64,000 bases of DNA from Pseudomonadota bacterium (GTDB lineage: Bacteria; Campylobacterota; Campylobacteria; Campylobacterales; Sulfurimonadaceae): the NCBI GenBank assembly GCA_043797085.1, contig JAZDQA010000006.1, positions 32,001 through 96,000 on the forward strand, read 5' to 3'. Below the pieces are notes generated by a model that worked only from the letters and a program-made list of their open reading frames with translations, had not been told where the DNA came from and searched no databases. Numbering within the stretch: position 1 is the stretch's first letter; every line of letters begins with the position of its first letter. A program made the position numbers and the translations under genes. Shown piece after piece: positions 1-64,000 of the stretch.

Positions 1-1
1 A

Positions 2-1339
2 CTATCTTTTCATAGAAACTTCAATCAGCTTTTGATGACTGTATCTCCATGTCACTAAAGCTGAAAAAGTCACAATCATAGCAATACCAATCCATATCCA
101 AATCACCCCTAAACCTAAAAAAGACAAAAGGCTCAACACGACGATAGGTGCTGCTATTTGTCTAAAAATAGAGATATAAAAAATAAAACCGGGTCGCTCA
201 ATTCCTTGAAGCAGCGCCAAATACACAAATATAATAACAAATGAAAAAAGTATAAATGCTTCTACACGTAAATAGCGAGCGCCCTCTTCTATAACTTTTA
301 AATCCTCGCTAAAGAAGCGCATAAATGTCTCAGCCCCCACAAGCAGTAAAACCATACCGACCAATGAAAGTATCCCTCCGTAATAAAGAGATATTTTTAA
401 CGTTTCTTTAATACGTTCAAACTGCTTTGCTCCATTATTTTGCGAAACAATCGCAAGAACTGCCACATTCAAACCGATTATAGGCATGAGAATAATTTGC
501 TCAATCCGCATTCCTATCCCGTATGCAGCTATGACTTCCTGACCGTAAGAAGAAGCAAAATAGGTGACAATAAAAATACCTGTTGCCATCATAACCATGT
601 TCACACTTGGTGGAAAGCCCTGCATTATAAATTTTTTAAAGATTAATTTATCCACTGAAAACTCTCTGTAGTTCTTAAGAAGAGAAGTTTTTTGCAGTTT
701 ATAAAATAGGTATACAACCGTAACAAACTCAGTAATCACAGTTGCAAACGCAATTCCGCTCACCCCATGAGGGCTTAGTCCTAATCCTCCTGTGACAAAC
801 CAATAATCCAAAAGAACATTTAGCACAGAAGAAACGATCAGTACATTTCTAAATGAAGCCGTATCACCTACCGCATTTAAGAGTGCATTGATAAAAAAGC
901 TAGCAACGAAAAAGACAGACGCATACAAAATGACATTAATATACGCTAAGGAGTCTTGTAAATATACTCCCTTAGCACCCAATAACATCATCAAATAAGG
1001 TGTAGAGATAACCCCAATAATGGTTAAAATAAAAGAAAGAAAAAGTCCAAACAACAATGCATTCAGTGCAATATGAGACGCCTGTTCTCTATTCCCTCTC
1101 CCCAAAGCATTCCCCACTAAAGCCGTGACTGCTTCACTCATTCCTACGGCAATAGCAATCATCATAAAAAAAATGGAAAAGGACAAGGTCAGGGCTGATA
1201 GTGCCTGCGTCGATATCAATCCTGCAAAATACGTATCTGTTACGTTGTACATCGTATGAAAGAAAAAGCCGACACTAGCAGGAATAGCCAGCTTTTTTAT
1301 CTGGACTTTTATATCACCTTGAGTTAAATCTAAGTGCAT
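2..1339 (-). CDS. MATE family efflux transporter
   Basis: 445 aa, about 12 hydrophobic segments. N-terminal 'LTQGDIKVQIKKLAIP...YNVTDTYFAG' and 'VSQNNGAKQFER' are typical MATE signatures. Starts 4 nt after the ycaO stop. Confidence 0.9.
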   Translation of the reverse strand: MHLDLTQGDIKVQIKKLAIPASVGFFFHTMYNVTDTYFAGLISTQALSALTLSFSIFFMMIAIAVGMSEAVTALVGNALGRGNREQASHIALNALLFGLFLSFILTIIGVISTPYLMMLLGAKGVYLQDSLAYINVILYASVFFVASFFINALLNAVGDTASFRNVLIVSSVLNVLLDYWFVTGGLGLSPHGVSGIAFATVITEFVTVVYLFYKLQKTSLLKNYREFSVDKLIFKKFIMQGFPPSVNMVMMATGIFIVTYFASSYGQEVIAAYGIGMRIEQIILMPIIGLNVAVLAIVSQNNGAKQFERIKETLKISLYYGGILSLVGMVLLLVGAETFMRFFSEDLKVIEEGARYLRVEAFILFSFVIIFVYLALLQGIERPGFIFYISIFRQIAAPIVVLSLLSFLGLGVIWIWIGIAMIVTFSALVTWRYSHQKLIEVSMKR

Positions 1340-1343
1340 TTAA

Positions 1344-2963
1344 TTAAACGATTAACGCTTTTTTGATTTCTAACCGGTCGTACATCTTCAACATATTGTG
1401 ATAATCTTGATGCAGGGTAACATCGATTAAAAATTCATCCCCTTCTAAAATCCGTAAGGCACTCTCAACGCGCTCTTTTCCATAAACATTAAACAATGCC
1501 TCTTCATACTCTTCCCACACACATTCTGCTTCACCCATACGAATCAGTTCTGCTACGATGTGACCCATCTTATTGGTTCCAAATTCAAGTAACGAGAGAG
1601 CTTCATCTGTATTACCGAGTAAAAGATGAACTTGAGCTTTGAATTCTTGCATCGTAAAATTATGCTTAAAAATGACTCCAATATATTTTTCGACATTCAG
1701 CGTTTCTTCGAGAGATTCAATATTATCTAATATCTCTTCTCCGTCAAACTCTTCAAAATTCAAGATCATCTCTCGAATCCATTTGCCGTTGTTTTTGTTA
1801 TTAAAACTCATATCCTCTATCGGATACACTTCCGAAACACTGGGAACAATCATCTGACATGAATAGAATCCCAAATAGCTGTATTCACGCAAATACATCT
1901 CTTTATTCATATTTTTTAATATTGAAAGAAGGAACTCAAATTCTGCTTCATTTCCTGTACCCTCATAGCTCCACGGTGCATACTCGAAACTCTTTTTAGA
2001 ACTCAAAAATCCAAATCCGAGCTTACCGTTGGAATCAATAAAATGGGATTCGAGATTAAAACTGTCCGAGACAAGCGACATATCAAAAGTTGGAGACTCA
2101 AACGCATCGAGATTCTCCAATCCGCGTCCTTGCATCAGTTCCGTCATAGTACGTTCCAATGATACTTGTAAAATCGGATGGGCACCAAAAGAGACAAACA
2201 AGGTTGAATTATCCGGATTGATCAATGAAATAGCGGTAACAGGGAATTGTCCTCCCAACGATGCATCGAGGACTTCCACAATGTAGCCAAGCTTTCGTAA
2301 AGCAACAACGTCACTGTAAACTCTTTCGTACGATTGAAGGATATCATCCGGATATTTTGGGAGAGCATAGCCATTTTTTATAATCTCGATCTTGGCATAT
2401 CGCTCGAAAATCTCACTCAACGCCTGCACTTGCGCTTCAAGAGGAGTGTTGCCCGTAGCCAGACCATTACTCACATATAGATTACTAAGAATATTGAGTG
2501 GGACATAAACTTTTTCACTCGTAGAGTGCCGAATAAATGGCAATGCAACCACCTTATCCTCATAATCACTGTTGTAATCAACCCAATCCTCATCAGTTAA
2601 CTCATTATTAGGATTGTATATTGCGCGTAACTCTTCATTTAAAAATTCACCGCCAAACTCAAACGCCACCTCATCAGGATAATATTTTCTCTCAGGAAGA
2701 TAAAAATCGATAAAAAAGTTATTGGTTTGCAATCGCTCGATGTATTCACCTAATGCACTTGCTTTTGAGGCATCGGAAACAATCCCTTTGCCATTTGAAT
2801 AAATATGACGCGGAGCTTCGATGGATGCCAGATTGACAGAATAACAGTATTCCAATGGATGTTTTTCATCTGAGAATGTTGCCTCACATCCAACATCGGT
2901 TAAAACCGCTTCCATTTTCTTGATTGACTCTTCGAGAGGTGAGCTTTTAGATAAAAGATTCAT
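1344..2963 (-). CDS. ycaO: YcaO-family ATP-dependent protein (E. coli YcaO-like, stand-alone)
   Basis: YcaO ATP-binding motifs 'SNGKG...ASALGEYIER', 'SNGLATGNT...QALSEIFER' and 'SFGAHP...LERTMTELMQGR'. Confidence 0.88.
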   Translation of the reverse strand: MNLLSKSSPLEESIKKMEAVLTDVGCEATFSDEKHPLEYCYSVNLASIEAPRHIYSNGKGIVSDASKASALGEYIERLQTNNFFIDFYLPERKYYPDEVAFEFGGEFLNEELRAIYNPNNELTDEDWVDYNSDYEDKVVALPFIRHSTSEKVYVPLNILSNLYVSNGLATGNTPLEAQVQALSEIFERYAKIEIIKNGYALPKYPDDILQSYERVYSDVVALRKLGYIVEVLDASLGGQFPVTAISLINPDNSTLFVSFGAHPILQVSLERTMTELMQGRGLENLDAFESPTFDMSLVSDSFNLESHFIDSNGKLGFGFLSSKKSFEYAPWSYEGTGNEAEFEFLLSILKNMNKEMYLREYSYLGFYSCQMIVPSVSEVYPIEDMSFNNKNNGKWIREMILNFEEFDGEEILDNIESLEETLNVEKYIGVIFKHNFTMQEFKAQVHLLLGNTDEALSLLEFGTNKMGHIVAELIRMGEAECVWEEYEEALFNVYGKERVESALRILEGDEFLIDVTLHQDYHNMLKMYDRLEIKKALIV

Positions 2964-3009
2964 ACTATTTCACTTTCTTATTTAATAAATGGAGTATATC
3001 CAAATAGGT

Positions 3010-5412
3010 TTATTTCTCCATTTCAGTTTCCAACTCCGAAACGACCTTCCACATTTTTAACAGCGAATCGGGATTGAGCGAAATCGAATCAATCCCCTCT
3101 TGAACTAAAAAACGAGTTATTTCAGGATAATCCGATGGAGCTTGTCCACAAATACCGATGTATTTTCCCCGCTCTTTACACGCACGAATCGCCATACTAA
3201 GCATTCGTGTGACCGCAGGATTTCGTTCATCAAACACCGAGGAGACTAATGCGCTGTCACGATCGACTCCGAGAATAAGCTGAGTAAGGTCGTTGGAGCC
3301 GATACTGTATCCGTCAAATATTTCTAAAAATTGATCTGCGAGGATAACATTTGCAGGGATTTCACACATCGCGTACACTTCCAGTCCATTCTCCCCCTGC
3401 ACCAAACCTACTTCGTTCATCACTGCAATTGCCTTACGAGCCTCATCCGGTGTACGCACAAATGGGAGCATCACTTTGACGTTCGTAAGCCCCATCTCAT
3501 CACGCACTTTCTTCAACGCTTCACACTCCCACATAAACGCTTCTTTGTAGTTGGGAGAATAGTAACGGCTCGCACCCCGAAAACCGATCATCGGATTCTC
3601 TTCGACCTCTTCGTATGCTTTTCCGCCAATCATATGTCGGTACTCATTCGATTTAAAATCACTGGTGCGGACAATTACAGGTCGAGGATAAAACGCTGCG
3701 GCAATCATCCCTACTCCCTCAGAGACCTTGTCGATAAAAAATGCTTTTGGATCATCATATCCCAACATCGCAGCTTTTACCGCCGTACGTTCTTGAATCG
3801 TTTTGCCCTGTGAGAATTCCACTAAAGCCATCGGATGGGCATTAATGTAATGAGAGATGATAAACTCCATCCGTGCCAGCCCTACACCGTCATTAGGAAG
3901 CTTAGCCACTTTAAACGCACTATCAGGATTACCGACGTTCATGTAGAGTTTTGTGCTTGTTGGGGTGACATTTCCCAACTCGATGTGATTGACTTCGTAT
4001 TCCAGTAATCCTGCATAAATACGACCGCTCTCTCCATCGGCGCAGCTCACTGTCACCTCCTGTCCATCGTTCAGCACTTGGGTCGCATTCACTGTCCCTA
4101 CAATCGCCGGAACACCGATTTCCCGAGCTACAATCGCCGCATGACACGTTCGTCCACCTCGGTTGGTAATGACTGCAGAGGCTTTTTTCATGATCGGTTC
4201 CCAGTCCGGATCAGTGATGTCGGCAACAAGGACATCTCCTGCTACGAAATTTTCCCCCTCATGAGGAGAATGGATGATCTTAACCCGACCAGAACCGATT
4301 TTTTCACCGATTGCTTTACCGCTGAGAAGAATTTTTAACTCTGTGCCCTCTTTTAGTGAATATTGCTCGAAGCTGTTATCCCCCATCTTACGGCTTTGTA
4401 CCGTTTCGGGACGGGCTTGGACGATGTAGAGTTCTCCATCTTGTCCGTCTTTTGCCCATTCTATATCCATCGGACGGTAGGTTCCTGCATTTTTGGTGTA
4501 ATGCTCTTCGATAAGAAGCCCATAGCGAGCCAACGTCGCCACCTCTTTATCCGAAATCGAAAAGCGGTTTTGAAGGGCTTTAGGAGTAGCGAGATTGATC
4601 GTAGTGTGCCGTTCATCGTACGTCATCGTGAGCGCTTTGGAACCGATTTGACGTTTAAGAATGGATATTTTTCCCTCTTTAAGCGTTGGCTTAAACACAT
4701 AAAACTCATCAGGATTCACTCTCCCGCCGACGATATTTTCCCCTAATCCCCATATTGAATTAATTAATATCAAATTTTCTGAACCGTTTTCAGTGTCAAT
4801 CGTAAACATTACCCCGCTGCTGGCAAGATCACTGCGTACCATTTTTTGGACCCCAACCGAAAGAGCAACAGCAAAATGATCATAGTTACGACTGTTCCGA
4901 TAACTGATAGCCCGATTAGTAAAAAGAGACGCAAAACAACGCCTTACATACTCTATGAGCATCACTTCACCGCGAACATTTAGATAGCTTTCCTGCTGTC
5001 CTGCGAAACTCGCATCGGGCAAATCTTCTGCTGTAGCCGAAGAGCGTACTGCTACATCTACCGATGCCATACCATACTCCTGCTCCATCGCTCGATAAGC
5101 ATCTATTATTTCTACTTTTAACGCTTCAGGTATTTCTCCTGAGAGTATCAACATTCGTATTGCTTCACCACAAGCATTAAGTGCTTCAATGTTGGTCAAA
5201 TCAACGTCTGCAAAGAAATGACGAATTTTTGGCTCGAAATTATTGTGCTCGATGAATGCACGATACGCATCCGCCGTTACAGCAAATCCTTCAGGAACTT
5301 TTACCCCCAACACTTTGAGAGAGCCTATCATTTCACCTAATGAGGCATTTTTACCACCCACCAAAGCCAGATCAGCTAATCCAAGAGAATCAAATCGACG
5401 AATATAGTGCAT
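3010..5412 (-). CDS. ppsA: Phosphoenolpyruvate synthase
   Basis: Motifs 'VGGKNASLGE', 'AVRSSATAED', 'GGRTCHAAIVARE' (phospho-His) and 'SIGSNDLTQ'. Start moved to ATG 5412, which follows a GGAG RBS. Confidence 0.96.
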   Translation of the reverse strand: MHYIRRFDSLGLADLALVGGKNASLGEMIGSLKVLGVKVPEGFAVTADAYRAFIEHNNFEPKIRHFFADVDLTNIEALNACGEAIRMLILSGEIPEALKVEIIDAYRAMEQEYGMASVDVAVRSSATAEDLPDASFAGQQESYLNVRGEVMLIEYVRRCFASLFTNRAISYRNSRNYDHFAVALSVGVQKMVRSDLASSGVMFTIDTENGSENLILINSIWGLGENIVGGRVNPDEFYVFKPTLKEGKISILKRQIGSKALTMTYDERHTTINLATPKALQNRFSISDKEVATLARYGLLIEEHYTKNAGTYRPMDIEWAKDGQDGELYIVQARPETVQSRKMGDNSFEQYSLKEGTELKILLSGKAIGEKIGSGRVKIIHSPHEGENFVAGDVLVADITDPDWEPIMKKASAVITNRGGRTCHAAIVAREIGVPAIVGTVNATQVLNDGQEVTVSCADGESGRIYAGLLEYEVNHIELGNVTPTSTKLYMNVGNPDSAFKVAKLPNDGVGLARMEFIISHYINAHPMALVEFSQGKTIQERTAVKAAMLGYDDPKAFFIDKVSEGVGMIAAAFYPRPVIVRTSDFKSNEYRHMIGGKAYEEVEENPMIGFRGASRYYSPNYKEAFMWECEALKKVRDEMGLTNVKVMLPFVRTPDEARKAIAVMNEVGLVQGENGLEVYAMCEIPANVILADQFLEIFDGYSIGSNDLTQLILGVDRDSALVSSVFDERNPAVTRMLSMAIRACKERGKYIGICGQAPSDYPEITRFLVQEGIDSISLNPDSLLKMWKVVSELETEMEK

Positions 5413-5517
5413 ACACTCTCCTTTTTCTTCTTGTACTTTATTAAAATAAGAATAGCACGAATTAGGCAATAACGATACGATTTATGCTATATTTGCATAA
5501 AAACTTATGGGTGAATC

Positions 5518-6102
5518 ATGGCTATTATCTCTATCGCATCTACCAAAGGGGGAGTGGGTAAAACTTCTCTTGCTTTTTCACTCGCCAAAGACCTAGGCTA
5601 TCGCTACGCAACCAACGATATGTCCGTCGTTCTCAACAAATATAAAAACGCCCGATATTACCCTAAAAAGATACCCCTTTACCCTGATACAGTCTACGAT
5701 TTCGGAGGATTTGATGCTGATCATGTCGATGAGATTTTACGTAACTCAGACATCATCCTTGTTCCCACAACGAATGATTTAAACTCCATCATGAAAAGCT
5801 TGATTTTTATCAAAAATTACAAAGAAAAAACCATTCTCGTGTTTGCCAACATGATCGATAATCCCAATGATGCCACCGTCATAAAAGCAAAAATTCATGA
5901 ACATTTTCCTAATCTCGCCTTCACCTACCTGCGACGTACCAAACTGCTTAAAAATGCTTTAGAATCAGGAATGAGCGCTACCCAACTGTATGAATCGAGC
6001 AAACAAAACCAGCACGTCTACAAACAAGCATTTAGTGAATACAGCAAAATACTCAAGCTCTTTACAACTGATGGACACTATTTTAGTGCACCCCAATCAT
6101 GA
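5518..6102 (+). CDS. Short ParA-family ATPase (orphan)
   Basis: Deviant Walker A 'KGGVGKT', Walker B-like 'VYDFGG' and 'SDIILVPT'. 194 aa; ATGA overlap with the next gene. Confidence 0.8.
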   Translation: MAIISIASTKGGVGKTSLAFSLAKDLGYRYATNDMSVVLNKYKNARYYPKKIPLYPDTVYDFGGFDADHVDEILRNSDIILVPTTNDLNSIMKSLIFIKNYKEKTILVFANMIDNPNDATVIKAKIHEHFPNLAFTYLRRTKLLKNALESGMSATQLYESSKQNQHVYKQAFSEYSKILKLFTTDGHYFSAPQS

Positions 6103-7616
6103 GCACTATTCTCTTAACTACCCTCAACGCTCGCTACGCCCACAGCGCACTGGGACTTCGATATCTCTACGCTAACTTGCATGAGCTCCAAAACGATACA
6201 AAAATAGTCGAATTTACTATCAATGAGCAAATCCAAACCATCGCCGAAGATATTCTAAAACATAGTCCTAAAATCATCGGAATAAGCGTCTACATTTGGA
6301 ATGCTTCCCAAACTGCAGAACTTATAGAAATCATTAAAAAAGTAGCTCCTGATACCGTTATCGTTCTCGGAGGTCCAGAGGCTGGATACACTCCTCATCG
6401 TGTTGATTTTAGCCGTGCTGATTATATCATTAGCGGTGAAGGCGAAGTGGCATTTTATGAATTATGTAAGGAGATATTGAATCCCACTCACGGCGAACGG
6501 ATAGTGCGAACGGGAGCTGAGTTTATCAAAGCCACCATGCCTGATCTAAAAGCTATTACTCTCCCCTACCGTGCCTACAGTGATGAAGACGTAGCGAACC
6601 GAACCATCTACGTCGAAGCTTCACGCGGATGTCCATTTGAGTGCGAATTTTGCCTCTCATCTATGGATGAAAAGGTACGAAACTTTCCACTAGATGAACT
6701 CATCGAAGAATTTGAGATACTCTGGCAGCGTGGTGCGCGAAGTTTTAAATTCATCGACCGCACCTTTAATCTCAATATGACGTTTGCTAATCGTCTTTTG
6801 GACTTTTTCCTCTCTAAAGAGCCCCCTTATTTTGCCCATTTTGAAGTGATTCCCGATCATTTCCCCGACGTTCTAAAAGCCAAAATTTCTCTTTTTCCTG
6901 AGGGCTCATTGCAACTTGAAATCGGTATCCAGACCTTAGACCCCATTATCGCAAAAGGTATCAACCGTCCGCTTCGACTGGAAAAAATATTTGAAAATCT
7001 TCAGTTTTTAGAAAATGAAACAAAAGCACACATGCACCTTGATCTCATCGTCGGACTTCCGGGAGAAACACTGGCAGGATTTGGGCGCAATCTCGATAAG
7101 CTTGTTTCCCTTACCCATAGTGAAATCCAAATCGGGATCCTCAAAAACCTCTCAGGAACAACACTATCACGCCACGATAAAGAGCATGGAATGATTTACA
7201 GTGATACACCGCCGTATGACATTCTCCAAAACAACAATCTAAGTTTTGAACAAATTCAGAAAATGAAACGGTTCGCTCGCTTTTGGGATATTTTTTACAA
7301 CAGCGGAAGTTTTGAGAATACGGTGAAGTTGCTATGGGATAAGGAAAGTGTATTTAACTCATTTTACGCCTTCAGCAAATGGATTTATACCCAAACCCTC
7401 TCTACATGGAAAATATCCCTAGATCGCCAAATAACACTCATCTATGACTATCTTATTCTAAGTCATGATAAAGAATTAGTAGAAAAAGCACTCACTGAAG
7501 ATATGAGTAAACGACCAGAAAAAACAATCCCTTTTTTCCTACGACAAAAAACATTGGAAAATAAAAATAAAAGTGAAAAAAGCATAACGCCAAAACGGCA
7601 GGCAAATCGGATTTGA
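6099..7616 (+). CDS. B12-binding radical SAM protein (DUF4080-type C-terminus)
   Basis: N-terminal cobalamin-binding-like 'IGISVYIWN...VLGGPE...GEGE' and the CxxxCxxC motif 'EASRGCPFECEFC'. Confidence 0.88.
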   Translation: MSTILLTTLNARYAHSALGLRYLYANLHELQNDTKIVEFTINEQIQTIAEDILKHSPKIIGISVYIWNASQTAELIEIIKKVAPDTVIVLGGPEAGYTPHRVDFSRADYIISGEGEVAFYELCKEILNPTHGERIVRTGAEFIKATMPDLKAITLPYRAYSDEDVANRTIYVEASRGCPFECEFCLSSMDEKVRNFPLDELIEEFEILWQRGARSFKFIDRTFNLNMTFANRLLDFFLSKEPPYFAHFEVIPDHFPDVLKAKISLFPEGSLQLEIGIQTLDPIIAKGINRPLRLEKIFENLQFLENETKAHMHLDLIVGLPGETLAGFGRNLDKLVSLTHSEIQIGILKNLSGTTLSRHDKEHGMIYSDTPPYDILQNNNLSFEQIQKMKRFARFWDIFYNSGSFENTVKLLWDKESVFNSFYAFSKWIYTQTLSTWKISLDRQITLIYDYLILSHDKELVEKALTEDMSKRPEKTIPFFLRQKTLENKNKSEKSITPKRQANRI

Positions 7617-7629
7617 AATAAAGGTAGGT

Positions 7630-7654
7630 GCGCTAGAGTGACGAATTCTAGCGC
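7630..7654. terminator. Hairpin between the convergent radical SAM and porin genes
   Basis: gcgctagagt-gacga-attctagcgc, a 10-bp stem starting 14 nt after the radical SAM stop. Confidence 0.5.
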
Positions 7655-7680
7655 GGTAGTTTTATATAAGGAGAATCGAA

Positions 7681-7696
7681 AGGGCCCGAAGGCCCT
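7681..7696 (-). terminator. UUCG-tetraloop hairpin 3' of the porin gene
   Basis: Minus strand AGGGCC-TTCG-GGCCCT followed by TTC, about 30 nt after the porin stop. Confidence 0.6.
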
Positions 7697-7725
7697 GAAA
7701 AGGGTTTTCTAAGTACCTTAAGGTA

Positions 7726-9033
7726 TTAGAATTTCAAAGAAGCGATAATACGGAGAGTATCTGTTGTTTTATCTGTAGTATTTGTAGCTTTTACATCTTT
7801 ATCAAATGATGTATAAATAGCTGTCAAATCAAGCATTCCAACTTTAGTAGCTGCAACAACGTCCCATGCTGTAAAATCTGTATTAAGTGTACTTGCACCA
7901 GCTGCTGCCCCTGCTGTACCGCCATTGTTACCTACTTCTGCTTGAGCATAACTTGCAGATAATGCTACACCTGGAACCATCTTAGTAGAAGCACCAATTT
8001 TCCATGTATCAGTATCTGGATTTGCTGCAATTTCACCATCCATATAAATGCTGCCAAGAGATGTATAAACCATTGATTTATCACCCGTTGCAACGTTAGC
8101 AAATCCTAAAGTACCTGCACTAACAGTTGAGTAAGCTGCGTAAACGTTTACACCTGCAACATCTCCTGATGCTTTAAGAGCAAAAACATTTGTATCACGG
8201 TGATTAGCAACAGCTGTACCAAGTGTAGTTGATGTAGAATCTGGCATCATACCAGCATATTGAGCACCAACGCTAATCATACCCATCAACTTGCTATCTG
8301 CTTGCAACCAATAAGCATCTGCTACACTAGGAACATTGTAATACCATGCTTGTAATGCAGTATCTGGAAGTGATTTATTGATTACTGCTGCAGCGTATGC
8401 ACCGCTAACTGCAAAATTACCAAATTCGCCACCATAAGATACGGTACTGCCACGACCTGAACCAAGCACACCAACACCATTATGTTTTCCAACCCATGCA
8501 GCTGCTAAAATAGTATCAGGCAAGAAATAACCGTGTGCGACTACTGCTTCGAAAGTATTATCAACAACGTTCCATGATTCTGTAAAACAAAGAGGTGTTT
8601 GCAATGCCATACGTCCAGCTGCAACATCAAACTCTTTTTGAGCGTATTTCAGGTTAGCTACTTCAGCCCAATATTGATCACTTACACGCTCAGCAACAGT
8701 CGTTGCTGTTCCATTCATTTTCATTTTAACTGCTGGAACATCTCCTACTAGATTATTCTCAAGACCAAGAGTAGAGACAGCTGTTACTTTTACCGCACCA
8801 CTAACATTTTGAAGCAATTTTGCAGAGGCACCTACTTTTAATGCAGTCAATGCCATAGAGTTACCAGTTTTATCAAAAAAACCTTGAGATGTGGTTGCAC
8901 CTGCACCTGCACCTGAAAATTCTGATGTTTGGTACCAAAGTTTTGCTTCACCGTCTACTTTAATATCTTCAAGCGCATATGCACTTGTTCCGAGAGCCAT
9001 TACAGCAACTAGACTCAATTTTCCTAATTTCAT
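7726..9033 (-). CDS. Major outer membrane porin (Campylobacter MOMP/OprD-like)
   Basis: Sec signal 'MKLGKLSLVAVMALGTSAYA', amphipathic beta-strand pattern, C-terminal beta-signal 'TLRIIASLKF' and a strong AAGGAG RBS. Confidence 0.85.
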   Translation of the reverse strand: MKLGKLSLVAVMALGTSAYALEDIKVDGEAKLWYQTSEFSGAGAGATTSQGFFDKTGNSMALTALKVGASAKLLQNVSGAVKVTAVSTLGLENNLVGDVPAVKMKMNGTATTVAERVSDQYWAEVANLKYAQKEFDVAAGRMALQTPLCFTESWNVVDNTFEAVVAHGYFLPDTILAAAWVGKHNGVGVLGSGRGSTVSYGGEFGNFAVSGAYAAAVINKSLPDTALQAWYYNVPSVADAYWLQADSKLMGMISVGAQYAGMMPDSTSTTLGTAVANHRDTNVFALKASGDVAGVNVYAAYSTVSAGTLGFANVATGDKSMVYTSLGSIYMDGEIAANPDTDTWKIGASTKMVPGVALSASYAQAEVGNNGGTAGAAAGASTLNTDFTAWDVVAATKVGMLDLTAIYTSFDKDVKATNTTDKTTDTLRIIASLKF

Positions 9034-9146
9034 TCTTTCTCCTTGTATAAACCGTTCGTAAATAAGAATTACTTATTTCGAATCATGGGACAATCATAAC
9101 AATTACTTCTTAAATATTTCTTTATTTGTATAGTATTTTCTAATAT

Positions 9147-9164
9147 ATTGACAAATTTGTTACT
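9147..9164. promoter_or_regulatory. Candidate operator palindrome upstream of the porin
   Basis: attgACAAATTTGTtact has a perfect 10-bp core palindrome and resembles 12133-12150. Confidence 0.3.
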
Positions 9165-9222
9165 GTGTGAGAGAAAATTGTGATAAAAAGCGTCAGGGAG
9201 ATTTAATTTGGGGTGAGGTTTT

Positions 9223-9298
9223 CCGTTCGTGGTGAGCCCGTCGAACCATGAACCCTTCGACATACCCTATAGGGCACGTGGGCTCACAGGATGAACGG
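9223..9298. repeat. REP-like long palindrome with an inserted mini-hairpin
   Basis: Nested arms ccgttcgt/atgaacgg, gtgagccc/gggctcac and gtcgaa/ttcgac. An extra segment at 9262-9279 contains ccctataggg. Confidence 0.7.
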
Positions 9299-9304
9299 TA
9301 TATT

Positions 9305-9715
9305 TTACCAGTTACGTATACGAATATGGCAAGAAGTACATTGTTTTAACAACTGATTGTAATCTTCCAGTGCATCATCCATTCTTCCTGCATCGATCGA
9401 TGCTATCATATCATTCGAATAAAGTCTGAGCATACTTGCTGTTTTTTGAGCGAATTGATAGGCGTATTTTTGATCTTTTGGCAAAATCCATTTTACGTCA
9501 TCTCCTTCTAAGGATTTAAGCGTTCCTTGAAGCTTTTTGATTCCGGCTTTCATATCGTCAGGTGAGCTGTAAAGTCCACCGCGCTGAATTTGTTCCATGG
9601 ATTCAAGCATGGTACGCATATCTTTCATCAACATCGAGCGATGGTCTTTTTCAGCAGCATTAATCGAAGCAGCCAACAGTCCTGAAAGTACAAATGCAAT
9701 TAGTGATTTTTTCAT
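9305..9715 (-). CDS. Periplasmic class II (four-helix, c'-like) cytochrome c
   Basis: Sec signal, helical sequence and a single CxxCH ('CTSCH') at the extreme C-terminus. Confidence 0.8.
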   Translation of the reverse strand: MKKSLIAFVLSGLLAASINAAEKDHRSMLMKDMRTMLESMEQIQRGGLYSSPDDMKAGIKKLQGTLKSLEGDDVKWILPKDQKYAYQFAQKTASMLRLYSNDMIASIDAGRMDDALEDYNQLLKQCTSCHIRIRNW

Positions 9716-9726
9716 AATGATCCTTT

Positions 9727-10455
9727 TTAGTATTGGATTAGTTCTTTGGAAAATTCAGTCAATTTAACTGTTTTCGCCGAAATAGAAACGAGTTTTTTTG
9801 CCTCAGCCGGACCGTTATAAAACTGTTTAAGCTCCGGCTTGAACGATTTAAAATAGTCTTGGAATTTATCCAAACCTAAAATCCCGACAGCCCAAAGGGT
9901 ATCATCCGCCGCATGTTCTAAAACAACTGCTGCGAGAGGTTGAGACGCTGCTCCGCCTAGAACTTTTGCCCCTGCACGAACATCGAATGCTGACATGTGA
10001 GAAGAGCACACAATAATACCGCTTTTCTCGTATGCTATTGTCGGTGTTTTTTCAGGAACATACATGATGAAACTGTCACTTGGTGTTGGATGCGTCATTT
10101 GATGCGTACAGATGGCTACATAAGCTACAATCGTACGATCTTTGCCTACACCGCTTTTCCAAAGGTATTTTTCACCATTTTCTGATGTCAACTCAACATC
10201 AGTTAATGTCGGTTTAGGGAGATTGACCAACAAACAAGGGGTAGACGCATAAGGATAATTAAAAATATAATTGACCTCTTTTTCCAGCTTTGACGCTAAA
10301 ATCGGTTTGCCATCCGCTCCTATGAGCTGTGTTTTTTCATACGCTCTGTAAAGCGTTCCGTCTGACGCATACAAATTGCCTCGAATAAGCGATGGACTTA
10401 CCGCCATAACTGTTGCACTTGCAGCAACTACTTTTAAAAAGTTTCTTCTATCCAT
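9727..10455 (-). CDS. Tat-exported Rieske [2Fe-2S] protein
   Basis: Twin-arginine 'MDRRNFLK' and Rieske boxes 'CTHQ' and 'CSSH...FD', followed by 'QPL'. Confidence 0.85.
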   Translation of the reverse strand: MDRRNFLKVVAASATVMAVSPSLIRGNLYASDGTLYRAYEKTQLIGADGKPILASKLEKEVNYIFNYPYASTPCLLVNLPKPTLTDVELTSENGEKYLWKSGVGKDRTIVAYVAICTHQMTHPTPSDSFIMYVPEKTPTIAYEKSGIIVCSSHMSAFDVRAGAKVLGGAASQPLAAVVLEHAADDTLWAVGILGLDKFQDYFKSFKPELKQFYNGPAEAKKLVSISAKTVKLTEFSKELIQY

Positions 10456-10561
10456 GATGATTTCCGTGTGAATTATTTTGTGGTGTGTAGTTTAGCAGGT
10501 TTTTTGTAAAATAAAATTTTGATTTTATCTCGTTTGTTTGCTTAGTCTGTGTAATTATATG

Positions 10562-10587
10562 CATTCCCAAGCTAGAGCTTGGGAATG
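10562..10587. repeat. REP-like palindrome / terminator after fccB
   Basis: cattcccaagct-ag-agcttgggaatg, with perfect 12-bp arms. Confidence 0.7.
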
Positions 10588-10600
10588 AGAAAACTATTGC

Positions 10601-12010
10601 TTAGCTAAACAAATCTCTCATGGCACCTTTGTACCAATCGTGTGTTGCTTTTCCAAGACCTGTTGAGCGGAATTTATCGTTTACAGTATCTCCTTTTGGA
10701 ACACTTCCTTTGCTTCCGATAACTGGACCTGCAACCATAAACTCATGGTTAACCATGATTGCTTCTTCTGGATTACCATTTACCATTGAGTAGCACACGT
10801 TTGCACTTTTGTATGGAAGTGCTGATGCAACACTGTATGATTTACCGTGGAGAACGTGAGCAATCTCTTTTGCACACTCTTTACCTGACCAGATCGCTGT
10901 TTGACCGCTTGGTGGGATTGCATGTCCAACAACGTCACCGACTGCGTAAACATTTTTATCCGTTGCTGTTTGGAAAGAAACCGGTTTTTCAGCACTGGTT
11001 GCCATTTTAACTTTTTTGAATCCGTCTGGTGTAACGGCGACACCTGACATTTCAATGACTGGATTAGACATATTGTGCGGGATGAAGTTAAATACACCGT
11101 ATTTGATTGTTTTTGTCGTTTTTGTACCTTCAGTGTCTTCTTTGTTTGCAAAAACTGTCTGAACGTATGTAATCTCTTTTTTGTCGAAATCAACATCAGC
11201 GATTTTACAATTGCTTTCGTGTACTACTTGACCTTTGTTAACCTCAGCCCATGATTCTTTAAACGCTGCACCTTTAGCAATTTCAGCCGTTTCATTAAGA
11301 ATGATAACTTTACCGGTTAGCCCCTCTTTTTTCATGTAGTTAGCAATCATACTTGCACGCTCGAAAGGAGCTGGAGGACAACGGAATTTACCGGCAGGAA
11401 CAGTAATAACAACATCACCCTCTTCCATGTTTTTAACCATACGATCCAATGCGATGTGCTCACCGCCCGGAACTAATGCAGCCGGTGCTAAACGTTTAGC
11501 TTTTGCGATTTTAGCCGCATCCCATTTTGGGAATTGTCCTTTGTAGTTGTAATCAATACCGGGAGCCATAACCAAGATATCATAACCTACTGAACCTTTT
11601 GATGTATGAACCACTTTTGCAGCACGGTCAATTCCAGTAACAACAGCGGTCAACATTCCATATCCGTTTGCTTCAACCGCTTGAGAATAGTCATGCGTCA
11701 ATGTACCAAGGTTTACACCCTCGATTCCGCCAAGATTACAGTTTGAAAATGGGCAAGACATAAAGCTGTCATTTTTTTCGATAATCGCTACATCAAAATT
11801 TGCATCAATCTTTTTAAGCTCTTTAGCAACAGTTAAACCGCCGAAACCTCCACCGATAATAACAACTTGATGTTTACCAAGCATAACGCCAGCAGCTGCT
11901 GCTGCTTTTGCCGGAAGTGGATTAAAAGCAGTAGTACTGCACCCTGATACTGCAGCAGCGGCTGCACTGATACCTGCGAATTTAAATAAGTCACGTCTTG
12001 AAATGTTCAT
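10601..12010 (-). CDS. fccB: Flavocytochrome c sulfide dehydrogenase flavoprotein subunit (FccB/SoxF family)
   Basis: Tat signal 'SRRDLFK', FAD-binding 'GGGFGG', FAD-attachment Cys in 'SCPFSN' and the active-site Cys pair in 'FRCPPAPFER' and 'NVCYS'. Confidence 0.88.
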   Translation of the reverse strand: MNISRRDLFKFAGISAAAAAVSGCSTTAFNPLPAKAAAAAGVMLGKHQVVIIGGGFGGLTVAKELKKIDANFDVAIIEKNDSFMSCPFSNCNLGGIEGVNLGTLTHDYSQAVEANGYGMLTAVVTGIDRAAKVVHTSKGSVGYDILVMAPGIDYNYKGQFPKWDAAKIAKAKRLAPAALVPGGEHIALDRMVKNMEEGDVVITVPAGKFRCPPAPFERASMIANYMKKEGLTGKVIILNETAEIAKGAAFKESWAEVNKGQVVHESNCKIADVDFDKKEITYVQTVFANKEDTEGTKTTKTIKYGVFNFIPHNMSNPVIEMSGVAVTPDGFKKVKMATSAEKPVSFQTATDKNVYAVGDVVGHAIPPSGQTAIWSGKECAKEIAHVLHGKSYSVASALPYKSANVCYSMVNGNPEEAIMVNHEFMVAGPVIGSKGSVPKGDTVNDKFRSTGLGKATHDWYKGAMRDLFS

Positions 12011-12132
12011 GGGTTTGATTCTCCTATTACTCTTTAAAGTGCAGGTATATTAATCCCGCATTCCTTAAAGTATTATAAGATTATATAAAATGAATGTAAA
12101 AAATGATAATAAGAGTTTATTATATAGAGAAG

Positions 12133-12150
12133 TGTGATAAATTTGTAACA
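12133..12150. promoter_or_regulatory. Candidate operator palindrome upstream of fccB
   Basis: TGTGATAAATTTGTAACA, an imperfect 18-bp inverted repeat. Confidence 0.35.
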
Positions 12151-12233
12151 ATTCCCCATCTAATGGCTTTTTTGACTATTTTTATTGTTATAATGCTATC
12201 ATATACGAATAATAATTTATAAGGATGTTACTT

Positions 12234-12533
12234 ATGAAAACAGTAGATTGCCAAAGCTTGGAAGAACTTCGGAACTGCATTGATGCCGTAGACGATCAAA
12301 TTGTGGAATTTATCGCTGCACGTAATGCGTATGTTAAACAAGCCGCCAAATTTAAACACTCCATAGATGAAATCAAAGGTAAAGAGAGAATGGAAGCGGT
12401 CATGGATCGTGTTCGAATGCGAGCAATGGAATTTGGAGTCTCTCCCAATCTTCTCACCAAACTCTATACTATTATGATCGATGAGATGGTGGAAGCGGAA
12501 ATTTCTGAGTTTAGGAATGCTAAGTCGTTATAA
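12234..12533 (+). CDS. Chorismate mutase (AroQ type, stand-alone)
   Basis: 'SLEELRNCIDAVDDQIVEFIAARNAYVKQAAKFK'. AAGGA RBS before ATG 12234 and a TGtTATAAT extended -10 at 12186. Confidence 0.88.
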   Translation: MKTVDCQSLEELRNCIDAVDDQIVEFIAARNAYVKQAAKFKHSIDEIKGKERMEAVMDRVRMRAMEFGVSPNLLTKLYTIMIDEMVEAEISEFRNAKSL

Positions 12534-12537
12534 GATT

Positions 12538-12568
12538 GGATCCCGTGTCGTAGCACGGGATGACGAAG
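12538..12568. repeat. CGTCAT-type REP-like palindrome between convergent genes
   Basis: atcccgtg-tcgtag-cacgggat-gacgaag; the reverse complement is nearly identical to 15823-15855. Confidence 0.75.
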
Positions 12569-12569
12569 A

Positions 12570-13787
12570 TTAAAACCGTGTTACCTCGTCCCCTTGTATC
12601 GCCATCATGACTCGACCGTGAAGAGTCTCATTTTTATACAATGAGTGGTGGTGAGTTACTTGCGTCATCTTATCGGGGTTAAAAATAATCAAATCCGCAG
12701 GAAGCCCCACGTTAATGATACCTTTACTCATTCCCACCGTGTCTGCCGGATTTTTAGATGCTAATTCTACGAGGCGACTCATTGTAATGGTCTCATTTTT
12801 AATAAGATGCGTATAGCATAAGGGTAAATATTCCCCGATCGATGTCGTTCCAAAACTGGCATCATTAAATGTAATATCTTTATGAATATCAGAATTGGGC
12901 TGATGCAAAGCGGATAAAGTGTGAATGTTTCCCTCTTGAAGCGAACGGATTAAAAATGCCCGTTTTTCTTCGCTTACCAACGGAGGATTGATTTTTGCAT
13001 CCGAATCATATCCTTTGCATTCAGAGTCGTTTTTCAATAAATGATGCAAACTAACTTCGCACTCTACATCCACTCCTGATACTCTAGCTTGTGTAATCAA
13101 TTCAATACTTCGTGGTTCAGTAATGCTTTTAAAAATGATTTTGATTCCAAAATGACGTGCCACTTCAATCATAGATGCGACATGAACAATCTCAGAAAGA
13201 GGAGAAATACAGCTCAAACCCAATCTGGCAGCAACAGAACCATCTGCCATCACACCATTTTCAAAAAGGCTTTTATCGACAGCTTTATAGAAAAGAGGCT
13301 TATGAGTCATTTGGAGATATTGGGCGATACGGCTAATAAGATTGTAATCACATAGGGTTGATGTGGATACTGCCAATGCCCCATTTTTTAGTAAAATAGC
13401 GATATTGCTAAGAGCGCCTGCATCATTGAGAGCACTGATACTGCATTCGATGGTCGCACCCTCTTTTGTATCTCGATGCTGATGGACAAACTCTAACGTA
13501 ATTTCGTTGTCGATACGAGGATTGGAATCACTGTTAAGGACAACCGTACTGACCCCTCCCTCAAGTGCATAGCGTGCGAGAGAAACAAGGTTTTTACCGT
13601 TTAACTGACCGTCTTTAAGGGAGACATTGGTATCGATTAATCCAGGGAGAAGATAGCATCCGCTCGCATCAATAATCTCTTCATCACTTAATGAATGACC
13701 AATTTCAACAATAACACCGTTTATAATTCTAACATCGCCGTTACGTTGCGAATCTGCATCACAAATGAGTGCATTTGCAATAACCAT
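12570..13787 (-). CDS. Dihydroorotase-like protein, probably the catalytically inactive PyrC' type
   Basis: Amidohydrolase fold ('LLPGLID', 'KINPPL', 'SKNPA', 'ADLIIF'), but the metal-binding DxHxH reads DTNVS. Confidence 0.8.
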   Translation of the reverse strand: MVIANALICDADSQRNGDVRIINGVIVEIGHSLSDEEIIDASGCYLLPGLIDTNVSLKDGQLNGKNLVSLARYALEGGVSTVVLNSDSNPRIDNEITLEFVHQHRDTKEGATIECSISALNDAGALSNIAILLKNGALAVSTSTLCDYNLISRIAQYLQMTHKPLFYKAVDKSLFENGVMADGSVAARLGLSCISPLSEIVHVASMIEVARHFGIKIIFKSITEPRSIELITQARVSGVDVECEVSLHHLLKNDSECKGYDSDAKINPPLVSEEKRAFLIRSLQEGNIHTLSALHQPNSDIHKDITFNDASFGTTSIGEYLPLCYTHLIKNETITMSRLVELASKNPADTVGMSKGIINVGLPADLIIFNPDKMTQVTHHHSLYKNETLHGRVMMAIQGDEVTRF

Positions 13788-13883
13788 GGTTGCTCCTATG
13801 TTGTTAATTGATACACACCCATTTTTGTAAAAGTGTGGAAGGTCAGTTATAATAACGGTATTGTAATCTATGAAGGTTTAAAA

Positions 13884-14246
13884 ATGGGAAATATGCGTAT
13901 TTTTGTTTTGCTTATTATAAGCACAACTTTTTTATTCGCAACTGCCTACGAGCAAGGGAAAAAACTCTATTTTGAAAAAGGTTGCAACGGATGTCACGGA
14001 ATTTCTGCCGGAGGATCGGGTCAATATCCTGCACTTGCTTATCGTCGTAAACCTTTTTTGATAAATAAACTCAAAGGATACCGGGCCAAGCAAGGGGCAA
14101 CACAATTGTCACAAATGATGATCCCCTTTGCTATGGGGCTTAACGATACACAAATTGACGAACTGACCACATTTTTTTCCCAATACAAAGAGGGATCAAC
14201 ACCTGCCAAAAGAGATTTTAATATTAAAGGAGACGGAGGATCATGA
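13884..14246 (+). CDS. Periplasmic monoheme cytochrome c (c553-like)
   Basis: Signal peptide, 'GCNGCHG', 'YPALA' and a distal Met in 'QMMIPFA'. Start uncertain (13884 or 13893). Confidence 0.85.
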   Translation: MGNMRIFVLLIISTTFLFATAYEQGKKLYFEKGCNGCHGISAGGSGQYPALAYRRKPFLINKLKGYRAKQGATQLSQMMIPFAMGLNDTQIDELTTFFSQYKEGSTPAKRDFNIKGDGGS

Positions 14247-15292
14247 AATTACTCGTATCAGCACTCGAACATTCGGCTAATGTTCATCTTCGTTATTTAG
14301 CAAATGAGCTTGGAAATGATGTTGAGCTGCATGGAATTTTCGATGCTTCACTGGGAGAGAGTATTGTCGATTTACGCTCAACAGCGATCATGGGATTTGT
14401 GGATGCCCTCACCAAACTCCCCTTTTTCTTTCGTCTGAAAGATGAAATGGTAGAACTTGCAGGAGATGCCGATAAAGTGTTGCTGATTGACTCGTCCGGA
14501 TTTAATTTGCCGCTGGCTAAAGCCATTCGTAAACGTTATCCCGACAAAGAGATCATCTACTATATTCTCCCTCAGGCATGGGCTTGGAAGAAAAAGCGGA
14601 TCCCTGTACTCGAAAAAACAATCACAAAGCTCTGTTCTATACTCCCCTTTGAACCCTCATATTACTCCCCTAGTGCTCCTATCGAATACGTCGGTCATCC
14701 GCTGTTGGATGAAATAACAGTAGAAAAAACATCGCTTGAACCTACTGGAGTAATTACCTTTATGCCCGGCAGCCGTCCGGGTGAAATCAAAAAACTTATG
14801 GGAATTTTTAAAGAGGTACGTGCTCGAATAGAGTGTCAAGCAATGCTAGTTATCCCATCACACTTTACACCGGAAAAAATAGAAGTACTTTATGGGGACA
14901 CGTCCTCTTTTACGCTCACTCATGATGCACACGCGACCCTCGCTCAATCAGATTTTGCATTCATCTGCAGCGGAACGGCAACGCTCGAAGCATGTCTCAT
15001 CAAAACCCCTTTTGTCCTCGTCTACATCGCTAAAAAGCTGGACTATATCATCGGACGTGCGTTGATAAAACTTGAGTATGCAGGGCTTGGCAATCTCTTA
15101 TTTATGCACCAATACGGTAAACCGCTCCATCCTGAGTTTATTCAAAACGATGTAACGGCAGAAAACCTGTATAATAGCTACATTCAAATGGATAAAGAAA
15201 AATTTTTTACTAACGCCGGTACGTTGCGAGCTCTTTTAAAACATGGAAGTGCTGCGCGTGTAAGCGAAATAATCAAGGAAACCAATGCTTAG
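14243..15292 (+). CDS. lpxB: Lipid-A-disaccharide synthase
   Basis: Motifs 'IDSSGFNL', 'YYILPQAWAWK', 'YVGHPL', 'PGSR' and 'SGTATLE'. Confidence 0.95.
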   Translation: MKLLVSALEHSANVHLRYLANELGNDVELHGIFDASLGESIVDLRSTAIMGFVDALTKLPFFFRLKDEMVELAGDADKVLLIDSSGFNLPLAKAIRKRYPDKEIIYYILPQAWAWKKKRIPVLEKTITKLCSILPFEPSYYSPSAPIEYVGHPLLDEITVEKTSLEPTGVITFMPGSRPGEIKKLMGIFKEVRARIECQAMLVIPSHFTPEKIEVLYGDTSSFTLTHDAHATLAQSDFAFICSGTATLEACLIKTPFVLVYIAKKLDYIIGRALIKLEYAGLGNLLFMHQYGKPLHPEFIQNDVTAENLYNSYIQMDKEKFFTNAGTLRALLKHGSAARVSEIIKETNA

Positions 15293-15815
15293 ACTTTTTT
15301 CATGGGCTAAAACCTATTCAAATCGTATCGTTGATGAGAAAATCATCCCCTACGTTTTTACCCTCTCTGATTCGCCAATGCTGTTTAGAGATTTGCTAAG
15401 AACCAATAAAATGTACCAAGACGGCTTAAAACTCGAAGGGAATATCCCCGGTTTTCGTTTTAGTGTCGGGAAGAGCTATATTGTGTTTATCATTTTATGG
15501 CATATGATAATGCTTCCGCCTGCTGCACTTTTTCACGCTAAACTGGTAAAAATTGACTGTCACTTGCTCATTATTATGGCGGTCTTGTTTACAGGGATGT
15601 TTTTTGCGATGTATGCAATATTCAAAGAATTCCTTATCGACGCAGTAGCGCATAAAATCCTAAAACGCGGATGGGAAAATCACTTTCCCCATTTTAACTA
15701 TGAGCTTCATTCTGCCGAAGTAGCCAACATCTATGCTGAGGCAATCGATAAAGAGATACCAAATAATGAATTGCAGCTTTATATTTTAGAGAAGCTTGTT
15801 GAGGGGAAGAAGTAA
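15285..15815 (+). CDS. Hypothetical membrane protein (two TM segments)
   Basis: 176-aa ORF with an AAGGA RBS, overlapping the lpxB end, with two hydrophobic stretches. Confidence 0.7.
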   Translation: MLRLFSWAKTYSNRIVDEKIIPYVFTLSDSPMLFRDLLRTNKMYQDGLKLEGNIPGFRFSVGKSYIVFIILWHMIMLPPAALFHAKLVKIDCHLLIIMAVLFTGMFFAMYAIFKEFLIDAVAHKILKRGWENHFPHFNYELHSAEVANIYAEAIDKEIPNNELQLYILEKLVEGKK

Positions 15816-15822
15816 AACACAC

Positions 15823-15900
15823 CTTCGTCATCCTCGTGCTTGACACGGGGATCCATCTCCATAGATACAAAGCTGGATTCCCGCCTTCGCGGGAATGACG
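15823..15900. repeat. Inverted pair of CGTCAT-type REP-like palindromes (BIME-like)
   Basis: cgtcatcctcgtgcttgacacggggatcca, a spacer, then tggattcccgccttcgcgggaatgacg; lies between convergent genes. Confidence 0.8.
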
Positions 15901-15904
15901 GGTT

Positions 15905-16288
15905 TTACTTCTTAACGCTGTTCAAAATTCCCATGAAGGTGGGAATATTCGCTCCCCCATCATGACGTTTTAGTTTTACCCCTTTTGAATTCACAAAATG
16001 AAAGGTAGGTGTTCCCATATAGCCTAACCCTTCCGGAAGAAAATCTTTATGGATATCAAGATGAACAGGGATGAAGTTTTTGTTAATCATCTGTTCTACT
16101 GCTTGCTCTTCAAATACAACATCTTCCATGTATTCACACGCAGGACACTCTTCCCTAGAAAACATTACCATCACGTTTTTTTTCTCTTTTGCCGCTTTTG
16201 TGAGTGCAACATCATACGATGCCACCCAGTTGATTTGGGCAGATGCACACGATGCTAGTAGTGCCAATGCTACGATTGTTTTATTCAT
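15905..16288 (-). CDS. Periplasmic thioredoxin-fold protein (SoxW-like)
   Basis: Signal peptide, 'CPAC' and cis-Pro motif 'GTPTF'; directly downstream of dsbD. Confidence 0.8.
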   Translation of the reverse strand: MNKTIVALALLASCASAQINWVASYDVALTKAAKEKKNVMVMFSREECPACEYMEDVVFEEQAVEQMINKNFIPVHLDIHKDFLPEGLGYMGTPTFHFVNSKGVKLKRHDGGANIPTFMGILNSVKK

Positions 16289-18081
16289 TTTAGTCTTCCT
16301 AAATGGGTTAAAAATTCTTTTGGCTCTTTAAAACCGACGATGCTGGCATCCTCTATTTGTTGACCTTTCTCATCAAAAAATAAAATAGCGGGTGGTCCGA
16401 AAATTCCGTATTTTTTAGTGATTGCTGTCGCTGCATCGTCGTTGGCGGTTACATCCACTTGTACCAATACATACTCATCCATCGCCGTTTTAACGGTTTC
16501 GTCACTAAAGGTTTTTTCTTCAAGCTCTTTGCAGGCGGTACACCAATCTGCATAAAAATCGACCATCACACGTTTGCCTTTATTTTCTGCCAAAATAGCA
16601 TCCAATTCTTCGATGGAGGTGATTTTTTCAAACGTTTTATGGGCATTTACCAAGACTGATTTTTCTTGTTTAACACTCAAAAAAGGATCAAGAGGATGTA
16701 AAATATTTTTTGCTCCTGCCATACCTCCTATCAATAAACTAATTCCATAGAGTAAGATCATAAATCCGAGTGCTTTGACATTAGCACGAGAACTCCATGA
16801 AGGGTGTTGCCCTAACGGTTCCAAAGCGTTCAAGTTAATCGCAACAAATACTGCTAATCCACCCCATAACAATAAGGTTGTGTTCTCATCCAAGACGCGA
16901 CCCATCATCCAAATGGCGATACCAAGAAGCATCACTCCAAAGATCGCTTTGATGACATCCATCCACATTCCCGGTTTTGGCATAAATTTACCTGAAGTCG
17001 TTCCGACAATGAGTAAGGGAACGCCCATACCGATACTCAGTGAAAAGAGCGCAATACCACCCAGCAATGCATCCCCAGTCTGACCAATATAAATCAACGC
17101 CCCAGCAAGCGGAGCAGCCACACACGGTCCCACAATCAGTGCCGATAAAAAGCCCATAATCGCAATACCGGCAACCCCACTTCTTTGACCTCCGAGCTTA
17201 GAGAGTCGCGATTGAATAAAATTAGGAATTTGAAGTTCATACACATCAAACATTGATAATGATAAAAGGACGAAAACCAGTGCAAATACGGTAATAATCC
17301 ACGGCGTTTGAAATGCAGCTTGTAGATTTGACCCAAACAAACCGGCTAAAACACCCGCTATCGTATACGCTACCGCCATCGATAAAACATATACCAATGA
17401 GAGTAAAAATGCTTTTTTAGCCCCCATTCCCTTGCCCTGAGCGAGAATGACCGAGGAGATGATAGGAATCATTGGGAAAACGCATGGAGTCAAAGAGAGA
17501 AGAAGACCAAAACCAAAGAAACTGATAATGATAAACCAAAGACTCCCGCCTTTAATAACACTCGCAATTTGATCGGTTTCTGATTCATTCTTAGGTTTTA
17601 CAGCCTCTTTTGCAGGCTTTGTCAAAGCTAATGCACTCAGATGTGCCGGATCTGCAACGCTTAGGTTGTCCGCATCCACCATGATTTCCAATACAGATTC
17701 TTGAGGTTCATAACACAATCCTGCCGAAGAACACCCTTGATAAGAGAGCTTAACGCGAATTTTTTGCTCACCGCTAAGCTCTTTAGCCTTACTTAGATCA
17801 ATATGAGTGATAGGATTAGTTTCATAAACCGTTTCCCCCTCATGATCAGCCGTTTTTGTTGCCGTCTCAATAATCGTAAAATTAATACCGTCATTTAAGT
17901 CAGCATCTTCAATTTTGAGTTTGTCTTTATACAGATAAATCTGATCACCCAACTCAATCTCAACCGCGATTGTATCGTCATCCACCGTTGTAATTTTAGG
18001 CTTAAATGCTTCATCAGGCTGGAGAAAACTCACTCCAAAGAGAGCCATAGAAAAAAATAGTAAAAACAAAAAACGCATCAT
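16285..18081 (-). CDS. dsbD: Thiol:disulfide interchange protein DsbD
   Basis: Three domains with '[11 protein letters not shown]', 'LTPCVFPM...GPCVAAP' and 'FYADWCTAC'. Confidence 0.95.
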
Positions 18082-18221
18082 ATCCCTTTGTATCTAATGA
18101 TAATTGCTTATTTTACCCTATAAAAGACAAGATTCCTATTTTAGAAACATTGTTAATATTATTCAGTTTTTCTATAGTCATAAATGCTACACTACTTCAT
18201 ATATTTACATGGAGTCACACT

Positions 18222-20138
18222 ATGTCCAACCGTCTCGCACTCGAAGATTCTCCCTATCTCCAACAACACAAAAACAATCCATTTAATTGGTATTCTTGGT
18301 GCGATGAAGCATTTGAGAAGGCGAAGCAAGAAAATAAATCAATCTTTATCTCAATAGGTTACAGCAGCTGCCATTGGTGTCATGTTATGGAACATGATGT
18401 ATTTGAAAACGAAGAAATCGCAGCATTTGTCAATCAGCATTTTGTCTGTATCAAAGTGGATCGTGAAGAGCGTCCTGACATCGACAAACATTTCCAAGAA
18501 CTTCATCTTCTTCTCAATCGTCGAGCAGGTGGGTGGCCGCTTTCCATCTTTTGTACTCCACAGAACAAACCCTTTTATGCCGCCACTTACATTCCGCCCC
18601 ATAATCGCGATAAAATGATGGGATTTAGCGAACTTACGGCTATCATTTCCGAAAAAGTTGCCGCAAACGACGAAAAACTTTTCAAAAATGCCGATGAAAT
18701 CACCAGTTTTATGAAACCCAAAGAGACACCGACTCAAGCAACCGTGTTGGATGAAAAAATCATGATCCAATTTGCAAAACAAGCGGAACATAATTTCGAC
18801 ACAATCAACGGCGGATTTTCCAAAGCTCCGAAGTTTCCTCATAGTTCTACGTTAAAAACCCTTATGCGTCTTGAAAAGCTTGAATCCGAGCCATCACGTC
18901 GTACTATCATTACCCATACACTGGATTCGATGGCACGAGGAGGAATGTATGACCTCATCGATGGAGGATTTTGCCGTTACAGTACACAAGAGTCGTGGCT
19001 GATTCCCCATTTTGAAAAGATGACGTATGATAATGCTCTGCTGTGTGAAATATATGCTCTAGCTTCCGTTCAATTCAATAATCCACTCTATTTGCAATGC
19101 GCCACGGAAACTGCCGATTTTATGATGAAGTTTATGATGGAAGATCATCTCTTTTACAGTGCGAGCGATGCGGATACCGAGGGTGAGGAAGGGAAATATT
19201 TTGTTTACTCGTATGATGAAATCACACAAGCCCTTCAAAATGCACATGTTACCAATCTCGATGAAGCCATGGAAATACTTCAAATCACCCCTGATGGAAA
19301 TTTCGAAGGTCAATGCATAATCACCCTCTCCTCATTAGAGCGTCCGCAATGGTTTGAGGATTTTGTCCTAGAGTGTCAAAAAATACGTTCCACTCGAACC
19401 TACCCCTTTATTGATCGTAAAATCAATGTCGCATGGAATGCCATGATGATTAAATCTCTCCTAATACTGGGGAAACAGATTCCATCGTATCAAGACCATG
19501 CAATTAGCTCGCTGGATGCACTCCTCTCGACCATGTTCATTGACGACGTTCTTTATCACACAACCCTCATACATAAACAACCGAAAATCGAAGCTTTTTT
19601 AGAAGATTATGCCTATCTCGCCGATGCATTAATCCAAGCCTATCAAAGCACTTTTGATGAAGTTTATCTCATACGTGCGCAACAACTCACCAACAAAGCC
19701 TTAGAGCTTTTTTACCAAAACGGTGCATGGTATTTTAGTCGAGGCGATTTCCCGACTATCTCTGAACTCGATGATGGTTCCTACCCTAGTGCAATGGCGA
19801 TTATGATGGATGTATTACTTTGCTTAGGAAGTCTCATTAATGGAAAGTATCGCCATTTTGCCTTCAAAAGCCTCGAATACGCCTCAATCAAACTCATGAA
19901 AACCCCGATTTATTATCCCAAACTTACCGAACAAACCATTCGATATCTAAAAGGTGATCGTATTGTCAAAGCGTCTAAAGCATTACTGACACAATTAGAT
20001 GAATTAAATTACCCATTCGTATTGCTCAAAAATGATGAAAATGCGGAAGGATTTTTGATCTGTGGCGAGAACAGCTGCTTTGCCTCTACTCCTGATGCTA
20101 AAACAGTAGAAGAATTAATCCATTCAACGTTACAATAA
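18222..20138 (+). CDS. YyaL/SSP411-family thioredoxin-domain protein
   Basis: Motifs '[14 protein letters not shown]', '[13 protein letters not shown]', '[11 protein letters not shown]' and '[11 protein letters not shown]'. Start set at ATG 18222 after GGAG. Confidence 0.92.
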
Positions 20139-20156
20139 AAAAAACAGGTGATCAGA

Positions 20157-21107
20157 ATGCATTCAAAAGGGTCAATGGTAAGAGATGAGGTTGCTGAAGC
20201 ATCTGATATAGCTGAGGTTGTTCACGGCGACCGAAAACTAGATATTAAAAAACAGAAAAAAGAACAAGAAAAGCACAGTTCTAAAGAAGAGCGTCTTCCA
20301 ATTTGGGTGAAAGCCAGTGTAATAGAATACGAAGATGAACTCAAAAAACTTCAAATCGAACTTTTAAAACTTCAAAACCATATCAAAGATAAAGGGCTCA
20401 AAGTTCTCATGATTTTCGAGGGGCGTGATGCTGCCGGTAAAGGTGGAACGATTAAGCGCATTACCGAGCATCTTAACCCACGTGGTGCTCGTGTCGTTGC
20501 ACTGGATAAACCCTCGGATGTTGAAAAAACTCAATGGTATTTTCAACGCTATGTGCAACATCTACCAAGCGCAGGAGAGATGGTCTTTTTCGACCGAAGC
20601 TGGTACAACCGTGCCGGTGTTGAACCTGTCATGGGCTTTTGCAGTGAAGAAGAACACAAAGAATTTTTACATGAAGTAGGTGAGTATGAGAGAATGCTCG
20701 TAAACTCAGGGATTATTCTTTTCAAATTTTATTTTTCCGTCTCCAAAAATGAACAAGCTAAACGCTTTAAACAGCGTAAAACAGATCCTTTAAAACAATT
20801 TAAACTCTCTCCCGTCGATGCCAAATCTCAAGATCTGTGGGACAAATATACCATTGCTAAATATTCCATGCTTTTAGCCTCTCATACCTTCCATGCGCCA
20901 TGGGTCATTATCCGTTCTGATAACAAGAAAAAAGCACGCATTAACTGTTTTAGACATATCCTCTCACGCAGTAACTATCCGAGTAAAATCAAATCCTCTC
21001 GTCTCAAAATATCGGAAAAGATTTTACTCGATGGAGATCAAGAGATAAAATTAATGGAATCGAGTATGTCCCTGAAGAAAAATGATGAGTTTAATGAAAA
21101 AGGGTAA
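20157..21107 (+). CDS. ppk2: Polyphosphate kinase 2
   Basis: Motifs 'FEGRDAAGKGG', 'WYFQRY' and 'FDRSWYNRAGVE'. Confidence 0.95.
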   Translation: MHSKGSMVRDEVAEASDIAEVVHGDRKLDIKKQKKEQEKHSSKEERLPIWVKASVIEYEDELKKLQIELLKLQNHIKDKGLKVLMIFEGRDAAGKGGTIKRITEHLNPRGARVVALDKPSDVEKTQWYFQRYVQHLPSAGEMVFFDRSWYNRAGVEPVMGFCSEEEHKEFLHEVGEYERMLVNSGIILFKFYFSVSKNEQAKRFKQRKTDPLKQFKLSPVDAKSQDLWDKYTIAKYSMLLASHTFHAPWVIIRSDNKKKARINCFRHILSRSNYPSKIKSSRLKISEKILLDGDQEIKLMESSMSLKKNDEFNEKG

Positions 21108-21109
21108 TT

Positions 21110-23320
21110 GTGCTTCGATCTGCCACCCTAAAATCTAACAATATTCTAAACGATTTTTTGGGTGGTACGGCCGCAATGCTTGTTGCCCTTCCCTCTGCTA
21201 TCGCATTTGGTGTGACCATTTATGCTGCCATTGGCGGTCATTATAGCGCGTATGGAGCTATTGCCGGGATAATAGGTGTTGCATCGATCGGTATTATCGC
21301 TGCACTTCTGGGAGGGACAAATCGACTAATTTCAGCTCCGAGCGCACCTGCTGCTGCCGTTTTATCAGCGTTTGCACTTACCTATATTGCTCAAGATTTT
21401 GGTCCGGATGCTGTATTTGTGATGTTGATGATTGTAGCATTGCTCGCAGGAATTTTTCAAATCTTTTTTGGATTGATTGGTCTTGGAAAACTGATTAAAT
21501 ACATGCCTTTTCCTGTCGTCAGCGGTTATCTCAGCGGCGTCGGTCTTTACATTATTGCCTCTCAAACTCCAAAGTTTTTAGGACTTCCATCAGGATCTCG
21601 CTTTTTTGAAGCCCTTCAATTTCCAACTACATGGCAATGGCAAAGCATAACAGTAGGTCTCGTTACAATCCTTACTATGCTTTACGCGGATAAATTATTT
21701 CGTACTATCCCCTCTGTCATCATTGCCCTGATTGCAGGAATTGCCACCTATGGCGCGATTGGTTTGATCGACCCTACTCTTTTTCTTCCCAACAATCCGT
21801 TGGTGATAGGAGAACTAGGCGGGAGTGAGAGGATTAATTTTCTTCAAATATTTATCGGACGTTTTGAAGTACTTCAAAATTTTTCACTCAACGATTTGAC
21901 TTTGCTCTTTTTTCCGGCATTGACCCTTGCGGCACTCCTCTCTATCGATACCCTTAAAACGTGTGTTATTATGGATTCTATGACTCACTCCTTTCATGAT
22001 TCTGACCGTGAACTTATTGCCCAAGGTTCAGGAAATATCACCTCATCCCTGATAGGCGGTATGCCCGGATCCGGTACTATGGGTGCGACCATGGTCAATC
22101 TCTCCAGCGGTGCAAGCTCAAACCTGTCAGGTCTTTTTGAGGGAGTAATGTCTATCGTTGCTTTTGTGATTTTAGGAAGCTTTATAGGATGGATTCCCAT
22201 TGCAGCATTGGCGGGTATTTTGATGGTTATTGGGCTGAGAATGATCGACAAACACAGTCTAAAACTTCTGCGATCACGTAAAACAATCCTTGATTTTTTT
22301 ATCATTGCAGCGGTTTCCCTTACTGCCCTTTCCATAAGCCTTATTGCGGCGGCAGGAGTAGGATTAATCTTGGCTATTATCTTATACATTACGCAACAAA
22401 TCGGGGCATCTGTCGTGTATCGTCAGCTCGATGGCAAAGAGATTAAAAGTAAAATAGTACGTAATCGAGAGCAAGAAGCCGTATTAAATGAAAAAGGTGA
22501 AGAATTTTCAGTGTATGAATTGCACGGAAGTCTCTTTTTTGGGACAGCAAATCAGCTTTACACAATGCTTCGTGAGGATTTACAACACAAAAAATACATT
22601 ATTTTAGATATGAAACGGGTGCAAACCGTTGACTTAACCGCAGCCCATATTCTACTTCAAATCAAAGATATCCTTCATGATAGAAATGGCTACCTGCTCT
22701 TATCCCGCTTACCGCATAAACTTCCAACGGGTGATGATTTAGAGAGTTATTTTAACCATGTCGGTCTACTAAAACATCTCAGTCCGATAATGCTTTTTGA
22801 TGATTTGGATGATGCCGTTGAGTGGGTGGAAGACACGATAATTCATGAAAATCTTATCGAAGAAGACAATGAGACCCTGCTAGAATTGGAGAGCTTTGAT
22901 CTCTTTGCAGGGAGAAACAGTGACACTCTCGAAGAAATAGAGGGTCTTCTTGAATGCAGGTCTTATAAAAAGGGAGATCTAATTTATTCGGAAGGGGAGT
23001 CGATGGGTGAAATTTTTCTTATTCGTCGTGGTTTAGTACGGATTATGCTCCCTTATCTTGGTCGGAAAAGTGTTCATCTAAGTACAGTGGGACAAGGGAA
23101 TTTTTTTGGAGAATTTTCATTTTTGGAAGGAAGTCCCCACTATACCGATTCAGTTGCAGGTTCTGATACCGATCTTTATGTCATCACACGTGAAGCATTT
23201 GATCGCTTTGCCCAACATCACAAAAAAGCCTCGTTACATTTTATGCAAAGTCTCGCAACCGTGTTAGCCGAAAGACTTCGCCTAACACGTTCTGCATTAG
23301 GTGATGAAGTCGATGTTTAA
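21110..23320 (+). CDS. SulP/SLC26 anion transporter with STAS and C-terminal cNMP-binding domain
   Basis: SulP TM core ('VALPSAIAFG', 'DRELIAQG'), STAS ('GSLFFGTA...ILDMKRVQTVDLTAA') and a cNMP domain ('GNFFGE'). Confidence 0.9.
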   Translation: MLRSATLKSNNILNDFLGGTAAMLVALPSAIAFGVTIYAAIGGHYSAYGAIAGIIGVASIGIIAALLGGTNRLISAPSAPAAAVLSAFALTYIAQDFGPDAVFVMLMIVALLAGIFQIFFGLIGLGKLIKYMPFPVVSGYLSGVGLYIIASQTPKFLGLPSGSRFFEALQFPTTWQWQSITVGLVTILTMLYADKLFRTIPSVIIALIAGIATYGAIGLIDPTLFLPNNPLVIGELGGSERINFLQIFIGRFEVLQNFSLNDLTLLFFPALTLAALLSIDTLKTCVIMDSMTHSFHDSDRELIAQGSGNITSSLIGGMPGSGTMGATMVNLSSGASSNLSGLFEGVMSIVAFVILGSFIGWIPIAALAGILMVIGLRMIDKHSLKLLRSRKTILDFFIIAAVSLTALSISLIAAAGVGLILAIILYITQQIGASVVYRQLDGKEIKSKIVRNREQEAVLNEKGEEFSVYELHGSLFFGTANQLYTMLREDLQHKKYIILDMKRVQTVDLTAAHILLQIKDILHDRNGYLLLSRLPHKLPTGDDLESYFNHVGLLKHLSPIMLFDDLDDAVEWVEDTIIHENLIEEDNETLLELESFDLFAGRNSDTLEEIEGLLECRSYKKGDLIYSEGESMGEIFLIRRGLVRIMLPYLGRKSVHLSTVGQGNFFGEFSFLEGSPHYTDSVAGSDTDLYVITREAFDRFAQHHKKASLHFMQSLATVLAERLRLTRSALGDEVDV

Positions 23321-23323
23321 ATA

Positions 23324-24793
23324 TTAGAGAAACTTTAAAATCTCAGTTTCAATATTCTCTTTATCAATGACCGTTGCTTGGGTAATGGGTTTAGAAAAAA
23401 GTTCTTTAATCATCTCAGGAATAGCTAAATTTGCCGTTATGGAGATAGATTGAAGAGCATCGATGTCATTAGCATCTTTCTCACCGGTAAGGGCATTCGC
23501 AATCGTCGGAGAAAACTTCGTCCACTCAGCAGTTGAATAAACAATGGTTTTAAGTGGCATTGTTGCACAGCAGTCATACGCTTTAAAACACGTAGCCGTA
23601 TGAGGATCCATCAAGTAACCACTGTCAAATGCCTCTTTAATGTACCCTTTTCCCTCAGAACCATTACAATAATCCGCTGAAAATATCCCTTGGATCTTCA
23701 TCGTTTCATCATCACTAAGGGCATAAAAACGATCATTTTCCAATTTTTGCATCAACTCTTTGGTTCGTACCGCTCCAAAAAAGTCAAATAAAATTCGTTC
23801 AACATTGCTGGAGACCAAAATATCCATTGCAGGAGATGTTGTCGGAATCACTTTATCATTGCGCAGATCATAGTGTCCGGTATTGATGAGTCGCGTGAGA
23901 ACATTGTTTTCATTGGAAGCAATTATGATTTTTTCAACGGGTAATCCGAGCTTTGTTGCATAATAACCACCCAATGCATTACCAAAATTTCCGCTTGGAA
24001 CATCCAAATAAACTTTTTCACCCATCATGATGGCATTTTGACGTACAAGTTCAAGATAACTGTGAATATGGTAAATAATTTGGAAAATAATACGTCCAAA
24101 GTTGACTGAATTGGCAGCCGAGAGAGAGATATTTTTAGTTTTCAGCGTTGCTTTGAACGTTGCCGATCCCAAAAGTTTTTTCAAAGCACTTTGAGCATCG
24201 TCAAAATCTCCGTGAATTCCGATAACTTTGAGATTCGCTGCATCTTCCGTGACCATCTGAAGACGCTGAACGTCCGAGGTCCCACCATCAGGATAGAGAC
24301 ATACCACACGAACATTTGGGCGATTTTTAAAGGTATCAAGAGCAGCCGGGCCCGTATCACCGCTTGTAGCAGCAAGGATAAGATACTCTTCACCACGTTT
24401 TTGCGCAATAGAGGATAACACTACACCAAAGGGTTGCAATGCCATATCTTTGAACGCACGAGTAGGTCCATGATAAAGCTCACTCACATACAAATCATCA
24501 CGCACTTTTACGACAGGAACAGGATTAGAAGGATCATCAAACTTGTCATACAACGATAAAGCTTCATCAATAACCGACGGTTCAATATCAATGCCAAGGG
24601 TAGTAAGGAGGTCTTTTGCAAGAACTTTGTACGACGAGTTTAGATGCTTGGTTAAAAATTCTTCTCCGAGAACGGGAAGTTCTTTAGGAACATACAAACC
24701 GCCAAAAGATGCAATGGGACTTAGAATCGCCTCTGAAAAAGTGACTTCGCTGGGATGGACTCCATCATTTCCGCGTGTTTCAATAAATTTCAT
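23324..24793 (-). CDS. thrC: Threonine synthase
   Basis: Motifs 'ELYHGPTRAFKD' (PLP Lys), 'ATSGDTG', 'NSVNFGR' and 'PSGNFGN'. Start set at ATG 24793. Confidence 0.95.
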   Translation of the reverse strand: MKFIETRGNDGVHPSEVTFSEAILSPIASFGGLYVPKELPVLGEEFLTKHLNSSYKVLAKDLLTTLGIDIEPSVIDEALSLYDKFDDPSNPVPVVKVRDDLYVSELYHGPTRAFKDMALQPFGVVLSSIAQKRGEEYLILAATSGDTGPAALDTFKNRPNVRVVCLYPDGGTSDVQRLQMVTEDAANLKVIGIHGDFDDAQSALKKLLGSATFKATLKTKNISLSAANSVNFGRIIFQIIYHIHSYLELVRQNAIMMGEKVYLDVPSGNFGNALGGYYATKLGLPVEKIIIASNENNVLTRLINTGHYDLRNDKVIPTTSPAMDILVSSNVERILFDFFGAVRTKELMQKLENDRFYALSDDETMKIQGIFSADYCNGSEGKGYIKEAFDSGYLMDPHTATCFKAYDCCATMPLKTIVYSTAEWTKFSPTIANALTGEKDANDIDALQSISITANLAIPEMIKELFSKPITQATVIDKENIETEILKFL

Positions 24794-24853
24794 CGTTAAA
24801 TGCCCCAATTTAAAAAGTTTTCGAATTATAACTAAGCCTCTCTCAGGGTTGGC

Positions 24854-25711
24854 TTAGAGGGTGATTTGTGTCCCCACACCCTCAGAGGTAAAGAGTTCGA
24901 GCAAAATCGCGTGTTCAATGCGTCCATCAATAATATGGGCTTTTTGTACCCCTCCATCAACTGCTTCGAGACATGAATCCACTTTTGGAACCATACCGCC
25001 ATGAATGGTTCCATCAAGCTTAAGTGCTTCAACCTCAGCTTCGGTAAGGGTCGAAAAAAGTTCTTTTTCATTGTTCAAAACACCCGAGGTATCGGTCATA
25101 AAAATAACTTTGCACGCACCGATGGCACTCGCGATTGCCGAAGCTGCGAGGTCGGCATTGATGTTATATCCCGGATGTCCGATAGCTTCATCCGCTCCTA
25201 TTGGGGCGATTACGGGGACAAATCCTTCACGTAAGAGATTATGGATGACATCCGCTTTGACACTCTCTACTCGTCCAGTAAGACCGAATTTCACCGCATC
25301 TTTGGGTTTAGCCATCAAGAAATGGGCATCTTTACCGCTGATTCCGATTGCTTTTGCACCGTGGGAATTGAGCAGTGAGGTAATCTCTTTGTTAATCTCA
25401 CCGCTGAGAACCATCTCGACAATTCGCATTACTTCAGGGGTACTCACCCGCTCACCGTCGATAAATTCCGTCGGTATTTTCAAATCACTCAACAGTTGAG
25501 AGATACGACTGCCTCCGCCATGAACGATGACCACTTTTACCCCAACCAAATGAAGCAGTACAATATCCTGAGCGAATTTAGCTTTGAGTTCATCGGAACT
25601 TTGGGCGGAACCGCCGTACTTTATGACGACAATCTCATCACGGAACTCTTTGATAAACGGCATAGCGTCCATGAGGGTTTTAACGGTTTCAATTTTTTGT
25701 AGCATGTACAT
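24854..25711 (-). CDS. argB: Acetylglutamate kinase
   Basis: Motifs 'VIKYGG', 'VHGGG', 'NINAD' and 'GGMVPKV'. Confidence 0.95.
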   Translation of the reverse strand: MYMLQKIETVKTLMDAMPFIKEFRDEIVVIKYGGSAQSSDELKAKFAQDIVLLHLVGVKVVIVHGGGSRISQLLSDLKIPTEFIDGERVSTPEVMRIVEMVLSGEINKEITSLLNSHGAKAIGISGKDAHFLMAKPKDAVKFGLTGRVESVKADVIHNLLREGFVPVIAPIGADEAIGHPGYNINADLAASAIASAIGACKVIFMTDTSGVLNNEKELFSTLTEAEVEALKLDGTIHGGMVPKVDSCLEAVDGGVQKAHIIDGRIEHAILLELFTSEGVGTQITL

Positions 25712-26600
25712 AATCCTTTACGGTAGTAATCAAACTCTCATCAAGTTCTATTGAAAGCTCTAAAACAGAGAGGTTGAGATTATAAGATGATATTTTAACA
25801 AAGTCTTTTGAAGTTACCAAGAGACTTGTCGCTCCGGTACGTTTAACGATTGCTTCAAGTTCCCATTGAGCAAAAAAATGATGATCCTCAAAATAGACTT
25901 TTTCCACTACCTCCGGCAAATACTCATCCAGTCGTTCGGGCCGTGCTATTGCTGTTACCAACACCATCTTAGAGGTTGGATCTTTAATATTAACGTGACG
26001 CTTAAAGGTTTTTTCCTCTCGCACCATGATCACCGATTTACTGCTCCATAGTTTTTCACGATAAGGTCCGCTGGGGAGACAAAAATTATTAGGAGTTTTT
26101 ACATCTATAAGGATATCCAGTTTTTCAATGCCATGCTTTCCGTATCCATCATCCAAGAATACCATCTCGCATCCCATTGCCAAAGCTTCAGAAATACCAT
26201 GCTCACGACTTTCACACACAATGACCACTGCATGAGAAAGGCTTTGCGCATACAGCATCGCCTCATCACCGCTTTTATGGAAATCACATAAAATATCGCG
26301 ATCTTTGACCACAATCATCCCTTTGCTCTTTCTCCCATATCCGCGTAAAATAATAGCTGGTTTAGAAAAATGCTTAGCAAGCTCGATAACTAAAGGAGTT
26401 TTTCCGCTTCCACCCACCGTTAGATTACCAATGCTAACCACACGAATTCCCAAATTCACAGGAGTGCTTCGTGAATAACGGATATATGCAATCAAACAAT
26501 AAAGCCAACTCAATGGCAGAAGTAAAAGGGAGAGTATTTTTTGGAATAATGTGGGGTGATAAAGATAGCGCTCACCCCATAAAACAGCTAAACGCTTCAA
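25689..26600 (-). CDS. lpxK: Tetraacyldisaccharide 4'-kinase
   Basis: Motifs 'GNLTVGGSGKTP', 'RGYGR', 'GDEA' and 'LDDG', plus 'LPSGPYRE'. Confidence 0.93.
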   Translation of the reverse strand: MKRLAVLWGERYLYHPTLFQKILSLLLLPLSWLYCLIAYIRYSRSTPVNLGIRVVSIGNLTVGGSGKTPLVIELAKHFSKPAIILRGYGRKSKGMIVVKDRDILCDFHKSGDEAMLYAQSLSHAVVIVCESREHGISEALAMGCEMVFLDDGYGKHGIEKLDILIDVKTPNNFCLPSGPYREKLWSSKSVIMVREEKTFKRHVNIKDPTSKMVLVTAIARPERLDEYLPEVVEKVYFEDHHFFAQWELEAIVKRTGATSLLVTSKDFVKISSYNLNLSVLELSIELDESLITTVKDYVHATKN

Positions 26601-27715
26601 ACGCGTGTCGCGGCCACATCTAATATGGCATCACAAATCTCTTCAACTTCAGCATCGCTTAACGCAGCATAGTTAGGAATAGAGAGGACTTGACTGTAAT
26701 TACGTAACGCAACCGGAAAATCGTTAATACGCAGTGAATATTTTGTTTTGTAGTAACTCAATAAATGCAATGGAATGTAATGCAATCCGGTCTCAATTCC
26801 GCGTTCTTTAAGTTCACGTGCAAACGAGTCGCGATTTTTATCGATTTTCACAATGTAAAGCGAAAAACTGTGATCTTGTTCAACAACCGGCAATGTAATA
26901 TGAGGAGCATCTGCTAGACGTTCATTGAAAATTGCTGCAATCTCTTGTTGACGCTCAATAATCTCATCTTGTTTTTCAAGCTGGATCAAAATAACCGCCG
27001 CATCGAGAGGACTGATCGTGTACTGGCTTCCGATATCGGTCACATCATAGACATAACCCAACGAATCATCGTCAATTTCAAGCGCATGATGACGCAATGA
27101 TTTGGCTCTCTCGATAATATCTTCATCATTGCTTACCATCATTCCGCCATTGCAGACATTGCGACGCAAATGGGGACTAAAATCAAAACAGGTAATATCC
27201 GCACCCGTTGAACCGATTTTTTTACCTTTATAGGTAGCACCCAACGCATCAGCTGCATCTTCGATAATCTTCACATCATACGTCTTTGCAATAGTATACA
27301 AACGATCCAGATCAATACTCTGTCCCGCTATGTGCGATACGATGACTGCTTTAAGCTTTTTGGATTTATGCTCGTGTAAATAAGCCTCAAGTTTATCCAA
27401 GTCAATCGTAAAAAGTTCCGGATTAATGTCAATAAAAGTAGGCTCTGCATCAAAATGACGTACCACTTCAGGGACAGAAGGATAGGCATTAATCGAACAT
27501 AATACCTTATCACCGCGCTTCAAATCAATCGCCAACATCGCCAAATGAAGCGCGGACGTACCATGAGAGGTTGAAAGGGCATACGTTGCACCGATATACG
27601 ATTCAAAAGCAGACTCTAAATCTTCAATAATATTCGGGGCTTCACCGTCAAATACTTCATCTATCTTTTCACGTTCGTCTCCGCCTACTTCTACTCTAAA
27701 AAATGGAATACTCAT
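26597..27715 (-). CDS. DegT/DnrJ/EryC1/StrS-family aminotransferase homolog (catalytic Lys not evident)
   Basis: Family motifs 'GTSALHLA', 'IIEDAA', 'GLHYIPLH' and 'LSIP'. The Lys loop reads FDFSPHLRRNVCNGG. Confidence 0.85.
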   Translation of the reverse strand: MSIPFFRVEVGGDEREKIDEVFDGEAPNIIEDLESAFESYIGATYALSTSHGTSALHLAMLAIDLKRGDKVLCSINAYPSVPEVVRHFDAEPTFIDINPELFTIDLDKLEAYLHEHKSKKLKAVIVSHIAGQSIDLDRLYTIAKTYDVKIIEDAADALGATYKGKKIGSTGADITCFDFSPHLRRNVCNGGMMVSNDEDIIERAKSLRHHALEIDDDSLGYVYDVTDIGSQYTISPLDAAVILIQLEKQDEIIERQQEIAAIFNERLADAPHITLPVVEQDHSFSLYIVKIDKNRDSFARELKERGIETGLHYIPLHLLSYYKTKYSLRINDFPVALRNYSQVLSIPNYAALSDAEVEEICDAILDVAATRV

Positions 27716-27725
27716 TGTATGCTCC

Positions 27726-28526
27726 TCATTGGGTTATATCTCTTGGATAATTAAAATCATGATTAAGGGTACGGGATGTCAATTTTGCGATAATCGGCAT
27801 CTTCCGTTTGAACTGATTTTGATAAATTTTACGAATAATTAACTCTACTAATTCACTTTTTTCGCCACTCTCTAATAATTCATCGCGCGTTAAGCGTGAT
27901 TCAACGTACAGCTTTAACACACGATCAAGATCAGAATATGGATAGCCAATCTCATTTTCGTCACTCTGCCCTTCCCATAAATCTGCAGAAGGAGGTTTAG
28001 AAAGTATCGCGTCGTTCACGCCTAAATAGTGTGCGAGCTCAAACACTTCGGTTTTGTACAAATCACCGATGGGATTCAACGCACTCGCCAAATCTCCATA
28101 AAGTGTCCCATAGCCAAGCATCAATTCACTTTTATTGCTTGTGCCCAATACCAAAGCATTCTCGCGCGCAGAAATATCAAACAGTGTCACCATTCGTAAC
28201 CTAGCCGAGAGATTTCCAACCCGAAGAGGTGACATATCTGCTGTTTGATAAGCACGTAACAAAGGTTCTATACTCTGGGTCTCACTACGCAGTCCGAACG
28301 TTGCACACAAGGCATCGGCATCATTCAGCGAGCTTTGCGATGAATAGTGAGACGGCATTTTGACGCACAGCAAATCATCTCCGAATGCTTTGTGCGCCAA
28401 CACTGCCACCACAGCTGAATCCAGCCCGCCACTAAGCCCTACGACCACTTTTTTAAAGCCAGTTTTGAGAACTTCTGATTGTAAAAAACCGACCAAATAA
28501 CGGCTGATTAATTCATACTTGTTCAC
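27726..28526 (-). CDS. nadE: NH3-dependent NAD+ synthetase
   Basis: Motifs 'GLSGGLDS', 'GTSNKSE', 'GYGTLYGD' and 'KPPSADL'. Confidence 0.95.
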   Translation of the reverse strand: MNKYELISRYLVGFLQSEVLKTGFKKVVVGLSGGLDSAVVAVLAHKAFGDDLLCVKMPSHYSSQSSLNDADALCATFGLRSETQSIEPLLRAYQTADMSPLRVGNLSARLRMVTLFDISARENALVLGTSNKSELMLGYGTLYGDLASALNPIGDLYKTEVFELAHYLGVNDAILSKPPSADLWEGQSDENEIGYPYSDLDRVLKLYVESRLTRDELLESGEKSELVELIIRKIYQNQFKRKMPIIAKLTSRTLNHDFNYPRDITQ

Positions 28527-28586
28527 ACAAACACCTTATTGAAATTTTAACTATTTGCATTATAACTAATTTTTTGCGTTAAGTTG

Positions 28587-29399
28587 TTAACACTTTACTA
28601 ATGATATACGTTTCAGTTCACCATCACTAAATCCGGCAGATACTCTCGCTTCACAGTTGATTCCCACTTTACGAGGGAAACTGCTTGGATAGTGACGCTC
28701 GATGATCTCAAAATAAACATCCGGATGAATTTTCTCACGCTCACACGCCACTTTAAACCATCGATCGCCTCTGTGGACATGGTCGATTTCCTCATCCAAA
28801 ATAATCTGCAATGCCTGAATTATTTTCCCAACCATCGGATTCATTTTCAAAGACTCAAGTTTGGACACAATAAGCGGCGTGGCATCCAACCCGTTTGCTT
28901 CCAAATAGCGAGGGACAACCGCCATCCGTTCCAATAAACTCATCGTATTGAGCGACGCTTCAAACAATCCATTATGAACAGGAAATTCACCGTAAAAACT
29001 TCCAAATTCCTGCAACAATCCTTCAATCATTAGAAAATGACGCACCTCATCGTCCGCAACTTTGAGCCAATCATCATTAAATTCATCCCCAACATCCCGA
29101 AATCGATACACCGCATCCAACGCTAAATCTATGGCACTGTATTCGATATGAGCAATCGAATGTAAAAGCTGTATTTGACCGCGAACACCACCCAATTTTT
29201 GCCGTTTGACAATCTCTTTTGGGTCTATGACGGTACAAAAATTATGATAAGAGGGATGAGCAAATACCTCTATAGGTGTCGAATTATCTCGCGTTATCTC
29301 CCCGTGAAGATAGGCGGTATAAAAATGGTTAAAAAGTTCTATCTTCTCAATAGTCGAAGGGGCAGTTAAAATTGATTTCAGTGTTGTGTAAAGTTTCAT
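28587..29399 (-). CDS. DUF455 ferritin-like protein
   Basis: Motifs 'LHSIAHIEYSAIDLALD', 'DEVRHF', 'EANGLD' and 'EEIDHV'. Confidence 0.88.
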   Translation of the reverse strand: MKLYTTLKSILTAPSTIEKIELFNHFYTAYLHGEITRDNSTPIEVFAHPSYHNFCTVIDPKEIVKRQKLGGVRGQIQLLHSIAHIEYSAIDLALDAVYRFRDVGDEFNDDWLKVADDEVRHFLMIEGLLQEFGSFYGEFPVHNGLFEASLNTMSLLERMAVVPRYLEANGLDATPLIVSKLESLKMNPMVGKIIQALQIILDEEIDHVHRGDRWFKVACEREKIHPDVYFEIIERHYPSSFPRKVGINCEARVSAGFSDGELKRISLVKC

Positions 29400-29406
29400 A
29401 GTAGCA

Positions 29407-29419
29407 ATTATGCTAGAAT
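29407..29419. promoter_or_regulatory. Overlapping divergent -10 elements
   Basis: Plus strand TGCTAGAAT (29411-29419) for the MBL gene; minus strand CATAAT 7 nt before the DUF455 ATG. Confidence 0.45.
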
Positions 29420-29444
29420 TTGATTAAAAAAAGAAGTAATTAAC

Positions 29445-30038
29445 ATGGAAATCCTAAAACAGCCAATGGGCGAGTATCAGACGAATTGTTATATCGTCAA
29501 AATAGAGGGTAAAGATATTATCATCGATCCGGGTGTTGGAGCAACACAGTGGGTGATGGAAAACGTCACTAATCCTATCGCGATTCTCAATACCCACGGA
29601 CATTTTGACCATGTATGGAGCAATCAGGAACTCAAAGAAAAATTAAATATTCCTCTTTACACACCAAAAGGGGATATTCCTTTACTTACGAACAGTACGT
29701 TTATGCCTGATTTGCCTGCTTCATACCCTGATGTTGAAGTGGATGGGGATGTGACGTTTGATTTAGAAGGGATTGAGGTAAAGTTTCACCATTTTCCGGG
29801 GCATTGTCCTGGATGTTCGATGATTGAGATTGGGGATGTCATGTTTAGCGGAGATTTTTTGTTTCACAATTCCATCGGACGATACGACTTTCCCTATTCA
29901 AGCCCGTCTGATATGAAAAAAAGTTTGGAAAAAATGAAGTTATTGAAAGACGATAAAACTCTGTATCCGGGGCATGGAGGAAGCACAACCCTCTTTAACG
30001 AGAAACGCAATGCCGATTATTGGTTGCGTATGCTCTAA
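29445..30038 (+). CDS. MBL-fold metallo-hydrolase (glyoxalase II-like)
   Basis: Motifs 'THGHFDH', 'PGHCPG', 'FSGD' and 'PGHG'. Confidence 0.92.
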   Translation: MEILKQPMGEYQTNCYIVKIEGKDIIIDPGVGATQWVMENVTNPIAILNTHGHFDHVWSNQELKEKLNIPLYTPKGDIPLLTNSTFMPDLPASYPDVEVDGDVTFDLEGIEVKFHHFPGHCPGCSMIEIGDVMFSGDFLFHNSIGRYDFPYSSPSDMKKSLEKMKLLKDDKTLYPGHGGSTTLFNEKRNADYWLRML

Positions 30039-30075
30039 ATCTCGAAAAACATATTTTTCGTAGCTTTAGGGGGTT

Positions 30076-30123
30076 GTAGGGACGTTTGTCCCTGCCACTA
30101 AAACGGACGAGTTCGTTTTAGTG
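30076..30123. repeat. Tandem double-hairpin intergenic element between convergent genes
   Basis: gtagggac-gttt-gtccctgc followed immediately by cactaaaacg-gacgagtt-cgttttagtg. Confidence 0.6.
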
Positions 30124-30141
30124 CGTAACATCGGATAGTGT

Positions 30142-30606
30142 TTATTCTTCAATATTTTTAAGTAAATCAAGGCGGAGAATGTGACGCTCCGTAATGACCG
30201 TTTTAAAATCACCTTCAAAAACTTTTATTTCATGAACGTATCCTTTGACACTCACGGTACGTTTGCGCCCTTCTTTTTGATGTTCTATGGCTTCAAAAGT
30301 AACTTTATCTCCTACACGTACAGGGGATAAAAACAAACAGCTTGAGGATGCCAAAACAACATTGGGTTCATTTACTGCCGCCATTGCCGCAAAATCAGCC
30401 GCACTGAAAATAAACCCTCCATGCACTAAGCCCAGTTCATCCGCTCTCATGACTTCGATAGTTTCAAGCACTACTGTTGCACTTCCGCGTTCAAGCTTCA
30501 CTACCTCACCGCTAAAAGCACTGTTCACTTTTTCGTGTGTTATTAAACTGTCTTGCTGGTTATTTACTATCTGCAGTAAATTTTTATCATCTTCTTGAGT
30601 TGCCAA
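30142..30606 (-). CDS. PaaI/hotdog-fold thioesterase
   Basis: 'GLVHGGFIFSAADFAAMAAVN' and 'FLSPVRVGD'; TTG start. Confidence 0.88.
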   Translation of the reverse strand: MATQEDDKNLLQIVNNQQDSLITHEKVNSAFSGEVVKLERGSATVVLETIEVMRADELGLVHGGFIFSAADFAAMAAVNEPNVVLASSSCLFLSPVRVGDKVTFEAIEHQKEGRKRTVSVKGYVHEIKVFEGDFKTVITERHILRLDLLKNIEE

Positions 30607-30608
30607 TA

Positions 30609-31502
30609 TTACCCCTTCTTAAGTCGGACGTACCCTCGCACTGGTGCCGGGTATCCCTCTACCGTTTTACTACTATCGTCCGGATCGAGAAAATCTTCAA
30701 GGCTTTGAGATTCAATCCATGAAGTTTTACGCTGTTCGTCCGAAGTCGTCAGTACTATTCCTAATACTTCAAAGCTTTTAAAGCCAGCTTTCGTACACCA
30801 ATTTTCCAATGCTTTCAAGGTTGGTACAAAATAAACATTACTGATTTTCGAATATCCTTCACTCGGACAAAGTGCATACGGTTCTTCCCCTTCGATAATA
30901 AAGGTATCAAGATAAAGCTCTCCATCTTTTTCCAATCCGGCATGCAATGCCTTAAGCATTGCGACAGGATCACTACGATGGTACAAAACACCAAGACAAA
31001 AAAGCACGTCAAATTTTTCTTCATAAAACGGTAAATGCTCAACACCAAGCAACTCATATACGATATCACTTTGTACAAAATGGTTAATCAAATCAAACTG
31101 GGATTTAAAAAGAGCCGACGGGTCAAATCCTACTACTTTGGTGGGAGAATCTTCCAGAAAACGAAACATATAATAACCGTTATTACACCCAATGTCTGCT
31201 ACTTTTTTATCCCGAAGATTAAAGTGGGGACGTAAAAAATTGTATTTTTGATCGCTTTTCCATTCGGTATCGATAAAAAGACCAAAAAGATCAAACGGTC
31301 CTTTACGCCATGGCATCATAAGGCGTGCAACGTTTTCCAATTCTAACAGATCAATAGGTTCTTCACTTTGAAGTGTAACCGTATCTCCCAAAATAACCGT
31401 CGTCTTAAGAAGAGGAAGATCGTTTAAGTCACGCCGAAGCGGTGCAATATTTTTCCATGTCATCCATTTCTCACGTTCCGCGCGAACGGCTGATAAATCC
31501 AT
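30609..31502 (-). CDS. cmoB: tRNA U34 carboxymethyltransferase
   Basis: Motifs 'PWRKGPF', 'IDTEWKS', 'DIGCNNGY' and 'GVLYHR', plus 'TVEGYPAP'. Confidence 0.95.
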
Positions 31503-31530
31503 ACTCTATTCCCCAATTCTAAAAGAGACA

Positions 31531-31554
31531 ATTTTAGCAATATTAGGCTAAAAT
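31531..31554. promoter_or_regulatory. Symmetric bidirectional promoter between cmoB and the CDF gene
   Basis: attttagc-aatattag-gctaaaat gives a gcTAAAAT -10 box on each strand. The plus-strand box ends 7 nt before ATG 31562. Confidence 0.55.
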
Positions 31555-31561
31555 CCCCCTC

Positions 31562-32440
31562 ATGCGTATAGAAAAAAAAGCCACTCTCATCTCCAGCACC
31601 GTTGCATTCGTTCTCGTAGCCTTTAAACTCACTGTCGGTATTATCAGCGGTTCCGTTGCCGTATTGGCTTCAGCCGTCGATTCATTACTCGATATGGTTG
31701 TCTCCGCCTTTAACTATTTTGCACTTCATAACTCAGATAAAGAACCCGATGAGCATTTTAACTTCGGACGTCGTAAGCTTGAACCTCTTGCTGCTGTTAT
31801 TGAAGGGACGATCATTAGTCTTTCTGCCCTTTTTATTCTCTATGAAGCCATCTCAAAAATGGTGCAAAATGAGCCGATTAAACATTTAAGTCTTTCTATA
31901 TGGGTTATGGTTGGATCGATGGTAATAACAGCAGGATTGGTTATTTTTCTCAACATAGTGGCAAAAAAAACGGGAAATATGGTAATAAAAGCCGATGCTT
32001 TGCACTACAAAACAGACTTATTAAGCAACGCAGCGGTTTTAGTCTCTCTTGTAATCATTAGCTTGACGGAGTACACTCTTATAGACCCCTTGCTTGGGAT
32101 AGGTATCAGCGCATATATGATTTATTCAGCCTTTCCTCTGATTCGTGATGGAATCATGATGCTGCTTGATGCCGCACTGCCGAGCGAAGATGTTGCAAAA
32201 ATAATTGCTATTTTAGATAACGAAATGGGTATAAATTCCCATCACGATCTTCTTACGCGTCATTCTGCCTCTGATATCTATGTTAGCGTTCACATCGTTT
32301 TTAGTATAAGCACCTCATTATACGATGCTCATCTAGTAGGTGACAAAATAGAACTGGCGCTAAAAAATTGCTTTCCGGACAATAATGTTCATCCCCTTAT
32401 TCATCTTGATCCGTATGATGATTCAGAAGATGAGCATTAA
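31562..32440 (+). CDS. Cation diffusion facilitator (FieF-like)
   Basis: Motifs 'ASAVDSLLD', 'PDEHFNFG' and 'ADALHYKTD', plus C-terminal 'IHLDP'. Confidence 0.92.
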   Translation: MRIEKKATLISSTVAFVLVAFKLTVGIISGSVAVLASAVDSLLDMVVSAFNYFALHNSDKEPDEHFNFGRRKLEPLAAVIEGTIISLSALFILYEAISKMVQNEPIKHLSLSIWVMVGSMVITAGLVIFLNIVAKKTGNMVIKADALHYKTDLLSNAAVLVSLVIISLTEYTLIDPLLGIGISAYMIYSAFPLIRDGIMMLLDAALPSEDVAKIIAILDNEMGINSHHDLLTRHSASDIYVSVHIVFSISTSLYDAHLVGDKIELALKNCFPDNNVHPLIHLDPYDDSEDEH

Positions 32441-32441
32441 A

Positions 32442-32894
32442 TTATACGGAAAATTTTCCCTCTGGAAGAGCAAATATCCGTCGCTCCAAGCGATCAATAC
32501 CCTCAATTAATTTGACAGACACTGCTTTAAGTTCATCATAATACGCTTTGGCTGCTTCTTGATTTTGAGGTGTTACTTTTTTGCGCATACCAAAAAACTT
32601 GGAAAAAAGCGAACGATCTTCATCACTGAAATATATTTTAAAAATTTTCATATAAACATCATGAAGTTCAAAATGAAACTTTTCAATCTCTTTAAGACAA
32701 TCCATATTCGGAATCATTCCAAGCACTTGACCCTCTCCATAAAACCACAAACCAAACTTACACTCCGTGCATCCAACAGGAACCTGTTCTTTCTCAATGG
32801 GCAACCCCTCAATAAGAGCGTGCGCACGCTGAACCCACGTGATATGTGCTTTCTTCGCATTTCTTAGATGGGATAATGTATCTTCTTTAGTCAT
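32442..32894 (-). CDS. Stand-alone CZB (chemoreceptor zinc-binding) domain protein
   Basis: His/Cys ligand pattern 'AHITWV', 'CKFGLWFYG' and 'HFELH'. Confidence 0.85.
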   Translation of the reverse strand: MTKEDTLSHLRNAKKAHITWVQRAHALIEGLPIEKEQVPVGCTECKFGLWFYGEGQVLGMIPNMDCLKEIEKFHFELHDVYMKIFKIYFSDEDRSLFSKFFGMRKKVTPQNQEAAKAYYDELKAVSVKLIEGIDRLERRIFALPEGKFSV

Positions 32895-33011
32895 AGTATA
32901 ATTTTCCTTTTTACGTTCAATCTATCGAGTCTGTTTAATTGGTTAAAAAATCATAGCATTTTTCTATCACATCGTTATAATATTTTTAAATAAATTTAAC
33001 TAAAACGATAT

Positions 33012-34583
33012 TTATCGTGCGAACTCTATCGTACGGCTCTCTCGGATGACATTCACTTTTATCTCACCGGGGAACTGTACTTTTTGGGCAATTTCATCCG
33101 CAATTTCGCGTGCCAGCAATGCACTCTCATCATCACTGATACTCTGTGCATTGACAATAACACGCACTTCACGTCCCGCATTGATGGCATACGCTTGTTT
33201 GACACCGTATTTTGCCGTCGCGATTTCTTCGATTTCACTCACACGACGCAAGAAACTTTCCAACACTTCACGCCGCGCACCCGGACGTGCTGCGGAGAGG
33301 CTATCTGCAGCACACACACACGCGCACTCGACACTTTTTATCTCTTCTTGCCCATGATGAGCATAAATGGCGTTAATCACGACAGGATCTTCACCAAGAC
33401 GTCGGCATACTTCTACACCCAAATCTACATGATTTCCCCCTGCACTCTCTTGAGTCAGCGATTTGCCAATATCATGAAGCAATCCTGCCCGCTTGGCAAG
33501 ACGGACATCTCCACCCATCTCAGCTGCCATTAATCCTGCCAAATGTGCTACTTCAAGCGTATGAGCCAAAGCGTTTTGTCCATAACTCGCACGATAACGA
33601 AGCCGTCCTATCAATCGACAAAGCTCAGGATGCATAACACCAAGCCCTAAATCAAAAACGATCTCTTCACCCTCACGCAAAATTCCTTCTTCAAACTCAT
33701 CGACAACTTTTTGGTAAATTTCCTCAATACGTGCCGGCTGAATCCGTCCATCTTCGACCAAAAGCCCAATCGTTTTCGTAGCAATCGCACGACGATAAAG
33801 ATTAAATGAACTTACGACAATCGTATTGGGTGTTTCATCAATGATAATATCAACACCCGTTACCATTTCTATTGCTTTGATATTGCGCCCTTCTTTACCG
33901 ATAATGCGCCCTTTTAGCTCATCGCTTTCCAGATGAATGACACTAATAAGGCGTTCAGAGGCAAATTCACCCGCAAATCGTGATGTCGCTTGTCCCAAAA
34001 TATAATCGGCTTTGCGCTTGAGCTGATCTTTTGTTTGTTCTTCAAGCTGACGCGTTAATCGTCCCAATTCTAATCGGGAATCATTACGCACTTGTTCGAG
34101 CAATAATGTTTTAGCTTCTTGTACCGAAAGAGAACAACGCCCCTCTAATACCGAAGTAACTTGTTGTGTTTTTTGGTGATATTCTTCTTTTAATTTCTCT
34201 AAAGCACGCTCACTTCGTTCCAGATTCAATCGCGTATTTTCGATTCCGCTACGCAAAGTATTTATCGCATTCGACTCACTCAGACGAAAAGCCTCAAAAT
34301 CACTTTGCAATTGAAGCACATGTGCTTCTTGGATACTCAAATCACTCTTCGCACGGCTGTACACTTCGTCATATTTACGAATCGCTTCTTTTTCAATTTC
34401 ATTCGATCTTGACGTTGCACGTAACAGTAAGTTTTGCGCTTCTGACTCTATGGCATTTGCTTTTGCGCGCGCTTGCGCTTCATAATGTTCGAAACTAGAA
34501 AGTGATATTTTTCTTGAAATTAAAAATCCGACTATCCCGCTTAAAGTGGCTATGCCACTGCCTATGAGCAGGCTGTTTAACAT
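33012..34583 (-). CDS. rny: Ribonuclease Y
   Basis: N-terminal TM anchor, coiled coil, KH domain 'KGRIIGKEGRNI' and HD domain 'LLHDIGK'. Confidence 0.96.
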   Translation of the reverse strand: MLNSLLIGSGIATLSGIVGFLISRKISLSSFEHYEAQARAKANAIESEAQNLLLRATSRSNEIEKEAIRKYDEVYSRAKSDLSIQEAHVLQLQSDFEAFRLSESNAINTLRSGIENTRLNLERSERALEKLKEEYHQKTQQVTSVLEGRCSLSVQEAKTLLLEQVRNDSRLELGRLTRQLEEQTKDQLKRKADYILGQATSRFAGEFASERLISVIHLESDELKGRIIGKEGRNIKAIEMVTGVDIIIDETPNTIVVSSFNLYRRAIATKTIGLLVEDGRIQPARIEEIYQKVVDEFEEGILREGEEIVFDLGLGVMHPELCRLIGRLRYRASYGQNALAHTLEVAHLAGLMAAEMGGDVRLAKRAGLLHDIGKSLTQESAGGNHVDLGVEVCRRLGEDPVVINAIYAHHGQEEIKSVECACVCAADSLSAARPGARREVLESFLRRVSEIEEIATAKYGVKQAYAINAGREVRVIVNAQSISDDESALLAREIADEIAQKVQFPGEIKVNVIRESRTIEFAR

Positions 34584-35133
34584 GAAAATCCTTCATTCTA
34601 CGCACCCCATCAGGTGTGATCAGTAAATCACCTTGTATATCATAATCATCACACAGCGGTAATGCAGTATAGCAAACACATGACTGTACAAAAATTGTTA
34701 ACGGTTTACGTTTTAGTGTGGGAAAAAAACGATCATACATACCTTTGCCAAAACCAATTCGGCGTCCGGCTCCATCCACACCCACGACGGGGACAATAGC
34801 AATATCAATTAATTTTATATTTAAGTTAGAAATCCGTGGCTCATGAATCCCGAAGGCTTTACGCTCCAACGGCAACCTTAATGGTACCATTTTGAAACTG
34901 ACGTCATCCATAAACGGTAAATATAATGATTTTTTAGAGCGTAACTCAAAAATAGTACGACGAATGTCCACTTCAAAACCAAAAGGCCAATAAAATAAAA
35001 TTCGCTTCGCTTTATGATGACGTAAAAATTTTAAAAGATACTGATTAACACGGAAATCTCGATATATTTTACCTGTTTTTGGAAGATTTCTTTGTTTTTT
35101 TAAACATTGGTCACGAAAATCATTTTTGGTCAC
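34495..35133 (-). CDS. ygfA: 5-formyltetrahydrofolate cyclo-ligase
   Basis: 'IVPVVGVD..GRRIGFGKGMYDR'. GTG start; the 3' end overlaps rny by 89 bp. Confidence 0.9.
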   Translation of the reverse strand: MTKNDFRDQCLKKQRNLPKTGKIYRDFRVNQYLLKFLRHHKAKRILFYWPFGFEVDIRRTIFELRSKKSLYLPFMDDVSFKMVPLRLPLERKAFGIHEPRISNLNIKLIDIAIVPVVGVDGAGRRIGFGKGMYDRFFPTLKRKPLTIFVQSCVCYTALPLCDDYDIQGDLLITPDGVRRMKDFHVKQPAHRQWHSHFKRDSRIFNFKKNITF

Positions 35134-35189
35134 TTCTAAACCTTTTTCGATATAATCATCATATTCTAGCCAATTTACAAAGGTTATCC

Positions 35190-35738
35190 ATGCGTTTATC
35201 CACTTTTTACATCTCTTTAGTTTCTGCCATGCTGCTCTTTACCGGATGCGGTGACAACTCGCCCGAAGAATCAATGGTCTCTACTGCCACTTTCAATCTG
35301 CTCGACACTCAAGGAAAATCGTACAGTGTTGAAAAAAAAGGGACCAATTTTACCCTCAGTGACAGTGATGACAAAGTTGTACTTTTTGATATTTTTGCTA
35401 CGTGGTGTCCTCCTTGCCGTGCAGAAGTACGTCATTTAGGTAATTTACAAAAAAAATATGGCGATGATTTGATCATTATGGGTCTAACAATCGAAGATGA
35501 TGTCTCTAATAATGATCTGGAAAAATTCAAAGAAAAATACGGCGGACAATATCTCATTTCCAACAAAGCTCAAAACCAAGACCTAGCCCGTGCCATAGCG
35601 TCCACCATCGGTGTAGGGCAACAATTTCCAATCCCGCTTATGGTTTTATATAAAGACGGTCAATACATCACACACTATTCAGGTGCAACACCTGAAGAGA
35701 TGATAGACAGTGACATTGCTCAGGCATTAGGTAAATAA
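35190..35738 (+). CDS. TlpA-family disulfide reductase lipoprotein
   Basis: Lipobox 'LLFTGC' and 'FATWCPPC'. Start set at ATG 35190 after AAGG. Confidence 0.88.
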   Translation: MRLSTFYISLVSAMLLFTGCGDNSPEESMVSTATFNLLDTQGKSYSVEKKGTNFTLSDSDDKVVLFDIFATWCPPCRAEVRHLGNLQKKYGDDLIIMGLTIEDDVSNNDLEKFKEKYGGQYLISNKAQNQDLARAIASTIGVGQQFPIPLMVLYKDGQYITHYSGATPEEMIDSDIAQALGK

Positions 35739-36628
35739 TGATGTTTAGTTTTATAAAAAAAGGGCTGCAAAAAACGATTGAAGCCATAAGTGCTATCGTC
35801 CCTGAAAAAAAACTTACCATCACCAAAGACGAACTCGAAAATATCCTTCTCGAAGCGGATGTCGAATATGATCTCGTCGAAATAATTTTACGTGAACTCT
35901 ATCAAAATGAAGTAAGCCGTGAGCAATTACGATCAAAACTTCTCGCAACACTCAGCTTTGCTCAAAACACACTTCCTGAAAATCCCGACAAACCTACCGT
36001 AACTCTCATCATCGGAGTCAATGGTGCCGGAAAAACAACAACCATTGCAAAACTGGCACAACGTCATCTCAACAACGGTGAACGTGTTATTTTAGGAGCT
36101 GGCGACACATTCCGAGCTGCTGCTATCGAACAGCTCACTCGCTGGGCCGATAAGCTCGAAATCCCTATTGTCTCATCTCGACAAGGTCATGATCCTAGTG
36201 CTGTCGCCTACGACACAATCGAATCAGCTAAAGCACGAGGGTTTGAGCAAGTTATCATTGACACCGCAGGACGTTTACATACCCAAACCAATCTCGGCAA
36301 TGAGCTTAAAAAAATCGTCCGTATCTGTGACAAAGCACACACAGGAGCACCACATCACAAAATTCTAATCCTCGATGGCACACAAGGAAGCTCCGCCATC
36401 GCTCAAGCCAAAGCATTTAATGAAATGATCGGCATCGATGGAATTATCATCACCAAACTCGACGGCACTGCCAAAGGAGGCTCCGTTTTCAGTATCGCCT
36501 ACGCGCTTGAACTTCCGATTCTCTTCATCGGTGTAGGTGAACAGCCGGAGCATTTGATACCGTTTAACAAATATGAGTTTGTGGATGGAATTTTGGATGC
36601 GATTTATGGGGAAGAAAATCAAAAATAA
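35738..36628 (+). CDS. ftsY: Signal recognition particle receptor
   Basis: Motifs 'GVNGAGKTTTIAKLA', 'DTFRAAA', 'DTAGR' and 'TKLDGTAKGG'. Confidence 0.97.
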   Translation: MMFSFIKKGLQKTIEAISAIVPEKKLTITKDELENILLEADVEYDLVEIILRELYQNEVSREQLRSKLLATLSFAQNTLPENPDKPTVTLIIGVNGAGKTTTIAKLAQRHLNNGERVILGAGDTFRAAAIEQLTRWADKLEIPIVSSRQGHDPSAVAYDTIESAKARGFEQVIIDTAGRLHTQTNLGNELKKIVRICDKAHTGAPHHKILILDGTQGSSAIAQAKAFNEMIGIDGIIITKLDGTAKGGSVFSIAYALELPILFIGVGEQPEHLIPFNKYEFVDGILDAIYGEENQK

Positions 36629-37980
36629 TGGCAAAGAAAAAAACAACCCTTTTCGAATGTCAACACTGCGGTTTTACCACTCCTAAATGGATGGGGAAAT
36701 GTACCAACTGTGGTGGTTGGGACAGTTTTGTTGAGCTGAATGAACAGCAGCAGGATATTATCAAACTCACCTCTTCATCATCACCCTCAGATGCTTCCAA
36801 AGCCAAAGAGATTACTAAAATCCAAGAAGAGACGACAGAGCGCTACAGTAGCGATGATGCTGAACTTGATATGGTACTTGGCGGCGGGATTGTTCCGGGG
36901 TCGTTGGTGCTTATCGGTGGGAGTCCCGGGGTTGGGAAATCGACGCTATTGCTCAAAATCGGTTCAAATCTCGCTCGTCAAAATAAAAATGTATTGTATG
37001 TATCAGGAGAAGAGAGCGAGGGGCAAATCAAACTGCGCGCCAACCGTTTGGGTGCGAATGTCGATAATCTCTATCTCTTGGCTGAAATACGACTGGAACA
37101 AGTTCTCTCCGAATTGCATGAGAGAGCTTATGAGTGTATCATCATTGACTCCATTCAGACCCTCTATTCCGAGTCCATAGCGTCTGCTCCCGGATCGGTA
37201 ACGCAAGTGCGCCAAATTACTTTTGATTTAATGCGTATTGCCAAAGAAAGACGTATAGCGATTTTCATCATCGGGCATATTACCAAAGAAGGCTCGATTG
37301 CCGGACCACGGGTACTAGAGCATATGGTCGATGTCGTCCTCTATTTCGAAGGGGACAGCGGTCATGAACTTCGTATTTTACGGGGCTTTAAAAATCGTTT
37401 TGGTCCTACGAGTGAAATTGGTGTTTTTGAGATGCGTTCGGAAGGACTTATGTCGGCAAAAGATCTCTCCTCACGTTTTTTTAATCGCAATAAATCTCAG
37501 AGCGGATCTGCTTTAACGGTCATTATGGAGGGATCGCGCCCCATCGTCTTAGAAGTGCAAGCACTGGTAAGTGACACTCATGCCCCAAATCCCAAACGCC
37601 AAGCAACGGGATTTGATAACAATCGCCTTAATATGCTTTTAGCACTCTTAGAGCGTAAACTCGAGATCCCTCTCAACAGCTATGATGTTTTTGTCAACAT
37701 CACCGGCGGTATCAAGATCACAGAAACCTCTGCTGATTTAGCCATTTTAGCTGCCATTATTAGCAGTTTTCGTAACCGTTCTATTTCTAAAGAAACGGTT
37801 TTTATCGGTGAAGTCTCCCTCGTAGGGGATATTCGTGAAGTCTATCAGCTTGATCAGCGACTTAAAGAAGCACATTCTCAGCAAATCACAAAAGCACTGA
37901 TCCCGAAAAAACCGCTCGAAAAAACCGCCATTAAATGCTACGAAATTGATGAAGTCAGTAAGCTATTGGAGTGGTTTTAA
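36628..37980 (+). CDS. radA: DNA repair protein RadA/Sms
   Basis: C4 zinc finger, 'GGSPGVGKST', 'KNRFG' and a Lon-like C-terminus. Confidence 0.97.
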   Translation: MAKKKTTLFECQHCGFTTPKWMGKCTNCGGWDSFVELNEQQQDIIKLTSSSSPSDASKAKEITKIQEETTERYSSDDAELDMVLGGGIVPGSLVLIGGSPGVGKSTLLLKIGSNLARQNKNVLYVSGEESEGQIKLRANRLGANVDNLYLLAEIRLEQVLSELHERAYECIIIDSIQTLYSESIASAPGSVTQVRQITFDLMRIAKERRIAIFIIGHITKEGSIAGPRVLEHMVDVVLYFEGDSGHELRILRGFKNRFGPTSEIGVFEMRSEGLMSAKDLSSRFFNRNKSQSGSALTVIMEGSRPIVLEVQALVSDTHAPNPKRQATGFDNNRLNMLLALLERKLEIPLNSYDVFVNITGGIKITETSADLAILAAIISSFRNRSISKETVFIGEVSLVGDIREVYQLDQRLKEAHSQQITKALIPKKPLEKTAIKCYEIDEVSKLLEWF

Positions 37981-37989
37981 CGCTTCTAA

Positions 37990-37997
37990 GCTATAAT
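37990..37997 (+). promoter_or_regulatory. sigma70 -10 element for the hypothetical protein-carbonic anhydrase operon
   Basis: gcTATAAT about 28 nt upstream of ATG 38026, with an AAGGA RBS between. Confidence 0.55.
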
Positions 37998-38025
37998 AAG
38001 CCTATTAAACCAAAGGACATTTACC

Positions 38026-38298
38026 ATGACAGAATGCTCTATTATTGCAGATCATAAATCCGAAGAACGATACACTAAACTTTCACTTGCTTATTCTACA
38101 CAGCAAGAAAAAGAACAAATTGAAGATGCCATTTCACAATGTACTACAGAATGTTCTGTTCAACCCATTATTTATGGCGGGGATGTAATCGGTGGGAAAA
38201 AAATGATTACCATCGAATACCATGATGATTGTGATCGTGAGGGAGGCGCTGTCTATGAAAAGATTTTATGCACTCTTGGGATCAAAGAATGTCATTAA
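38026..38298 (+). CDS. Small Cys-rich hypothetical protein
   Basis: 90 aa with promoter and RBS, six Cys and 'IEYHDDCDREGG'; overlaps the carbonic anhydrase start. Confidence 0.7.
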   Translation: MTECSIIADHKSEERYTKLSLAYSTQQEKEQIEDAISQCTTECSVQPIIYGGDVIGGKKMITIEYHDDCDREGGAVYEKILCTLGIKECH

Positions 38299-38969
38299 GC
38301 CGTAACAGCTCGGATAAAAGTGCTCAACTTCTTCAGGAATTTGTAAAGGGAAATGAAACTTTTCAACAAACTTATTTCAAAAAACATGAAGAGCAACTCC
38401 TTAATCTTGTCCAAAATGGACAAAATCCTCGTGCCTTATTTATCGGATGCTCAGATTCACGGGTTATCCCCGATCTGATTGTTCAGACACGTCCTGGTGA
38501 TCTGTTTGTTATTCGCAACGTGGGAAATTTTGTTGCACCTTATAAACCCGATGAAGATTTTCACTCAACTGCTGCCGGAATCGAATATGCCGTTGCCGTT
38601 TTGGAGGTTTCTGAGATTATTATTTGTGGACATTCTCATTGCGGAGCGATTGAAGCACTCTATAATCCTACCTGCGATACAACGATGGTTCATACGGCTA
38701 AATGGCTGACATTGGGAGAAAAAGCAAAATCAATGGCGATGATAGCTTTAGGTGACAATGCACCTCGCGAGGAATTGCTTCGGGCAACAGAACAGCTTTC
38801 CGTTGTGACCCAAATTGAAAATCTTCTCACCTATCCGTATGTAAAAAAATTAGCGGAAGAAGAAAAACTTTTTATCCATGGCTGGTACTATGACATCGAA
38901 ACAGGTGCCATAGAATATTATGATCCTGAAATATTTCAGTTTCGCCCACTTAGTGAGCTTGGGGAATAA
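38289..38969 (+). CDS. Beta-class carbonic anhydrase
   Basis: Motifs 'GCSDSRV', 'RNVGN', 'CGHSHCGA' and 'HGWYYDI'. Start set at ATG 38289. Confidence 0.93.
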   Translation: MSLSRNSSDKSAQLLQEFVKGNETFQQTYFKKHEEQLLNLVQNGQNPRALFIGCSDSRVIPDLIVQTRPGDLFVIRNVGNFVAPYKPDEDFHSTAAGIEYAVAVLEVSEIIICGHSHCGAIEALYNPTCDTTMVHTAKWLTLGEKAKSMAMIALGDNAPREELLRATEQLSVVTQIENLLTYPYVKKLAEEEKLFIHGWYYDIETGAIEYYDPEIFQFRPLSELGE

Positions 38970-39764
38970 TTACCAATCCAAATACAAAAATAACGATGAC
39001 ATAAAGTAGTTGGCAATAAAGATTGCTACTGCTGAATAAACAACAGCATAGATCGTTGATTGTCCTACCCCTCGTGCTCCGCCTGTTGTGTTGTATCCGA
39101 TATAACTTCCAATAGCACTTACAATCCATCCAAATACTGCGGCTTTAATAACTCCGGTCATAATGTCATTAAGTTCACCAAATCGCATTACGGTATCTTG
39201 ATATGCGATAGGATTTATCCCAAGCGCACCCGTTGAAATAAAATACGCGGATGAAACAGCAATAAAATCGAACCATATAACAAGCAAGGGAAGAGAAATC
39301 ACAGTTGCAACAATTCTAGGTACCAATAGATACTCTTTTGAATCGACCCCTAAGATATCAATCGCATCAATCTGCTCACTCACTTTCATCGTCCCAAGCT
39401 CTGCAGCCATTGCACTAATGGAACGAGAAATAAGCATCAATGAGGCAAATACAGGTCCAAGCTCTTTGGTGATTGAGAGAAAAATCGTGTATCCGATAAA
39501 ACTTTCAATACCAAATTGATGAAATCCGCTGTACAGCTGAATTGCTTCCACCATTCCCGTAAACAATGCAGTGAGCGTTACAACACCCACACAGCCAAAT
39601 CCGATAATATCTATTTGAGTTAAGAGAATTGTTGGGCGTTTAAAAACTTTTGGATAAAGACGAAGTAGTCTAATCTGAAACAAAATAAACACGCCAAAAC
39701 GCTCAAGACTCTCAAATAGTGATAAAAAAGGACGTCCAATAAATCCAAAAATTGACTCAATCAT
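38970..39764 (-). CDS. mlaE: MlaE-family ABC transporter permease
   Basis: Motifs 'KELGPV', 'AAELGTMKVSEQIDA' and 'GGARGVG'. Confidence 0.92.
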   Translation of the reverse strand: MIESIFGFIGRPFLSLFESLERFGVFILFQIRLLRLYPKVFKRPTILLTQIDIIGFGCVGVVTLTALFTGMVEAIQLYSGFHQFGIESFIGYTIFLSITKELGPVFASLMLISRSISAMAAELGTMKVSEQIDAIDILGVDSKEYLLVPRIVATVISLPLLVIWFDFIAVSSAYFISTGALGINPIAYQDTVMRFGELNDIMTGVIKAAVFGWIVSAIGSYIGYNTTGGARGVGQSTIYAVVYSAVAIFIANYFMSSLFLYLDW

Positions 39765-39868
39765 ACTCTAAACCCCTCTTTGCTCTTACAAGTTTACTCA
39801 AATCGGGATAAATTTCAAAGGTTTCAAGATACAATAAAGAAAATATTTACTTTCATAAGGAGCAACGG

Positions 39869-40459
39869 ATGGCTGAAAAAGAAAAAGGACATCATGAAGA
39901 TGAGGTACCAGAGGGTGGTGAAAAGAAAAAATCGGGCAATTTACTCCTGATTATTATCATTGCAGTACTCTTTCTCGTTATTATTATTGGCGGGATTATC
40001 ACTTTTATGATGATGGGAAGCCATGAAGAAGAGTCGGGTGCAGCTAAAACCACTAAAGAAGCTTCAGCTCACGGTGACGAAAAGGCTGCTGAAGGTGAAG
40101 ATTCCGAACATAAAGATGAACCTGCAAGTGACAGTCATGGAGAGTCGTCAACTGAAGTTGGAATTATGTTTCCTCTGGATTTGTTCACGGTAAATCTCCT
40201 TTCTGAGAGCGGCAGACGCTATTTAAAAGTAGAAATGAATCTTGAACTCGAAGGTGAAGAATTAGCTATAGAACTCGAAGCCAAAAAACCGGTATTGCGC
40301 GATATTATTATCCGCATTCTCTCTTCAAAATCTCTCGAAGAGATTTCAACCGCCAAAGGTAAAGAGACGCTCAAAGAACAAATTGTATCAGAGCTCAATA
40401 CTAGAGTCAAAGACGGTAAAATTAAAAATGTTTACTTCGTTGATTTCGTTGTCCAATAA
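39869..40459 (+). CDS. fliL: Flagellar basal body-associated protein FliL
   Basis: Single N-terminal TM segment, 'FTVNL...RYLK', 'GKETLKEQI' and 'YFVDFVVQ'. Confidence 0.93.
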   Translation: MAEKEKGHHEDEVPEGGEKKKSGNLLLIIIIAVLFLVIIIGGIITFMMMGSHEEESGAAKTTKEASAHGDEKAAEGEDSEHKDEPASDSHGESSTEVGIMFPLDLFTVNLLSESGRRYLKVEMNLELEGEELAIELEAKKPVLRDIIIRILSSKSLEEISTAKGKETLKEQIVSELNTRVKDGKIKNVYFVDFVVQ

Positions 40460-40465
40460 CGGCGT

Positions 40466-40816
40466 ATGATAGGAATTGACCTCATTAAAATTGATCGTAT
40501 GAAACGTCTCATGGAGCGTTTTGGCGATCATGGATTATCCAAGTTTTTATCTCCCGAAGAAATTACTCTTGTCAAAAACCACTCTACAGCCGCAGGATTT
40601 TGGGCGGCAAAAGAGGCGTGTTCAAAAGCACTTGGATGCGGGATTGGACATGAATGTGGATTTCACGATATAATTCTCTCCAAATCACCCAAAGGTGCCC
40701 CTCAAATTGCTTTGAGTTCTAAAGTACAAAATACTTTTGCTATCACCAGCACCTCTGTGTCCATTACCCACGATGGTGAATACGCCATTGCTGTCGTGGC
40801 ACTTTCTGCCTCTTAG
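40466..40816 (+). CDS. acpS: Holo-ACP synthase
   Basis: Motifs 'IGIDL', 'AGFWAAKEACSKALG' and 'SITHD'. Confidence 0.94.
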   Translation: MIGIDLIKIDRMKRLMERFGDHGLSKFLSPEEITLVKNHSTAAGFWAAKEACSKALGCGIGHECGFHDIILSKSPKGAPQIALSSKVQNTFAITSTSVSITHDGEYAIAVVALSAS

Positions 40817-40880
40817 AGGCAAGCTTTAGTGCCTCAGCGGCTAGCGTAGCCAAAGGGATAAATTCCTTTGGCGTTTAAAT
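40808..40880 (+). repeat. ~75-bp structured intergenic element, copy 1
   Basis: gcctcttagaggc...ctttagt...agcggctagcgtagccaaagggataaattcctttggcgtttaaat; a second copy lies on the minus strand at 49085-49158. Confidence 0.75.
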
Positions 40881-40900
40881 TAAATAATAAAAGGAAAAAT

Positions 40901-41443
40901 ATGCGCAATAATACCCAATGTGAACTTTGCGGTTCAACAGAAAACTTAGAACTACTCAATATCGGAGACGGAAGTGCAGAACAATCTCTCACTCTTTGTG
41001 AAACATGCCGCACACAAATATCGAATCCACAAAATCTTGATGCTGATCACTGGCGCTGTCTCAATGACTCCATGTGGAGTGAAACACCTGCTGTACAGGT
41101 AATGTCATATCGTCTTCTTAAAGCACTTGGAGAATCTGATCTTGTAGATATGATGTATTTCGAAGATGATGTTAAAAAATGGGCGGATTCAGGATTATTA
41201 AAAGGTTCTGAAGAATCAAGTGAAGGGGCAGTTGTTCATCGCGATAGCAATGGAACCATTTTGGTGGAGGGTGACACCGTCACACTGATTAAAGATTTAG
41301 AGGTAAAAGGGGCTGGTTTTACCGCCAAACGCGGTACTATCGTCAAAAACATCCATCTCACCGATGATGCTAAATTTATCGAAGGCAAAATTAACGGCAC
41401 TCAAATCGTCCTTGTTGCCGAATACATGAAGAAAAGTAACTAA
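40901..41443 (+). CDS. PhnA-domain protein
   Basis: Zinc-ribbon Cys pairs 'CELC...CETC', 'HWRCLNDSMWS' and 'DSNG..L..GDTVTLIKDL.VKG'. Start set at ATG 40901 after AAGGA. Confidence 0.88.
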   Translation: MRNNTQCELCGSTENLELLNIGDGSAEQSLTLCETCRTQISNPQNLDADHWRCLNDSMWSETPAVQVMSYRLLKALGESDLVDMMYFEDDVKKWADSGLLKGSEESSEGAVVHRDSNGTILVEGDTVTLIKDLEVKGAGFTAKRGTIVKNIHLTDDAKFIEGKINGTQIVLVAEYMKKSN

Positions 41444-41450
41444 CAATTAG

Positions 41451-41479
41451 AAAGCTTTTAGAATCACACTAAAAGCTTT
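41451..41479. terminator. Bidirectional hairpin between the convergent phnA-like gene and thiS
   Basis: aaagcttttag-aatcaca-ctaaaagcttt, an 11-bp stem. Confidence 0.55.
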
Positions 41480-41680
41480 TCACCCACCCCCAACGAAATC
41501 AAGCAACTCAATCACATCACCATCGTTCAATACAGCACTGTTCCAGACATCTTTTTTCACAATCTGCATATTGACTGCTGCTGCCATTACTCGCTCTTCT
41601 AGGCCCAAAGAATGGATTACATCAAACAGAGTTGAGCCCTCACCTATTTCACGCATTTCACCGTTTACTTTTACTTGCAT
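41480..41680 (-). CDS. thiS: Sulfur carrier protein ThiS
   Basis: 66 aa with 'VNG', 'AAAVN' and C-terminal 'FVGGG'. Confidence 0.93.
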   Translation of the reverse strand: MQVKVNGEMREIGEGSTLFDVIHSLGLEERVMAAAVNMQIVKKDVWNSAVLNDGDVIELLDFVGGG

Positions 41681-41696
41681 TCTACTTCCTAGTACG

Positions 41697-42200
41697 TTAT
41701 TTTAACATTTGAGCAATGTTCATATTTTTCTTTGCCACTGCAAAATCGTACGGCGTTGCACCCTCATTATTTTTAACTTTCGGATCGGCTTTTGCTTTGA
41801 GCAAAAAATCGACCACTAAATCGTTTCCACTAAACGCCGCTTGATGCAGGGGGCTAATCCCCTCATTATTGGCTAAATTAACATCCGCACCGTTCATCAC
41901 CACAAAGGTTGTCAATTCCAAGTTTTTTTTCTTAACCGCTAAAATAAGCGGGGTATTTCCTTGGTTATCTTGAAAATCAATATCCGCACCCCGACTCAGT
42001 AAAAAACGTGCCATCTTAATATCTGAAAGTTTAATTGCAACATGTAAAGCGCTTAACCCTGCTTGGTTAGGTTCATCAATTTTATGTGTGGATTCTAAAT
42101 ATTTTTTTACTTTTACAATATTTCCTTCATATACGGCATCGTGTAATTCACCTGCATTTAGTAGCAATGTAAAAATAATAAATAAAAAAAATTGCTTCAT
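41697..42200 (-). CDS. Ankyrin-repeat protein with a predicted signal peptide
   Basis: Repeats 'GLSALHVA', 'GNTPLILA', 'GISPLHQA' and 'GATPYDFA'; hydrophobic N-terminus. Confidence 0.9.
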   Translation of the reverse strand: MKQFFLFIIFTLLLNAGELHDAVYEGNIVKVKKYLESTHKIDEPNQAGLSALHVAIKLSDIKMARFLLSRGADIDFQDNQGNTPLILAVKKKNLELTTFVVMNGADVNLANNEGISPLHQAAFSGNDLVVDFLLKAKADPKVKNNEGATPYDFAVAKKNMNIAQMLK

Positions 42201-42202
42201 TT

Positions 42203-43192
42203 TTAACCTTGTGTAAACCGTATCATCTTAAACCGCTCACCCATCAGTGATGGTGTTATGAGTATTTTAACTTTTTCGAGTTCTTGGGTATATATCTCAT
42301 CACTGGCATTTTCTTTTAGCATTGAGAGTAAATCCAAAATACCCATTTCAATCAATGCCACCAACTGCGTTGAAAATTGAACGCACTTTATCCCTTGCGC
42401 TTCAAAAGCATCTCGTACATGTGAAAAATTTACATCGTAGGTTATGTCAGTCGTTCCAAAAGCATTGTCTAAAACTAATGCTTCATCAAACAGCGGTGTC
42501 ACTTGGTGCCCTTGATAAACACGGATTGAAAAATCACTGCGCGCCGCCAACTCACCGTAATCAAAACTCATAAACTCAAATTTTGGAATACTCTGTGCCA
42601 TTGACTTTGCAAATTCTTCGTATCCTACCGCGATTTCCCCTCGATCTTTTTTATACTTTACAGCATGTTCGTTCATTTCAGCTAATTCACTGTCGAAAAG
42701 GATTTTTCCCTCTGATACACGAGCTATTTTACATTTATAAAAGAGCTCGCACGTAAACGCATCAAAGATTTCATTGGCAATAAAAAAAGCACATGGCGTC
42801 TCTATTTCACTTACATCATGATAATGTTCTAACTTGACCGCATCACCGAAAGAATCGGTGAAATAATTTCTCTGCTGATCTTGAAGCGCATCAAACCGTT
42901 CAATAATTCCAAAACGAAGAGTCTCAAGCAACTGGGGGCGCAACGTGTGTAAAAATTCGATAATGTCTGCAAGAAGATAACCATGATGCGCACCAATCTC
43001 ACAGATCAAAGAATCAGGAGCTAAAAATCCCTCATCAATACGGGCGATAATGTGCTTTGCAATGGTTCCGCCGAAAAACTTCGAGGTACTTACAGCGGTG
43101 TAGAAGTCCCCTTTTTTACCGATAGGTCGATAGGTACCGTAATAGCCCTCCTTACCATACAGCCACTCATTCATATACTTACTAAAAAGCAC
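42203..43192 (-). CDS. SAM-dependent methyltransferase, MidA/NDUFAF7 family
   Basis: Motifs 'FSKYMNEWLY..GYY', 'GDFYTA', 'EIGA', 'ANEIFDAF' and 'DITYDVNF'. Confidence 0.88.
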   Translation of the reverse strand: MLFSKYMNEWLYGKEGYYGTYRPIGKKGDFYTAVSTSKFFGGTIAKHIIARIDEGFLAPDSLICEIGAHHGYLLADIIEFLHTLRPQLLETLRFGIIERFDALQDQQRNYFTDSFGDAVKLEHYHDVSEIETPCAFFIANEIFDAFTCELFYKCKIARVSEGKILFDSELAEMNEHAVKYKKDRGEIAVGYEEFAKSMAQSIPKFEFMSFDYGELAARSDFSIRVYQGHQVTPLFDEALVLDNAFGTTDITYDVNFSHVRDAFEAQGIKCVQFSTQLVALIEMGILDLLSMLKENASDEIYTQELEKVKILITPSLMGERFKMIRFTQG

Positions 43193-44368
43193 TTATAAAT
43201 CACCCATCGCTTTTTCTAAACGGACAAATCCCTCATCAATATTTGCTTTTGTAATCGTAAGCGGAGGGAGAAAACGCAGAGTATTGCGCCCTGCTTTAAG
43301 GACGATAACACCAGCTTCACGAGCCCCATTGATAATTTTACCAAGTGTTTCAGCATCGCATACACGTAATCCGCGCATTAATCCAAAGCCAACATGCCCC
43401 TGGAAGATGGCAGGATGTTTTTGGGCAAACGCTTCCAATGCCGTTTCAAAATAGATCAATGTCTCATCGAGTTCACCGCTTGCTTTTAGCTCTTCAAGAA
43501 TATCAAGCACTTCATTCGCAGCAGCTGTTGAGAGATAATTTCCCCCAAACGTAGAGCCATGATCGCCGGGGGCAAAAATATCCAAACGATTAGTCATCAC
43601 GACACCGATAGGAACACCGCCACCAAGCCCTTTAGCCAAAGTTATAACATCCGGTTCAATTTCATAAAGATTGGAGGCTAAAAATTCACCTGTACGATAA
43701 ATTCCCGTTTGAACTTCATCCACCATTAGCAAAATATTACGCGGCTTAAGCATCTTTGCCAATGCTTGAACTTTTGCTAAATCCAAAGGTTGAACTCCGC
43801 CCTCCCCTTGTACCAGTTCAATCATGACTGCAACCGTATGCTCATCAATAAGAGATTCGATCTCATCAATATTTTTAGCATAGACGAAACCATCAGGGAA
43901 AGGTCCGAAATAGTTGTGCATCGATTCTTGACCCGTTGCTTTAAGTGCCGTAATCGTACGCCCGTGAAACGAGTGCTCTAGTGTAATGATTTTATAGCGC
44001 TTAGGCTCTCCGTCTACTTCTCCAAATTTACGTGCAATTTTAATTGCCCCCTCATTTGCCTCCGCACCGCTGTTACCGAAAAAACATTTCATGTTATATC
44101 CGCTAAGCTCCACAATTTTTTTAGCACATGTAGCTTGTGGCTCAATGTAATACAAATTAGAAACATGAATAAGTTTTGAGACTTGATCACATATCGCTTT
44201 TGTCAAGCGATTGTTACTGTGTCCTACACTGCATACTGCAATTCCAGCGGCAAAATCAATGTATTCTTTCCCTTGGGTGTCGATCAAAATCGCATTTTTT
44301 CCTTCTACAAAACTAATAGGCTGGCGACCATACGTGGGGAGGACATACTGTTCAAAATTTGTTGTCAT
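43193..44368 (-). CDS. argD: Acetylornithine aminotransferase
   Basis: Motifs 'NSGAEANEGAIK', 'SFHGRT', 'QGEGG', 'DEVQTG' and 'AKGLGGG'. Confidence 0.92.
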   Translation of the reverse strand: MTTNFEQYVLPTYGRQPISFVEGKNAILIDTQGKEYIDFAAGIAVCSVGHSNNRLTKAICDQVSKLIHVSNLYYIEPQATCAKKIVELSGYNMKCFFGNSGAEANEGAIKIARKFGEVDGEPKRYKIITLEHSFHGRTITALKATGQESMHNYFGPFPDGFVYAKNIDEIESLIDEHTVAVMIELVQGEGGVQPLDLAKVQALAKMLKPRNILLMVDEVQTGIYRTGEFLASNLYEIEPDVITLAKGLGGGVPIGVVMTNRLDIFAPGDHGSTFGGNYLSTAAANEVLDILEELKASGELDETLIYFETALEAFAQKHPAIFQGHVGFGLMRGLRVCDAETLGKIINGAREAGVIVLKAGRNTLRFLPPLTITKANIDEGFVRLEKAMGDL

Positions 44369-46104
44369 TGTTTTTCTACCTTTATTTTAAATTCTTGATA
44401 TACTGCATTTTCACCCTCATAACTCAATAAGTTTGGGGTCAACACATTCACTTCCGGCGTTCCTGCATAAACCAATGCACAATCATGTCGAAGTCTACTA
44501 TCATATTGTATAATAAGAGAAATAGATCCTATCTTATTACTCACTTTCACCGTTTCCCCCTCATTAAATCCACACTCAGGATGTAAAAAAATCCCTTCTT
44601 CACGGTGAAATTGTGAATTTAATGACCGTGAAGATTTTGGTGTGATTAAAAACAAACCCTCCTCATCACTCAAACTCAAATCAACTTCATCCATAAAGAG
44701 AAATTTTCCCGACTCTGTGGCAAAGCCTTCCGAATAAGGGATGTCAGGACGATTTTTCTTGTAACTAACGCCATCACTCTTTTTCATTTGTGCTCTCAAG
44801 ATCTCCAAGCACTCCTCTTCATCAGGGATGGAGAGATTAAAATGATCGCAGAGAGATTTTGAAAGAACATATTCCGAAATTCCGATCTCGCTTTCACGTA
44901 ATTTTGACATATTTTGAAGCGTAAAATCACCATACGAAGCGCGGATATCCTCTTTTTCTAAAAATGTTTTTGCCGGAATGACTAAGTCCGATGCCAATGA
45001 GGTTTCATTTTCATACAAACCAAAATAAATTTTAACTCCGGCATGGGCAAATTCCTTTTGTACTTTCGAAGAATTTGGCATTTGTGCAAGCGGATTTGCC
45101 CCTTGGACAAAGACCGTTTCAAACGTTGAAAAGTCTACTGTTGGTTTTGCCACAGTGTTATGGATTGAAACAAAAGGCAAGTTTATCTCTGCCAAAGACG
45201 AGCCTAAATAACTCACGCCGCTTCCTCTCTTTCCAAATAACCCAAGTATCACTCCAAACGCATCTATGGCTCGGACAATATCTGCACCGTTTTGATATTT
45301 TTGCACCCCTGCCCCGACTAAAATCACCGTTCTTTTCCCGCGAACAAGGTCTAAAACAGCACCTATTTGTCCGAGGCTTACATCGATAGCATCCAATGTC
45401 GATTTTATTCGAACGCTCTGTGTTAATTCATAAAACTCTTCATAATCACTTCCAAAGCTTTCTAAAAACTCTTCATCTTGCAACCCTTCGATGATACAAA
45501 ATCTTGAAAGGAGCAGTGCCAAATGCAAATCGCCGCGCGGTTTAATCTGTACATGCAGCTGCGCACTGTGTGCTAGGGAAGTTTTTACAGGATCAATCAC
45601 AATAATCTTTTTATTTTTCAAAAAAGGCAGCAAGTGAGAATGGGTTGTATGGAGGTTTCTCCCCCATACTATGACCACTTCAGACGCATCGATCATTTCA
45701 GCTGAAAGAGGATGATTTACACCTCGTCCAAGCACAATACCCGCTTCTCCCGCTCCATCACAAAGCGATCCTCGCGTTCCTACGGCTCCCATACGAGCAA
45801 AAAAATGATCCATTGATCGCTGCATTAATCCCAAATTACCGCTTCCTCGGTAAAAAAGGGTTTTTTCAGGAGAACTTGTCTCTAGAATTTCTACTAATTT
45901 GCTGTGTGCTTCTTCCATCGTAATAGTTTTGCCATGATAACGAGGGGCATTAAGTCGTTTATTCTCATCAAAATGATTCAAATGTGGGCATAAATATCCT
46001 TTTGTTACAGGGTGAGACTTATCACCCTTAATCTTCCCATTCTCATCCAAAACAATGCGACACGCATCATAACAATCGAGTGGACAAGCGGTAGTATTAC
46101 TCAT
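44365..46104 (-). CDS. Molybdopterin-dependent oxidoreductase (cytoplasmic, uncharacterised subfamily)
   Basis: N-terminal 'CPLDCYDAC...GYLC' Fe-S motif, 'GSLCDGAG', 'IVWGRN', 'ADLV-like SDLVIPA' and 'LNSQF'. No Tat signal. Confidence 0.85.
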   Translation of the reverse strand: MSNTTACPLDCYDACRIVLDENGKIKGDKSHPVTKGYLCPHLNHFDENKRLNAPRYHGKTITMEEAHSKLVEILETSSPEKTLFYRGSGNLGLMQRSMDHFFARMGAVGTRGSLCDGAGEAGIVLGRGVNHPLSAEMIDASEVVIVWGRNLHTTHSHLLPFLKNKKIIVIDPVKTSLAHSAQLHVQIKPRGDLHLALLLSRFCIIEGLQDEEFLESFGSDYEEFYELTQSVRIKSTLDAIDVSLGQIGAVLDLVRGKRTVILVGAGVQKYQNGADIVRAIDAFGVILGLFGKRGSGVSYLGSSLAEINLPFVSIHNTVAKPTVDFSTFETVFVQGANPLAQMPNSSKVQKEFAHAGVKIYFGLYENETSLASDLVIPAKTFLEKEDIRASYGDFTLQNMSKLRESEIGISEYVLSKSLCDHFNLSIPDEEECLEILRAQMKKSDGVSYKKNRPDIPYSEGFATESGKFLFMDEVDLSLSDEEGLFLITPKSSRSLNSQFHREEGIFLHPECGFNEGETVKVSNKIGSISLIIQYDSRLRHDCALVYAGTPEVNVLTPNLLSYEGENAVYQEFKIKVEKQ

Positions 46105-46229
46105 AAAACGTCCCCTTTTACTATTATCAATGCTAATGTATTATTTTACAGTCCAATGGCTTTAATTTTTAGTAAAAAAAAGCTTCAGTTTGGATATGAT
46201 TAACACCAATAAAACTCTCGAGGTTAATA

Positions 46230-47189
46230 ATGTCTCTTTTAGAACATGTAGATGGAGCCACAAATCTGGCAAAAAATAATGAAGTACAACTTCTGATCTT
46301 TAAAGTAGATGCTGCCGAAACATCTGCTTATTACGCCATTAACGTTTTTAAAACACGAGAAGTTGTAGAGGCCAAACATCATCAGTTAACCCTTATCCCC
46401 TCTCCTCATCCATTACTGGAAGGAACCATCGTCTTACGCGGTCTTCAAATCCCCATTCTTAATCTTCCAAAATGGCTGGGATCTGAGCTATCACCTGAAA
46501 AGAAAAAACTTTCCAATCTTTTGATATGTGATTTTAATGGCATTATTATCGGTATACGTATCATGTTTGCCTACCGTGTTATCAAGAAAAACTGGAATGA
46601 GATGCATGCACCCGATAGCTATCGTCTTGGCGAAGACGGATTGGTTATTAACGATACAAGACTCGATGATGGAAGTTTGTGCTTGGTACTCGATTATGAA
46701 AAATTACTCGCAGATGTCATTCCCCAAGCAATGGTCAATGTTTCAGAATCACCTAATAATTTAGCCAATATTGTGATTCCGGATAAGTTAAGAAACGGAA
46801 CCGTTTTAATTGCCGAAGATTCTAAAACTGCCCAACGTCATCTACGTCAGGTTTTTGCAAATGCTCATCTCTCCTATCAAATTTTTAACAATGGTAAAGA
46901 ATTGATAGATTTTGTCAATGCGCATCCAAACCCTTCTTCCATTCCCGCTATCATTACGGATATTGAGATGCCGGAAATGTCAGGTTTTACCGTTGTCCGC
47001 CTTTTAAAAGCGAATGCCGCAACGAAATCTATCCCCATTATCGTCAACAGTTCAATGACAGGTGAAAATAACAAACGAGAAGCAGCAGGATTAGGGGCAG
47101 ATGGGTTTATTGATAAGACAAAGAGTCACGATATCATTCCGCTGATTGTCAGTAAGATGGAAAGTGCTAGACAATTGCAGCTAGCATAA
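46230..47189 (+). CDS. cheV: Chemotaxis protein CheV
   Basis: CheW domain ('YAINVFKTREVV') plus a receiver domain ('AEDS', 'TDIEMPEMSG'). Confidence 0.93.
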   Translation: MSLLEHVDGATNLAKNNEVQLLIFKVDAAETSAYYAINVFKTREVVEAKHHQLTLIPSPHPLLEGTIVLRGLQIPILNLPKWLGSELSPEKKKLSNLLICDFNGIIIGIRIMFAYRVIKKNWNEMHAPDSYRLGEDGLVINDTRLDDGSLCLVLDYEKLLADVIPQAMVNVSESPNNLANIVIPDKLRNGTVLIAEDSKTAQRHLRQVFANAHLSYQIFNNGKELIDFVNAHPNPSSIPAIITDIEMPEMSGFTVVRLLKANAATKSIPIIVNSSMTGENNKREAAGLGADGFIDKTKSHDIIPLIVSKMESARQLQLA

Positions 47190-47194
47190 AAGTT

Positions 47195-47223
47195 CGTCAT
47201 ACTGTATCAGGTACGGTATGACG
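47195..47223. repeat. CGTCAT-type REP-like palindrome between convergent cheV and the carboxylase gene
   Basis: cgtcatactgta-tcagg-tacggtatgacg. Confidence 0.65.
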
Positions 47224-47234
47224 GGGATATAATT

Positions 47235-49064
47235 TTAGTCTACGACTGCGAGAATTTGACCAGCTTCAACTTTATCATTTACTTGTACCATAACTGCACT
47301 CAAAACACCTGAACGCGGTGCTAAAACATCAATTTCCATTTTCATTGCTTCAAGAATCATAATCTTATCGCCGGCAATGATTGGAGCACCTACTTGAGCC
47401 AAAAGTTTAAACACAGAACCCGGAAGTTCTGAACGAATAGCGTTTTCATTAGCAACAGGCGCTGCTACTACGGGAGCTGCAACTGGTGCTGCAACCGCTA
47501 CTGGTGCCGCTACTGATTGAACATTTGCATTGCCATCTACGATTTGTACGTTGTATTGTTGTCCGTCTACGATTACCGTGTAAGTACCATTTGCCATTGT
47601 GAAATTCTCCTGTTTTAGTGTTGATTGAATTGATTGAGCTGTATCAGCCGTTTTTGGGCTGTTTTTTCGAACATTTACGGTTGCTTCCCCTTTTAGGAAT
47701 GCAATCCCTTTAATATCACACGAAGCAGCGATAAAAATATTTTCATCACTGGCTTCGATTCCTTCATTTTCTAACTGCGCAGTCCAGTACGCAATTGATT
47801 TTTTCTCATCACGGTCCGCAATATCGATAGCATTATCGGTTGTCGGCTCTAATTTTAACTGTTCTGCTGCAATACGGATAACTTCAGCATCCGGCGTCGT
47901 TGGTGTTTTACCAAAATAGCCCAATACCATCTTACCGTAACCCGGAGCTATTTTTTTCCATGGTCCCATAAGAGCATTGTTAAGCGCCTGTTGGAAATAA
48001 AACTGAGACACTGGAGTAACGGATGTACCGTATCCCCCTTTTTCAACCACTTCACGCATTGCACGAATGACTTCAGGATAACGATCCAACATGTTGTTAT
48101 CACGCATCATTTGAGTATTTGCTGTCAATGCACCGCCTGGCATTGGAGAAAATGGAATTAAAGGTGAAACTTGTGTTGCTTCAGGCGGGATGAAATAATC
48201 TTTCAAACAATCGCCCAATACATCTTCGTATTGCAAGATTTTTTCAAGCTCTAAACCGCCAAGATCAAAATTCTTACCCTTGACTGCATGCAGCATTGTC
48301 AGAATATCCGGCTGAGATGTACCACCGCTGACCGGAGAGGCTGCCATATCAATACCATCAATACCTGCATCAAGCGCTGCCATATAACACGCAACGCTCA
48401 CACCCGCAGTTTCATGCGTATGAAGACGTAAATGCGTCCCCTCAGGAACAAGACGACGTGCCATTTGAATGGTTTCATACACTTTCTGAGGGCTTGATGT
48501 TCCGCTGGCATCTTTGAAACAAATCGAGCTGTAAGGGATACCCGAATCTAAAATCTCTCGAAGCGTTTTTTCGTAAAATGCAACATCATGAGCACCCACA
48601 CATCCTGGAGGAAGGTCCATCATGGTCACAACAACTTCGTGCTTCAAACCATGATGAACAATACGTTCACCAGAATATTTCAAATTTTCAACATCGTTCA
48701 GAGCATCGAAATTTCGAATGGTCGTTGTTCCGTGCTTTTTAAACATCTTGGCGTGCAAATCAACCATCTCACGGCTGCCCGTATCTAGCATAACCGTATT
48801 AACACCGCGAGCAAGCGTTTGGAGGTTAGCATCCGGACCTACGATAGCACGGAACTGATCCATCATATCAAACGCATTTTCATTTAGATAGAAAAAAAGA
48901 CTTTGAAAGCGTGCTCCGCCTCCAAATTCAAAATGGGTAATTCCCGCATGAGCCGCAGCTTCAACTGCCGGAAAAAAATCATTCATCAGTACGCGTCCGC
49001 CAAATACGGATTGAAATCCGTCACGGAAGGTTGTATCCATTATGTCGATATATTTTTTTGCCAT
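47235..49064 (-). CDS. Pyruvate carboxylase subunit B / oxaloacetate decarboxylase alpha (carboxyltransferase + biotin carrier)
   Basis: Motifs 'DTTFRDGFQS', 'FKDASG', 'HTH', 'MPGG' and 'VTPVSQ', an Ala/Pro/Val linker and the biotinylation motif 'EAMKME'. Confidence 0.92.
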   Translation of the reverse strand: MAKKYIDIMDTTFRDGFQSVFGGRVLMNDFFPAVEAAAHAGITHFEFGGGARFQSLFFYLNENAFDMMDQFRAIVGPDANLQTLARGVNTVMLDTGSREMVDLHAKMFKKHGTTTIRNFDALNDVENLKYSGERIVHHGLKHEVVVTMMDLPPGCVGAHDVAFYEKTLREILDSGIPYSSICFKDASGTSSPQKVYETIQMARRLVPEGTHLRLHTHETAGVSVACYMAALDAGIDGIDMAASPVSGGTSQPDILTMLHAVKGKNFDLGGLELEKILQYEDVLGDCLKDYFIPPEATQVSPLIPFSPMPGGALTANTQMMRDNNMLDRYPEVIRAMREVVEKGGYGTSVTPVSQFYFQQALNNALMGPWKKIAPGYGKMVLGYFGKTPTTPDAEVIRIAAEQLKLEPTTDNAIDIADRDEKKSIAYWTAQLENEGIEASDENIFIAASCDIKGIAFLKGEATVNVRKNSPKTADTAQSIQSTLKQENFTMANGTYTVIVDGQQYNVQIVDGNANVQSVAAPVAVAAPVAAPVVAAPVANENAIRSELPGSVFKLLAQVGAPIIAGDKIMILEAMKMEIDVLAPRSGVLSAVMVQVNDKVEAGQILAVVD

Positions 49065-49084
49065 AATCCCTACTTTTAGTTTTA

Positions 49085-49158
49085 TTTATACGCTAAAGAA
49101 ATTCATCCCTTTGGCTACGCTAACCGCTAGGGTTACTAAAGTCAGCCTCTTTCAAGGC
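49085..49158 (-). repeat. ~75-bp structured intergenic element, copy 2
   Basis: Minus strand gccttgaaagaggctgactttagtaaccctagcggttagcgtagccaaagggatgaatttctttagcgtataaat aligns with 40808-40880. Confidence 0.75.
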
Positions 49159-49168
49159 ATAAATCTTC

Positions 49169-49453
49169 TTATTTGGAAGATTTATTATGATGATGGATTG
49201 CTGCAACGAGGGAAGCAAGCCCAGCTAAACCATTATTCTGACCTGAATTTTCAAGTTCATGATGATGAAGTGCTACAGCGATAGCAGCAACTCTTGCCCT
49301 AACATCATCGTTCTCTAATGAATGATGATGCAGTGCAGCAGCAATCGCAGCTACTCTTGCACCCTCATTATTAGGAATACATACTTGTAATTCTGAGAGG
49401 TTTTTAGGCTTCGACTTCGTAAAATATTTCATTACTTTATCTAGTAATTCCAC
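49169..49453 (-). CDS. OadG-like small protein with three AAxHHH repeats and no TM anchor
   Basis: GAGGA RBS and GTG start. Motifs ARVAAIAAALHHH, ARVAAIAVALHHH and LVAAIHHH; occupies the usual oadG position upstream of the alpha subunit. Confidence 0.75.
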   Translation of the reverse strand: MELLDKVMKYFTKSKPKNLSELQVCIPNNEGARVAAIAAALHHHSLENDDVRARVAAIAVALHHHELENSGQNNGLAGLASLVAAIHHHNKSSK

Positions 49454-49609
49454 GTCTATATTCCTCTACTGATATTTTGACAACGCAACACGTTAGTGTG
49501 ATTTTAGTATAAAGTTCATTAAAATTAATTTACTGCACCGTTTCAATATAGCTCAAAGATAATTTTGTTACAATCCGCACCAATAAAATAATAACAAAGA
49601 GGTACGCAA

Positions 49610-50131
49610 ATGGATCTTAGTAAAATCGGATATGGCGAAAACCCGGATAAAGTTAAAGCAATTATAGAGATTGCCTGCGGATCAAACATCAAATATGAAG
49701 TAGAAAAAGAAAGCGGTGCATTAGTCCTTGACCGTGTCATGCACTCAGCAATGTATTATCCGGCAAACTACGGTTTTGTCAATAAAACACTTTCCCAAGA
49801 CGGTGATCCGGCGGACATTTTGATCCTTACTGAATATCCTATGGTTGAGGGATGTGTAACCAACTGCCGTTTAGTCGGTGTTTTGATCATGGAAGACGAA
49901 AGCGGTATTGATGAAAAACTGCTTGCGGTTCCTACCTCAAAAATTGATCCTACATTCGAAGAGATCCAAGATCTTGGAGATATTCCAAAACATACCTTGG
50001 CAAAAATCAAAAACTTTTTCGAAACTTATAAAATGCTAGAGCCAAATAAATGGGTAAAAGTAAAAGGGTTTGAAGACAAAGCATCCGCAACTAAAATTCT
50101 CGAAGATGCAATTGCTGCATACAAAGAATAA
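49610..50131 (+). CDS. ppa: Inorganic pyrophosphatase (family I)
   Basis: Motifs 'KYEVEK', 'YPANYG', 'DGDPAD' and 'FFETYK'. Confidence 0.96.
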   Translation: MDLSKIGYGENPDKVKAIIEIACGSNIKYEVEKESGALVLDRVMHSAMYYPANYGFVNKTLSQDGDPADILILTEYPMVEGCVTNCRLVGVLIMEDESGIDEKLLAVPTSKIDPTFEEIQDLGDIPKHTLAKIKNFFETYKMLEPNKWVKVKGFEDKASATKILEDAIAAYKE

Positions 50132-50139
50132 GTTTTCCG

Positions 50140-50430
50140 ATGATTGATTTTTCTTCACCCGAATTTTTCTCCTACGCCATTTTCGGTGTAATTCTAAATT
50201 TCATTTTCTCAATGGCATTTGGAGTGTATTTGAGCAATAATATCGGTATCGAAGAGATGGTGCTTTCAAAAGGGGAAAAAGAGCAGCAGTGGTGGCTCTC
50301 CCTTTCTTTGGCAATCCCTTTTGCCAAAATGATCATCACTCTTTATCGTGTTGCCATCTTGCAATTTTACTTTCTGGACCAAGGAAAGTCTCACAAAGAA
50401 TTTTGGGTTTATCTCACAACTGAAGAATAA
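50140..50430 (+). CDS. Hypothetical small membrane protein
   Basis: 96 aa with two hydrophobic segments, starting 8 nt after ppa. Confidence 0.65.
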   Translation: MIDFSSPEFFSYAIFGVILNFIFSMAFGVYLSNNIGIEEMVLSKGEKEQQWWLSLSLAIPFAKMIITLYRVAILQFYFLDQGKSHKEFWVYLTTEE

Positions 50431-50691
50431 TCTATCTTCAAATCTCTCTTTTTTAGCTTAAATATAGCTTAATGTTAAATTCGAACTTAAGTTAAGCACA
50501 GATATATAATATAACATAACATTTATTAACCATATTATAACGTTATCTTAATATTAACATTCCCTATGTATAGGCTCAAATCACCTATTTTCATTACTTT
50601 TTCTTAACTAAATCATTTAGAAGTACAACAACAGCACTGGAAGCTTACAAATGCCTTAAAATTTCACTACCGAAATAAGGAGGTATAAAAA

Positions 50692-51231
50692 ATGAAAATT
50701 CTTTCATTCCTAGTTCTCTTTGTATGCGCATCATTAGCCGATAATACAATTCACCAAATGAGTCCAAAGCAACTACATGTTTTACAAACGGTCCGAGACG
50801 TCGCCAAGAACATCCCTGACAAACATGGAAATACGTATGAAAATACGGTAAGTGCCATCTGTATTACCGAAAGTAGTGCAGGTAAAAATACTATTGGTGA
50901 CTTTCATCATAAAAAGTCAATTACCAAAGCTTCGCTTGGACCCATGCAAGTTCGTGTTTCCACGGCACGCCACGTATCTCATAGTGTTAAAAATCTAAGC
51001 TGGCTTAATAAACTTAGTGATATTCAACTCGCGGCACGACTGTTGGGTGATACACGTCTCTCAGCAAAAGTGGCAACGTATTATGTAGTATTGCTCCATA
51101 ACAGCCGTAAAAACTCTTTTAATGCTGTCAGTGGCTACAATGGCGGAATGGTCAATCATAAATATTACAATAAAATTATGAAAAATAAAGCGATTATAGC
51201 TCAGCTAGTTGCTAACGGAAAACTCTCTTAA
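50692..51231 (+). CDS. Secreted lysozyme-fold / lytic transglycosylase (SLT-like) protein
   Basis: Signal peptide, catalytic-Glu motif 'ITESSAG', 'GPMQV' and 'GYNGG'; strong AGGAGG RBS. Confidence 0.75.
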   Translation: MKILSFLVLFVCASLADNTIHQMSPKQLHVLQTVRDVAKNIPDKHGNTYENTVSAICITESSAGKNTIGDFHHKKSITKASLGPMQVRVSTARHVSHSVKNLSWLNKLSDIQLAARLLGDTRLSAKVATYYVVLLHNSRKNSFNAVSGYNGGMVNHKYYNKIMKNKAIIAQLVANGKLS

Positions 51232-51272
51232 AAATTCGCTATAATATTCCTATATTTGATGGGAGTTTATGC

Positions 51273-51482
51273 ATGGATGATTATAAGCTTAAACTGATTC
51301 TTGCTGGACTTGGCGGATTGGTTTTTAGTCTGATTTTTATATTATTGGCTTTTGTTCTTCCCCTGAAAGATCATAGCGTCGATGCAGATATAAAAGCCAG
51401 AAATACCCTCGAAAAGATCTCAAAAGGGATTAAAGAAGGTCAGCTTCGACCTCCGCCAAAAGATCAAAGTAATCATGAATGA
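51273..51482 (+). CDS. Small single-TM hypothetical protein
   Basis: gcTATAAT at 51238, a GGGAG RBS and one N-terminal TM segment; overlaps the next start. Confidence 0.6.
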   Translation: MDDYKLKLILAGLGGLVFSLIFILLAFVLPLKDHSVDADIKARNTLEKISKGIKEGQLRPPPKDQSNHE

Positions 51483-52432
51483 TTAGCACCTCGACCCAGT
51501 CAAAACTTTCACTCTTACTCCCAAACCAAAACAAGGTGCTCTCCGAAATCATCAAACATGCCTCCCCTGAGCAACTAAATAATTTACAGGAAAAAAGTAA
51601 TCTTAAATCCTTTTTAGGATCACTTTTTCGCGATACTCTCACCAATACTAAATCCGATTCAATACTCCTCGATATGCTCAAAAGCAATCCCTCCTTTAAA
51701 AATATGGGGAATTTCACCGATAATCTCAAAATACTGCTAACGTCATTAAAAGAAGAACCTTCTCTCTCACCAAAACTTGTTAAGCTTGAGAGCTTTGTAC
51801 ACTCTATTCAGACCATAAATGTCCCGATTTTAAAAGAAAAAATGGTAAATTCAGGTGTTTTTATGGAATCTAAAATGGCTTCTTTAGCCGATGCGTCACT
51901 CCAAGAGGTTGAACTGAGTATGGGGCGCGATGTCAAATCCAATCTTTTAACCCTTCAATCTGACTTAGAAAAACTGAATTTACCCAATAAAGAAGCACTC
52001 CAAACGCACATCGATCAGCTCATCACGAACATTGACTATCATCAGCTTCTTTCTCATCTAAGCGGTGCTAATTCACTTTATTTTCCATTTAGCTGGAATC
52101 AGCTTCAAGAGGGAAGTGTTACGTTTAAAAAAGCCAAAGGAAAAAAGTTTTACTGTGAAATCAATCTCATACTCAAAGAATACGGTGAAATTGACCTGAT
52201 GATGGGGCTTTATGAGGAAAATCAACTCGAAATCCAAATACACACCGAAAAAACTTCCTTAAAAACACTGATTCAAACCCATCTTGAACTTTTACGGACG
52301 CTGCTCATCGATGTAGGAATCACATTGCGTATTATTCGTATCCATGAGACCAAAGATCTCCAAAACCCCTCCTCAATAGCTTATACCTCTGAAACAACGA
52401 ACAGCCATACTGGCTTTGAGGCACTTGGATGA
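51479..52432 (+). CDS. FliK C-terminal domain protein (hook-length control-like)
   Basis: 'NSGVFMESK' and C-terminal 'FYCEINL.LKEYGEIDL...LEIQI'; paired with an FlhB-C-like gene. Confidence 0.7.
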   Translation: MISTSTQSKLSLLLPNQNKVLSEIIKHASPEQLNNLQEKSNLKSFLGSLFRDTLTNTKSDSILLDMLKSNPSFKNMGNFTDNLKILLTSLKEEPSLSPKLVKLESFVHSIQTINVPILKEKMVNSGVFMESKMASLADASLQEVELSMGRDVKSNLLTLQSDLEKLNLPNKEALQTHIDQLITNIDYHQLLSHLSGANSLYFPFSWNQLQEGSVTFKKAKGKKFYCEINLILKEYGEIDLMMGLYEENQLEIQIHTEKTSLKTLIQTHLELLRTLLIDVGITLRIIRIHETKDLQNPSSIAYTSETTNSHTGFEALG

Positions 52433-52683
52433 AAAAGGCTGTCGCTCTAAGCTATGATAAAATAAAAGACAGAGCACCAAAAGTCATTGCGAAAGGGAAA
52501 GGAGATACAGCTGAAATCATCATAAAAATTGCAAAACTGCATAATCTCCCCATCACCCAAGATGAAGATCTCGTCGAATTGCTCAGTAAAGTCGAAATCG
52601 ATCATGAGATTCCCGATAAACTCTACATAGCCGTCGCTGAAGTGTTTAAATTTCTTTATACGATTACCCATAAAGAGCCCTAG
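52429..52683 (+). CDS. FlhB C-terminal-like protein (EscU/YscU/FlhX family)
   Basis: 'KAVALSYD...APKVIAKGKG..AE.II' and 'EIPDKLYIAVAEV'. Confidence 0.9.
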   Translation: MKKAVALSYDKIKDRAPKVIAKGKGDTAEIIIKIAKLHNLPITQDEDLVELLSKVEIDHEIPDKLYIAVAEVFKFLYTITHKEP

Positions 52684-52705
52684 AAAATTATGCTACACTT
52701 TCATC

Positions 52706-53146
52706 ATGAAAAAATATACAAATCCTTTTTGGGAAACCAAACAACTCCATGAACTTACCAATGAAGAGTGGGAGGCGTTGTGCGATGGCTGCGGACTGTG
52801 CTGTTTACACAAACTCCAAGATGAAGAAGTCGAAGACGCTCCTGTTTTAATGACACGTGTCGTTTGCCGCTGTTACAATCTTCAAGCGCACGGGTGCAGT
52901 GATTATTCAAACCGACAAAAAATCGTCCCCGAGTGTACGGCGCTTACTGTAAAAAGAGCTTCCGAATTTGAGTGGCTTCCACAAACCTGCGCCTATCGTT
53001 TACGCCATCATAATCTTCCGATCCCGCTATGGCATCCGCTTATCACGGGGACACGCGATAGCGTTCGACCGTATAGCGTTCATGCTCTTAATCCTGTTCT
53101 CGAAACTGAAACCATCGATTTCGAAGAGTATCTCATCCAAAATTAA
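52706..53146 (+). CDS. YcgN-family cysteine cluster protein
   Basis: Motifs 'FWETK', 'EWEALCDGCGLCCLHKL' and 'WLPQTCAYR'. Confidence 0.92.
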   Translation: MKKYTNPFWETKQLHELTNEEWEALCDGCGLCCLHKLQDEEVEDAPVLMTRVVCRCYNLQAHGCSDYSNRQKIVPECTALTVKRASEFEWLPQTCAYRLRHHNLPIPLWHPLITGTRDSVRPYSVHALNPVLETETIDFEEYLIQN

Positions 53147-53222
53147 AATTATTATAAAAAAGATACCTTAATCTTCATAATGGCATAATTCATCATTATA
53201 CGATTGAGTAGGAGTTGAAAAC

Positions 53223-53594
53223 ATGACGGTTCTTTTGGTGGATGATAGCAAAATTGTACGAATGTTTTTGAGAAATGTTTTAAGGAGAATTGTAGGAACT
53301 GAAACCATTTTTTTAGAAGCAGAAAATGGCGAAATGGCTCTTGAGCAGATGAAAAATGCTTCCGTTGATCTTATGATGCTTGATTGGAATATGCCTATTA
53401 TGGGAGGAGAGCAAGTCGTGGATATTATTCGTGCCAATCCTGCCTACAAAAAGACCCGCATCATCATGGCAACCACTGAAGGCGGGAGAAATGATGTGCT
53501 TCGTATGATTAAAAAAGGGGTTAACGGATATCTCGTTAAGCCGTTTATTGAAGCAAATATTATCAAATCAATTGAAGCGCTGCGAATACGCTAA
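53223..53594 (+). CDS. Single-domain CheY-like response regulator
   Basis: Motifs 'VDDS', 'LDWNMP', 'TTEG' and 'YLVKPF'. Confidence 0.92.
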   Translation: MTVLLVDDSKIVRMFLRNVLRRIVGTETIFLEAENGEMALEQMKNASVDLMMLDWNMPIMGGEQVVDIIRANPAYKKTRIIMATTEGGRNDVLRMIKKGVNGYLVKPFIEANIIKSIEALRIR

Positions 53595-53598
53595 TTTC

Positions 53599-54210
53599 TT
53601 AACGTATCGTGCATTTTAGCAATCGAGGATCGTTTCTATGCTCTATCAAAATTCGCTTTACACGATCTTGCCAAAGCATAGCAAATAACTCTCGCTGCGT
53701 CGTATCCGCACGATCCGATGCAATCAGAGGAAGCAACTCACCCATGCGTGGGTCACTCATAACAAAAGAGGGATTGTAGCTAAGGGTTACTCGCTTACTT
53801 GTATCAACACGCTCAAGCGCCATCTCTCCTTCTATCTCTGCATTGTAAAAAAGCAACTGTCGTCGATCAAATTTTCCTGCAAGACCATGAAAGCCACCCA
53901 CATCGGTTGCTCCTGTAATCATAGAGGCAACATTTGCAATCACCCCTACGACTCCCTCACCGAGCGTACCCTTCATTAGAACTTTAATCTCTCCACGTAC
54001 AGGTGTTTCATCCTTATACAGTAATTTAAGTCCTTCTTGGACCATCAAAAATGCACCGGCTACTGTAGGACACGAGTGACCTGCGAGTTTTACCACATCT
54101 CTATACGTATAGTCAATTATACCGTTATTCGCAGCTCCAAGTACCTCGCAGAGCGGATCACGCACTACTATAGGTGTAACATCATTAAAAAAATCGGGTG
54201 TTCTCATCAT
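53599..54210 (-). CDS. FmdE-family protein
   Basis: 'VKLAGHSCPTVAGAFLM' and 'GFHGLAG'. Confidence 0.75.
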   Translation of the reverse strand: MMRTPDFFNDVTPIVVRDPLCEVLGAANNGIIDYTYRDVVKLAGHSCPTVAGAFLMVQEGLKLLYKDETPVRGEIKVLMKGTLGEGVVGVIANVASMITGATDVGGFHGLAGKFDRRQLLFYNAEIEGEMALERVDTSKRVTLSYNPSFVMSDPRMGELLPLIASDRADTTQRELFAMLWQDRVKRILIEHRNDPRLLKCTIR

Positions 54211-54266
54211 CTCTCCCTAAAAAAAGAGATTATAATATTTTTATCTGCTTTAACCATTGACCTGCA

Positions 54267-55121
54267 TCAATCACGTGATACAATCTCACGCAATGCCTCT
54301 TCAAATGTCGGATATAAAAACTCAAATCCGCTTTGCAAAAGTTTCTGGGGATACACCTCTTTCGAATCAAGCATAACCGACGACCCTTCACCAAAAGCAA
54401 GTTTGACAAGCCATACCGGAAGTGTAAAAAAGGTTGGGCGATGCAATACTTTTCCAATAATTTTGGTTTGAGATGCATTGGTAAGGGGGTGAGGTGCCGT
54501 GAAGTTTACGATACCGTTTAAATTAGCATGGTCAATTAAAAAAGCGCAAGCACGAACGAGATCGTCTAAATGAATCCATGAAACGAGTTGTGTTCCATCA
54601 CCCATTTTACCCCCCAATCCCATTGTAAAAGGGGGAAGCATTTTTTGCATTGCACCGCCGCCTTTCCCGCATACAACTCCAAATCGCATCACACATACTC
54701 TCGTTTTCTGTGCTGCAAATGTTGCCTTTTCCCAATCCATGACCAAAGTAGCCAAAAAATCATCAGCAAAGAATTCAGAGGCTTCGGTATGCTGATGATT
54801 ACCGTCATAAATACCGACTGCAGATGCATTTATAAATGTAGAAGGAGGAGTGTTACATGCAGCAATGGCGGCTACCAGTTTGTCGGTACTTTCCAAACGG
54901 CTCTGACGTAATATATTTTTATAACTCTCACTCCAGCGCCCCAAGATATTGGCACCTGAAAGATTAATGAGCACATCTGCGTTGTCAATCGTTTCAACAA
55001 TTTTTTCAACTGAGGTATCGCTACGAATACTCAAACCCACAACCGTATCGGAGCGTTTAAGTAAATAAGTACATAATGCACTTCCGACAAATCCACTCAT
55101 TCCACATATAACAATTTTCAT
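54267..55121 (-). CDS. TIGR01777-family NAD-dependent epimerase/oxidoreductase
   Basis: Motifs 'GMSGFVG', 'INLSGA', 'SAVGIY' and 'SWIHLDD', plus 'GFEFLYP'. Confidence 0.92.
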   Translation of the reverse strand: MKIVICGMSGFVGSALCTYLLKRSDTVVGLSIRSDTSVEKIVETIDNADVLINLSGANILGRWSESYKNILRQSRLESTDKLVAAIAACNTPPSTFINASAVGIYDGNHQHTEASEFFADDFLATLVMDWEKATFAAQKTRVCVMRFGVVCGKGGGAMQKMLPPFTMGLGGKMGDGTQLVSWIHLDDLVRACAFLIDHANLNGIVNFTAPHPLTNASQTKIIGKVLHRPTFFTLPVWLVKLAFGEGSSVMLDSKEVYPQKLLQSGFEFLYPTFEEALREIVSRD

Positions 55122-55133
55122 ATTTTTTTCCTT

Positions 55134-56897
55134 TTACAGCGTACTAAATTTTATAATTACTTGATTTCGACCCTGATCTTTTGCCATATAAAGCTGGTCA
55201 TCTGCTTCTTTGTAAATCTGTTCATGGGTCATGATAGCTTCAGGATGATACACAAAAATCCCCATAGAGATGGTAACATACTTTGAAGCATCGCTATTTT
55301 CATGTAAAATTGCCAATTTTTCTATGTCATTTCGTATACGACTTCCAAGCAAGAAGTATTCTTCGTCACTCATATTCGATATCACTATTGCAAACTCTTC
55401 ACCCCCCAGTCTAAAAGAATATTCACCGCTTCTGGTAGTATACAGCTTTAAAATTTTGGCAATGCGTATCAAGACATCATCTCCTGCTTGATGCCCATAC
55501 GTGTCATTGTACAGTTTAAAATGGTCAACATCCAGCATCATCAATGCTATAGTATGATTATGTCGCTTAGCACGGTTCATCTCTTCTTGAATGGTTAAGA
55601 TGTAATGCCGTCGATTATACAGTTCAGTCATAGGATCAGTAATTGCCAGTTCTTGAAGTTTTTTAGTTTTAGCCTCAATGCGTGTTTCCAACGTACGATT
55701 AAGCTCTTCAAGCTCACTTTTTTGAGTCTTTAGTACAATATTTGTCTCATATAATTGTGTCACTTTTTGTTTGATCTCAATCGCCATTTTTTGAAATGCG
55801 TGGGTAAGTAATTGCCACTCGTGATCGTATTGGCTGCTGTTGATCTCAATATCATAGTGACCGTTTGAAATCAATAAGGCATTATGGCTCAATTCTTGAA
55901 TCGGTTTTGCAAACGAGCGCAGTGCAATAATAATCATAAAAAAGACAACCATAACACCAATGAAAAATAATAACAGTAACGATGTTGTTTGCTTGTACCA
56001 TTCGTACAGTAATTCACTTTCGTCAATTTTAACCATCATGCCGCAACGAAGCTCTTTTTGATAGCCCCAGGCAACAACCGAGTTCTCCCCTGTTTCGTCA
56101 ACCATATACTTTTGCCCTCTTCCGCCACGTACAGCTTCATAGATTGGATTATCCTGAGGTAATATTAAAAAGGTATGCGGGGAAATTTTAGTGTGACGAG
56201 TGGCAAACATATTTATAAGTTTTTCATTGTCTATGACAGCGGTAAGCACTTCACCTGTTTTTCCAAGCTCACTGGAATCATTAACAACAGCTTGAATTGT
56301 TTTATTATCAATTTGGGCAGCTGAAATACCAATAATTTTTCCATTATGAATAATCGGTTCAGCTATAAAAGCAGCATAATCATTACTTGGCTCATAAAAA
56401 TGAAATTCAGATACATAAGGTTTAGTATTTTTTAGGGCATCTTTAAATACATGAGCCAGCTGTGAAACACGATAATCACCGGTTAAAAGGTTGGTGTACA
56501 AATCAGATTCATGCTTTACACTATAAATAATTTCACCCTCAAGTGAAATTACAAAAATATCATAAAATCCATTTTGTTTGGCAATAATAGTTAGTTTTTT
56601 TTGTAAACTTTCCGGTGAGTGCTTCCAAAAATATTTTTCAAAAATACTATGATGACGCGAGGCAAAATAAAAAAGTTCAGTTATATTTGTTAAAGAGACA
56701 TAACGTTGCTCAACATAGTTATCTATGGCTTCAATTTTATGATTAAGAATGTTATTAATGCGGTTCAGACCATTATGACGAATGGTTTCACGCACTTCCA
56801 AACCGATAAATAATAAGATAGTAAAACTAAAAATGGCAATGGAACTAAGCCAAATAATAGTTCGCTTAAGTATCGTCATTTTATTCGTCAAATACAT
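55134..56897 (-). CDS. Membrane diguanylate cyclase (periplasmic Cache-like sensor, HAMP, GGDEF)
   Basis: Two TM segments, 'TDPMTELYNRR', 'DVDHFKLYNDTYGH' and 'RLGGEEF'. Confidence 0.92.
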   Translation of the reverse strand: MYLTNKMTILKRTIIWLSSIAIFSFTILLFIGLEVRETIRHNGLNRINNILNHKIEAIDNYVEQRYVSLTNITELFYFASRHHSIFEKYFWKHSPESLQKKLTIIAKQNGFYDIFVISLEGEIIYSVKHESDLYTNLLTGDYRVSQLAHVFKDALKNTKPYVSEFHFYEPSNDYAAFIAEPIIHNGKIIGISAAQIDNKTIQAVVNDSSELGKTGEVLTAVIDNEKLINMFATRHTKISPHTFLILPQDNPIYEAVRGGRGQKYMVDETGENSVVAWGYQKELRCGMMVKIDESELLYEWYKQTTSLLLLFFIGVMVVFFMIIIALRSFAKPIQELSHNALLISNGHYDIEINSSQYDHEWQLLTHAFQKMAIEIKQKVTQLYETNIVLKTQKSELEELNRTLETRIEAKTKKLQELAITDPMTELYNRRHYILTIQEEMNRAKRHNHTIALMMLDVDHFKLYNDTYGHQAGDDVLIRIAKILKLYTTRSGEYSFRLGGEEFAIVISNMSDEEYFLLGSRIRNDIEKLAILHENSDASKYVTISMGIFVYHPEAIMTHEQIYKEADDQLYMAKDQGRNQVIIKFSTL

Positions 56898-56913
56898 GGA
56901 TTCAACCTTTAAT

Positions 56914-56941
56914 CGATCGACTGTTCTATCATAAAACTTTA
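56914..56941 (-). promoter_or_regulatory. Possible sigma28 (FliA) promoter of the diguanylate cyclase
   Basis: Minus strand TAAAGTTT-N12-GTCGATCG against the consensus TAAAGTTT-N11-GCCGATAA. Confidence 0.3.
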
Positions 56942-57047
56942 TAATAGTAAAGATGACAATTTTTATCTATTAAAGGTATTTTCTACATGCCTTGTGAATA
57001 TTAGTAACAAAATTTGATAAAAATGTAATTTTGATGCGCTCCCATCA

Positions 57048-58697
57048 TTATCTATTGTAATCGTACATTTTGAGATAATATTCATGTGCCATGCGTCCTG
57101 AGTCAAATGCCGGAAGAACATCGGACATGGCACTTTTCATGATTTGTATCCAATGCTCAGGTTTGTCGTAGTACATTGGAATGATCTCATTTTCAAGCAT
57201 ATTCATGAGATTTTTGTTATCTTCAGCGTCTTGAACCTCGATTGGTGTCGTGTGGTCAATGGGTGGGATAGTGAATGAATTACAGCCATGTTTAGCAAAT
57301 TCAGGATGCCATCCATCGTCTGTTGAGAGGTGAATCGATCCATTCATACTTGCCGTCATCCCGCTTGTACCGCTGGCTTCTCTCGAAACTCTGGGAGTAT
57401 TTAGCCATACATCGGAACCTTTTTTAAGCATTGCTGACAATTCAAGCTCATATCCAACAATAACTGCCATATTATTGAAGCAATGACTGCTATGGATTAA
57501 TTCATTAAAAGCGTTGATGGCATTGGTATCGAATGGATAAGGTTTACCCGCCCAAATAACTTGAATCGGTTTTTCAGTGCGTTCTAAAAGACGTTTAAAG
57601 CGTTCATAATCATGCTTTAGTAGTCCTGGGCGTTTGTATTCCGCAAAGCGTCGTGCCCAAACAATGGTCAAAATATCCGGATCAAACATTTTACCCGTCT
57701 GATCGGCAACAACATTAAATAATAGACGTTTCAAGTGTTTTTTTCGCCCAATCAATGCATAATCTTCATGTTCATCGAGAGCAGAAAGCATCCCTTTATC
57801 AGTCCAAAAACGGCGATTTTGAGCATTGGTAATATAAATTATCTCAGAACGTCCTTCGCACTGTTCCCACATCCGATTCGCTACTTCTCCATGAAACTTT
57901 GAAACGGCATTGGTAATCTTCGATGAGCGCAAAGCTCCTACGGTGAGATTAAAAGTTTCATCATTTTCCATTTTCATAATCGTCCGCACAGTACCCAAAT
58001 CAAGACCGTTAAAGAATCCAAATTTATGGAGTAGAAAGATACTGTGCTGCTCATTTCCAGAATCTTCAGGGGTATGGGTCGTAAAGACAACCTTCTCTTT
58101 GACCTTCTCCATATCCTGATACTGCGCATACAACTCATAAACGAGAGGAAGCGCATGTCCCTCGTTCATATGATAGATATCAATTTTTTGTTTTAATGCT
58201 TCCAGTACTTTTATACCGCCAATTCCCAATATTATTTCTTGAGAAATACGAGTCTCTTCATTGCTATCATAGAGTTTATGGGTGATAGTACGTGCTAAAA
58301 AGTCGTTTTCAGGAATATCCGTTGAAAGTAAAATAAGAGGAGCAGAACCAAACACATTGGGTGGAAGATAGAAAGCCTTGATATGAACTTCTTGCGAGTG
58401 AATAGTGACCGTTGCACGAACACCCAAATCTTCGAGAAAATAATAATGCTTACGGATAAATTCAGCTTTTAAATAACGCTTTTCGGTACGCAATTGATCG
58501 TAATAGCCAAAGCTCCACAAGATACCGACTCCCACTACATTTTGTCGTAGATCGTAAGCGCTTCTCATATGGGAACCTGATAAAAATCCTAACCCGCCGG
58601 AGTAAACTTTCAATGCCTGATGAATGGCAAATTCCATCGAAAAATAAGCGACGCTCGTGGAGTATTTCGAGTCAAACTCGTAATCGTGTAAAATCAT
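57048..58697 (-). CDS. glgP: Short alpha-glucan (glycogen) phosphorylase, GT35
   Basis: Motifs 'YFSMEF', 'YSGGLG', 'HMNEGH', 'FTTHTP', 'ARRFAEYKR' and 'EASGTSGM'. Only 549 aa. Confidence 0.88.
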   Translation of the reverse strand: MILHDYEFDSKYSTSVAYFSMEFAIHQALKVYSGGLGFLSGSHMRSAYDLRQNVVGVGILWSFGYYDQLRTEKRYLKAEFIRKHYYFLEDLGVRATVTIHSQEVHIKAFYLPPNVFGSAPLILLSTDIPENDFLARTITHKLYDSNEETRISQEIILGIGGIKVLEALKQKIDIYHMNEGHALPLVYELYAQYQDMEKVKEKVVFTTHTPEDSGNEQHSIFLLHKFGFFNGLDLGTVRTIMKMENDETFNLTVGALRSSKITNAVSKFHGEVANRMWEQCEGRSEIIYITNAQNRRFWTDKGMLSALDEHEDYALIGRKKHLKRLLFNVVADQTGKMFDPDILTIVWARRFAEYKRPGLLKHDYERFKRLLERTEKPIQVIWAGKPYPFDTNAINAFNELIHSSHCFNNMAVIVGYELELSAMLKKGSDVWLNTPRVSREASGTSGMTASMNGSIHLSTDDGWHPEFAKHGCNSFTIPPIDHTTPIEVQDAEDNKNLMNMLENEIIPMYYDKPEHWIQIMKSAMSDVLPAFDSGRMAHEYYLKMYDYNR

Positions 58698-58703
58698 TTC
58701 AAC

Positions 58704-59951
58704 TCAGCTTTCAAATTTTTTGTATAAAATCTGCTTGCCCAGTTCAACTCCCGGTTGGTCGTAAGTATGAATGTGCATCATCGCACCGACCAAAGAAGTT
58801 AAGAGTTCATAATACATGATAAGCGTACCGATATTTGCCTCATCACGCTTAGGAAATACAATCTGATCCGTCGGGATACCGTTCATCTCCAGACTCTCTT
58901 TAGTCGCATCGCATTGAAGATTTATGAGGATATTAAAGTTTTTGGTGTTAACAAAATCAGTCATTTCGAGATATTTTAAGGAAATATTCGGGATGACGAG
59001 AGGCGTTTCAAAATCCTCAATCGTGAGAAAAGTGACCGTCTTATCCTTGGGTCCCTCAATGAGCAGCTGCAAAAATGAGTGCTGATCAACTGAACCGATC
59101 AACGATGCGGGAGTTAACCCGACACTCTTGCCCGATGCGTCGATTTTACCCAAAGACTCTCCCCATAGCTGAACATACCATTTACACAGATTTTCCAGTT
59201 CATTGGCATAGGCAAAAATGACATTGATCGTTTTTTCGTGGCTTCGGAGGTAGAGATACGAAGCTTTTGTCAAAAGATGATCCTCTTTACGCTCAAAAAA
59301 GCGCTGCAAGAAACTTTCTGCTCCCTCAAGCAATGCTTTCGTATCGTATCCTGCCAATGTCAATGGAACGATTCCCACCGCACTTAAAACTGAAAATCTT
59401 CCTCCGACGTTCTGAGGAATCGAAAACTGCGTAAGATCATAATGGTCACCGAATTTGGACAATGCCGAACCATGATCGGTTATGATGAGGATTCGTTCTT
59501 TATCACCGCCTTCTATCTCCAAACCAAAATGGGAAATAATCGTTTTAAAAATAGAGATGGTCTCTATCGTTGTTCCCGATTTTGAGATGATGATAAAGAG
59601 AGTATTTTCTTTTGTAAGTTTATTCAACGTCTCTGAGATAATGATCGGATCGGTGTTCTCGAAAAAATGCAACGTTCGAAGATTGGTTGCTTTTGATTTT
59701 AGCAACGAATCAATCCCTTTTGTCCCTAATGAAGAACCGCCGATTCCGACAATCGCAATATCCCGAATCTTTCCGGATGCAAAAATAGAGTTTTTTTGTT
59801 TAAAATCCTCAAGGCGATCAATCAATCCGTCAGAATCTGAGGGCAATGCATAATAACCGACCGTTTGGCTATCACATTCTTCACGAACACTCGCAAAAGC
59901 AGCTTCTTGGATAGGGGTTTGGGTTTCATCGAAATCGTGTTTAAAAATCAT
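58704..59951 (-). CDS. pgi: Glucose-6-phosphate isomerase
   Basis: Motifs 'GIGGSSLG', 'SKSGTTIET', 'VGGRFSVLS', 'QLWGESLGK' and 'DQPGVELGK'. Confidence 0.95.
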   Translation of the reverse strand: MIFKHDFDETQTPIQEAAFASVREECDSQTVGYYALPSDSDGLIDRLEDFKQKNSIFASGKIRDIAIVGIGGSSLGTKGIDSLLKSKATNLRTLHFFENTDPIIISETLNKLTKENTLFIIISKSGTTIETISIFKTIISHFGLEIEGGDKERILIITDHGSALSKFGDHYDLTQFSIPQNVGGRFSVLSAVGIVPLTLAGYDTKALLEGAESFLQRFFERKEDHLLTKASYLYLRSHEKTINVIFAYANELENLCKWYVQLWGESLGKIDASGKSVGLTPASLIGSVDQHSFLQLLIEGPKDKTVTFLTIEDFETPLVIPNISLKYLEMTDFVNTKNFNILINLQCDATKESLEMNGIPTDQIVFPKRDEANIGTLIMYYELLTSLVGAMMHIHTYDQPGVELGKQILYKKFES

Positions 59952-61882
59952 AGTTTCTCCTGCGATATATGTTTGATGTAAAGTACCCCTAGAGGGGGAA
60001 GTGTTAGTGTAATTGTAAACTCTCGTGCGTGTGTAGATTCTGAAACTGCCTCAATAGATACACCATTCCCAATATTCCACCCTTCGTAGAGAGAGGATTG
60101 GGAATTAAAAATCTCGACATACTCGCCTGCATCCAAGACGCCCATTTTATAATTTTCACGTGTTGCATCGGCAAAGTTGCACACCACATAGATCTTTTCT
60201 GATGGGCTTGTGCTTTTTCGAACAAAACTGATGCAGTTATGACTGAAATCTTGATCATCAATCCATTCAAACCCTTCACGTTTTTCGTCCAACTGATGTA
60301 AAGCAGGTTCGTTCGTGTAGAGTCGATTCAAATCAGAAACCATCTTTTTCAACCCTGCATGAAGTGGATTTTCTAAGATGTGCCAGTCCAAAGAGCGTTC
60401 AAAATTCCACTCGGAATATTGGGCAATCTCACCCCCCATAAAGAGAAGTTTTTTACCCGGGTGCGCCATCATATAGCCATACAATGAGCGTAAATGAGCA
60501 AATTTTTGATTGGTGTCTCCCGGCATTTTGTTGATTAGGGAACCTTTCATATGGACGACCTCATCGTGACTTAGAGGAAGCATGAAATTTTCATCAAAAC
60601 CATACCACATGCTAAAAGTCAGCTGTGCATGGTGGTGCTGTCGGTGAATCGGATCAAAACTCATGTATTTGAGCGAATCGTGCATCCATCCCATGTTCCA
60701 TTTAAACCCAAACCCTAAACCGCCGACATCGACAGGACGGGTGACCATCGGATAGGCAGTTGATTCTTCGGCAATCATTAAAATGTCGGAAAATTCTCCA
60801 TAAAGACTGGTGTTGAGTTTTTTCAAGAATTCTACGGCTTCGAGATTAATGTCTCCGCCATCTTTGTTGGGAATCCACTCCCCCTCTTTTCGGGCGTAGT
60901 TGAGATACAGCATCGACGCGACTGCATCCACACGAATCCCGTCGATGTGGTATTTATCCACCCAAAACATCGCTGAGCTGATGAGAAACGACTGGACTTC
61001 GTTGCGCCCGTAATTAAAAATGATGCTTCCCCACTCCGGATGATACCCCTGACGCGGATCATTATGTTCATACAGTGCGGTTCCATCAAAATTAATCAGT
61101 CCGTGCATATCGACCGCAAAATGCGACGGTACCCAGTCCATAATCACCCCGATACCATTTTCGTGAAGAGTACTGATAAGGTACATCAAATCCTGCGGTG
61201 TCCCAAAACGGGACGTTGCGGCAAAATATCCTACAACCTGATATCCCCAAGAACCGAAAAACGGATATTCGGTGAGAGGCATAAACTCAACATGGGTGTA
61301 GTTCATCTCTACTAGATACTCGACCAGTTCAACGGCAAGTTCACGATAGGTTAAAAAGCGCTCTCCCTCTTCTACGTTTCGTCTCCATGAACCCACGTGC
61401 ATCTCATAGACGCTGATAGGGGCATCATGGGCATTGTTGACATGACGATTTTGCATCCATTTACTATCGTCCCACCCGTAATCTTCTAAGCTCCACACTC
61501 TTGAAGCCGATTTTGGAGGTAATTCAGCAAAGAATCCAAACGGGTCACTTTTATCATGGATGATGTTATGAAACTGCGAGATGATGTGATATTTGTAAGT
61601 AATCCCCTGCTCTACACCCTCAATAAACCCTTCCCAAATCCCTGATTCATCGGGACGTAATGCGAGAGGATGGGTGAGCGTATCGTAGTCGTTAAAATCA
61701 CCCCGCACACTGACACTGGCTGCATTGGGTGCCCACACGGCGAAATAGACCCCTGATTTTCCCTCATGCACCATCGCATGGGAACCTAGTTTATCGTAGA
61801 GCTTGGTATGCGTTCCTTGCTTGAAGAGGTAAATATCCATCTCACTCAAACGCGAAATATCATAGCGTATCGGATTATTCAT
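59948..61882 (-). CDS. glgB: 1,4-alpha-glucan branching enzyme
   Basis: Motifs 'WAPNA', 'SWGYQ', 'DWVPSHF', 'RVDAVASM', 'AEES' and 'SHDEVVH'. Confidence 0.97.
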   Translation of the reverse strand: MNNPIRYDISRLSEMDIYLFKQGTHTKLYDKLGSHAMVHEGKSGVYFAVWAPNAASVSVRGDFNDYDTLTHPLALRPDESGIWEGFIEGVEQGITYKYHIISQFHNIIHDKSDPFGFFAELPPKSASRVWSLEDYGWDDSKWMQNRHVNNAHDAPISVYEMHVGSWRRNVEEGERFLTYRELAVELVEYLVEMNYTHVEFMPLTEYPFFGSWGYQVVGYFAATSRFGTPQDLMYLISTLHENGIGVIMDWVPSHFAVDMHGLINFDGTALYEHNDPRQGYHPEWGSIIFNYGRNEVQSFLISSAMFWVDKYHIDGIRVDAVASMLYLNYARKEGEWIPNKDGGDINLEAVEFLKKLNTSLYGEFSDILMIAEESTAYPMVTRPVDVGGLGFGFKWNMGWMHDSLKYMSFDPIHRQHHHAQLTFSMWYGFDENFMLPLSHDEVVHMKGSLINKMPGDTNQKFAHLRSLYGYMMAHPGKKLLFMGGEIAQYSEWNFERSLDWHILENPLHAGLKKMVSDLNRLYTNEPALHQLDEKREGFEWIDDQDFSHNCISFVRKSTSPSEKIYVVCNFADATRENYKMGVLDAGEYVEIFNSQSSLYEGWNIGNGVSIEAVSESTHAREFTITLTLPPLGVLYIKHISQEKL

Positions 61883-63348
61883 CCTTTTCTCCCCTCTTTG
61901 ATGGTGTAATAAAGGGCTTCATACTCACGTCCTGCTACGTCCCAGTCAAACCGTCGCTTCATTGCATTGCATTGCATCTGTCTAAATCCACTGGGGTCAT
62001 TGTACCAGGTATGAACTGCCCAGCCAACGGTATTGACAAGAGCGTCAGCCGTGGCATCATAAAATTTGAACCCTGTTCCGTGCCATGAGTCGTTTTGGTA
62101 GTTTTCAATCGTATCGTCCAGTCCACCCGTTGCCCGAACGATGGGGAGCGTTCCATAGCGAAGAGAGTAAATTTGATTCAACCCGCACGGCTCGAAGAGT
62201 GACGGCATCAAAAATAAATCAGATGCTGCTTCGATTTGATGAGCGAGATCGTTTCGATAGCCGATGAAAAAGCTGAATTTGTCCGGATAGATTCCTGCGA
62301 TGTGGCTAAAAAACGATTCTGCCCATTTTTCTCCCGCACCTAGCATGACGATTTGAATGTCCATCTCCAACAGTTTATGGATCGAGGATGCGAGCAGGGC
62401 AATCCCTTTTTGTTCGGCTAAACGCCCAACAAGACCGATAAGGGGAACTTCGTCTCTTTGGGGAAGATGAAAGGCCTCTTGCAAAGCACGTTTGCACAAA
62501 ACCTTACCGCTCATATCCTCGACATCAAAATGGTTGGGTATAAACGGATCGATTGCAGGGCTCCATTCGTCGTAATCAACCCCGTTTAAAATCCCGTGCA
62601 GTTTAGTCGAGTACTTCCCGATCAGTCCCTCTAAGCCCCATCCAAATTCCTCTGTACAAATTTCTTGGGCATATTTGCGGCTCACCGTACTGACTGCATC
62701 GGCGTGGACGATTCCTCCTTTGAGAAGGTTGACGCTGCCGTTGTCTTCAAAATCGTAAAAGTGTTCCCAGCCAATGGCGAGTACATCCATCACTCCTTTG
62801 TAAAACTTCCCTTGATGCTGGAGATTATGGATGGTAAGCAGCGTTCCTGTGTGCTCAAAATCTCTATCATGCTTATACAACGTGTTGAGCATTACGGGAA
62901 TTGCGGCTGTATGCCAATCGTTGGTATGAATCACGTCGGGATAAAAATGAAGTTTCTTCGCCAATTGCATCACAGCGCGTGAAAAGAAGATAAATCGATT
63001 ATCGTTGTCTGCGAACCCTTCTCCGTTTGTATCATACAGGTCACTGCGACCAAAATACTCTTCATAGTCGATGAAATAAACGGGGATATCGGTTTGCGGT
63101 AAAAGACCTTCATACACTCCTGCCCATAACTCTCCCATCACCCCCATGGGAACACCCAATGATCCTTCCATAAGTTTTAAACCGTATTTCTCACGATCAA
63201 CGAGATAGTAGCGAGGCATGACTAAACGTACATCATGCCCAAGTGCGCGAAGTGCTTTAGGAAGAGCTCCGGCGACATCAGCCAAACCGCCAGTTTTGGC
63301 AAAAGGGACAACCTCAGATGCCGCGATCAAAATGTTAAGCTTATCCAT
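61879..63348 (-). CDS. glgA: Glycogen synthase (ADP-glucose type)
   Basis: Motifs 'KTGGLADV', 'NDWH', 'TIHNL', 'QKG' and 'MPSLFEPCGLNQ'. Start set at ATG 63348. Confidence 0.95.
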   Translation of the reverse strand: MDKLNILIAASEVVPFAKTGGLADVAGALPKALRALGHDVRLVMPRYYLVDREKYGLKLMEGSLGVPMGVMGELWAGVYEGLLPQTDIPVYFIDYEEYFGRSDLYDTNGEGFADNDNRFIFFSRAVMQLAKKLHFYPDVIHTNDWHTAAIPVMLNTLYKHDRDFEHTGTLLTIHNLQHQGKFYKGVMDVLAIGWEHFYDFEDNGSVNLLKGGIVHADAVSTVSRKYAQEICTEEFGWGLEGLIGKYSTKLHGILNGVDYDEWSPAIDPFIPNHFDVEDMSGKVLCKRALQEAFHLPQRDEVPLIGLVGRLAEQKGIALLASSIHKLLEMDIQIVMLGAGEKWAESFFSHIAGIYPDKFSFFIGYRNDLAHQIEAASDLFLMPSLFEPCGLNQIYSLRYGTLPIVRATGGLDDTIENYQNDSWHGTGFKFYDATADALVNTVGWAVHTWYNDPSGFRQMQCNAMKRRFDWDVAGREYEALYYTIKEGRKG

Positions 63349-64000
63349 GAATTTCCTTCTTGTTTTCGTACAGTGCTCCATAGGCTATTGCACTCTCTCC
63401 CCAGGAAAAATCACATCTCATGTTATGATGTACTATCCGTTCAAAATGTTTTTTATCTTCAAACAACTCACATCCTTTTTTAACCGCACTAAGGAATGAA
63501 CGCGATGTAGGGGAACTAAAAATCAAACCATACCCTGAACAGCTGTCTTCTTGGTATGTTTCCACTCGCTTCACCGTATCGGTCAATCCGCCCACACGAT
63601 GGACAATCGGAACAGCTCCATACGAGAAAGCGATCATTTGGTTTAATCCGCACGGCTCAAAAAGGGATGGCATCAACAAAAAATCTGCCGAAGCGTACAT
63701 CTGATGCGAAAATGACTCATCATATCCAAAAGTGAGATGGATGTTTTTATGGTGAGAAGCGAGGATTTTTAACGCTTTATAATAGCTCTCCTCCCCTTCC
63801 CCGATAAGCGCTATATTGCATTCCAAAACTGCTATTTTCGGCAAAGTTTCAATCAAGAGATCGATCCCTTTTTGCGACGTAAAACGACCGATAAAGACGA
63901 ACATGGGCTTCGTAACGCCTTTGAGTCCCAAGCGTTTTAGTAGATTGCTTTTGTTGACTTTTTTCCCTTTGGCATCACTGTAGGGTGAAACCAATGCACT
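63341..64000 (-). CDS. Second glycogen synthase, C-terminal part (N-terminus lies beyond the window)
   Basis: Motifs 'GRFTSQKG', 'MPSLFEPCGLNQM', 'VGGLTDTV' and 'DFSW'; the ORF runs off the right edge. Confidence 0.88.
   Translation of the reverse strand, partial: SALVSPYSDAKGKKVNKSNLLKRLGLKGVTKPMFVFIGRFTSQKGIDLLIETLPKIAVLECNIALIGEGEESYYKALKILASHHKNIHLTFGYDESFSHQMYASADFLLMPSLFEPCGLNQMIAFSYGAVPIVHRVGGLTDTVKRVETYQEDSCSGYGLIFSSPTSRSFLSAVKKGCELFEDKKHFERIVHHNMRCDFSWGESAIAYGALYENKKEIHG

Follow-up and report, generated by a model that had tools for sequence, protein, structure and literature searches.

A predicted soluble OadG paralog with three alanine-rich helices encoded beside an OadA/PycB-type alpha subunit in Sulfuricurvum

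The window analysed is a 64,000-nucleotide stretch of contig JAZDQA010000006.1 (assembly GCA_043797085.1). The locus under study comprises the gene of an OadA/PycB-type alpha subunit and, directly upstream, a 94-aa reading frame, as an earlier description made from the letters only (the sequence-only reading) had it; an RBS-like AGAGGA precedes the frame. The product of the small gene, an OadG-like protein predicted to be cytoplasmic, is called sOadG below. The convergent cheV after alpha and the lack of an adjoining oadB, both noted in that reading, were confirmed. In 49 of 60 fetched loci of relatives, the place of cheV downstream of alpha is taken by oadB. The coordinates of all features are listed in Table 1.

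Table 1. Features of the alpha-sOadG locus in window coordinates.
Feature	Position	Strand	Basis or remark
cheV-type gene (CheW + receiver), convergent with alpha	46230..47189	+	
15-pair hairpin, terminator-like, between convergent alpha and cheV	47193..47225	.	
alpha, OadA/PycB type, 609 aa (carboxyltransferase, association hairpin, biotin carrier)	47235..49064	-	profile matches
biotinyl-lysine codon, K575 in AMKME	47340..47342	-	
association-domain beta-hairpin of alpha, residues 493-508	47541..47588	-	AF2 strands 493-499, 502-508
sOadG, predicted soluble OadG paralog, 94 aa	49169..49453	-	ORF, GTG start
helix motif 3, residues 75-89, HHH end	49187..49231	-	AF2 helix 75-92
helix motif 2, residues 51-65, HHH end	49259..49303	-	AF2 helix 51-68; 63-nt repeat of motif 1
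helix motif 1, residues 30-44, HHH end	49322..49366	-	AF2 helix 30-44
N-terminal amphipathic helix, residues 1-13	49415..49453	-	moment 0.67; AF2 helix 2-13, low confidence
AGAGGA, putative ribosome-binding-like site	49467-49462	-	8 nt 5' of GTG; read from sequence
inorganic pyrophosphatase gene, divergent, conserved left neighbour	49610..50131	+	beside locus in G118 too

The alpha gene is the sole PYC_OADA gene of the genome. Its product scored above the cut-offs with the HMGL-like TIM barrel (32.1 bits), PYC_OADA (99.8 bits), and Biotin_lipoyl (51 bits) profiles and carries AMKME at residues 573-577; the label "biotin carboxylase" had to be abandoned, the large gene encoding a carboxyltransferase and BCCP subunit. 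The scores fell below the equivalog cut-offs (TIGR01108, 286.4 vs. 756.5; NF006761, 274.9 vs. 402; NF010645, 173.2 vs. 1182), and sequence comparison indicates a divergent alpha lineage common to Campylobacterales. Of 121 family genomes, 117 encode alpha, the identity being 49-93% across the matched portion and about 65-93% where the match is nearly full-length. The closest solved relative is the CT-BCCP (beta) subunit of the two-subunit pyruvate carboxylase MfPC (5ks8_C, E 7.7e-48). The association hairpin was modelled by AF2 with a local pLDDT of about 50 and has two strands vs. four in MfPC.

The small gene is mostly labelled "hypothetical" in the records, and the comparative data indicate a real gene under purifying selection. 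It was detected in 44 of the 66 genomes of the genus (Sulfuricurvum according to database names), its frame being open in 43 of the 44 and interrupted by TGA in one. Among 23 orthologues, the start codon at the homologous position is ATG in 11 and GTG in 12. The overall dN/dS was 0.17 (180 of 253 pairs used, dS between 0.15 and 2.5), with 0.10 for the helix region, 0.28 for the N-terminus, and 0.96 for the linker; variation by codon position was 0.34 at the third, 0.14 at the first, and 0.11 at the second. The ORF is conserved. The TAAAAT proposed in the sequence-only reading as a -10 element carries no evidential weight because the region holds 7 promoter-like hexamers vs. 6.8 expected from shuffles. 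In one metatranscriptome library, a 719-nt contig covers the entire sOadG gene and the start of alpha with zero mismatches; contigs of the RNA library span the whole region, including intergenic parts, and carried-over DNA is possible. The RNA runs X2, X6, and X8 contain relatives in pieces, mostly at 90-95% identity, and are uninformative on the source strain; parts of the region uncovered in them carry no weight as evidence.

All three alanine-rich motifs claimed for sOadG were recovered, with HHH at residues 42-44, 63-65, and 87-89, each preceded by an Ala-rich stretch. The third motif is a Gly/Leu-rich variant and is the last one in every case. Three helices occur in 84 of 100 sOadG homologues, the range being 2-5, and the hydrophobic moments of the three helices here are low (0.09-0.23). 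A cultured Sulfuricurvum also has a three-helix homologue, named Sulku_1609 at NCBI. At the DNA level, a 61-nt repeat (49248-49308 vs. 49311-49371) with 74% identity and a spacing of 63 was confirmed, together with a 32-nt family of three copies starting at 49187, 49259, and 49322 (the other two matching the reference copy at 78% and 72%); the tandem duplication stands to this extent, but Tandem Repeats Finder found no array in 49100-49520. The absence of an N-terminal hydrophobic helix was also borne out, the best 19-residue Kyte-Doolittle mean being 0.75 vs. 2.1-3.0 in 48 canonical OadG relatives. The AF2 model of sOadG alone (mean pLDDT 56.9) serves for helix positions only. A PDB sequence search with sOadG gave chance-level matches only (designed leucine-rich repeats and a regulator), and in the ESM Atlas the protein fell into its own cluster only, with 60 members and PF04277 in 28% of them.

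A run of the OAD_gamma models matched the C-terminal part of the family only (profile positions 27-75 of 76), at scores under both cut-offs (PF04277, 18.7 vs. 27 bits; TIGR01195, 28.7 vs. 36.05); NF002792 gave 13.6 vs. a cut-off of 93. Across the 60 fetched loci, an anchored OadG with one tail helix lies upstream of alpha in 48 (gap 2-12 nt, some up to 38) and the soluble multi-helix form in eight; the gap between sOadG and alpha is 5-14 nt in most relatives. On the alpha tree, the soluble form makes up one clade (9 rows, SH-aLRT 100), whose sister group consists of three Sulfuricurvum genomes carrying canonical oadGAB. The branch on which sOadG originated also bears clade-specific alpha changes immediately past the association hairpin. 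A natural intermediate, P0097, aligns with canonical OadG from residue 18 (z 24.5) and with the N-terminus of sOadG (z 5.9), and through it this N-terminus aligns to canonical OadG residues ~18-35. This series indicates that canonical OadG is the ancestor of sOadG, that the membrane helix first lost its initial ~17 residues and the alpha-binding helix was multiplied afterwards, and that sOadG has a single origin, within the main Sulfuricurvum clade; the N-terminal amphipathic helix is what remains of that membrane helix, its former second half. The central proposal of the sequence-only reading, a gamma subunit that lost its membrane helix and multiplied its alpha-binding motif, is thus supported by the ancestry series, the intermediate, purifying selection, and the single-clade distribution. 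No description of a soluble OadG was found in the literature.

The fate of the Na+ pump differs between genomes. An oadB gene lies within 2.5 kb at all 49 anchored-OadG loci with the usual N-terminus (48 with one tail helix and one with two, all oadG-oadA-oadB operons) and at none of the eight soluble loci. It is absent from 35 of the 44 sOadG genomes, and in the other nine it is always at a separate locus. The source genome belongs to the latter: a full oadG-oadB pair, one of the findings that the sequence-only reading had named as speaking against it, was found on contig 9, apart from sOadG-alpha, as the one canonical pair of the genome, with a membrane-anchored OadG scoring 63.4 bits. Since this pair persists, the pump was not replaced here, and with a PycA also encoded, the earlier phrase "replacing the pump" suits the 35 relatives that lack it better. 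The relocated oadB groups with basal Sulfuricurvum oadB (7 rows, SH-aLRT 100); a gain of oadG-oadB from outside was rejected on this tree. The gene trees and loci indicate that the oadG-oadA-oadB operon was split on the branch on which sOadG arose, oadA remaining with sOadG and a second, anchored oadG left with oadB, and that this pair was later lost in most species.

One PycA-type biotin carboxylase (489 aa) is encoded in the genome, on contig 12. It bears a helical C-terminal extension of ~40 residues, which is absent from the accB-linked AccC (contig 13). Such carboxylases were found in 71 of 121 family genomes. The pycA-type gene is not adjacent to alpha on contig 6, while adjacency of the subunit genes is a criterion for two-subunit pyruvate carboxylase in PMC13147460. 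An unlinked PycA-type carboxylase together with an orthologous alpha is also the arrangement of Campylobacter jejuni PycA/PycB (Cj1037c, Cj0933c; PMC4178425); alpha is about 71% identical to orthologues of genus g12. At 11 loci of this Campylobacter type (L113-L123), no small G-type ORF was found upstream of alpha, and another gene follows alpha. Two family genomes (G098, G105) have lost both oadG and oadB and retained alpha. As these alpha orthologues work without a G-type gene, the pyruvate carboxylase mode does not in general depend on the helix. The C-terminal helix of PycA, amphipathic in the local protein, is present in genomes with and without G-type genes and may fill the same alpha site as the sOadG helices. 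A transcarboxylase-type complex, also suggested in the sequence-only reading, was dropped as unsupported, PycA being the obvious partner.

Besides C. jejuni PycA/PycB, three known systems resemble this arrangement. Canonical OadG (PF04277, TIGR01195; Salmonella 6iva_B, whose solved chain ends in ...IAAAIHHHHRLN) shares with sOadG the Ala-rich helix ending in a His cluster and the gene position directly upstream of alpha. It differs in having a membrane helix and one tail helix, whereas sOadG has none and three, respectively, and in its oadG-oadA-oadB operon, sOadG never being in an operon with oadB. According to the available text of PMC7274780, which reports no structure of the full oxaloacetate decarboxylase complex, the association domain of alpha is where the OadG tail binds, and alpha co-purifies only if this tail is present. 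In MfPC, as the available text of PMC5059739 describes it, two CT-BCCP subunits bury one almost wholly hydrophobic Ala-rich helix between their beta-sheets, and the holoenzyme requires this helix to form. This short hydrophobic alanine helix resembles the low-moment helices of sOadG; it ends the carboxylase chain, once per chain, while the three helices of sOadG belong to a small protein of their own. In single-chain pyruvate carboxylase, the PT (tetramerisation) domain places one helix on a small beta-sheet after the carboxyltransferase domain, and a proposal has been made that OadG tail plus alpha association domain imitate this domain (Balsera et al. 2011, cited in the available text of PMC7274780). 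At the locus described here, separate chains contribute the helix and the sheet, and the helix occurs in several copies.

On this basis, with a probability of roughly 55%, we read sOadG as a cytoplasmic OadG paralog whose helices dock on alpha and tie its dimers into a soluble, PycA-linked pyruvate carboxylase. Binding to alpha is inferred from the published work on OadG and two-subunit pyruvate carboxylase, and the association hairpin is the presumed docking site (role after the available text of PMC7274780 and PMC5059739). Each helix would dock on the hairpin like the OadG tail and, in two-subunit pyruvate carboxylase, the Ala-rich helix at the C-terminus of the biotin carboxylase chain. Several alpha dimers would then be held together in solution by a single sOadG chain, and this assembly together with a PycA-type biotin carboxylase would form an ATP-driven pyruvate carboxylase. 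The helix number varies from genome to genome, so no fixed stoichiometry follows. In the source genome, alpha is probably shared between sOadG and the anchored OadG because half of the pump survives there. A complex prediction for two copies of alpha 436-520 with sOadG, supplied as alignments (score 0.02, mark 0.32), was run without controls and bears neither way.

A stronger version, which we hold to be rather improbable, makes sOadG an obligatory third subunit, its three helices each seeding a barrel with the hairpins of two alpha subunits. In that case, a single chain of 94 residues would take the place of the trimeric beta3-gamma3 platform in the membrane and bring together three alpha dimers for PycA to dock on.

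Unlikely to a similar degree is a role as a decoy or partitioning factor, in which sOadG would bind alpha and keep it from the membrane-bound OadG-OadB, with no larger complex formed; the cell would thereby turn to the ATP-driven route through PycA and away from (de)carboxylation coupled to Na+. Such a role fits the origin of sOadG on the very branch where oadA parted from oadG-oadB, the nine of 44 sOadG genomes still holding both systems, and the anchored OadG on contig 9, whose tail is without the His cluster that three other genomes with both systems retain. However, sOadG is under purifying selection where oadB is gone, most of the 23 orthologues in the dN/dS set coming from such genomes; a pure decoy would be expected to decay after pump loss, as oadG did in G212, where a true remnant survives as two broken pieces with a degenerate tail. 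It is very unlikely that sOadG is a His-rich metal-binding peptide for Zn/Ni storage or delivery, placed beside alpha by chance. The nine His of its 94 residues do form three invariant or nearly invariant clusters, and the His cluster of OadG was tied to Zn in older work; against this, conservation spans the whole Ala-rich helix beyond the His residues, His is entirely absent from some canonical OadG tails of the family (L063, L070), and the gene is tightly linked to alpha and descended from an alpha-binding subunit. A non-functional oadG remnant left by the operon breakup, to which the sub-threshold HMM scores, the lost membrane helix, and the neutrally evolving linker could point, is hardly credible given the open frames, the constrained helix region, helices gained rather than lost, and the quite different look of the G212 remnant.

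Annotation of this family calls for caution, as the partners present in a genome decide whether one and the same alpha gene is "OadA" or "PycB". For the question of how the gamma tail holds and organises alpha in the oxaloacetate decarboxylase pump, the sOadG clade is a dissection made by nature: the tail occurs there apart from the membrane, multiplied and under selection, mostly in genomes without the pump that retain alpha and a PycA-type carboxylase. The clade makes it testable whether the tail alone drives oligomerisation of alpha and whether one alpha serves both Na+-coupled and ATP-coupled oxaloacetate routes in reductive-TCA autotrophs. If sOadG were an obligatory subunit, the gamma tail and not the membrane would set the quaternary structure of this enzyme class, and the helix number (2-5) would tune the size of the complex. 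The soluble paralog suggests a new mode of assembling a carbon-fixing enzyme in the cytoplasm.

The small ORF upstream of the alpha gene (OadA/PycB-type subunit) encodes a soluble OadG (gamma subunit) paralog. Its start call is sound because the codon at the homologous position is ATG in 11 and GTG in 12 of 23 orthologues. As proposed in the sequence-only reading, the protein has no membrane anchor (best 19-residue hydropathy of 0.75 vs. 2.1-3.0 in the ordinary OadG of relatives) and carries three Ala-rich stretches, each with HHH at its end (residues 42-44, 63-65, and 87-89). The duplication with a 63-nt period was also recovered in the DNA (49248-49308 and 49311-49371, 74% identity over 61 nt), and a 32-nt core is repeated three times within the gene; Tandem Repeats Finder listed nothing there. 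Pfam OAD_gamma (18.7 bits, cut-off 27) and TIGR01195 (28.7 bits, cut-off 36.05) matched the protein with the C-terminal part of each model only, and below both cut-offs. Helices were predicted by AF2 at residues 30-44, 51-68, and 75-92 (low confidence); all three have small hydrophobic residues on all sides (hydrophobic moment 0.09-0.23), and the N-terminal helix is strongly amphipathic (moment 0.67). Most database records of the protein read "hypothetical", and the names given there to its close homologues put the genome in Sulfuricurvum.

Coordinates of the soluble OadG gene, its neighbors, and the canonical oadG-oadB pair
Feature	Position	Strand	Remarks
Soluble OadG ORF	49169-49453	minus	94 aa, GTG start
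AGAGGA	8 nt upstream of the GTG	minus	read from sequence
Alpha	47235-49064	minus	104 nt after the soluble OadG ORF
CheW-receiver gene	directly after alpha	convergent	domain matches
Canonical oadG-oadB pair	contig 9, 59083-60694 (locus L002, 6084-7695)		same genome

By its domains (HMGL-like, PYC_OADA, and biotinyl), the alpha gene is a carboxyltransferase with a biotin carrier, and the earlier label of biotin carboxylase was not retained; the absence of an adjacent oadB (membrane beta subunit) held, since the CheW-receiver gene stands in its place. Alpha scored far under all NCBIfam equivalog cut-offs. Its closest solved structure is 5ks8_C (E 7.7e-48) from Methylobacillus flagellatus, where it forms the beta subunit of a two-subunit pyruvate carboxylase. 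The spacer between the two genes (49065-49168) is also 104 nt long in three close relatives (L010, L011, and L013) and measures 5-14 nt in most others; among the metatranscriptome contigs, one of low depth that belongs to a relative skips 49075-49181.

The proposed OadG origin was borne out by a metagenomic homologue, P0097, which aligns from residue 18 on to a canonical basal-clade OadG (z 24.5 vs. shuffles), a stretch that takes in the proline-rich linker as well as tail helix 1, and whose N-terminal 14 residues can be aligned to the N-terminus conserved among the soluble proteins (z 5.9). Therefore, the soluble protein is OadG minus the first half of the membrane helix, the second half of which, according to these alignments, is now the amphipathic helix. 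When 1.84 billion representatives were searched by HMMER with the soluble-protein profile, just 14 proteins reached E 0.001 or lower, and on this evidence the form is limited to this lineage and near relatives. Of the 100 homologues compared, 84 are three-helix proteins lacking an anchor; pattern matching counts two helices in 12 others, an undercount for two or three of these, and one each has four helices, five helices, or an anchor with two helices. Five-helix soluble proteins, about 150 aa long and arranged A-B-A-A-B (L040 of genome G055, and P0093), belong to a sister, genus-level lineage likewise without oadB. Membrane-anchored OadG with two tail helices was found in L082 (G123), L093 (G118), and P0099; thus, helix duplication has also occurred without anchor loss.

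Alpha is present in 117 of the 121 family genomes, as a rule in a single copy. The upstream ORF was typed at 60 fetched alpha loci from 23 genera: 48 have an anchored OadG with one tail helix, one an anchored OadG with two (G123), one an anchored OadG with a different N-terminus (G077), two no ORF of OadG type (G098 and G105), and eight the soluble multi-helix form (seven Sulfuricurvum and the five-helix G055). Within the 2.5 kb fetched downstream, oadB occurred at 49/49 loci with anchored OadG of the usual N-terminus and at none of the other 11. In a genus without oadB (L074 of G077 and L094 of G060), the upstream ORF keeps one tail helix; its hydrophobic N-terminal segment differs, and its linker is long and rich in Ser/Thr. 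The comparison across relatives placed the soluble-form loci in a single clade of the alpha tree (SH-aLRT 100; nine rows, counting that of the window), whose sister group consists of three Sulfuricurvum genomes in which the oadGAB operon is of the ordinary kind.

The soluble protein was detected in 44 of the 66 genus genomes (E 3.6e-7 or better) and oadB in 22, with only nine containing both. In these nine, oadB lies on another contig or distant from the soluble-protein gene; a weak anchored-OadG match precedes it closely in seven, and an anchored OadG was read directly in four. The other 13 oadB genomes are without the soluble protein, and 12 have a spacing compatible with oadG-oadA-oadB. The relocated oadB genes cluster with basal Sulfuricurvum oadB (seven rows, SH-aLRT 100), so the oadG-oadB pair was moved; import from outside is ruled out by the same tree.

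The genome of the window is one of these nine. Its single oadB (508.5 bits) directly follows the gene for an 83-aa OadG that has a membrane helix, scores 63.4 bits with PF04277, and is a homologue (E 6.6e-8) of the Salmonella gamma chain of known structure, 6iva_B. The genome search found no alpha gene beside the pair and no PYC_OADA gene other than alpha. The His cluster is lost from the tail of this OadG and kept in the same relocated pair of G111, G021, and G147. Replacement of the Na+ pump, as first suggested, therefore does not apply to this genome, which retains the pair, and agrees with the genus, where only 9/44 genomes with the soluble protein have oadB. The search suggested for biotin carboxylases yielded two, one after accB (contig 13) and one solitary (contig 12, 489 aa) with a C-terminal extension of ~40 residues, a mark of PycA-type carboxylase subunits (PMC5059739).

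The cytoplasmic OadG tail contains a predicted helix binding the alpha association domain, and without it alpha no longer co-purifies with beta-gamma (PMC7274780); on its own, the tail binds to alpha at a ratio of 1:2 and favors tetramer formation by alpha, and as many as six alpha subunits could be carried by beta3-gamma3 (PMC7274780, citing Balsera et al. 2011). The carboxylase subunit of two-subunit pyruvate carboxylase ends in an alanine helix that is hydrophobic throughout, is enclosed by the beta-sheets of two CT-BCCP subunits, and is essential for the holoenzyme (PMC5059739). The helices of the soluble protein resemble this alanine helix in having small hydrophobic residues all round. 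Alpha has a predicted beta-hairpin (AF2, residues 493-508) between its catalytic and biotinyl domains, and the residues immediately past it were altered on the branch where the soluble protein arose. Given the helix type, the hairpin, and these changes, each helix would dock on alpha hairpins and the chain would cross-link alpha dimers in the cytoplasm, with PycA as the would-be partner carboxylating biotin.

PycA was found in 71/121 family genomes, including every oadB-lacking one with a near-complete alpha gene; several genera with oadGAB have no PycA at the threshold used. Thus, the same alpha serves the pump, an ATP-driven carboxylase, or both across the family. In G212, of another family, a PycA-type carboxylase (L126) ends in an Ala-rich helix closer to the OadG tail than other PycA ends. 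A recent survey proposed reverse operation of the pump, as a carboxylase, in Campylobacterota with a reductive TCA cycle (PMC13147460); its text does not mention Sulfuricurvum, and its supplements list co-located genes and may include this genus. No match for alpha or oadB was listed in G003, G089 (both ~99% complete), and G107 (80%) in the family and genus searches, nor for PycA in G003; these genomes may use another oxaloacetate route.

Campylobacter-type genomes contain alpha and PycA (PycA/PycB in PMC4178425) without a G gene (11 loci), G098 and G105 lost oadG along with oadB, PycA has its own amphipathic C-terminal helix with or without G, and the helix number of the soluble proteins varies. 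The helices are therefore no general requirement of the carboxylase mode. The main rival to the cross-linking reading is that the soluble protein is a decoy keeping alpha off the pump; the timing fits, but purifying selection in the 35 genomes that have the soluble protein and lack oadB is left unexplained. From 23 orthologues (180/253 pairs used, dS 0.15-2.5), dN/dS was 0.17 for the whole gene. The helix region gave 0.10, the N-terminal helix 0.28, and the linker 0.96; one genome (G017) has an in-frame TGA. Locus L112 of G212 has a decayed oadG upstream of alpha, consisting of two short broken ORFs; the membrane helix is interrupted in one, the tail is degenerate in the other, and another gene follows alpha. 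Judged from the sequences, the soluble OadG gene is unlike this remnant.

A 719-nt contig from a groundwater metatranscriptome library matches 48888-49581 with zero mismatches, spanning the alpha start, the spacer, and the whole soluble OadG gene; contigs of that library extend over the entire region and DNA carry-over is possible, so support for expression is weak. Two metatranscriptome contigs of run X1 end at 49581, in the divergent region between the soluble OadG gene and the pyrophosphatase gene, with sequencing-adapter letters beyond, and such contigs cannot show transcript ends.

In the openly accessible full-text literature, neither a soluble OadG nor one with repeats was found described, and Sulku_1608 to Sulku_1610 were not mentioned. 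The retained and multiplied helices of the soluble OadG call for a function specific to the clade.
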